DNA of 32,000 bases, taken from NCBI GenBank assembly GCA_001552015.1, contig CP010514.1, positions 1 through 32,000 of the forward strand, in the 5' to 3' direction. Below, in pieces: positions 1 through 32,000 of the stretch. How positions within the stretch are numbered: position 1 is the first letter of the stretch; each line of letters begins with the position of its first letter. Under the pieces are notes generated by a model that made no database searches, had not been told where the DNA came from, and saw only the letters and a list, made by a program, of their open reading frames with translations. A program made the position numbers and the translations under genes. This stretch comes from Candidatus Nanopusillus acidilobi. GTDB lineage: Archaea > Nanobdellota > Nanobdellia > Nanobdellales > Nanobdellaceae.

Positions 1-4
1 GATA

Positions 5-24
5 TTTTATAAAATTTTTTATAA
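5..24 (+). promoter_or_regulatory. Putative orc1/cdc6 promoter: A-rich TATA element TTTTATAAAA (5-14) followed by TTTTTTATAA (15-24), then 11 nt to the ATG. The spacing suggests a leaderless transcript.
   Basis: Read directly from the sequence. The TATA-like element is centred about 26 nt upstream of the ATG at 36. The same two-part architecture recurs at 13931-13950, 22749-22767 and 31595-31616. Confidence 0.4.
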
Positions 25-35
25 TATAGAATATT

Positions 36-1268
36 ATGATAACAAATTCAATAATAGATTATTTTTTATCGGATTTTGAAAGAATATCCAATAAAAATAA
101 AAATCTTATTGTTGATGGAAGATATTTTGAGGAAGATTATATTCCATATGAAATTAAATTTAGAGATAAAGAAAAAGAAATTATATTATCAAATATAAAT
201 TTATTTTTAAATAGAAATACTGGAAGTAACTTATTTTTATATGGAACTACAGGTACTGGAAAAACATTAATAGCTAGATATTTAAATAAGGGTATATCTT
301 TTTATTCAGCAAAAAATAAACTGAAAGTAAAGGTTGCTTATATAAATTGTAAACAGGTATTATCAGATGATGTAGATTATTATATATTTAAGAGAATATA
401 TGAAGAATTAGCAAATATAAATATAAAAAGTGGAGTTAGAAAGAATGATATGTATGAAAATATATATAAATTTATAATTAATAATGATTATAAATTAATA
501 ATAATATTAGATGAGGTAGATAATATATTTAGAAAGTCAGAAAACACAGAAATATTATATCTATTATTAAGAAACTATGATATAAACTTTTTAAATAGGA
601 TAAGACTAATATTAATTTCTAATTCTCCATCTTTTATATCTCAATTAGATCAAAGAATAAAATCTTCTTTTTCTTCAATAATCCAGGTAAGGTTTTCTCC
701 ATATAATTATTATGAATTGAGGGAAATTCTAAAAGATAGAGCAATAAGAGCACTAAAACCAGGTTCTATATCTGAAGAAGATATAAATTATATATCTGCA
801 AAGGTTTCTAAAGAATTTTCTGGAGATGCCAGGATTGCAATAAATGTATTAAGATTAGCAGCAACAATTGCATATAATAAAAATAAAGAAAAAATAGATA
901 GGGAAGATATAGATGAAGCATTTTCTAGTGTTGATTTAAATATATTTGAGTCTATGGTAAGTACTTTAAATAAAACACAAAAACTAATATTATTGGCTTT
1001 AATAAAAGAACAAATAAAAAATGAAGATTTTGTAACATTTAATAATCTATATGAGGAATATGTAAATTTATCTAATAATTTTGGAATATCCATTTTAGAT
1101 AAAACAGTAGTATATAAAAATTTAAAGAAAATAGAAAGTATATTTGGTGAATTGATTGAATCAAAAATAATATCTAATGGAAAAAATGGTGTAAACAAAG
1201 TAATAAAGATAATATCTGATGCTGATAATCTTAAAAAAATATATGAAAAAATAAAAAAAGATATATGA
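36..1268 (+). CDS. cdc6: Orc1/Cdc6 replication initiator (AAA+ ATPase with C-terminal winged helix)
   Basis: 410 aa. Walker A is GTTGTGKT and Walker B is ILDEVD. A sensor-like GDARIAINVLR motif is typical of Orc1/Cdc6. The gene is translationally coupled (ATGA at 1265-1268) to the PolD small subunit. Confidence 0.9.
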   Translation: MITNSIIDYFLSDFERISNKNKNLIVDGRYFEEDYIPYEIKFRDKEKEIILSNINLFLNRNTGSNLFLYGTTGTGKTLIARYLNKGISFYSAKNKLKVKVAYINCKQVLSDDVDYYIFKRIYEELANINIKSGVRKNDMYENIYKFIINNDYKLIIILDEVDNIFRKSENTEILYLLLRNYDINFLNRIRLILISNSPSFISQLDQRIKSSFSSIIQVRFSPYNYYELREILKDRAIRALKPGSISEEDINYISAKVSKEFSGDARIAINVLRLAATIAYNKNKEKIDREDIDEAFSSVDLNIFESMVSTLNKTQKLILLALIKEQIKNEDFVTFNNLYEEYVNLSNNFGISILDKTVVYKNLKKIESIFGELIESKIISNGKNGVNKVIKIISDADNLKKIYEKIKKDI

Positions 1269-2917
1269 ATAAGGATGATTTAATAAAATTATTATGGGAA
1301 AATAATATATTTATTGAAAAAAAGGCTTATGATCTTTTAAGCTCTTTAAAAGAGGAGGATTTTGATATTATATTTAAAGAAGCAATTAAAAGTAATATAA
1401 ATAGGATAGATGAAGATTTTATTAATAGAATAATTGGAAAAAATTCTAATAATAATAAAGAAAATGTTGAAAAGAAGGAAAATAATATAAATAAAAAACA
1501 AAATAAGGTAAATATTAAAGATTTTTTTAATATAAAGGAAAACAAACAAAATGTAGAAAAAGAAAGTAATAATGTAATTCTTATAGAAAGTACAAAGAAA
1601 CATATTGGAGAAGAAATTGAATTATCAGTAAAGGAAATGAAGGAAACAAAAGAAATAAATATTCTAAAAAAGTTTGAAATACAAAAGAATAAGCCTGATA
1701 TAATATCATGGATATCATATTATAAGCAAAGATTAGATAAGATAAAGAAAATATTGAGGGAGCATTCTGAAATGAGAGGAATATATCCATTAAATAAGAT
1801 ACCTGAAAATGAGGAAGTTGCAATTGTTGGATTAATATATGATAAAAAAATAACCGAAAAAGGGATAATTTTTGTTATAGAAGATGGAAATAATATTATA
1901 AAAGCTTTTGTAAATAAAGATAATGAAAATATAGATTTTAAAGTAGTTAAAGATATACCATTAGATTCTGTTATTGGTTTAGTTGGTACATATAAAAATA
2001 GAATGTTTTTTGTAAATAATGTAATATTACCTGATGTACCTATAAGAAAACCAAAAACTTTTGGAGAAGATGATGTATATATATTATTTACAGGTGATTG
2101 GCAGATTGGAAATAAATATACATTTTATGATCTATTTGACAGGTTTTTAAAGTTTTTAAATGGAAAAACAGAAAATGAAAAAATAAATGAAATTGCAAGA
2201 AAAATTGGCTATATTATAATTATAGGTGATGTTGCAGATGGTGTAGGTGTTTATCCAGAACAAAAAGAAGAACTAATTTTAAAAACATATGAGGATCAAT
2301 ATAAGAGTTTTGAAGATTATATTTTAAAAATACCTGAAAGTATAAAGACAATTATTATACCAGGAAACCACGATATTCCAAGATTGGCGGAACCTCAACC
2401 AGAATTACCAAGGTCATTATTAAAAGAATCATATTCAATGAAAAATATATATTATTTATCAAATCCATCATATGTAAAAATACATAATTCAATTGTTGGA
2501 TTATTATATCATGGATATGTTCTAGATTGGTTAGTATCGAATATTTCTTTTTTAAGGGAAAGGGGAGGATATGAAAAACCTGGAGAATTAATGAAGTTTA
2601 TGTTAATGTTAAGGTTAATATTCACTTCTCATGGATCGAATCCATATGTTCCATATATAAATGAAGATGCTTCTGTAATAGAAATTGTACCAGATTTCTT
2701 TCATACAGGTCATATACATAGAGCATCTTATGATGAATATAGGGGAATAGATTTAATTAATTCATCTACTTTTCAAGATGTAACCCCATTTCAGAGAGAA
2801 TTGGGTCATAAACCAGAACCAGGTATTTTGTTTTTAAGAAATATAAAGAATGGAGAAGTTTTTGGCATCAATTTATTTAATTTTGAAATAAGGAAGTTAA
2901 GAGATAAAGTTATATAA
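1265..2917 (+). CDS. dp1: DNA polymerase D (Pol II) small subunit DP1, calcineurin-like phosphoesterase/exonuclease
   Basis: 550 aa. Metallophosphoesterase motifs are GDWQIG, GDVADG, GNHD and HTGHIH. There is an OB-like middle region. A long K/N/E-rich low-complexity insert lies near residues 55-130. Confidence 0.85.
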   Translation: MNKDDLIKLLWENNIFIEKKAYDLLSSLKEEDFDIIFKEAIKSNINRIDEDFINRIIGKNSNNNKENVEKKENNINKKQNKVNIKDFFNIKENKQNVEKESNNVILIESTKKHIGEEIELSVKEMKETKEINILKKFEIQKNKPDIISWISYYKQRLDKIKKILREHSEMRGIYPLNKIPENEEVAIVGLIYDKKITEKGIIFVIEDGNNIIKAFVNKDNENIDFKVVKDIPLDSVIGLVGTYKNRMFFVNNVILPDVPIRKPKTFGEDDVYILFTGDWQIGNKYTFYDLFDRFLKFLNGKTENEKINEIARKIGYIIIIGDVADGVGVYPEQKEELILKTYEDQYKSFEDYILKIPESIKTIIIPGNHDIPRLAEPQPELPRSLLKESYSMKNIYYLSNPSYVKIHNSIVGLLYHGYVLDWLVSNISFLRERGGYEKPGELMKFMLMLRLIFTSHGSNPYVPYINEDASVIEIVPDFFHTGHIHRASYDEYRGIDLINSSTFQDVTPFQRELGHKPEPGILFLRNIKNGEVFGINLFNFEIRKLRDKVI

Positions 2918-2940
2918 GATATTTATATAATATAATAGGA

Positions 2941-3222
2941 ATGAAAATAAATAAGGAAAGTGAAACTGAAATGGAAATAATATTTGAAAATGATAAGGCA
3001 ACAATATCTATGCTATTAAAGGAAGAATTAGATAAAGATCCAAATGTAATAATTGCAGCTTGGAAGGAAAATCACCCATTAATAAAGGATATTTATTTAT
3101 ATATAAAAACTGATGGAAAGAAAAAACCAAGAGAAGTACTAATAGATGCAATAAAGAGGGCCTTAGATAGGTTAAATGATTTTGAGGAAGAATATAATAA
3201 AATAATTGATGAAATTAAATAA
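2941..3222 (+). CDS. rpoL: DNA-directed RNA polymerase subunit L (Rpo11)
   Basis: 93 aa. The pattern LLKEEL-KDPNV--A-W--NHPL---IYLYIKTDG-KKP-EVL-DAIKR matches my recall of the archaeal RpoL/Rpo11 core. The size is right. Confidence 0.7.
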   Translation: MKINKESETEMEIIFENDKATISMLLKEELDKDPNVIIAAWKENHPLIKDIYLYIKTDGKKKPREVLIDAIKRALDRLNDFEEEYNKIIDEIK

Positions 3223-5011
3223 AATAACATTAGATACATCTGTAGTAATTGATGAATATATATCAAAATCATTATTAAATAATAGTATTTCTTTTAACGA
3301 AGTAATAATACCTGTACCTGTAATTGATGAATTACAAGCGCAAGCAAATAAAGGTCTTGAAAAGGGACTTGTTGGTTTAAAGGAATTGCAAAAAATTAGG
3401 GAATTATCTGAAAAGTATAATTATAAAGTAACAGTATTGGGCGAAAAACCGACATTAGAACAAATAAGACTGGCAAAGCATGGATATATAGATTATTTAA
3501 TTATTAAAATTGCAAGAGATACAGGATCTACATTATTAACATCAGATAGAATATTATATGAGACTGCAAAAGTATATAATGTTGATTGTTTATTTATTGA
3601 AAAGGAAGGTGTTTCAACAGAAAATCCCCCATTTTTAGATTTATTTACTGATGATACAATATCTGTTCACATTATTGAAAATACAAAGGTAAAAAGAAAA
3701 AGGGGAAAACCTGGTGAGTGGTATTTAGAAGAAATAGATAAAATATATGGAAATAAGGATATAGAAGATCTAATTGATAAAATAATATATATTGCTAGAA
3801 ATAGGAGGGATTCTTTTATAGAACAAGAAAGAAAGAATAGTTTAATTATTCAATTGGGAATTTTTAGAATTGTAATTGTAAAACCACCATTATCAGATTC
3901 ATATGAAATAACAATTGTAAAGCCATCAAAAATATTAAGAATAGAAGATTATAATTTAAATGAAAAAATAATTGAAAGACTAAAAGAAAAATCTGAAGGA
4001 ATTATAATTGTTGGAAAACCAGGTTCTGGAAAGACAACTTTTGCTCAGGCTCTTGCAGAATATTATTTAAGTATGAAAAAGATTGTTAAAACCATAGAAT
4101 CTCCAAGAGATTTGATATTGTCTCCAGATATTGTTCAATATTCAAAAAATTATTCTACTGATGAAGAAATACATAACATATTATTATTATCAAGACCTGA
4201 TTATGTAATATTTGATGAAATGAGAGATACTAGAGACTTTAAATTATATATAGATTTAAGATTGGCAGGAATTGGAATGATAGGTGTTGCTCATGCTGAA
4301 AGACCAATAGATATTGTTCATAGATTATTATCAAGGACAGAACTTGGTTTAATTCCTCAAATAATTGATACAATAATATATATAAATAGAGGACAGGTTG
4401 AGAAAGTATATTATCTAAATTTAACTGTTAAAATTCCACATGGTTTAAAAGAAGAAGATTTAGCAAGACCAGTTGTTGAGGTAAGAGATTTTCTAACAAA
4501 TGAATTAGAATATGAAATATATACATTTGGAGAGGAAATAATGATTGTTCCAATTAAAAAATATAGATTAAAATCTGGAATTCAAAGATTTTTAGAAGAT
4601 TTATTAAATATGGATTATAGAAGAAGATATAATAATATTTATTTGGAAGTTTTAGATGATAGAATAATATTTTATATTCCAAGAGAACTTAAGAGAAAAT
4701 TTATTAGAAATGAGAAAAGATATTTGATGAGTATAAGAGACAAATATAATTTAAGAATTGAAATAAAAAATGCTGAAAAGCTAAATGAAAGCATAAATTT
4801 TGATTATGAAATATCGAAGGATTATCTTACAATAATGTTTAGCAATTTATTTAAGAAAAAGGAAGTAGAATTATACATAAATGAAAATTTAATTGGAAAA
4901 TTTAAGATAAATAAAAAGGGAAAAATTATTTTAGATCTAAATTCGGAAATAGGGCAGAAAATATTAGAAGCCATAAATAATAAAAGTAAGATAGAATTTA
5001 AATTAGTATGA
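3209..5011 (+). CDS. PIN-domain / PilT-like ATPase / KH-domain protein (COG1855-type archaeal ATPase)
   Basis: N-terminal PIN-like region (LDTSVVIDE ... TSD). Walker A is GKPGSGKTT and Walker B-like is VIFDEMRD. The ORF track begins at a TTG (3206). The ATG at 3209 is the more likely start and overlaps rpoL by 14 nt. Confidence 0.75.
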   Translation: MKLNKITLDTSVVIDEYISKSLLNNSISFNEVIIPVPVIDELQAQANKGLEKGLVGLKELQKIRELSEKYNYKVTVLGEKPTLEQIRLAKHGYIDYLIIKIARDTGSTLLTSDRILYETAKVYNVDCLFIEKEGVSTENPPFLDLFTDDTISVHIIENTKVKRKRGKPGEWYLEEIDKIYGNKDIEDLIDKIIYIARNRRDSFIEQERKNSLIIQLGIFRIVIVKPPLSDSYEITIVKPSKILRIEDYNLNEKIIERLKEKSEGIIIVGKPGSGKTTFAQALAEYYLSMKKIVKTIESPRDLILSPDIVQYSKNYSTDEEIHNILLLSRPDYVIFDEMRDTRDFKLYIDLRLAGIGMIGVAHAERPIDIVHRLLSRTELGLIPQIIDTIIYINRGQVEKVYYLNLTVKIPHGLKEEDLARPVVEVRDFLTNELEYEIYTFGEEIMIVPIKKYRLKSGIQRFLEDLLNMDYRRRYNNIYLEVLDDRIIFYIPRELKRKFIRNEKRYLMSIRDKYNLRIEIKNAEKLNESINFDYEISKDYLTIMFSNLFKKKEVELYINENLIGKFKINKKGKIILDLNSEIGQKILEAINNKSKIEFKLV

Positions 5012-6765
5012 AAAGAATTGCTGTAATTGATAGGGATAGGTGTAAAGCTCCTGAAAAATGTGATTATTTATGTATGAAAGTATGTCCTGTTCAAAAGAAT
5101 AATTTAAAAATATTTAATATTTTACAAGATAAAAAACCATCTATTGATGAATCTTTATGTATTGGATGTGGAATATGTGTAAAGAAATGTCCATTTAATG
5201 CAATAATAATTATAAACTTAACAAGGGAACCTGAAGCAAAACCTGTATTTCAATATGGTCCAAATACATTTAGATTATATAGATTACCAATAATTAAGGA
5301 AGGAAAAGTTGTTGGGATAATTGGAAGGAATGGAATGGGTAAAAGTACAGCAATAAATATAATAGCTGGTTTATTAAAACCAAATTTTGGTGATTTTAAT
5401 AAAAAATATGATGATAAAGAAATTATAAGAGAATTTAGGGGTTCTGAACTTCAATTATATTTTGAAAAATTATATAATAATAAAATAATAATCTCATATA
5501 AACCACAGAATATTACACAAATAAAAAATATGCTAAAAGATAAAACGGTTAGGGAATTTTTATCAAAAGTTATAAATAATTTAGATGAAGTATCAAAAAA
5601 ATTTGAAATAGAAAATATATTAGATAGAAAAATTGGAGATTTATCTGGAGGAGAATTTCAGAAAGTATTATATATATATTCTGTATATAAGGAACATAAT
5701 TTATTATTAATTGATGAGGTTACAAATTACTTAGATATATATGAAAGATTGAGAATATTAAATAATTTAAATGAAATAAAGGAAAAAGATACAATATTGA
5801 TAATAGATCATGATTTATTATTTTTAGATTCAATTTCTGATATAATACATATTGTTTATGGAGTACAAAAGGCATATGGTGCTTTTTCATATCCTGTTGG
5901 ATCAAAGGAAGGTATAAATCAATATTTAAATGGATTTATAAAGAGAGAAAATTTAAAAATAAGGGATAAACCGATAAGATTGGATGTAAAAAGTTATACT
6001 GATGTAAAACTTGGAAAAAAGATTGTTGAATGGGGAAATATTATAGTAAATTTAGATAATTTTAGGCTTGAAGCAAATCCTGGATATATAAGGGAAAATG
6101 AAATAATAGGAGTAATTGGAAGAAATGGGATTGGAAAAAGTACTTTTGTAAAAACTTTAGCTGGAGAAATAAAATATGAAGGAAATATATCAAAAAATTT
6201 AACAATATCATATAAACCTCAATTTTATGATTTATCGAATTATAATATAACTGTAGATCAATTTTTGAAGAGTTTTAATGAAAAATATAAAGAAGAATAT
6301 AAAGAATATTTATCAATTTTAAATATTTCTGATCTATTAGATAGAGAAGTTAATACATTATCTGGAGGAGAATTACAGACAGTATATACTTTTGGTACAT
6401 TAATAAAAGATGCAGATTTATATTTAATAGATGAACCATTTGCAAATTTAGATATAGAACAAAGATTGGTTTTATCAAAATTTATAAGGGATATAATAAA
6501 AATTAGAGGGAAAGCTTGTTTAATTGTAGATCATGATTTAATATTCTTGAATTGGGTTTCTGATAGAATTTTGGTATTTGCAGGAGAACCTGGTAAATAT
6601 GGAAAAGCTCTTGGTATATATGAAAATAAGGAGGGATTAAATATATTTCTAAAACAATTAGATATAACAATGAGAACTGATGAGGAAACAAAAAGACCAA
6701 GAATTAATAAACAAAATAGTAGATTAGACCTTATACAAAAACAAAAAGGAATATATTACGAATAA
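5008..6765 (+). CDS. abce1: ABCE1 / RNase L inhibitor (ribosome recycling ATPase)
   Basis: 585 aa. The N-terminal Fe-S domain has CIGCGICVKKCP plus upstream Cys residues. There are two ABC cassettes: GRNGMGKST/LSGGE and GRNGIGKST/LSGGELQ. ATGA overlap with the upstream gene. Confidence 0.92.
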   Translation: MKRIAVIDRDRCKAPEKCDYLCMKVCPVQKNNLKIFNILQDKKPSIDESLCIGCGICVKKCPFNAIIIINLTREPEAKPVFQYGPNTFRLYRLPIIKEGKVVGIIGRNGMGKSTAINIIAGLLKPNFGDFNKKYDDKEIIREFRGSELQLYFEKLYNNKIIISYKPQNITQIKNMLKDKTVREFLSKVINNLDEVSKKFEIENILDRKIGDLSGGEFQKVLYIYSVYKEHNLLLIDEVTNYLDIYERLRILNNLNEIKEKDTILIIDHDLLFLDSISDIIHIVYGVQKAYGAFSYPVGSKEGINQYLNGFIKRENLKIRDKPIRLDVKSYTDVKLGKKIVEWGNIIVNLDNFRLEANPGYIRENEIIGVIGRNGIGKSTFVKTLAGEIKYEGNISKNLTISYKPQFYDLSNYNITVDQFLKSFNEKYKEEYKEYLSILNISDLLDREVNTLSGGELQTVYTFGTLIKDADLYLIDEPFANLDIEQRLVLSKFIRDIIKIRGKACLIVDHDLIFLNWVSDRILVFAGEPGKYGKALGIYENKEGLNIFLKQLDITMRTDEETKRPRINKQNSRLDLIQKQKGIYYE

Positions 6766-6766
6766 C

Positions 6767-6922
6767 CTATTCTGACTTAACAAATACGTATACCGTTCCT
6801 CCGCAATATGGACAGGTTCCCTTTATTGCTGTTCTTCCGTTTTTCAATGTAATCTTTTGTGGATTTTGTACTGGTACTTTTTTCTTACATCTGACGCAAT
6901 ATGCCATATATTGTTCTGCCAT
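6767..6922 (-). CDS. Small CxxC...CxxC zinc-ribbon protein (51 aa), too short for the ORF track
   Basis: My own translation is MAEQYMAYCVRCKKKVPVQNPQKITLKNGRTAIKGTCPYCGGTVYVFVKSE. It has two CxxC pairs. G+C is locally elevated relative to the flanks. From memory it resembles the small KNGR...KG.CP.CG zinc-ribbon family (I believe DUF5679). An alternative start is the second Met at 6907. Confidence 0.6.
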   Translation of the reverse strand: MAEQYMAYCVRCKKKVPVQNPQKITLKNGRTAIKGTCPYCGGTVYVFVKSE

Positions 6923-7015
6923 TAATAATCTTTACTGAAAAAATTTATATATTTATTGGGTAAATATATCAATTTTAAAAAAAGAAATTTTATAAAAAAT
7001 AAAAGGAAAAATTAT

Positions 7016-8026
7016 TTATTTGTTCTCTAAATATTTATCATCTATATTAATAATTAAATGTTTATTGTCCTTTTTAATATCTATATTAATATTAATTTCT
7101 CTAAATTTTTCTATTATATTATTTATGTCATAGTCTTTAAATATCCATGAATATATATTTAAAAATTCACCAATTTTCTCTAATTTATTAATTTCTTTAT
7201 TAATATCTTCTAAATACTTTTTTTGCTCTTCTATTATTTTTTTTATCTTTTCTTTTTCTTCATTTAATTTCTTTATTCTTTTATTTTCTCTGCTATTTAA
7301 ATAAAGATTTATGAAATATTTGTTAATATCTTCAATAATATTCCCATTTTCATCTATTATAACTTTTAAGTTTATTATATCATTATAAATGCTATATATT
7401 TTTTCTATTTCTTCTTTATTTAATTCTTTTGGGCTTTTATTTTTATCAATATTTAATTTTTTTAATATATATTCAGCATATTTTCCTCCTAATGATAAAT
7501 CTATTGCTAAAAATCTTACAACATCTTTTTTATTTGTATTATTTATTTTTTCAAAAAATTCATTTATATTATTTATAATGTTTACGGAACCTGGTGGTTT
7601 TGTATATTTTTCATTTCTAAATATTTTTCTTACTCCAAAGTTTTTATATTGATTTGCATATAGAATTGTATCATTATAATCTGTTATAATTAATAATCCA
7701 TTTGGAAATAATTCTACATATATCTTTTTTTCATTATTTTTTATTATAATAATTTTATCATTGTTATCAATTTCAATATTTATTCTTGTCTCATTAAAAT
7801 CCTTCCTTAATTTTAATATAAAATTATTTGTTTCTTCTCTTTCTTTAACATTATATAAAAAAATAATTTTTCCTGGAATTATATATAAAAATTTATTTTC
7901 CAAACCTGGTTTATATAATTCAAAAACAACTCCATCTTCAATATTATATATATTTTTTACTATAGAATTATTTATTTTTTCAGCATTCTCATTATACCAT
8001 TTCTTTAATTCAAAATAATTTATCAT
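7016..8026 (-). CDS. NFACT-N domain protein (Rqc2/NEMF/FbpA-like, N-terminal half only) with a coiled-coil tail
   Basis: 336 aa. The N-terminal roughly 150 aa (I-NIY--EDGVVFELYKPG ... LYIIPGK ... VELFPNGLLIITD) recalls the NFACT-N fold of ribosome quality-control factors. The C-terminal K/E-rich region looks like coiled coil. No NFACT-R region is visible. Confidence 0.5.
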   Translation of the reverse strand: MINYFELKKWYNENAEKINNSIVKNIYNIEDGVVFELYKPGLENKFLYIIPGKIIFLYNVKEREETNNFILKLRKDFNETRINIEIDNNDKIIIIKNNEKKIYVELFPNGLLIITDYNDTILYANQYKNFGVRKIFRNEKYTKPPGSVNIINNINEFFEKINNTNKKDVVRFLAIDLSLGGKYAEYILKKLNIDKNKSPKELNKEEIEKIYSIYNDIINLKVIIDENGNIIEDINKYFINLYLNSRENKRIKKLNEEKEKIKKIIEEQKKYLEDINKEINKLEKIGEFLNIYSWIFKDYDINNIIEKFREININIDIKKDNKHLIINIDDKYLENK

Positions 8027-8030
8027 TATA

Positions 8031-9758
8031 TTAAATTTTCTTACCTATTAATATATATTTATTATATAATCTTTTATGTGATATTATTAATAATGTCTTT
8101 ATATTATGATATTCAAGTAATTCTCTTATTTTTTTAATTTCTTCTTCAATATCTTTTCTTTCTAAAAAGTCTGCATATGTTATTGATATTAAATATCCAT
8201 TATTTTTCAATGTTCTATATATATTTTTTACAAATTTATTTTTATCTATAATGAATTTTAATGTTTCATATATAATTATTAAATCAATGTTATTATAAAA
8301 TATTTTTGGAATTTCATCTTTTTTTGCAATGTATACAAAAAAATTATTCAGGTTTTTTGTCTTTTTCTGTAATTTTCTTACAATTTTTTGTGATATATCT
8401 AAGGCATAAACTTTTACATTATATCTTTTTGCTATATTTATAGATATATCACCAAGATATGGGCCAAAATCCAATATTTTATATCCATCTTTTATATAAT
8501 ATTCAACTATCTTTATATCTTCTTTATATCTTATTTTTCTAATTATAGATGAAAGGAAATATAATTTGGAAAAATAGAACTTTATGAATTTTGTATTTTT
8601 CTTCCATGTTATTTTTAATGTTACTGTTAATATAGAAATAGATATTAAAAAAGTTATTATAATTGCATATATATTATTTAGGAAATCATATAATAATAGA
8701 TAAGATAAAGTTGTCATCGAAAAAACAGCAATAAATATTTTTATTAATCTCCATTTATGTAAATTTTTTCCTTCTACCTTGATTTTTATATAAGATACTA
8801 TATATAGTATGTATATAATAATTGTAAAGGATATAAAAAATGATAATAAATAATTAAAATTATTCAAAAATAAAAATATTAAAATAATAAATGTAGATAA
8901 AAATATATTAAAGATTGGAGAATCTCTATTGTTCTTCATTCTAAAGAAATATGGTAATAATTTCTTTTCTGATATATTTTCTAATATTTTATTTGCAGTA
9001 TAAAACCATATATATGTAGAATATATACTAATTGGCAAAAATAGTAGAAGAACTATACTACCAATATTTTTTATTTTGATATTTAGTAAACTTATATATA
9101 ATAATATAGAAATTATTGAGAGAAGTATTGTCCCATAAAAAGTAGCATTTCCAGTTTTTCTATTATTCGAATAATTAGAATAATATGTAAGTATATCTAA
9201 ACCAGAAAATATTGATGTATTATATGATATTGTAAATAAAAAAGGATTTATTGAATTGTATTGAATATTTATATTTATTGGAAATATAAAAAGAAAAATT
9301 AAAATAATAGAATATATAATGGAAATATATGAAATAATCTCCTGTAATTTACTTTCAATATCTATGTTAAATAGATTAAATATAATGAATGAAAAAATCA
9401 TTATATATGATATTGTAAATAAAAAGGGATTTATCTTTGATAAGAAATTGTTTATCAATAGTAATTCTGAAGAAATAAATGATATTATTGACAAGTAATA
9501 AAAGAATCCAAAAGTTGGTAATAAATACTTTGAAAGTTTGGATATATAGTGAAATATTCCTAAAGGATTTGGATCTCTTGTTATAGAATCTCTAAATAAA
9601 TATGACAATAAAATAAATGTTAAAATGATCGGAGTTGAAGATATTAAAAAATATTGGATACTTATATATTGATTATTCATTAATAATATAAGAAAAGGTA
9701 TTTCAGGAACTATAACAGAGGATAAGAATAATACTATATAGTAAGAGAGCTTTTTCAT
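8031..9758 (-). CDS. Fusion protein: polytopic APC-like permease domain (about 400 aa) plus C-terminal class I SAM-dependent methyltransferase-like domain
   Basis: 575 aa. There are about 11-12 hydrophobic segments. APC-like patches are GLDILTYYS--SNNRKTGNATFYG and KLLPYFFRMKNNRDSPIFNIFL. The C-terminus has a Rossmann motif-I-like ILDFGPYLGDIS followed by VYALDIS. It lies 4 nt upstream of the NFACT gene on the same strand. Confidence 0.5.
   Translation of the reverse strand: MKKLSYYIVLFLSSVIVPEIPFLILLMNNQYISIQYFLISSTPIILTFILLSYLFRDSITRDPNPLGIFHYISKLSKYLLPTFGFFYYLSIISFISSELLLINNFLSKINPFLFTISYIMIFSFIIFNLFNIDIESKLQEIISYISIIYSIILIFLFIFPININIQYNSINPFLFTISYNTSIFSGLDILTYYSNYSNNRKTGNATFYGTILLSIISILLYISLLNIKIKNIGSIVLLLFLPISIYSTYIWFYTANKILENISEKKLLPYFFRMKNNRDSPIFNIFLSTFIILIFLFLNNFNYLLSFFISFTIIIYILYIVSYIKIKVEGKNLHKWRLIKIFIAVFSMTTLSYLLLYDFLNNIYAIIITFLISISILTVTLKITWKKNTKFIKFYFSKLYFLSSIIRKIRYKEDIKIVEYYIKDGYKILDFGPYLGDISINIAKRYNVKVYALDISQKIVRKLQKKTKNLNNFFVYIAKKDEIPKIFYNNIDLIIIYETLKFIIDKNKFVKNIYRTLKNNGYLISITYADFLERKDIEEEIKKIRELLEYHNIKTLLIISHKRLYNKYILIGKKI
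9221..9434 (-). repeat. Internal in-frame duplication inside the permease domain (31-nt copies at 9221-9251 and 9404-9434, 1 mismatch)
   Basis: TATATGATATTGTAAATAAAAA[A/G]GGATTTAT occurs twice, 183 nt (61 codons) apart. Both copies encode INPFLFTISY. Confidence 0.8.
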
Positions 9759-9865
9759 TTATATAATGACTACATTGATAAATATAGGAATAAACAGGTT
9801 GGAAATATAAAAATTTATAATAAATATTCAGTATCCTATATAAGTGGTAAAAATAATATATACCA

Positions 9866-10939
9866 ATGACTATAGGTATATCCTATAGTTTAGTTCAGGT
9901 TGCTAGAGAATCAAATCTGAAGAATGATATAATATATAAAAAATATAGATTTTTAGATAATAGAGAAAATAATATAGATTTAGATAATAAATTAGATTTA
10001 GATAAATTAATAGAACTATCAACATTACAATATAATATAAAAAATGTTAGATTATCTTATTTACCATCATATGTAGAAAATTCAGATGGAAAAATAGATA
10101 AAAATAAATTAAAAAACATTCTATATTTATTAGAACAATATAGAAATCAAGGAATTGATGTATTATTAGTATTATTGCATTTTACACATCCAAAAAATTG
10201 GCCAAATATTTTTGATAAGGATTTTCCAAAGTATTTTATAAATCATATAGAAAATGTAAAAGAAGTATTTAGCTATGTGAAACATATATCCCCTATAAAT
10301 GAGCCAATAAATGCATATTGGATAAATATTCAAATAAATCCAAGAGGGATTTTTTATCTAAATATATTTTTAAAAAACGTAGAAGAAATACAAGAATATA
10401 TTTATGATGAATTCAGAGAAAAGATAATACATTTTAATGTTTTTTCTCTTTATTCAAAAAATATAGGAAAAATAATTAATAAATTCCTGAAATCTTTTGA
10501 AGATCAGGTTAGAAAATTGAGAAATCTTTATGACATATTAGATATAAATTATTATGGAACTTATGGATTTAATTCATATGAAAAAAATTATCTTGGAAGT
10601 AAATTATTGAGGATAATATATTCGTATAATCCAAAGGATATTCAAAATTTAATATTTCATTATAAAAAATTATCAGGAGTTAGCGATATTTGGATAACAG
10701 AAACAGGTCTATATTCTAAAAGTTATGGGGAAGAAAAAATTAGATATGGATATATTGAAGAGTTAATAAAAAATATAAAAGAAATATCTCCTGATATTCG
10801 AGTATTTATTTGGACATTTGGAGATATTGTAAATGAATGGAAGAAAAAAGTAGGAAGATTTGGTATTTGTTATGATGAAAATAATATTGAAAAAAAGATA
10901 TGCGAAAATTATATAGAATTATTTAAGAAATATAGTTAA
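9866..10939 (+). CDS. Glycoside hydrolase family 1-like (clan GH-A beta-glycosidase), unusually short
   Basis: 357 aa. NEP acid/base motif (ISPINEPINAYW), nucleophile motif WITETG, NYYG, and a C-terminal W-FGD--NEW----GRFGI pattern typical of GH1. Confidence 0.55.
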   Translation: MTIGISYSLVQVARESNLKNDIIYKKYRFLDNRENNIDLDNKLDLDKLIELSTLQYNIKNVRLSYLPSYVENSDGKIDKNKLKNILYLLEQYRNQGIDVLLVLLHFTHPKNWPNIFDKDFPKYFINHIENVKEVFSYVKHISPINEPINAYWINIQINPRGIFYLNIFLKNVEEIQEYIYDEFREKIIHFNVFSLYSKNIGKIINKFLKSFEDQVRKLRNLYDILDINYYGTYGFNSYEKNYLGSKLLRIIYSYNPKDIQNLIFHYKKLSGVSDIWITETGLYSKSYGEEKIRYGYIEELIKNIKEISPDIRVFIWTFGDIVNEWKKKVGRFGICYDENNIEKKICENYIELFKKYS

Positions 10940-12717
10940 TGTTAATAATAGCAGAAAAACCTTCTGTAGCTAGAAAGATTTCATCATTCTTATCAAATAA
11001 TAAATATAGAACAGTAAGATTTTCAAAATATATATATTATTATTATTTTAATCAAGAAAAAAGAAATATATATGTTGTTCCTTCAATAGGTCATTTATTT
11101 ACATTATCTGATTTAGATAGAAAATATGATTATCCTACATTCAATTTTAGATGGGTTCCATCATATTTTGAGGATAGAATTATTGCAAAAAAATATTATA
11201 TTGAGATGTTTAGTAAATTTAGAAATGAGAATGAGATAATAATTGCAACAGATTACGATATAGAGGGAGAATTAATAGGTTATAATATTTTAAGATATGT
11301 ATTAAATAAAGAAAATGCAAATAGAATGATATTTTCTGCAATAACATATAAAGATATAGTAAGGGCTTTTAATAATAGGAAAGAAAGTTTAAATTTTGGT
11401 TATATATATGCTGGAGAAACTAGACATATAATAGATTGGTTATATGGTATAAATTTATCTAGAGCATTAACAAAGTCTCTATTTTATTATACAAGGAAAT
11501 TTGTTTTAAGTATTGGAAGGGTTCAGGGTCCAACATTAATGTTAGTATTTAATAGAGAAAATGAAATTGAAAACTTTAAACCTGAAGAATATTATAAAGT
11601 TGAAGCTTTGATTATAAAGGATGATAAAAAATTGAAATTTTCATATATAAAAGATAAAATAAAGGATAAAGATGAAGCAAATAAAATAAAAAATAGTGTT
11701 GAGAAATATTTAATTGTAATTAATGTAGATAAAAAAGAGGAAAAAGTAAATCCTCCACATCCATATAATTTAACAGATATACAGATGGATGCATATAAAT
11801 ATTATAAAATTAGTCCAAAGAGGACTTTAGATATTTTGCAATCTTTATATGAAAAGGGTTATGTATCATATCCAAGAACATCTTCTCAAAGATTACCTGA
11901 AACAATTAATTTTAGGGAAATATTGTCAAATTTATCATCAATAAATTCTTATAAGAAATATATAGCTCCTTTATTGGCAAAACAAATTTTAAAACCAAAT
12001 AATGGACCTAAGGATGATGTACATCCTGCAATACATCCTACAGGAAATATTCCAGAATATTTAGAATATAAGGAAAAATTAATTTATGATTTAGTAGTTA
12101 AAAGATTTATTGCAACATTTTATGATCCTGCAATATTGTATAAAATAAATGTTATTACAAAAGAAAATTTTGTTTACAATTATTATGATATAAAATATAA
12201 AGGATGGTTAGATATTTATTGGGAAATATATAAGAACAACTTTATTTCTTTAAAATTTAATATAGGAGAAAAATTGTTAGTAGATAAAGTTAATATATTA
12301 AAGAGAAAAACAAAACCGCCTGCAAGATATAATAAAGCTTCTTTGGTTAAAAAAATGGAAGAATTAAATTTAGGAACAAAAAGTACAAGGGCAGATATTG
12401 TTGAAATATTATTTAAGAGGAAATATGTTGAGGGAAGATCAATAAAAATAACTGAATTAGGTAAAAAAATTATTGAAATATTTGAGAAATATTATCCAGA
12501 TATTTTGGACATAAACTTTACAAGAAAAATGGAAGAAAATTTGGAAAAACTAGAAAATAAACCTGATATAAGCTTAAAGGAAAAAATAATTGAAGAAAAT
12601 GTGGAAATAATAAAAGATTTATCTAAAGTTATGAAGGAAAATGAGAAAAAAATTGGTGAAGAATTGTATAACTTTATTAAAGATTATTTAAATAAAAGAA
12701 AATTAAAAAGTAATTGA
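10939..12717 (+). CDS. topA: Type IA DNA topoisomerase (TopA/Topo III-like)
   Basis: 592 aa. TOPRIM start is MLIIAEKPS, with an acidic DYDIEGE motif. The active-site tyrosine context is GYVSYPRTSSQRL. The start overlaps the upstream stop (TAATG). Confidence 0.88.
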   Translation: MLIIAEKPSVARKISSFLSNNKYRTVRFSKYIYYYYFNQEKRNIYVVPSIGHLFTLSDLDRKYDYPTFNFRWVPSYFEDRIIAKKYYIEMFSKFRNENEIIIATDYDIEGELIGYNILRYVLNKENANRMIFSAITYKDIVRAFNNRKESLNFGYIYAGETRHIIDWLYGINLSRALTKSLFYYTRKFVLSIGRVQGPTLMLVFNRENEIENFKPEEYYKVEALIIKDDKKLKFSYIKDKIKDKDEANKIKNSVEKYLIVINVDKKEEKVNPPHPYNLTDIQMDAYKYYKISPKRTLDILQSLYEKGYVSYPRTSSQRLPETINFREILSNLSSINSYKKYIAPLLAKQILKPNNGPKDDVHPAIHPTGNIPEYLEYKEKLIYDLVVKRFIATFYDPAILYKINVITKENFVYNYYDIKYKGWLDIYWEIYKNNFISLKFNIGEKLLVDKVNILKRKTKPPARYNKASLVKKMEELNLGTKSTRADIVEILFKRKYVEGRSIKITELGKKIIEIFEKYYPDILDINFTRKMEENLEKLENKPDISLKEKIIEENVEIIKDLSKVMKENEKKIGEELYNFIKDYLNKRKLKSN

Positions 12718-12752
12718 TAAAATTTATAAATAACAACAAAACCAAAAATTAA

Positions 12753-13184
12753 ATGCCACCAAAAGAAAGAAATATACTTCTTATTTATATATTAGGTTTT
12801 GTAACATTTGGAATATATATTTTATATTGGCTGTATGAGACAAAAAAAGAATTGGAAGAATTAGGAGCAGATATACCATCATTTATACTATATTTCATAC
12901 CAATAGTAAATATATATTGGTTATATAGATATACAAAAGGATGGGCTTATGTTACTAAGAAAAATGAAGGCAATGCAATAGTATACTTTATATTATTTCT
13001 GTTCCTTGGTATAGTTATGCCATATTTAGTTCAAAAGAGTTTAAATCAAATAGCAAGGAATTATAAGAGGCAACAAATGATGAGACAGCGTATGTCACCA
13101 CAGTATTATCCAGGATATCCATATTATCAGAGACAACAATCCCCAGGATATTCAAATTATCCAGCAGGTCAGTTTAGAATGTAG
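12753..13184 (+). CDS. Small two-TM membrane protein (DUF4234-like) with a Q/Y/P-rich C-terminal tail
   Basis: 143 aa. Repeated GIYILYWLY / VNIYWLYRY hydrophobic motifs. The tail is RQQMMRQRMSPQYYPGYPYYQRQQSPGYSNYPAGQFRM. A TATA-like TTTATAAATA is centred about 26 nt upstream of the ATG. Confidence 0.5.
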   Translation: MPPKERNILLIYILGFVTFGIYILYWLYETKKELEELGADIPSFILYFIPIVNIYWLYRYTKGWAYVTKKNEGNAIVYFILFLFLGIVMPYLVQKSLNQIARNYKRQQMMRQRMSPQYYPGYPYYQRQQSPGYSNYPAGQFRM

Positions 13185-13337
13185 TTTTTAATTTATCAAT
13201 TATTTAATTTTCAATATTTAAAAGAGGAATAAAAAAGAGAATTTTAAGTTTTATATACCTACTTTGAAATTCATAAGTTTTAGATAATGAGATAATGTTT
13301 ATAAAGTATAGATTGTAGGTAAGTTATTCTCCTTTGG

Positions 13338-13916
13338 ATGAACTATAAATTACAAAAAAATTGCGATTCATATAAAAAATTTATGGACAAGGATCTAATA
13401 TTCTTCAATAAAATGTTTATGATTGATTATAAAATATCGGAATTTTTTTACAATAAATTAAGAGATAAATTAAATCTTGTTTATGTAATTGATACAATTT
13501 CATATTTAATAAACCTATCTTTTGTTTTATATATAATATTTTTAATTAATTTTAGTTATATTTTTCTTTTCATTATATCTACAGCAATAACTTATTTGTT
13601 AAAATTAATAGTTAATAGAAAAAGACCATATTATTACTTTGATAAAAGATTTGCTATACTAGTCTATGAAAATCATTCTTTTCCAAGTGAGCATACTGTT
13701 ATTGCAACATTATCCTTTATAATAACAGGAAACATTTTAGTGTTTATAGCTCCAATATTAAGAATTATTACTTTAAAACACTGGTTATCTGATGCAATAT
13801 TTTCTATAATTCTTTCTTTCGGTTTTTACATATTTTTTAGTTCTTTCATTAATTTTTCTGAATTATATAATTTATTGATTAGTTATATTAAAATAATTAA
13901 ATATTTAGATTTTTAA
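13338..13916 (+). CDS. PAP2-superfamily membrane phosphatase
   Basis: 192 aa. All three PAP2 motifs are readable: K-x6-RP (KLIVNRKRP), PSxH (FPSEHT) and R-x5-H-x3-D (RIITLKHWLSD). Confidence 0.65.
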   Translation: MNYKLQKNCDSYKKFMDKDLIFFNKMFMIDYKISEFFYNKLRDKLNLVYVIDTISYLINLSFVLYIIFLINFSYIFLFIISTAITYLLKLIVNRKRPYYYFDKRFAILVYENHSFPSEHTVIATLSFIITGNILVFIAPILRIITLKHWLSDAIFSIILSFGFYIFFSSFINFSELYNLLISYIKIIKYLDF

Positions 13917-13930
13917 TTTAAATATTGTTT

Positions 13931-13950
13931 TTTATAAAAATTTTTTATAA
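13931..13950 (+). promoter_or_regulatory. Putative promoter, TTTATAAAAA + TTTTTTATAA, 11 nt before the ATG at 13962
   Basis: Nearly identical in sequence and spacing to the orc1/cdc6 upstream element at 5-24. Confidence 0.4.
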
Positions 13951-13961
13951 AAAATATTATA

Positions 13962-14558
13962 ATGTCAGGAGATATACAGAAAATGTTTCAAAGTGAATAT
14001 AATAGAAATCTTGATGAAATTATAAAATTTTCAGATATTTTATCAAAAACATTAATAAATTACCTCCTTGATGGGGAAATAAAAAATACTATTATAGAAG
14101 ATCAATCTTATGATTCAACAACTATTAAATATATCGGAACTGCATATTCAAGAGAACCTTCTTTGGGAAAAAATATAGAAATTATAAGAAGATTAGAGGG
14201 TATATTGACTATTGAAGGTGAAAAGCTAGTTTTAGAATTAAAAAAAGGAGAAATTAGAAATAAAAAAACATATATTAAAAGATATGAAAGAGAAGCAGAT
14301 GACCTATATAGTTTAAAAAAATTGAGAGAAAAAGATGAAAGATTGGCTTTTTCTATTGAGTTTTTAAAAAATCAATCATATCTAGAAGGTATTGATATAC
14401 GCGAAGCAGAGATAAAATATAATATACTAACTGGTGAATATAAAATTAGAGTATGTGGAAAGATGGTTGAGCCACGTTCATCAGTTGACTTATTAATAAA
14501 AGAAAAATGCTTATATTTTGAAAATAAAAGACAGTTAACTGATCAATATAATATATAG
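13962..14558 (+). CDS. Hypothetical protein (no family recognised)
   Basis: 198-aa ORF with ordinary, non-low-complexity composition and a strong promoter-like element at canonical spacing. I recognised no motifs. Confidence 0.55.
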   Translation: MSGDIQKMFQSEYNRNLDEIIKFSDILSKTLINYLLDGEIKNTIIEDQSYDSTTIKYIGTAYSREPSLGKNIEIIRRLEGILTIEGEKLVLELKKGEIRNKKTYIKRYEREADDLYSLKKLREKDERLAFSIEFLKNQSYLEGIDIREAEIKYNILTGEYKIRVCGKMVEPRSSVDLLIKEKCLYFENKRQLTDQYNI

Positions 14559-14576
14559 TAAAATTATCAAAAAATA

Positions 14577-15179
14577 TTATCTTTCTATTATATTTAATAT
14601 TTTATTCAATATATCTTCAGGTTTTTCTTCTCCATTGATATAAATTATATTATCTTCTGGAAATATTTCCTTTAATTTTAGGAAATTTTCTCTTACTTTT
14701 TTTAAGAATTCAATATTTTCATAACTTGTAATACTTTTACCCCTTGAATTTATTCTCTCCATTGCAATTTTTGGATCAATATCTAATACAAAAGTAATAT
14801 CTGGTTTAATTATATATTTTGATATACATTTTAACCATTCAATATCTATTCCTTCATATAAAATTTGATAAGAAAATGAAGAATAAATACTTCTATCAGA
14901 AATAATAATATAATCATCATTTAAATATTTCTTTAAATCAATGTTTTTTATACTTCTATCTGCAGTAAATAATAAAGCTAGTAAATATCCATAATCCAAA
15001 TTTTTTTCATGTTCTTTTAAAATTATTTCCTTTATTTTTTTAGATAAATCTTTATCATATGGCTCTTTCATCAATATTAGCTTATTATACTTTTTAGATA
15101 ATTCATTATATAACAAATTTGCAATTGTTGTTTTCCCTGATCCATCAATTCCTTCAATTGCAATATATTTATATTTCAT
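14577..15179 (-). CDS. tmk: Thymidylate kinase
   Basis: 200 aa. P-loop IAIEGIDGSGKTT, a DR-type motif (ISDRSIYSS), and a size typical of Tmk. Confidence 0.85.
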   Translation of the reverse strand: MKYKYIAIEGIDGSGKTTIANLLYNELSKKYNKLILMKEPYDKDLSKKIKEIILKEHEKNLDYGYLLALLFTADRSIKNIDLKKYLNDDYIIISDRSIYSSFSYQILYEGIDIEWLKCISKYIIKPDITFVLDIDPKIAMERINSRGKSITSYENIEFLKKVRENFLKLKEIFPEDNIIYINGEEKPEDILNKILNIIER

Positions 15180-15201
15180 TTATTTTTCTTTTAAAAAAAT
15201 T

Positions 15202-17055
15202 TTATAATCTAATTATATCACCATTCTTTGGTGCATATGAATATATTCCAAACTTTCTATATATTTTAGATGCTAATTCATATGGTTTTGGAATTTCACC
15301 ATGTACTACTATAGCTTGTTTTGGTTTTGGTCTTAAATATTTAATAAAAGATATTGATTCAAAATGATCTGCATGACCTGAAAAACCTTCATATTTATTT
15401 ATTCTCATTTTTATATTTATTTTTCTATCATTCAATACAATTTCTTTTTGTCCATCTAATATTGTTCTACCTAAAGTACCTTGTGCCTGATATGAAACAA
15501 AAGCCAATAAATTCTTTTCATCTTCTGCAGCATAACTAAAATAATCCAATATAGGTCCTCCTTGCATCATACCAGATGTTGCAATTATTATTGAAGGTTC
15601 ATTAGATGTCATAATTTGTTCTCTTTCTTTTTTACTTGCTCTTATTACATTTTCTCTCTCAAATGGATTTTTTCCAGATTCTATTTTTTCTCTAATTTCT
15701 TTACTTAAAAATTCTGGATATGCTGTATGAATCATTGATGTTTCCCAAACAATTCCCTCTAAATATATATTTACTTCTGGTAACATTTTATTTTCAATTG
15801 CATTTAATAATGTTAATAAAACATCCTGCCCCCTTCCAACTGCTAATACTGGTATTAATACTTTTCCTCCTTTTTCAATTGTTTCCTTTATATCATGAAT
15901 AAATAATGCTTCAGTTTCCTCTCTTGATGGATGTTTATCATTAAATCCTCCATATGTGCTTTCAATTATTAATGTTTCTAATCTTTGATATAATGTATTT
16001 GGTCTTTCTAATAAAGGAATTTTATTAAATTTATAATCTCCAGTATATAATATATTATGTTTTCCTTCAATATTTATATGAACCATTGAAGATCCAATTA
16101 TATGATTTGCATTATGGAATGATATTTTTATATCACCAGTTATATCAGTTACTTCAGAATAATTTAATGTAATAGAATGTTTTAAAAATAATTTAATTTC
16201 CTTTGTTGTAAATATAGGATTTTTACTCTGTTTATTACTTACTTTTAGATAATCTAATAAAACCAAAGCTGCAACATCCCTTGTTGGCTCTGTCAAATAT
16301 ACAGGTCCCCTCCATCCAATTCTAAATAAATATGGAACAAATCCAACATGATCTAAATGGGCATGTGAAATAATTACGGCATCTAAATTTTGTATATCAA
16401 ATTCAGGAATATTTAATATTGGATATCTATCTTCTGAATAATTTCCTGCACCCAATCCACAATCTAATAAAATATTACTTTCTTTTGTTTGTAATAAAAA
16501 TGAAGATCTTCCAACCTCCCTTCCAGCACCTAGAAAAACAATTCTATAATGATCTAATCTTTGTGTTTTTCTTTCCAGTATTTCTTCTCCAATTTTATTT
16601 AAAAATTCAGATTTATATAAAGAATTTTTATGTAAATATGTCCTAATAACATTTATTATTTTTGAAGATTTTAATGGAGCCCTTTGTATTATAATATTAC
16701 ATAGTGTTTCTTCTCTTAATTTATTAATTAAATTTAAATCAATTTTTTCAGGTTCATATGTTTCAATATATAATACAGATCTGTGTTTTTCAAGATATAT
16801 ATCTTTTATTTTTATTCCATTTAATATTTCTTTTACTTTTTCCTTAATATATTCCTCTCCCTTTAATAATTTTGGATTTATCCTTATTTCAATCCTTTTC
16901 TTATATTTTTGTGCTAGATTTTTTCCTATTTCAATTCCTTTTATAAATAAATCTACATTGTTTACATATATAACTATCTTTGGTCCTTCAAAGATTATCT
17001 TATTTATGTCCTTTGATTGGAATTCTTTTAATAATTCTTCCTTAACATTCATCAT
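15202..17055 (-). CDS. aCPSF1: KH-domain beta-CASP metallo-beta-lactamase ribonuclease
   Basis: 617 aa. N-terminal KH-like repeats, the metallo-beta-lactamase signature ISHAHLDHVG, and C-terminal SGHAD and VHGE motifs typical of beta-CASP RNases. Confidence 0.9.
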   Translation of the reverse strand: MMNVKEELLKEFQSKDINKIIFEGPKIVIYVNNVDLFIKGIEIGKNLAQKYKKRIEIRINPKLLKGEEYIKEKVKEILNGIKIKDIYLEKHRSVLYIETYEPEKIDLNLINKLREETLCNIIIQRAPLKSSKIINVIRTYLHKNSLYKSEFLNKIGEEILERKTQRLDHYRIVFLGAGREVGRSSFLLQTKESNILLDCGLGAGNYSEDRYPILNIPEFDIQNLDAVIISHAHLDHVGFVPYLFRIGWRGPVYLTEPTRDVAALVLLDYLKVSNKQSKNPIFTTKEIKLFLKHSITLNYSEVTDITGDIKISFHNANHIIGSSMVHINIEGKHNILYTGDYKFNKIPLLERPNTLYQRLETLIIESTYGGFNDKHPSREETEALFIHDIKETIEKGGKVLIPVLAVGRGQDVLLTLLNAIENKMLPEVNIYLEGIVWETSMIHTAYPEFLSKEIREKIESGKNPFERENVIRASKKEREQIMTSNEPSIIIATSGMMQGGPILDYFSYAAEDEKNLLAFVSYQAQGTLGRTILDGQKEIVLNDRKINIKMRINKYEGFSGHADHFESISFIKYLRPKPKQAIVVHGEIPKPYELASKIYRKFGIYSYAPKNGDIIRL

Positions 17056-17099
17056 AAATAATGTAAATACCTTTTATAGTTAAGTATAAATTTAAAAAA

Positions 17100-17717
17100 T
17101 TATTTTTTCTGTAATTCTTCCTTTATCTCGTAAAGCTCCTTCTTCAATCCTTCTTTTGTTAATGTCCAAATTTCAATACCATATCCAGATCCCAAATCTC
17201 TTTTTATAGCAGCCAATATTGCTTTTTTTGCTAATTCTCTTGCTTCTTCCTCATTCATATTTTCTTTATATTCTGTTTCTAATACACCTAGAGCAAATAC
17301 CATTCCAGAACCTGTAGATATAAAGTCATCAAATTTTTCTAATCCTCCAGCTTCATCTATTGAATATATATGGTAATCATCATTATCTTTTCCAACAATT
17401 ATTACTTCTGAAAAGAATGGGAACCATTTATAATAATTCATCAGGGATGCTAGAAAACTTGCAGCTTCTTCTGCAGTTGGTTCATTTTTTGATCTTAAAT
17501 ATTTTAATTTTAGGTTTGCTTGTAATATTTTTACTAAAGTTTGAATATCTCCAACCAAACCAGCAGCCCCCATTAATATATTATCAGTAATTTGATATAA
17601 TTTTTGTGTTTTCTTATGATATACCATCATTCCTGCTGTTGTTTGTCTATCTGATGCAATTAATACTCCATCTTTAAATTTTATTGCAACAATTGTTGTC
17701 CCAGATGATTCCGTCAT
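17100..17717 (-). CDS. psmB: Proteasome subunit beta
   Basis: 205 aa. Short propeptide, then TTIVAIKFKDGVLIASD (catalytic Thr after G). GSG and other Ntn-hydrolase motifs are present. Confidence 0.9.
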   Translation of the reverse strand: MTESSGTTIVAIKFKDGVLIASDRQTTAGMMVYHKKTQKLYQITDNILMGAAGLVGDIQTLVKILQANLKLKYLRSKNEPTAEEAASFLASLMNYYKWFPFFSEVIIVGKDNDDYHIYSIDEAGGLEKFDDFISTGSGMVFALGVLETEYKENMNEEEARELAKKAILAAIKRDLGSGYGIEIWTLTKEGLKKELYEIKEELQKK

Positions 17718-17747
17718 AGTTCTATTATAATGAAATATATTTATAAG

Positions 17748-18341
17748 CTATTTCTTTGCATATTTTTTTATTACTTTTTCTTGGAATGAATTTAATACAT
17801 AATCTACGTGTTTCTTAATTTCATCAAAACTATTAAATTCACCTTTTAATCCTGGGCATACAAATTTTCCATTTTTAAATACATTAAATTTTACTCTATA
17901 ATTCTCGGCTACATCAAATACTACAGTAACAGCTGGGAAAGCCTCTGGATTATATTGAGAATCTGGTATTTCATCTGCTAGTCTTACTATATCTATATTA
18001 TCATAATCAAATTTTCCATTTACAACAATATTCTGTACCTTTATTTTATAATCTTTTGGTAATTCTATATCAATTTGTTTAAATAATTCTCTTAATTTTT
18101 CTGCAACATATTCTATATCTTCTAATCCTTTTATTCCAGATATATTTATTGTTCCACTATTAAATACTAATGCTTTAACATTTTCTTCTTTATTTCCACT
18201 TTCTTTTAATGGTATAATTAATCCAGGAAATGTTTCTGGATCGTATTGAGCATAAGGAATTAGATTTGCGATTTTATCTAATGGCAACTTTACGTTAAAA
18301 TATATTGTAACAACGGCATTGGAAATCTCCCATGTAACCAT
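17748..18341 (-). CDS. tbp: TATA-box binding protein
   Basis: 197 aa with the two TBP direct repeats: NAVVTIYF...YDPETFPGLII and NIVVNGKF...YNPEAFPAVTV. Confidence 0.85.
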   Translation of the reverse strand: MVTWEISNAVVTIYFNVKLPLDKIANLIPYAQYDPETFPGLIIPLKESGNKEENVKALVFNSGTINISGIKGLEDIEYVAEKLRELFKQIDIELPKDYKIKVQNIVVNGKFDYDNIDIVRLADEIPDSQYNPEAFPAVTVVFDVAENYRVKFNVFKNGKFVCPGLKGEFNSFDEIKKHVDYVLNSFQEKVIKKYAKK

Positions 18342-18363
18342 TTTTAATAAATTTAATAAAAAC

Positions 18364-21300
18364 TTATAAAATATTTAGCTTATAAAATATGTTCATTTCA
18401 TATATCCTTTCTACATTGTTTAGACCTTCATTAGAGTCCTTTATTATTATTATAGTATCAGTATCCTCTTCTAACATGTCTTTATATTTCTTTATTATAT
18501 TTAGTAGCTTTTCATCAGCATATATTTCTATATTCGCTTTTTGACCCTTTCTTAATTTGTTTTCCTTTCTTATATCTTGTAATCTCCTTCTTATTTCCCT
18601 ATATAGCCATTCTTCTTCTAATTCTGGATAATATTTTGTATCAAATCCTATTTTTATAATTCCATAATCAGATTGTGCATTTACGTAATCCTTTTCTACA
18701 TTATCAATTTTTATTTCTTTTACATTTAGATAATCTTTTAATAATTCTACAATATCACTATTATTTAGAATATCAAATAAAATGTTTCCATCTTCTTTAT
18801 ATAAATATAGTGTTTTTAATGGTCTTCTTATATTTATATTTAGAATATTTCTTAATTTTAATGCATTTTCAACAATTGTATTAAATAGTTTATATTCTTC
18901 TTCTATTTTTTCATCTATATATTGTTCCTCAACCTTTTGTAGTTCTTCTAGTATTATTGATTCTCCTTCCAATCCATATAAATTTCTTAATTTTTGATAA
19001 ATATACTCGGAAATAAATGGAATTATAATTGATCCAATATTTATTATATTATATAGAGATTTATATATTACAAATAATACCTTATCAGGTTCTTTCTTTA
19101 TTCTCTCTCTTGTCGCTTTTATATAAAATCTTGACAATTCTAATATCATGTCTTGTAATATTCTTCCAGCTTTCCATATTAAATAATTATCTAATGCATT
19201 GTATATTTCTTTTTTACTTTTTTCTATGAAATGTAACATATATTTATCCTCCCATCTCAAATTTTCTACATTTATTTTTGCAGGATTTATATTATAATAT
19301 TTAGAATATTCCTCCAAATATGTTGAAATATTTAATAATGTATTTAATATTTGATATTTAACTTTTATATCTTCCCATTTTAATTTTATATCTTCATATG
19401 CTTCTACAATTGATCCTAAATAGAGTCTCATAGTATCTGCTCCATATTTATTAATTATATCATATGGAGAAATAGCATTTCCCAAAGATTTTGACATTTT
19501 TCTTCCATATATATCTAGAACATATCCTCCGACATATACGTTTTTATATGGTATATCATTATAGTATAATTCTCCCATCATTGCTAAAGAATAAAACCAA
19601 CCCTTAATTTGATCATAGTTTTCTGTTATGAAATCTACAGGATATATGTCTGTTGCTACTGTTGCTGAACCTGAATCAACCCATACATCTAATATATCTG
19701 GAATTCTTCTCATTTCTTCTCCACATTTTTCACATTTGAATGTAAATTTATCTACATATGGTCTATGTAAATTATAATTATATAGATATATTATTTCATA
19801 ATCTCTTGATCCATACGTTCTTACATAGTATAGATCATTTATTTGATTTAATATGTTATATTCAAATTTATTTACAATTACTATAGATTTATTTTCATAT
19901 TTATTAAATACTTCATATAATTTATTTACATCATTTATTTCATCTTCATAATATATTTTATTTTCCTTAAAATATCTTTGCAATAATTTTTCAGCATAAT
20001 CTGTAAACTTTACTACTATTAATATCTCCTTAAATTTATATCCAGTTAATTTTTCCAATTCTTCAACATTTCTAACAAATTTTACATGTCCATTTTTATC
20101 AACCCACATTGGTATTGGAATTCCCCAATATCTTTGTCTAGATATTACCCAATCTGGTGCAGATTTTACAGTATTTATAAATGCATTTTTTGCTGCTTCA
20201 GGTATAAAATTAATATTTTCAAGATCTAATAATGCCTTTGATTTTATTGAAGATATATTAATGAATATTTGTTCTGGAGATCTAACAATTACTCTATTTC
20301 TACATCTCCAGCATATTGGATAATCATGTTCATACCATTCAAAATATAATAAGGATTTTCTCTTTAATACTTCTAATATAAATTTATAATCATCTTTCTT
20401 TGCAATCCATCCTTCAAAATATTTTATACCTAAAATAGTTCCAGTTTCATCTGTTGTATTGAATGGAGGGACATTATATTTTTTAGCAACTTCATAATCT
20501 TCAAAACCACAACCTGGAGCTGAATGAACTAAACCAGTACCTTCCTGTGTATTTACATATTCCTTAGATAGCCAAATCCTAAATAACCCACTTCTTTCAG
20601 ATCTAAGTTTTTCTATATAATCTTTTAATTCATCATAGAATAATGGTTCATACTCTTTAAATTCTAAATCTTTTCCATAAAATTCATCTACTATTTCATA
20701 TTCAATATTTAGTTTACTCATTAATTTTTCTAATATATCTTTTGCAACAATCCAATATTCATAATCATTTTCTTTTTTAATATTCATTTTTACAATTTTA
20801 TGATTATTATAATCTAATTCTAATTCTCCAACATACATTTTTGGAACTTTTATTTTTACATATTTTAATTCAGGATTTACCATAATACCTAAATTATATA
20901 ATAATGTCCATGGGGTTGTTGTCCAAACTATATAATATGTATTTTCCATATCTTTCGATTTAAGCTTTACATAAATTGCATTTGATATTTCTTTCTTATA
21001 TAAAGGATCTTCATATCCCAAATCTATTTCTTGTTTTGATAATGATGTTTGACAATGAGGACACCACCAAACAGGTTTCTTTTCCTTATATATTAAATTA
21101 TTTTCATAACCTTTTGCCAAAGCTTCCCATATTTTTTCAATAAATTCATTTTTAATTGGTAAATATGGATTATCTATATCCTGCCAATGTGCCATATCTT
21201 CATAGAATTTTGTAAATTCATTCATTGATCCATATGCAAAATTAAAGCATTCTTTAATAAATTTATCAACACCAATTTTCTCTATCTCTCTTTTATCTTT

Positions 21301-21591
21301 TATCTTTAGTTTTTCCTCAACTTTTACTTCAATTGGTAATCCATGCATATCAAAACCAGCCTGATTCCATACATTGAATCCTTTCTTTTGATAATATCTT
21401 AATATAATATCCTTAATTGTTCTATTATATGCATGTCCCATATGTGGAGAACCTGTTGTATATGGAGGACCCTCTAGAAATATATATCTTTTATTTTTCT
21501 CATTCTTTAAAATCCATTTTTCATATATATAATTTTCCTTCCAGAATTTTTTTATCTCTTCTTCTATATTTCTATTCCAATTTATGTTCAT
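18364..21591 (-). CDS. ileS: Isoleucyl-tRNA synthetase
   Basis: 1075 aa. HIGH-type motif PHMGHAYN, KMSKS motif present, and the IleRS-typical WVISRQRYWGIPIP. Zn-binding CWRC/CEKCG pairs are present. Confidence 0.9.
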   Translation of the reverse strand: MNINWNRNIEEEIKKFWKENYIYEKWILKNEKNKRYIFLEGPPYTTGSPHMGHAYNRTIKDIILRYYQKKGFNVWNQAGFDMHGLPIEVKVEEKLKIKDKREIEKIGVDKFIKECFNFAYGSMNEFTKFYEDMAHWQDIDNPYLPIKNEFIEKIWEALAKGYENNLIYKEKKPVWWCPHCQTSLSKQEIDLGYEDPLYKKEISNAIYVKLKSKDMENTYYIVWTTTPWTLLYNLGIMVNPELKYVKIKVPKMYVGELELDYNNHKIVKMNIKKENDYEYWIVAKDILEKLMSKLNIEYEIVDEFYGKDLEFKEYEPLFYDELKDYIEKLRSERSGLFRIWLSKEYVNTQEGTGLVHSAPGCGFEDYEVAKKYNVPPFNTTDETGTILGIKYFEGWIAKKDDYKFILEVLKRKSLLYFEWYEHDYPICWRCRNRVIVRSPEQIFINISSIKSKALLDLENINFIPEAAKNAFINTVKSAPDWVISRQRYWGIPIPMWVDKNGHVKFVRNVEELEKLTGYKFKEILIVVKFTDYAEKLLQRYFKENKIYYEDEINDVNKLYEVFNKYENKSIVIVNKFEYNILNQINDLYYVRTYGSRDYEIIYLYNYNLHRPYVDKFTFKCEKCGEEMRRIPDILDVWVDSGSATVATDIYPVDFITENYDQIKGWFYSLAMMGELYYNDIPYKNVYVGGYVLDIYGRKMSKSLGNAISPYDIINKYGADTMRLYLGSIVEAYEDIKLKWEDIKVKYQILNTLLNISTYLEEYSKYYNINPAKINVENLRWEDKYMLHFIEKSKKEIYNALDNYLIWKAGRILQDMILELSRFYIKATRERIKKEPDKVLFVIYKSLYNIINIGSIIIPFISEYIYQKLRNLYGLEGESIILEELQKVEEQYIDEKIEEEYKLFNTIVENALKLRNILNINIRRPLKTLYLYKEDGNILFDILNNSDIVELLKDYLNVKEIKIDNVEKDYVNAQSDYGIIKIGFDTKYYPELEEEWLYREIRRRLQDIRKENKLRKGQKANIEIYADEKLLNIIKKYKDMLEEDTDTIIIIKDSNEGLNNVERIYEMNIFYKLNIL

Positions 21592-21657
21592 AGATCCGAT
21601 ATTCTGGCATAATTTTATATATTTAAAATAAGATATATAAGATGTTTTCTTACAATA

Positions 21658-21807
21658 ATGGTTATGAATAGGAAAGATATGATAATATTTGGGATAATAA
21701 TTTTATTAGGAATATTAACTTATATATTAACTTACTCAAAAACATTATCAGTAATACCATTTATAATGGGAATATTTTATTTACTTGAAAGTAAAGAATC
21801 TAAATAA
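21658..21807 (+). CDS. Possible small membrane protein (49 aa), too short for the ORF track
   Basis: My translation is MVMNRKDMIIFGIIILLGILTYILTYSKTLSVIPFIMGIFYLLESKESK, with two hydrophobic segments. It sits 28 nt upstream of the DsbA-like gene on the same strand. There is no family support. Confidence 0.3.
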   Translation: MVMNRKDMIIFGIIILLGILTYILTYSKTLSVIPFIMGIFYLLESKESK

Positions 21808-21835
21808 ATATAAATGTTTTATTAAAATATTTTGA

Positions 21836-22744
21836 ATGGAGAAGGAAAAAGAAGAAAATAATGAAAGGAAAGAAGGGAAGTTTAATCTTGGTTTGGAAGA
21901 GTCAATAATAATAGGATTTATAGTATTGGCAGTTTCAGTAGTTTTAGGATCATATATTGTAGCAAATTCAATATCAAATATAAAAATATATGGATCATCT
22001 AGTAGTTCTTCAAGTCAATTGCAAACATATTTGCAAACATTACAGCAGGTTCCATTACCAAATATTACAAATATAGATCCAGTATATGGAAATCCAAATA
22101 ATGTAAATGTTATTGTATATGAATTCTCAGATTATGCATGTCCATATTGTGATCTATTTTATTTACAAACATTTCCACAAATTGAGCAAAATTATATAGA
22201 TAATGGAAAAATAGCATGGGTATATATTGTTTTCCCATTATATCAAATACATCCATATGCAAATATATCATCACAATATTTAACATGTGTATATGAATTA
22301 TATGGATTTAATACATGGGAAGAATTTGCAAATTGGAGCTGGTATAATCAAATGCAAAATATATCATGGGATACTTTGTCAAGTCAACAAGATGTATATA
22401 ATGTATTTAATGAAGAAGCTCAGGCTTTGGGATTAAATGTTAATGAAATAGATTCTTGTGTAAATAGTTCGGAATATTATTATCAAATATATAATCAGGA
22501 AAATTATGATATGAATACATATGGAATTGGAGGAACTCCATCATTTATAATAGCTGTAAAAACATCTTCTATTACATTTCAAACAGTTCAACAGGTTAAT
22601 AGTGTATTAAATCAATTAAAGCAATATGGATTAAGTCCTTCAGTTTATACAACTCCAGATTATAGTTATATAATGTTTGAGTTTGCAGGGGCTTTACCAT
22701 ATAATTTCTTTAATAGTGTATTACAGCCTTTAGTATCTGGCTGA
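21836..22744 (+). CDS. Membrane-anchored DsbA/thioredoxin-fold thiol:disulfide oxidoreductase
   Basis: 302 aa. N-terminal TM helix, Ser-rich linker, CPYC active-site motif (DYACPYCD) and a cis-Pro loop-like GGTPSFII. Confidence 0.65.
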   Translation: MEKEKEENNERKEGKFNLGLEESIIIGFIVLAVSVVLGSYIVANSISNIKIYGSSSSSSSQLQTYLQTLQQVPLPNITNIDPVYGNPNNVNVIVYEFSDYACPYCDLFYLQTFPQIEQNYIDNGKIAWVYIVFPLYQIHPYANISSQYLTCVYELYGFNTWEEFANWSWYNQMQNISWDTLSSQQDVYNVFNEEAQALGLNVNEIDSCVNSSEYYYQIYNQENYDMNTYGIGGTPSFIIAVKTSSITFQTVQQVNSVLNQLKQYGLSPSVYTTPDYSYIMFEFAGALPYNFFNSVLQPLVSG

Positions 22745-22748
22745 ATTA

Positions 22749-22767
22749 TATATAAATTTTTTTATAA
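22749..22767 (+). promoter_or_regulatory. Putative EF-1alpha promoter, TATATAAA + TTTTTTTATAA, 12 nt before the ATG
   Basis: Same two-part architecture and spacing as at 5-24 and 13931-13950. Confidence 0.4.
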
Positions 22768-22779
22768 ATATAATCTTAA

Positions 22780-24111
22780 ATGGCAAGAGAAAAACCACAT
22801 ATTAATTTGGTAGTAGTAGGGCATGTAGATAATGGAAAATCAACATTAGTAGGAAGGCTAATGGTATCTTTGAATTTAATAGATCAGAAAGTATTAGAAG
22901 AATTAAAAAATGTAGCAAAGGAATTTGGAAAGGAATCAGAATATTTAGCATTCTTATTAGATAAATCAATAGAAGAAAGAAAGAGAGGAGTAACAATTGA
23001 TGTAGCTGCAATTAAAATACCTGCAAAGAAATATGTATTAACAATATTGGATGCTCCAGGTCATAGAGACTTTATAAAGAATATGATTAGTGGTACTGCT
23101 CAATCTGATGCTGCAATATTAGTTGTTTCTGCAGCGCCTGGTGAAGCAGAAACAGCGTTGGGTCCAGAAGGACAGGGAAGAGAGCATTTATTATTATTAA
23201 GAACATTGGGAATTCCACAAGTTATTATTGCGGTATCAAAGATGGATGCTGTAAATTATGATCAAAAGAGATATGAACAAGTAAAGAATATGGTATTAAC
23301 ATTGGCAAAACAAATTGGTTATACTGAAAAACAAATAAAAGCAATTGTTCCAATTGCTGCATTCTTATCAGATGAAAATGTAACACAAAAATCACAAAAA
23401 ATGCCATGGTATAATGGTCCAACGATATATGAAGCATTTGATATGTTGGATGAACCTCCAAGATTGGTAGATAAACCATTAAGGATCCCAATTGGTGATG
23501 TATATAATATTAAAGGTGTAGGACTTGTACCAACTGGAAAGGTAGAATCTGGAAGATTAAAACCTGGTGATAGAGTAATATTCTTACCATCAAAGAAACC
23601 AAATGGTGTTGTAGGTGAAGTAAAATCAATAGAAATGCATCATGAAAGATTAGATGAAGCATTACCAGGAGATAATATTGGATTTAACGTTAAAGGACCT
23701 GAAAGCGGTGATATATTAAGGGGAGATGTATGTGGAAAATTGGGAGAAGCATTACCAAAATTAGCAGAAGAATTTACTGCAAGAATTTATGTATTATATC
23801 ATCCATCTGCAATTGCTGTAGGATATACACCAGTAATACATATACATACTGCAGCAGTAGCATGTAAAATTGTAGAAATACAATCAAAAATAGATCCAAG
23901 AACTGGACAGGAAGTTGAAAAGAATCCACAATTCTTAAAGACAGGAGATGCAGCAATTGTAAAGTTTGTACCAACAAAACCATTAATAGTAGAAAGATTT
24001 GAAGATTTCCCAAACACATCTTTGGGAAGATTTGCAATTAGAGATATGAATAAAACAATTGGAATTGGACAGGTATTAAGTGTAAAAGAAAAGCAGGTAC
24101 AATTAAAGTAA
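22780..24111 (+). CDS. tuf: Translation elongation factor EF-1 alpha
   Basis: 443 aa. G1 GHVDNGKST, G3 DAPGH and G4 SKMD (NKMD-type) motifs are present. G+C is elevated and the codon bias looks like that of a highly expressed gene. Confidence 0.95.
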   Translation: MAREKPHINLVVVGHVDNGKSTLVGRLMVSLNLIDQKVLEELKNVAKEFGKESEYLAFLLDKSIEERKRGVTIDVAAIKIPAKKYVLTILDAPGHRDFIKNMISGTAQSDAAILVVSAAPGEAETALGPEGQGREHLLLLRTLGIPQVIIAVSKMDAVNYDQKRYEQVKNMVLTLAKQIGYTEKQIKAIVPIAAFLSDENVTQKSQKMPWYNGPTIYEAFDMLDEPPRLVDKPLRIPIGDVYNIKGVGLVPTGKVESGRLKPGDRVIFLPSKKPNGVVGEVKSIEMHHERLDEALPGDNIGFNVKGPESGDILRGDVCGKLGEALPKLAEEFTARIYVLYHPSAIAVGYTPVIHIHTAAVACKIVEIQSKIDPRTGQEVEKNPQFLKTGDAAIVKFVPTKPLIVERFEDFPNTSLGRFAIRDMNKTIGIGQVLSVKEKQVQLK

Positions 24112-24112
24112 A

Positions 24113-24129
24113 TTTTTTAATTTTATTTT
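24113..24129 (+). terminator. Oligo-T tract cluster downstream of EF-1alpha (T6, T4, T4)
   Basis: TTTTTT at 24113-24118 starts 2 nt after the stop codon, followed by further T runs. Archaeal termination typically uses oligo-T signals. Confidence 0.4.
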
Positions 24130-24150
24130 AAATAATTATAAAAATTTTAT

Positions 24151-24191
24151 TGGCCTGAGGGATTCGAATCCCGAACCACTGGGTCTCAGAG
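24151..24191 (-). pseudogene. tRNA-like 3-prime fragment or hairpin (T-arm-like GGGATTCGAATCCC plus acceptor-like TCAGGCC-A), with no 5-prime half
   Basis: The minus-strand read is CTCTGAGACCCAGTGGTTCGGGATTCGAATCCCTCAGGCCA. It has a TTCGAAT T-loop consensus with one extra base, so no canonical 5-bp T stem forms. It is GC-rich within AT-rich surroundings. The adjacent sequence shows no D-arm or acceptor 5-prime strand. Confidence 0.3.
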
Positions 24192-24328
24192 AAGTTAAAT
24201 AAACGATGTATTGTTAAATGTCAAATGTTCAACATTAGATCAAACAATAGAGAAAGGATTAGTAAAATGAAATAAAGTGAAAAATCTACTGCGCATAAGA
24301 TGTTAAAGCATTAAAGTCCCAAGTTTAA

Positions 24329-24448
24329 TTATGCATGAGGTATTCTATGTACTTTCAAATGACTTAGAGATCTAATCTTTCGAATTATTTGTTTTAATTT
24401 ATATTTCTCTAGAATTGGTCTTATTTCTATGATATAACTATTTCTCAT
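24329..24448 (-). CDS. Possible 39-aa basic ORF or gene remnant downstream of direct-repeat copy 1
   Basis: My translation is MRNSYIIEIRPILEKYKLKQIIRKIRSLSHLKVHRIPHA. The ATG lies 34 nt from repeat copy 1, with an AT-rich TATA-like stretch between them. This mirrors the MFS start, which is 37 nt from copy 2. There is no family support. Confidence 0.2.
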   Translation of the reverse strand: MRNSYIIEIRPILEKYKLKQIIRKIRSLSHLKVHRIPHA

Positions 24449-24481
24449 TATATTTTTATATTTCTCTTATTATTAAAAAGG

Positions 24482-24501
24482 GAGTGTTCTCATGTAGTCA
24501 T
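24482..24501. repeat. Direct repeat copy 1: GAGTGTTCTCATGTAGTCAT
   Basis: 19/20 identical to 26172-26191 in the same orientation. I found no other full copy in the window. Confidence 0.85.
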
Positions 24502-24698
24502 CCTATTCGATATTGAATAATAAAATTATATTATACTCTTTGCTAACAATTCAGCAGCAATTGTAAAGCCTATAAATATCCCTACAAATTCAAGCCAGAA
24601 AAGAATTATTAGTGTATGTTCTCAGATAATAACCTATAAGCTTAAACTTAGCTATTAACAATTAATTAAAGTAAAGAGAGAGGAAAGTTGATAAAAGT

Positions 24699-26135
24699 TT
24701 ATTGACTATGACTTTGATCTACCTGTACCAACTGAGCTCTAGCCTCCTTACCTCTTAATGCAGATAAAACTAGTGCAACAGCTAATATTCCTAACGATAC
24801 GTAAAAAGCTGACTTTAAACCTGTTAAGAAAGAACTGGCCACACCACCTATTAAATTTGTAGTTCCCAGGAACACTTCAAATGCAACATATCTAGGAACA
24901 GTCGCAGAGGATACACTTATTGCTATAACGTAACTTAAAAGAGTCCCTATATTTGATAAAGTTCTGGCTAAGCCAGAAGCACCGCCATAAAATCCTCTGG
25001 GTGCATTAGCCATTATAGCGCTATTATTAGCTGGGAAGAATAGAGAAGAACCTAAACCGCCTATTGTTGAAGCGATTATAATAATGTATAAAGGAGTACT
25101 GATTGAAAGGTGTAAATATATGAAAATAGCTAACATCATTAAAGTTAACCCAATTGTAGCAGGTATTCTAGCACCTATCTTATCTGATAATCTTCCGGTA
25201 AATGGTGAAACTAAACCGGCTAAAACATAACCTGGAACTAATAGTAAGGATGCGTTGAAAGGCGATAAACCTCTAATCCCTTGAAGATACATTATTATAA
25301 TGAATGCCGTGGCTAAATAACCCGTTGTTTGAAGAAATGACGCGAATAGAGAATAAGTAAATACCCTGCTTGCTTTAAAAGCTTTCAGATCTATTATAGG
25401 AAACTGCTGTCTCCTTTCAACCAATATAAATCCTAATAATATAATTAAACCGGCAGAGATTAAGTAAATGTTTAATAACCTCACCCCTTCCCCTGCAATA
25501 TCAGCAGCTCCATAGGATATTAAGGATAGTGAAGCCAATAAACTTAGCATACCTATAATATCCAGTTTAGTATTTCTTCTTTCCAGATCTTTTATATATC
25601 TTAATCCCAATATTATAGCAACGATTCCTATTGGAACGTTAATATAAAATATATATCTCCAGCCTACGAAAGTTGTTATAAAACCTCCTAAAACTATCCC
25701 TAAAGTAGCTCCAGCGTTCCAACCTATTGAAGTATATCCATAAGCTTTACCCCTTTGATTTGGAGGAAATATATCAGCAATTATAGCCCCAGAATTAGAT
25801 TGCATCATTGCAGCCCCCAACCCTTGAACTCCCCTAAATGCTACTAGGGAAATTGCATTAGGAGAGGCTCCACAGAGAATTGAACCTATTGTAAATATTG
25901 CAAATCCTAAATTATAAAAGCGAGACCTACCGTAAATATCACCTAATCTACCTAACTGAGTTGTAAAGACCGCTATAACTAGAAGGTAAAGTATGATAAC
26001 CCAAATAATTACGTAAAGGTTAGTATGCAATTCTTGAGCGATAGATGGAATCGCTAAGATTACAATGGTTGTATCCACAGCCGACATTAACGTTCCTAAA
26101 ACGATGACCAGCAACGCTAAGTTATTTGAATTCAT
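24699..26135 (-). CDS. MFS transporter, DHA2 (EmrB/QacA-like, 14-TMS) drug:H+ antiporter family
   Basis: 478 aa. N-terminal [16 protein letters not shown], the MFS motif [20 protein letters not shown], and [11 protein letters not shown]. The length and hydrophobic pattern fit 14 TMS. G+C is much higher than in the rest of the window. Confidence 0.85.
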
Positions 26136-26137
26136 AA

Positions 26138-26156
26138 TTAATTGTTAGACAATTAA
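26138..26156. promoter_or_regulatory. Perfect 8-3-8 palindrome TTAATTGT-tag-ACAATTAA between the TATA-like element and the ATG of the MFS gene (operator-like)
   Basis: Read directly from the sequence. It lies 3-21 nt upstream of the minus-strand ATG (26135). An A-rich TATA-like AAAAAATAAATAG lies just upstream of it on the minus strand. Confidence 0.3.
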
Positions 26157-26171
26157 CTATTTATTTTTTCT

Positions 26172-26191
26172 GAGTGCTCTCATGTAGTCAT
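26172..26191. repeat. Direct repeat copy 2: GAGTGCTCTCATGTAGTCAT
   Basis: 19/20 identical to 24482-24501. It lies 37 nt upstream of the MFS start on the minus strand. Confidence 0.85.
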
Positions 26192-26362
26192 ATCTCTCAA
26201 GTAAGCATCATTCAAATGTGTCTTCTCCCCTCGAATAAATTACTGGATGCATGACATTAAGTAGGGCCTGTTAATAATATTAGGGTGTTAAATAAAAATT
26301 TGTTGTGCGTTCAATTTATGTCTTTATATAGAGAATGAAAATCCCTTCAATTAAACTATTAA

Positions 26363-26452
26363 TGGGCCCGAGGGGACTCGAACCCCTGACCTCCGGCTTT
26401 CTTAGGAGCGTAGCCTTATAAGGCCGGCGCTCCACCTCTGAGCTACGGGCCC
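26363..26452 (-). tRNA. tRNA-Ile (anticodon UAU) with an 18-nt intron at the canonical 37/38 position (intron 26399-26416)
   Basis: The minus-strand read begins GGGCCCG-TA-GCTC-AGAGGTG-GAGC-G-CCGGC-CTTATA, followed by the intron AGGCTACGCTCCTAAGAA. It continues A-GCCGG-AGGTC-AGGGG-TTCGAGT-CCCCT-CGGGCCC-A. All stems are perfect. CTTA (32-35) pairs with the intron TAAG, giving a 4-bp helix flanked by 3-nt bulges TA|A and AA|A, which is bulge-helix-bulge geometry. Confidence 0.8.
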
Positions 26453-26482
26453 TTATACATAATTTCACTTATTAATTTTTTT

Positions 26483-28522
26483 ATGTCTTTTCTTATATGC
26501 GTTTTTTCTAATATAATATATATGGATGATACAAAGGAAGTTGAAATTTTGGATGCTGGATTTTTAGGACAAATTTTTGATGCTTCAAAAGAAGAAATTG
26601 AAAAATTTATTAAGGAAGAAGAAAAATCTATTGTATTAGATTATGAGAAAATAAAATCATATTTAAATAATAAACAATTAGATCTCCTATTAAATAAAAC
26701 AGAAAGTTTTCTAGAACAACTTAGTATATATTTTTCTGAAAGATTAGAGAGAAAGGTAAAGATAAGAATAAAAAACCTTCCTGAAAGTTTGAGATATTTA
26801 AGGATAAGGGATATTAGATCTGAACATAAGGATAAATTAATACAGGTTGAGGGTATAATAAAAATATCTTCAGAAGTAAGGCCTTTTATTATAAAAACAA
26901 AATATTTACATGAAGATTGTGGTGGAGAATTTTGGGTTGAAAATAAGAATTTTGTAATAGAAAAACCAAAGAAATGTCCTGTATGTGGTGGTACAAAGGG
27001 AAAATTTATTGAAACAGATCATGAAACAATAGATGTACAAAGATTATTAATTGAAGAACCTGCAGATCAAATTGAAAAAGGAGAACAACCTGCTCAAATT
27101 ACTGTAATATTAAAGGAAGACTTATGTGAACCTAGGATGGAAAGGAAAACATTACCTGGAATAAGGGTTAAAATATATGGAATTGTAAAAGAATTAAAAA
27201 ATTCAAATTTTAAAGCGATATTGGATTTATATATAGATGCAATTTATATTGAACCTGTAGATAAAGATGTTGAAGATATATCAATATCTCCAGAAGATGA
27301 AAGAAAAATAAAAGAATTGGCAAAATCTGCAGATGTATTAAGTTTGATTGCAAGTTCTGTTGCTCCAGGTTTATATGGAAAGCATTATGAAATAATTAAA
27401 AAAGCAATTGCATTACAATTGGTATCTGGTGGAAAAAGAAAAAGAAGTGTTGATGAAAGAAAAAATATACACATATTAATTTTAGGAGATCCTGGTGTAG
27501 GAAAATCAAAATTATTAAGATATGTATCAGAAATTGCTCCAAAATCAAAATATGTAGTTGGAATAACATCATCTTCTGTAGGTTTAACTGCATCTGTTAG
27601 AAAAGATGAAATATTTAAAGGTGGATGGGTATTGGAAGCTGGAGCTCTGGTATTAACTTCTGGAGGACTTGTATGTATTGATGAACTTGATAAATTATCT
27701 ACAGAGGAATTGCAATCTTTACATGAAGCAATGGAACAACAAACAATAACAATTGATAAAGCAAATATTCATGCAACATTGAGAACGGAAACATCAATTT
27801 TGGCAGCTGCGAATCCAAAATTTGGAAGATGGGATAAGATGAAAAGTATAGTTGATCAAATAGATTTACCACCAACAATAATTAATAGATTTGATTTAAT
27901 ATTTGTTCTTATAGATGAACCAAATCCTCAACAGGATGAGGCAATTGTTGATGAACTATTGAAAGGTTTGAAAGAAGAAAAGAAAGCACCATTGGATAAA
28001 GATCTATTAAGAAAATATATAATATATGCAAAGAAAATTGAACCTCAATGGACAACTGCAGCTTTAGATATTGTAAAGGATTTCTATATAAAGTTAAGAT
28101 CTAGTTCTGGGGAAGATACAATACCAATAACTACAAGACAATTAATGTCAATAATAAGAATAGCTGAAGCTTCTGCAAAAATAAGATTATCTCCAGTAGT
28201 TACTGAAGATGATGTAAATCTTGCAAAAGAATTATTATTATATAGTTTGAAAGAAGTTGGAATAAATCCAGAAACTAATAGATTAGATATAGATATAATA
28301 ATGTCTGGAATTTCTTCTACACAAAGACAAAAACTATCAAAGGTATTGGATATAATAAAAGATTTACAAAAAGATTTTCCTGATGGCGTTCCATTAAATG
28401 AAATATTAAATGAATCTAAGAAATATAATTTGGAAGAAGAAAAAGTAAAAGAAACAATTGAGAAATTATTAAAGGAAGGATATATATATGAATCTGGAGA
28501 TAAGAAATATAAAGCTGTATAA
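26483..28522 (+). CDS. mcm: MCM replicative helicase
   Basis: 679 aa. N-terminal Zn motif (HEDCGGEF...CPVCGG), Walker A GDPGVGKSK, Walker B CIDELDK, arginine-finger region SRFDLIF-type (NRFDLIFVL) and a C-terminal winged helix. The first 13 codons (MSFLICVFSNIIY) look non-native, so the ATG at 26522 (MDDTKEV...) is a plausible true start. Confidence 0.9.
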   Translation: MSFLICVFSNIIYMDDTKEVEILDAGFLGQIFDASKEEIEKFIKEEEKSIVLDYEKIKSYLNNKQLDLLLNKTESFLEQLSIYFSERLERKVKIRIKNLPESLRYLRIRDIRSEHKDKLIQVEGIIKISSEVRPFIIKTKYLHEDCGGEFWVENKNFVIEKPKKCPVCGGTKGKFIETDHETIDVQRLLIEEPADQIEKGEQPAQITVILKEDLCEPRMERKTLPGIRVKIYGIVKELKNSNFKAILDLYIDAIYIEPVDKDVEDISISPEDERKIKELAKSADVLSLIASSVAPGLYGKHYEIIKKAIALQLVSGGKRKRSVDERKNIHILILGDPGVGKSKLLRYVSEIAPKSKYVVGITSSSVGLTASVRKDEIFKGGWVLEAGALVLTSGGLVCIDELDKLSTEELQSLHEAMEQQTITIDKANIHATLRTETSILAAANPKFGRWDKMKSIVDQIDLPPTIINRFDLIFVLIDEPNPQQDEAIVDELLKGLKEEKKAPLDKDLLRKYIIYAKKIEPQWTTAALDIVKDFYIKLRSSSGEDTIPITTRQLMSIIRIAEASAKIRLSPVVTEDDVNLAKELLLYSLKEVGINPETNRLDIDIIMSGISSTQRQKLSKVLDIIKDLQKDFPDGVPLNEILNESKKYNLEEEKVKETIEKLLKEGYIYESGDKKYKAV

Positions 28523-28524
28523 AT

Positions 28525-29139
28525 ATGTATTTGCCAATATTTTCAAAAGATTTAAAGAATTATAAAGATAAAAAAGTAAGTTTAATTGGAAAAGTAATAG
28601 ATATACAAGAAGAAAAGAAATTAATTAGACTAAAATTATTAGATACATTCGGATTTTTTGATGTTGTTTTATTTGATATATATAATATTAAATTATTTGA
28701 TACTTTACTAATTTTAGGAAATGTTTCAGAATATAATAATAATTTTTCTGTAATTGCAAGATATGTAAGTATATTAAATGAAGATGATGAAATTATATGG
28801 AGAAAATTTTTCATTAAAAAAATGAAAAGAAATATAAAGAAAAATAATAAAGAAAATAAAATGGAAGAAAAAGATAGTGATGAGGATAATGTGAAAGAAA
28901 AAGAAGTAAAAAAAGAAATAGATAAGGAAGAATATGAAGAAGAATTACCTGAGGAAGTAAAATTAAGAAAACAAATTTTAGAATATATAAGAAATAATGA
29001 TAAAGGTGATGGAGTATCTTTAAAAGACATAGAAGATTTCTTTGATATAAGCGAAGAAAAGTTATCAAATATTATAATGGATTTATTATCTGCTGGAGAG
29101 ATTTATGAATCTTCGCCAGAAAAATATAAAGTTATATGA
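28525..29139 (+). CDS. OB-fold-like N-terminal domain + acidic/K-rich linker + C-terminal winged helix (RPA32/Stn1-like architecture); function unknown
   Basis: 204 aa. It starts 2 nt after the mcm stop. The N-terminus (KVSLIGKVIDIQEEKKLIRLKLLDTFGFFDVVLFD) looks like an OB beta-barrel. The C-terminal 60 aa align by eye with the MCM C-terminus (DGV-L--I ... EEK---I--LL--G-IYES---KYK). Confidence 0.45.
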   Translation: MYLPIFSKDLKNYKDKKVSLIGKVIDIQEEKKLIRLKLLDTFGFFDVVLFDIYNIKLFDTLLILGNVSEYNNNFSVIARYVSILNEDDEIIWRKFFIKKMKRNIKKNNKENKMEEKDSDEDNVKEKEVKKEIDKEEYEEELPEEVKLRKQILEYIRNNDKGDGVSLKDIEDFFDISEEKLSNIIMDLLSAGEIYESSPEKYKVI

Positions 29140-29564
29140 CACTAACATACGAAGAAATGTTAGATGAAGCATATAAGAAATTGGGTAGTATAAAAGTTTT
29201 ACATGGATCTATGTTGGGATCGATAAATATACCATTACCAAAAATAAATTATGTTGGAAAATGGACATCTATAGAAAATGCTGGAACAATTTGTGATATA
29301 GTAAATAGAGACATAAATTTATTGGCAGAATTTTTACAAAAGGAATTTAATGTTGCATCAAAAATTGAAGATAAGAAAATAATATTACAGAAAAGGATAG
29401 AATTTGATAAAATAAAGGCAAAGATAGATAAATTTATAGATATATTTGTTAGATGTCCAATATGTAAAAAGTTAGATACAAGATTGGAAAAGAGGGAAAG
29501 GGTATATATTATTAAATGCCTGGCCTGTGGTGCAGAAAGTCCTGTAATATATAAGTTAAAATGA
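29136..29564 (+). CDS. eif2b: Translation initiation factor aIF2 beta subunit
   Basis: 142 aa. N-terminal YEEMLDEAYKKL and a C-terminal zinc ribbon CPICKKLDT...CLACGA. ATGA overlap at both ends. Confidence 0.85.
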   Translation: MTLTYEEMLDEAYKKLGSIKVLHGSMLGSINIPLPKINYVGKWTSIENAGTICDIVNRDINLLAEFLQKEFNVASKIEDKKIILQKRIEFDKIKAKIDKFIDIFVRCPICKKLDTRLEKRERVYIIKCLACGAESPVIYKLK

Positions 29565-29848
29565 TATTGGTAAAAAAATATAGGGATAGTTATGGATATG
29601 CTCTAGTTTTATGTGATAAAAATTTATATGGAAAAAGATTTGAGGAAGGGGAATTTGTATTAGAATTAAATGAATTTTTTAAGGGAGAAGAAAAGGAAAA
29701 AATTGATGAAAAAGATTTTGAAGATATATATTTTATATATGCTGTTGGAGAAGAATCTGTAAATATATTAAAAGAGAAAAAAATAATTGAAGAAAAAGAT
29801 ATTAAAAGAATTGCAGGAATACCATATACTTTTGTTATATATTTATGA
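29561..29848 (+). CDS. Small conserved archaeal protein, DUF424-like
   Basis: 95 aa. The pattern LVLCDKNLYGKRFEEGEFVLELNEFFKGEE...AVGEESVNILKEKKII...IAGIPYTFV matches my recollection of DUF424. That family is often encoded near aIF2beta. Confidence 0.4.
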   Translation: MILVKKYRDSYGYALVLCDKNLYGKRFEEGEFVLELNEFFKGEEKEKIDEKDFEDIYFIYAVGEESVNILKEKKIIEEKDIKRIAGIPYTFVIYL

Positions 29849-30360
29849 AGAGGATTTGTCCATCCTGTGGAAGAGAAGTTGAAAAATTATATGATGGTTT
29901 ATGTTATGAATGTTATTTAAAAATAAATAAAAAAGAAGAGAAAAAAGAGAAAGTATATATATGTAAGTATTGTGGAAGAATAAAATATCATAATAAATGG
30001 TATAATAATCTTGATATAGAAAATTTTGAATATGAATATACTGTTTGTCCAAGATGTAAAGGTTTAATTAAAAAAGCAAATCTAATTTTACAAATAAGAG
30101 GATATAATAAAAATATTGAAGATGAAATATTAAAAATAGCAAAGAAAAATAGAGATATAATAAAAAAGGTAAATGAAATAAATGAAAATGATCTTGATAT
30201 ATATTTATATGTAGGAAAAAATAGGATAAAGAGCTATTATAATATATTAAAAAAATATGGGGAAGTAAAATTAAGTAAAAAATTGTTTAGCTATGATAAA
30301 AAAAGTGGAAATAAAAAATATATTGTAACAATATTACTAAGGGGTGAAGAAGATACATGA
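29845..30360 (+). CDS. NMD3-like zinc-ribbon protein (short archaeal form)
   Basis: 171 aa. Cys clusters CPSCG...LCYECY, CKYCGRIKYHNKW and CPRCKG resemble the NMD3 N-terminal domain. Confidence 0.45.
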   Translation: MKRICPSCGREVEKLYDGLCYECYLKINKKEEKKEKVYICKYCGRIKYHNKWYNNLDIENFEYEYTVCPRCKGLIKKANLILQIRGYNKNIEDEILKIAKKNRDIIKKVNEINENDLDIYLYVGKNRIKSYYNILKKYGEVKLSKKLFSYDKKSGNKKYIVTILLRGEEDT

Positions 30361-30536
30361 AAAACCTTATAAAAGTTTACATAATAATAAAGGGTATGGA
30401 CTGGGAAGACCTAAAAAGGAGGATAAAGGAACTGAGAATGAAAGAAGAGGATGAAGGAGAAGGTTGGGAAGAATATGAAGAAGAGGATTGGGATTTGGAA
30501 GAAGATTGGGACGAGGAAGGGGAAGATGAATGGTAA
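30357..30536 (+). CDS. 59-aa acidic, tryptophan-punctuated small protein, too short for the ORF track
   Basis: My translation is MKNLIKVYIIIKGMDWEDLKRRIKELRMKEEDEGEGWEEYEEEDWDLEEDWDEEGEDEW. ATGA overlap with the upstream gene. G+C is locally elevated. There are five D/E-W motifs, including the C-terminal residue. Confidence 0.4.
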   Translation: MKNLIKVYIIIKGMDWEDLKRRIKELRMKEEDEGEGWEEYEEEDWDLEEDWDEEGEDEW

Positions 30537-30568
30537 TTTATTAATGTTTAATTTATAATATTTTTTAA

Positions 30569-30874
30569 ATGTCTCTTTTCGAAGAAGAAGGAGTTCCTGT
30601 TCCTAAGGATAGGCAAGTTATAGGAATAATTGAGGAGGTTGTTGGTTGGGCACATGCAAGGGTAAGATGTTTTGATGGAAAAACAAGAATATGTAGAGTT
30701 CCACAAAATAAGAAAATGCATAAGAATATATGGTTAAAAAAGGGTACATATGTATTAGTAGAACCATGGGAGTTACAATCTGATAAAAAAGGAGATATAT
30801 TATATTCATATACAGATTCAGAAGTTGAATGGCTAAAAAAGAAAGGATATTTAAAGATTGAGGAAGAGTTTTAG
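30569..30874 (+). CDS. eif1a: Translation initiation factor aIF1A
   Basis: 101 aa. S1/OB core VIGIIEEVVGWAHARVRCFDGKTRICRVPQNKKMHKNIWLKKGTYVLVEPW is typical of eIF1A. Confidence 0.9.
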   Translation: MSLFEEEGVPVPKDRQVIGIIEEVVGWAHARVRCFDGKTRICRVPQNKKMHKNIWLKKGTYVLVEPWELQSDKKGDILYSYTDSEVEWLKKKGYLKIEEEF

Positions 30875-30944
30875 GGCCCGTAGTCTAGTGGCAGGACGGT
30901 GGGCTCCAGACCCATTGACGGGGGTTCGAATCCCCCCGGGCCCA
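30874..30944 (+). tRNA. tRNA-Trp (anticodon CCA), no intron
   Basis: The fold is GGGCCCG-TA-GTCT-AGTGGCA-GGAC-G-GTGGG-CTCCAGA-CCCAT-TGAC-GGGGG-TTCGAAT-CCCCC-CGGGCCC-A. It is a clean cloverleaf. Its first G is the last base of the aIF1A TAG stop codon. Confidence 0.9.
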
Positions 30945-30983
30945 AGACCGACTACTAAAAGATAATATAAAAAGGGTTTTAAA

Positions 30984-31172
30984 TTAAATATTGTAATTGT
31001 TTGATATATTGCCAAATGTTTGATTTAAAGCATTATTTGATGTATTTGATAAATTTTGTTGAGATGATGAGATTTTCAAAGTTTGAGGGACTACAAAAAT
31101 TATAACTACTACTAAAACAATAAGTCCAATTATTAAAAAAAATACAAAATCTATAGCATCAGATCTTTTCAT
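30984..31172 (-). CDS. Small N-terminally anchored secreted or pilin-like protein
   Basis: 62 aa. It has a short charged N-terminus, a roughly 22-aa hydrophobic helix, and an N/S/Q-rich tail with several N-x-S/T sequons (NLS, NTS, NQT, NIS). It resembles the neighbouring pilin-like ORF in layout. The prepilin cleavage motif is unclear. Confidence 0.4.
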   Translation of the reverse strand: MKRSDAIDFVFFLIIGLIVLVVVIIFVVPQTLKISSSQQNLSNTSNNALNQTFGNISNNYNI

Positions 31173-31210
31173 ATTTTAATTTATTATATAAAAGATGAAC
31201 TTATAAAAGA

Positions 31211-31576
31211 TTAGGATGGGCACACCAACTCATCACCCATGGTTGTGCAAGTTATAGTTGTAGTCGTAGTTATAATCGTAGACGTAAATTCTCCATTCTC
31301 CCCCACTCCATAAGACGTAGTTGTAGTCGTAGTTGTAATTATAGTTGTAGAATATTGGGATGAGCTAGATCCGCCGTTTACTTGATTTGATATATTATTT
31401 ATTGCTTGACCTGTTTGATTTGTTTGATTCAATGTTGGATTTAATACATTTTGTGTTCCAGTTATTCCCTTAGAAAATGTACCTGTAAAGAATAATACTA
31501 CAACTATTAAGGCAACAAGTGCTATTATCAATATAATAATTGTATTAATTGCTATGGATTGGCCTTTCTTTACCAT
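31211..31576 (-). CDS. Archaeal type IV pilin-like protein (class III signal peptide) with poly-Thr repeats
   Basis: 121 aa. MVKKGQS followed by the hydrophobic IAINTIIILIIALVALIVVVLFF fits a KG|Q class III signal. The N/Q/T-rich region contains sequons. There are two TIITTTTT(T) blocks and a C-terminal Cys pair. Confidence 0.6.
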   Translation of the reverse strand: MVKKGQSIAINTIIILIIALVALIVVVLFFTGTFSKGITGTQNVLNPTLNQTNQTGQAINNISNQVNGGSSSSQYSTTIITTTTTTTSYGVGENGEFTSTIITTTTTITCTTMGDELVCPS

Positions 31577-31594
31577 AAATTTTTATACAATTTC

Positions 31595-31616
31595 TATATT
31601 TTTAAATTTTTTATAA
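31595..31616 (+). promoter_or_regulatory. Putative argS promoter, TATATTTTTAAA + TTTTTTATAA, 12 nt before the ATG
   Basis: Same architecture and spacing as the elements at 5-24, 13931-13950 and 22749-22767. Confidence 0.35.
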
Positions 31617-31628
31617 AAGATTAATTTT

Positions 31629-32000
31629 ATGTGGATATTAAGAGAAAAATTAAAAGATTATGATATAGAATTTTCTGAACCTCCAAAAAATTTAGATTAT
31701 GATATATCTATTAAATTATTCAAAGAAATAAAAAAAGGAAAAGATCCAAATATATTAGTAAATGAAATAATTGAAAAAATAAAAGAATTTGTTTCGGATT
31801 ATAAGTTTTTAAATGGATATTTAAATATTAAATTGAATAAAGAAAAATTATTAGAAAACTATAGAAAATTATTTGATTTTGAAAAAAAGAATATTAGAGT
31901 ATTTTTAGAGCATACATCTGCAAATCCAAATAAAGCATTACATATAGGTCATTTAAGAAATTCAATGATTGGAGATTCTTTATATAGATTGTTTAAAACA
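31629..32000 (+). CDS. argS: Arginyl-tRNA synthetase (N-terminal part; continues beyond the window)
   Basis: The open frame runs to the window end. The class I HIGH region is HTSANPNKALHIGHLRNSMIGDSL, as in ArgRS. Confidence 0.85.
   Translation, partial: MWILREKLKDYDIEFSEPPKNLDYDISIKLFKEIKKGKDPNILVNEIIEKIKEFVSDYKFLNGYLNIKLNKEKLLENYRKLFDFEKKNIRVFLEHTSANPNKALHIGHLRNSMIGDSLYRLFKT

Follow-up and report, generated by a model that had tools for sequence, protein, structure and literature searches.

Probable recent capture of Saccharolobus chromosomal DNA, including an MFS transporter gene, at the tRNA-Ile(UAU) locus of a nanoarchaeon

Nanoarchaeota possess hardly any transporters and depend on their hosts for lipids and metabolites. 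Integrative elements that target tRNA genes, and gene capture by such elements, are known in archaea from the SSV-type and pNOB8-type tyrosine integrases of the Sulfolobales. Among DPANN archaea, host–symbiont gene transfer is exemplified by two pairs, Nanoarchaeum equitans–Ignicoccus and Nst1–Acd1, Acd1 being a host from the Sulfolobales (Podar et al., 2013; PMC3655853). For Nst1 the same study found 'no strong evidence of gene exchange' and named no more than AroD and two uncharacterised proteins; in Jarett et al. (2018; PMC6142677), sharing with Thermocladium was limited to four unannotated proteins. An MFS transporter is mentioned in neither paper, and our literature search found no paper pairing Nanoarchaeota with EmrB.

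The locus described here lies at 24151–26452 of the window, by which we mean the whole 32,000-nucleotide stretch of Candidatus Nanopusillus acidilobi DNA that was analysed. Like the DPANN cases, it involves a reduced nanoarchaeal ectosymbiont with a gene closest to a host-type crenarchaeal lineage; unlike them, the donor segment, both junctions, an empty site and a series of decay stages are resolved at the nucleotide level, and the donor copy is still about 97% identical. It shares with SSV-type and pNOB8-type islands the insertion at a tRNA 3' end, the regenerated tRNA, the distal partial repeat of the 3' half and the erosion of the block to an immobile island. It differs from them in having no integrase gene or recognisable integrase fragment in any variant, in carrying collinear host chromosomal DNA in place of plasmid or virus genes, and in a recipient whose phylum is not that of the donor. 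The kind of event is already known; this case is very well resolved, unusually clear and recent. The features of the block are as follows.

24151–24191, minus strand: decayed duplicate of the last ~39 nt (3' exon) of tRNA-Ile(UAU), the island's far-end att-like repeat (alignment and empty-site position)
24192–24334, no strand: 143 nt between the tRNA fragment and the phosphoesterase remnant, partly present in contig L089
24335–24475, minus strand: phosphoesterase remnant, 27 nt of promoter and the first 38 codons of a 386-aa gene (L169 11408–11548, 95.7% identity)
24476–24531, minus strand: T box copy T_L at the junction of two donor-derived pieces, with the 20-nt direct-repeat core at 24482–24501
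24532–24698, minus strand: donor DNA downstream of the MFS gene, spacer and exchanger start (alignment to L091; L169 5574–5740)
24699–26135, minus strand: intact DHA2/EmrB-like MFS gene, 478 aa, of Saccharolobus origin (Pfam, NCBIfam and donor identity)
26136–26170, minus strand: MFS promoter derived from the donor, including a TATA-like AAAAAATAAATAG box; left boundary of the donor DNA in all nanoarchaeal variants (identity with L091/L169)
26171–26191, minus strand: incomplete T box copy T_R, a direct repeat adjoining the transferred promoter on its upstream side
26192–26362, no strand: 171 nt between the T box and the tRNA, present in island contigs and not in the empty site
26363–26452, minus strand: intact tRNA-Ile(UAU) with an intron, the insertion site (Rfam, ARAGORN on the L006 ortholog and exon identity)

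The flanking genes for IleRS, a thioredoxin-like protein, EF-1alpha and MCM have 92–93% DNA identity with contigs of Ca. Nanobsidianus stetteri and Nanopusillus sp., and the recipient is by these flanks a Nanobsidianus/Nanopusillus-type nanoarchaeon. A related nanoarchaeal contig, L006, provides the empty site: EF-1alpha is followed by tRNA-Ile(UAU) and then MCM, with zero DNA inserted. The EF-1alpha stop codon of L006 is 57 nt from the tRNA-Ile 3' end, where island-bearing contigs have 0.3–3.2 kb, and L006 3059–3097 aligns twice in the window, at 24134–24172 and at 26348–26386. Insertion directly 3' of the tRNA gene, with an empty site in a relative, is a feature of a tRNA-targeted island. 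The comparison of EF-1alpha/tRNA-Ile/MCM synteny that the original prediction had proposed thus finds an empty site, and the MFS gene is not at this locus in all relatives, L006 being without the island.

The intact minus-strand tRNA, with its 3' end facing the block as had been proposed, was recognized by Rfam (64 bits, E = 6e-13; anticodon UAU, intron of 18–19 nt). ARAGORN calls the L006 ortholog tRNA-Ile (tat), and the window, L001, L002, L006 and L007 have identical exons. The piece at 24151–24191 is called by neither Rfam nor ARAGORN, although the suspected far-end fragment proves to be a real 3' duplicate: it matches the 3' end of the intact tRNA at 28 of 39 positions (G/C to A/T changes make up six of the 11 differences), is oriented alike, and occupies exactly the tRNA 3'-end position of the empty site, at the ancestral EF-1alpha flank junction. 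It abuts the EF-1alpha flank (AAATTTTAT followed by TGG) as the intact tRNA does in L006 (AAATTTTA followed by TGGGCCC). The duplicated segment extends from the start of the tRNA 3' exon precisely to the 3' end, and regeneration of the intact tRNA is perfect; a distal direct repeat of the tRNA 3' segment, the att-core feature of a tRNA-targeted island, is therefore present in decayed form. The duplicate is further decayed or truncated in L001 and L002, is found as a 92% copy in L089 and is absent from L007.

Between these ends, window 24532–26169 corresponds to positions 4103–5740 of L169, a contig of a Saccharolobus MAG, with 96.9% DNA identity. This piece comprises the MFS promoter, the MFS gene, the 89-nt MFS-to-exchanger spacer (24610–24698) and the first 26 codons of a Na+/Ca2+ exchanger (24532–24609), at the end of which (24532) the base-by-base alignment to the Saccharolobus contig L091 also stops. 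The ATG start codon of the exchanger remnant is mutated to ATA; the remnant translates as I-ILFWLEFVGIFIGFTIAAELLAK and the donor as MILFWLEFVGIFVGLTIAAELLAKG. The donor gene of the second piece, 24335–24475, is a 386-aa 2H-phosphoesterase/calcineurin-like phosphoesterase gene located 5.7 kb further along L169. The surviving ORF at 24329–24448 (39 aa; Pfam 2_5_RNA_ligase2, E = 2.4e-5) corresponds to the N-terminus of the 386-aa gene that L002/L096 keep intact. The roughly 500 bp at 24192–24698 that had been described as decayed cargo do indeed contain the truncated starts of two donor genes. The gene order of the donor contig is ferredoxin, MFS, Na+/Ca2+ exchanger, amino-acid permease, GH57 and, further on, the phosphoesterase; Sulfolobus sp. 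A20, in its complete genome, has MFS, exchanger and permease in this same order, and the L091 exchanger has 100% identity with a protein listed by NCBI under a Saccharolobus sp. MAG. At the level of sequence, the donor lineage is an uncultured Saccharolobus (Sulfolobaceae). We regard it as the putative physical host on the basis of the literature on hosts of the recipient's clade, for which Sulfolobales (Acd1) and Sulfolobus sp. are reported as hosts or co-sorted partners (PMC3655853; PMC6142677).

The predicted DHA2/EmrB-type MFS ORF is intact, with 478 aa and a Pfam MFS_1 match (E = 9e-61). Of 48 models, TIGR00711 (efflux_EmrB, DHA2/EmrB) scored best by far, at 224.5 bits and E = 2e-66, a score just below the cutoff of 230.2. 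The protein resembles the DHA2 (EmrB/QacA, 14-TMS) drug:H+ antiporter family in its best model, its Pfam match and its length, and departs from it in the sub-cutoff score. About 13 hydrophobic peaks were counted in a crude Kyte–Doolittle hydropathy scan, and JGI places the homologs by name in the EmrB/QacA subfamily. The product is probably a proton-coupled DHA2-type exporter in the symbiont membrane, as predicted from these matches. The promoter at 26136–26170 is identical to the DNA upstream of MFS in L091/L169, the similarity ending 35–36 nt upstream of the ATG, and the gene may be transcribed from this transferred promoter of its own.

The foreign, Sulfolobales-like origin proposed for the gene is upheld by protein comparison: the nearest non-nanoarchaeal proteins are those of Sulfolobaceae, with 80–84% identity, whereas the MCM of the window reaches just 40–44% outside its own lineage. 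In a neighbour-joining tree without support values the nanoarchaeal MFS clade branches within Sulfolobus/Saccharolobus, and the gene has 97% DNA identity with L169, differing at 41 of 1437 nt. All 14 full-length nanoarchaeal copies that were translated or called are intact; three further contigs carry a cut-off part only. Among the nanoarchaeal copies dN/dS is 0.11–0.23, and dS is in line with that of the native flanking genes. The MFS gene is the only one intact in every variant, and these ratios indicate purifying selection while it drifts toward A/T.

The composition of the block is less extreme than first described. A doubling of G+C (37–43% against 18%) had been estimated; the computed values are 34.6% for 24151–26452 and 23.7% for the rest of the window, a 1.46-fold ratio, and the native neighbouring gene for EF-1alpha itself has 32.5% G+C. 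Only third-position G+C approximately doubles, with a GC3 of 0.246 for MFS against a native mean of 0.129 (s.d. 0.039, z of about 3). The codons, described earlier as G/C-ending, are still mostly A/T-ending, since GC3 is only 0.246, and much of the raw G+C excess is at second codon positions (0.428), which mirror amino-acid content. The non-coding DNA at 24192–24698, said to be of intermediate composition, has 25.4% G+C, barely above the 22.5% of other intergenic DNA in the window; 26171–26362, including its T box copy, has 31.8%.

The direction of transfer is recorded in the substitutions. Among synonymous third positions, changes from donor G/C to A/T are seen at 9–39% of sites and changes the other way at 2–6%, and GC3 of the MFS gene is 0.257 in the donor and 0.246–0.186 in the nanoarchaeal copies. 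In the nanoarchaeon the gene is flanked by truncated starts of the donor exchanger and phosphoesterase genes. Phylogenetic nesting in the donor clade, similarity beyond vertical descent, donor synteny and amelioration, the marks of a host-to-symbiont transfer, are all found, and together with the empty site they support the suggestion of such a transfer made in the original prediction. We judge the transfer to be recent because the donor copy is still so similar.

The left end of the donor DNA was seen in 16 other nanoarchaeal contigs and is common to all of them, the match starting at L169 4099–4104. The other end is reached by 14 of the 16, and the contigs that span the island, that of the window included, display seven patterns of deletion and retention. 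The right-hand breakpoints vary (L169 5588, 5656, 5740, 5941 and 6136), with rejoining at 11408 or 12617, and the donor middle, L169 6137–11407, is retained in no nanoarchaeal contig. Both retained pieces keep the order and orientation of the donor and are equally diverged (in L002, 91.4% and 91.9%).

At the junction of the two pieces lies the T box, whose core repeat GAGTGYTCTCATGTAGTCAT matches at 19 of 20 positions between 24482–24501 and 26172–26191; two T box matches were observed in the window, with 0.08 expected by chance. A full T box of ~52 nt sits upstream of MFS in L089/L093/L094, and the T box is absent from donor contigs. The outermost pieces are less easily placed. That at 24192–24334 was found only in the metagenome contig L089 (94% over 107 nt), contains no ORF and matches none of the Saccharolobus loci, phages or plasmids compared; that at 26192–26362 has 75–89% identity in other island-bearing nanoarchaeal contigs, is missing from L006, and matched neither the donor loci nor, in six-frame translation, any Pfam family.

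No integrase or transposase was found among the ORFs of the window or of the 16 related island contigs, as the original prediction had stated for the window. Six-frame Pfam scans of two of the three unassigned end pieces, window 26171–26362 and L007 7590–8030, gave no match; the non-coding end pieces (window 24112–24698, L007 7600–8200) had no match in phage and plasmid collections, and the MFS protein and T box had none in IMG/VR. The cargo carries no mobile-element genes (replication, conjugation or virion) and is collinear with the Saccharolobus MAG contig. The proposed footprint of tRNA-targeted integration therefore stands with respect to the empty site and the 3' duplicate and falls short with respect to the integrase and the cargo, which is donor chromosome.

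Our preferred reading, to which we assign a probability of roughly 0.8, is that the sequence records a recent host-to-symbiont capture of chromosomal DNA at the tRNA site. One insertion would have delivered a contiguous fragment of at least 8.6 kb, from MFS through the phosphoesterase gene. The most likely agent of the insertion is a tyrosine-integrase-type element targeting the tRNA 3' half; it would have brought the host DNA along or integrated together with it and then been lost, the few hundred bases at both island ends being its sole putative leftovers. Later deletions would have taken the exchanger, the permease, GH57 and, in the window, most of the phosphoesterase gene, and ~50 nt of filler, apparently copied from just upstream of the MFS promoter, would have been left at one deletion junction. 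The contiguous insert is something that we infer and do not see, because no nanoarchaeal contig keeps the donor middle; we likewise infer classic integrase-type integration, because no examined variant has an integrase. The phosphoesterase block counts against this history to some extent. The nanoarchaeal homology to it begins at L169 11408, within 2 nt of a structural-variant breakpoint of the donor population (11409/11410, seen in L091, L143 and L171), a hint that it could be a separately moving unit.

In transfer in the reverse direction, the MFS gene or the phosphoesterase block would have moved from the nanoarchaeon to Saccharolobus. In its favour, named Sulfolobaceae genomes showed no homologs of the 386-aa phosphoesterase (62% and 50–53% identity are the best further hits, on unrelated high-G+C contigs), and among four contigs reaching well past the permease L169 alone carries it, beginning within 2 nt of the breakpoint just mentioned. 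For the MFS gene the reverse direction is refuted by the orthologs with the same neighbours across Sulfolobaceae and by the nanoarchaeon having only a truncated exchanger start. Moreover, the nanoarchaeal GC3 of both genes (0.19–0.25) is far above the native 0.13 and near the donor values of 0.256–0.257; both are recent arrivals in the nanoarchaeon, because this donor-like GC3 is falling through A/T-biased substitution, and we consider the reverse direction very improbable. We give still less credence to a vertically inherited membrane-protein gene of hydrophobic composition, or to an assembly chimera of host and symbiont reads. The second-position G+C of MFS does reflect amino-acid content, native EF-1alpha is relatively G+C-rich too, and two related metagenome contigs, L092 and L095, look chimeric. 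These readings are nevertheless refuted by the empty site, by the nesting of MFS in Sulfolobaceae, by an identity of 97% with the Saccharolobus chromosome that includes non-coding DNA and the neighbour-gene remnant, and by junctions that recur, diverged at 90–96% identity, in a single-cell genome, two MAGs and more than ten metagenome contigs. Such recurrence across independent assemblies rules out for the window the chimera that the original prediction had raised against itself. Another alternative concerns the mechanism. Host DNA might have been joined at a break in or beside tRNA-Ile by end-joining or template-switch repair, the repair itself making the ~39-nt duplication and the survivors being those that regenerated a single-copy, probably essential, tRNA. 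The missing integrase, the ordinary host chromosome as cargo, the many independent illegitimate deletions in the region and a second direct duplication of ~50 nt (the T box) made by the same lineage at an internal deletion junction, with no recombinase seen, all favour this integrase-independent capture. We think it rather unlikely: an exact duplication from the 3' exon start to the tRNA 3' end, with perfect regeneration, is the typical att footprint of SSV-type and pNOB8-type archaeal integrases, and the end pieces match neither the sampled donor chromosome nor the recipient flank and could be remains of a vehicle.

More than one exchange is the most credible of the alternatives, if still doubtful. 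Host MFS alleles could have repeatedly overwritten the symbiont copy by homologous recombination, or a symbiont allele could have returned to the host; the locus would then be a record of ongoing DNA flow rather than of one past event. The Saccharolobus-context alleles L091/L169 fall inside the cloud of nanoarchaeal alleles, with dS from 0.035 to 0.25, which one clock-like transfer fails to explain: dS to L091 is 0.035 for L090/L101, 0.084 for the window and 0.19–0.25 for L001/L002/L007/L096, with no such rate split in the native flanking genes. Further, 17 of the 18 changes between L091 and L169 are in alignment columns 450–900, where, at the informative sites listed, L091 agrees with L090/L101 in their non-L169 states, and discordant native-gene distances show frequent homologous recombination in the population. 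Against this, assemblers can blend the reads of two populations whose MFS genes are ~97% identical, so that mosaic alleles may be artefacts, and the trees are neighbour-joining trees without support values. The 141-nt phosphoesterase remnant of the window is also nearer to the donor (95.7%) than is the L002 copy (91.9%), and the closeness to the donor thus crosses a symbiont-specific junction, unlike a simple conversion tract. A broader proposal, which we put forward tentatively and think unlikely, is that DNA has passed directly and repeatedly from the host cytoplasm to the attached nanoarchaeon, with the locus as its live record: kilobases would have been fixed at an att-like tRNA site without a resident integrase, selection would have pared them to one transporter gene, and recombination with contemporary host alleles would have renewed the symbiont allele on more than one occasion. 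In that case the populations of host and symbiont would share one allele pool for the MFS gene.

The recent capture that we prefer bears on how material and DNA pass through the small contact zone between host and symbiont. At least 2 kb, and probably at least 8.6 kb, of ordinary host chromosome recently reached the symbiont genome, and the sole gene kept by selection is that of a membrane transporter still with its host promoter. With the donor contig, the empty site, the junctions and the seven patterns, the locus offers a rare natural time series of capture, amelioration and streamlining in a very small genome. The MFS island is also a genetic marker tying a nanoarchaeal clade to a specific Saccharolobus lineage, and could serve for host assignment in metagenomes.

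The block at 24151-26452 lies between the EF-1alpha and MCM genes and includes a tRNA-Ile(UAU). The features of this region, together with two small ORFs elsewhere in the window, are as follows.

22780-24111, plus strand: EF-1alpha, left flank of the block
24112-24698: 587 bp stretch without a long ORF, between EF-1alpha and the MFS gene
24699-26135, minus strand: MFS transporter ORF, 478 aa (Pfam MFS_1, E = 9e-61)
26363-26452, minus strand: tRNA with anticodon UAU and an intron (Rfam, 64 bits)
26483-28522, plus strand: MCM, right flank of the block
30984-31172 and 31211-31576, minus strand: two small ORFs (62 and 121 aa) with a type IV pilin-like N-terminus

The intact MFS gene and the intact minus-strand tRNA of the original prediction are thus both seen by profile searches; the best NCBIfam model for the transporter is TIGR00711 (DHA2/EmrB), with 224.5 bits against a cutoff of 230.2. 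The predicted structure of the block was borne out but its composition had been overstated: the G+C content was said to double roughly, and the rise that we find is 1.46-fold (34.6% against 23.7% in the remaining window; 24.5% for the whole window). The native EF-1alpha gene, which adjoins the block, has 32.5% G+C, and the noncoding DNA at 24192-24698 hardly differs from other intergenic DNA (25.4% versus 22.5%). The real compositional signal of the MFS gene is carried by synonymous positions, with a G+C content at third codon positions (GC3) of 0.246 compared with a native mean of 0.129 (s.d. 0.039; native genes about 0.09-0.14). Elsewhere in the window, a 143-aa ORF with a DUF4234 domain (12753-13184, plus strand; E = 1e-9) has a somewhat raised GC3 of 0.19. 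The 121-aa ORF at 31211-31576 was considered as a second foreign gene and rejected, as its GC3 of 0.24 is explained by the Thr-rich repeats of a pilin-like protein. Both small ORFs lie just downstream of tRNA-Trp (30874-30944). Their tails are rich in Thr, Ser and Asn, and their N-terminus (MVKKGQSIAINTIIILIIALVALIVVVLFF) resembles a type IV pilin or class III signal peptide; the replacement of 31181-31377 by 9 nt in L007, a Nanopusillus sp. MAG, suggests a length-variable surface protein.

The best matches to the MFS protein are other nanoarchaeal copies (91-95% identity), followed by Sulfolobaceae (80-84%; Sulfolobus sp. A20, S. tengchongensis, Saccharolobus spp. and S. acidocaldarius) and other Sulfolobales (about 65%). 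In a neighbour-joining tree the nanoarchaeal MFS clade is nested in the Sulfolobus/Saccharolobus group. For comparison, the window MCM has nothing above 44% identity outside its own lineage. A metagenome scan gave four contigs (L091, L100, L143 and L148) with the MFS gene at 96-97% DNA identity and non-nanoarchaeal flanks, in the order MFS, Na+/Ca2+ exchanger, amino-acid permease, which is also the order on the complete chromosome of Sulfolobus sp. A20. The exchanger protein of these Saccharolobus-context contigs is 100% identical to an NCBI-named Saccharolobus sp. MAG protein. The longest such contig, L169 (GCA_053497855.1, 13.6 kb), carries toxin-antitoxin genes, ferredoxin, MFS, exchanger, permease, GH57 and, further along, a 386-aa gene combining a 2H-phosphoesterase with a calcineurin-like phosphoesterase. 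Two parts of it are found in the window. Positions 24532-26169 correspond to L169 4103-5740 (96.9% identity) and hold a 35-nt promoter with a TATA-like box, the MFS gene, an 89-nt spacer and the first 26 exchanger codons, with the exchanger start codon changed from ATG to ATA. Positions 24335-24475 correspond to L169 11408-11548 (95.7% identity) and consist of 27 nt of promoter and codons 1-38 of the 386-aa gene, still present as a 39-aa ORF (24329-24448). The 'decayed cargo' proposed for the noncoding stretch of about 500 bp is therefore made up of the stumps of two host genes. The best outside relatives of the 386-aa phosphoesterase sit on contigs of 49-50% G+C; we discarded the idea that it is a native nanoarchaeal gene and count it among the transferred DNA, since the nanoarchaeal copy has a GC3 far higher than native values and the gene is present on the donor contig.

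The direction of transfer is given by gene order and by substitution bias. The MFS/exchanger/permease order is ancestral in Sulfolobaceae, and the nanoarchaeon keeps only truncated neighbours. With substitutions at synonymous third positions polarised against the donor MFS allele, 11% of donor G/C positions in the window are now A/T and 2.3% of donor A/T positions are now G/C; the corresponding values are 30-39% and 3-6% for L001 (Candidatus Nanobsidianus stetteri), L002, L007 and L096, and two Saccharolobus alleles differ from each other by three changes in each direction. The MFS gene has a GC3 of 0.257 in the donor, 0.246 in the window and 0.186-0.213 in L007, L002 and L001 (native, 0.13); for the phosphoesterase the values are 0.256 in the donor and 0.199 in L002. 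The A/T-biased changes and the falling GC3 indicate that both genes are recent arrivals in the nanoarchaeon and are undergoing amelioration. The proposed host-to-symbiont transfer from a Sulfolobales-like donor is thus supported, and DNA identity and synteny refine the donor to Saccharolobus.

The arrangement MCM, tRNA-Ile, MFS and, at the far side, EF-1alpha is common to the window, L001 (single-cell genome AB-777_F03), L002 (JGI hot-spring metagenome) and L007, to which the window flanks have 92-93% DNA identity. The more distant nanoarchaeal contig L006 (26% G+C; 75-84% DNA identity to the window) is collinear with the window through a thioredoxin-like protein, EF-1alpha, tRNA-Ile and MCM and has the empty site that the original prediction proposed looking for: the EF-1alpha stop is followed by 57 nt and then by the tRNA-Ile 3' end, with no insert. 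L006 (DAXV01000044.1) is labelled Acidilobaceae archaeon UBA158, being a nanoarchaeal symbiont contig mis-binned in a host MAG, and its EF-1alpha is split into two overlapping ORFs, which indicates a frameshift or assembly error. Positions 3059-3097 of L006 align twice in the window, to the intact tRNA 3' end and to 24134-24172; the junction is AAATTTTA followed by TGGGCCCGAGGGGACTCGAACCCC in L006 and AAATTTTAT followed by TGGCCTGA-GGGATTCGAATCCC in the window. These alignments and junctions identify 24151-24191 as a decayed copy of the tRNA 3' exon, located where the tRNA end lay ancestrally, so that the tRNA-like piece noticed at the far end is a real duplicate. It matches the last ∼39 nt of tRNA-Ile at 28 of 39 positions, and G/C has become A/T at six of the 11 that differ. 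L001 has a more degraded duplicate and L002 a truncated one, and in L007 there is none. At G/C sites the window copy has decayed by about 22-26%, inside the range for MFS synonymous G/C sites across lineages (9-39%), which is compatible with the duplicate and the island having arisen together. We rejected the alternative that 24151-24191 is the 3' half gene of a split tRNA, as in N. equitans: the T-stem is broken, neither Rfam nor ARAGORN detects the piece, and close relatives either lack it or show a different decay. The terrestrial nanoarchaeal clade has also been reported to be without split tRNAs. The tRNA-Ile of the clade has its UAU anticodon encoded in the genome and, within the anticodon loop, an intron of 18-19 nt. 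The window, L001, L002, L006 and L007 agree fully in the exons, and only three intron positions differ, all in L006.

All 16 other nanoarchaeal contigs that cover the left end begin their match at L169 4099-4104. The other end is reached by 14 of the 16, and with the window these 15 loci show seven retention patterns.

Donor sequence retained at nanoarchaeal loci (L169 coordinates)
L089: 4102-6136
L090, L101, L093, L095, L163: to 5941-5945, joined to a segment running from 12614-12659 to 12661-12737
L144: to 5621, joined to 12617-12737
L007: 4102-5588, then 5820-5912, then 12617-12703
L088, L094: 4102-5656 only, about 105 bp from EF-1alpha
L001, L002, L096: to 5740, T box of ∼52 nt, then 11408-12664
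L168, grouped with L001, L002 and L096: to 5671, then T box and 11408 onward, ended by the contig edge
Window: 5740/T box/11408 junction, with an extra deletion from 11548 to a 143-nt piece (24192-24334)

The 143-nt piece has a copy in L089 alone. Both retained donor pieces are in donor order and orientation and are equally diverged (91.4% and 91.9% identity in L002). In the simplest history, a contiguous fragment of 8.6 kb or more would have been inserted once and then pared down by independent deletions; we infer the contiguity, as the middle part of the donor region is absent from every nanoarchaeal contig examined and the parts seen are at least 2.0 kb and at least 1.3 kb. The T box, which is absent from the donor contigs compared, lies directly upstream of the transferred MFS promoter and is full length in L089, L093 and L094; in the window only its last ∼21 nt remain there (26171-26191). 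It recurs at the 5740/11408 junction (24476-24531), so that a 20-nt direct repeat flanks the MFS gene (two matches in the window against 0.08 expected). We considered whether this repeat is a target-site duplication, as of a transposon, around the MFS segment. The geometry fits, but the second copy sits where two non-adjacent donor pieces join, and variants with different deletion junctions lack it. We therefore read the junction copy as probable filler copied during the deletion.

At the insertion site the tRNA is regenerated and its 3' exon is repeated in direct orientation across the block, and a relative has an empty site; this footprint is typical of archaeal tyrosine-integrase elements (SSV-type and pNOB8-type). 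As the original prediction had stated for the window, no integrase or transposase survives, and no integrase or other mobile-element gene is present in any island variant examined. Three pieces of the repeat-bounded block match no compared donor locus (24192-24334 and 26192-26362 in the window and 7607-8020 in L007). Searches for integrase or vehicle remnants were negative: blastn against phages and plasmids with intergenic DNA including 24192-24334 and L007 7607-8020 and six-frame Pfam scans of 26192-26362 and L007 7607-8020 gave nothing, and neither the MFS protein nor the T box had a match in IMG/VR. Nor does a tRNA that might mediate homologous recombination lie beside the donor region in L169-L173 or L091. 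We favour integration by an integrase-bearing vehicle that has since been lost, with a probability of roughly 0.5. Second, and less probable, is a repair event that needed no integrase and duplicated the end of the tRNA; the T-box duplication and the many illegitimate deletions at the locus lend it plausibility.

The Saccharolobus-context MFS alleles fall within the nanoarchaeal allele cloud, with dS to L091 of 0.035 for L090/L101, 0.084 for the window and 0.19-0.25 for L001, L002, L007 and L096. The differences between L091 and L169 are almost confined to alignment columns 450-900, where at the informative sites listed L091 has the non-L169 states of L090/L101. Either exchange occurred more than once or assemblers blended metagenome reads of 97% identity. 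Native flanking genes (22780-24111, 26483-28522 and 21836-22744) also give discordant distance matrices against L001, L002, L007, L088, L093 and L094 (for L088 versus L093, dS is 0.05 in EF-1alpha and 0.32 in MCM), which indicates that homologous recombination is common in the nanoarchaeal population. Downstream of the permease, the Saccharolobus donor population varies in structure: in L091 (5411-5508), L143 and L171, L169 8450 is followed by the reverse complement of L169 11409-10259, and the 386-aa phosphoesterase is present in only one (L169) of the four contigs extending well past the permease. In the nanoarchaeon, the phosphoesterase block begins where this variant has its breakpoint (L169 11409/11410). 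In L092 and L095 the locus is joined to DNA of 44-50% G+C, and these were set aside as probable chimeric metagenome contigs; their foreign parts (L092 1-8196 and L095 1-4500; JGI metagenome) include, for example, a PLP-dependent Cys/Met-metabolism-like gene.

That DPANN symbionts and their hosts exchange genes is already established. In this clade, Podar et al. (PMC3655853) found no strong evidence of exchange and listed three candidate genes, none of them a transporter, and Jarett et al. (PMC6142677) described four unannotated proteins in common with Thermocladium; our literature search found no paper tying Nanoarchaeota to this MFS or EmrB gene. The donor contig, the empty site and the deletion series support and refine the interpretation of a foreign MFS gene transferred from host to symbiont at a tRNA site, and the locus is an unusually well resolved further case of a known exchange, not a novel type of system.

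None of the 14 full-length nanoarchaeal copies translated or called has a broken MFS ORF (three further contigs hold only a cut-off part), while the surroundings of the gene are being deleted. Among the nanoarchaeal copies dN/dS is 0.11-0.23, similar to EF-1alpha (0.17), MCM (0.07) and the thioredoxin-like protein (0.36), and dS (0.02-0.31) is in the same range as in the native flanking genes. The intact ORF, the purifying dN/dS and the native-like dS show the gene to be a functional resident. From its family membership it is most likely to be a proton-coupled DHA2-type exporter, and we infer that it would be expressed from the transferred promoter. N. acidilobi is reported to possess no more than five genes for ABC subunits and two MFS permeases (PMC4935971), so that one more transporter is a sizeable addition.
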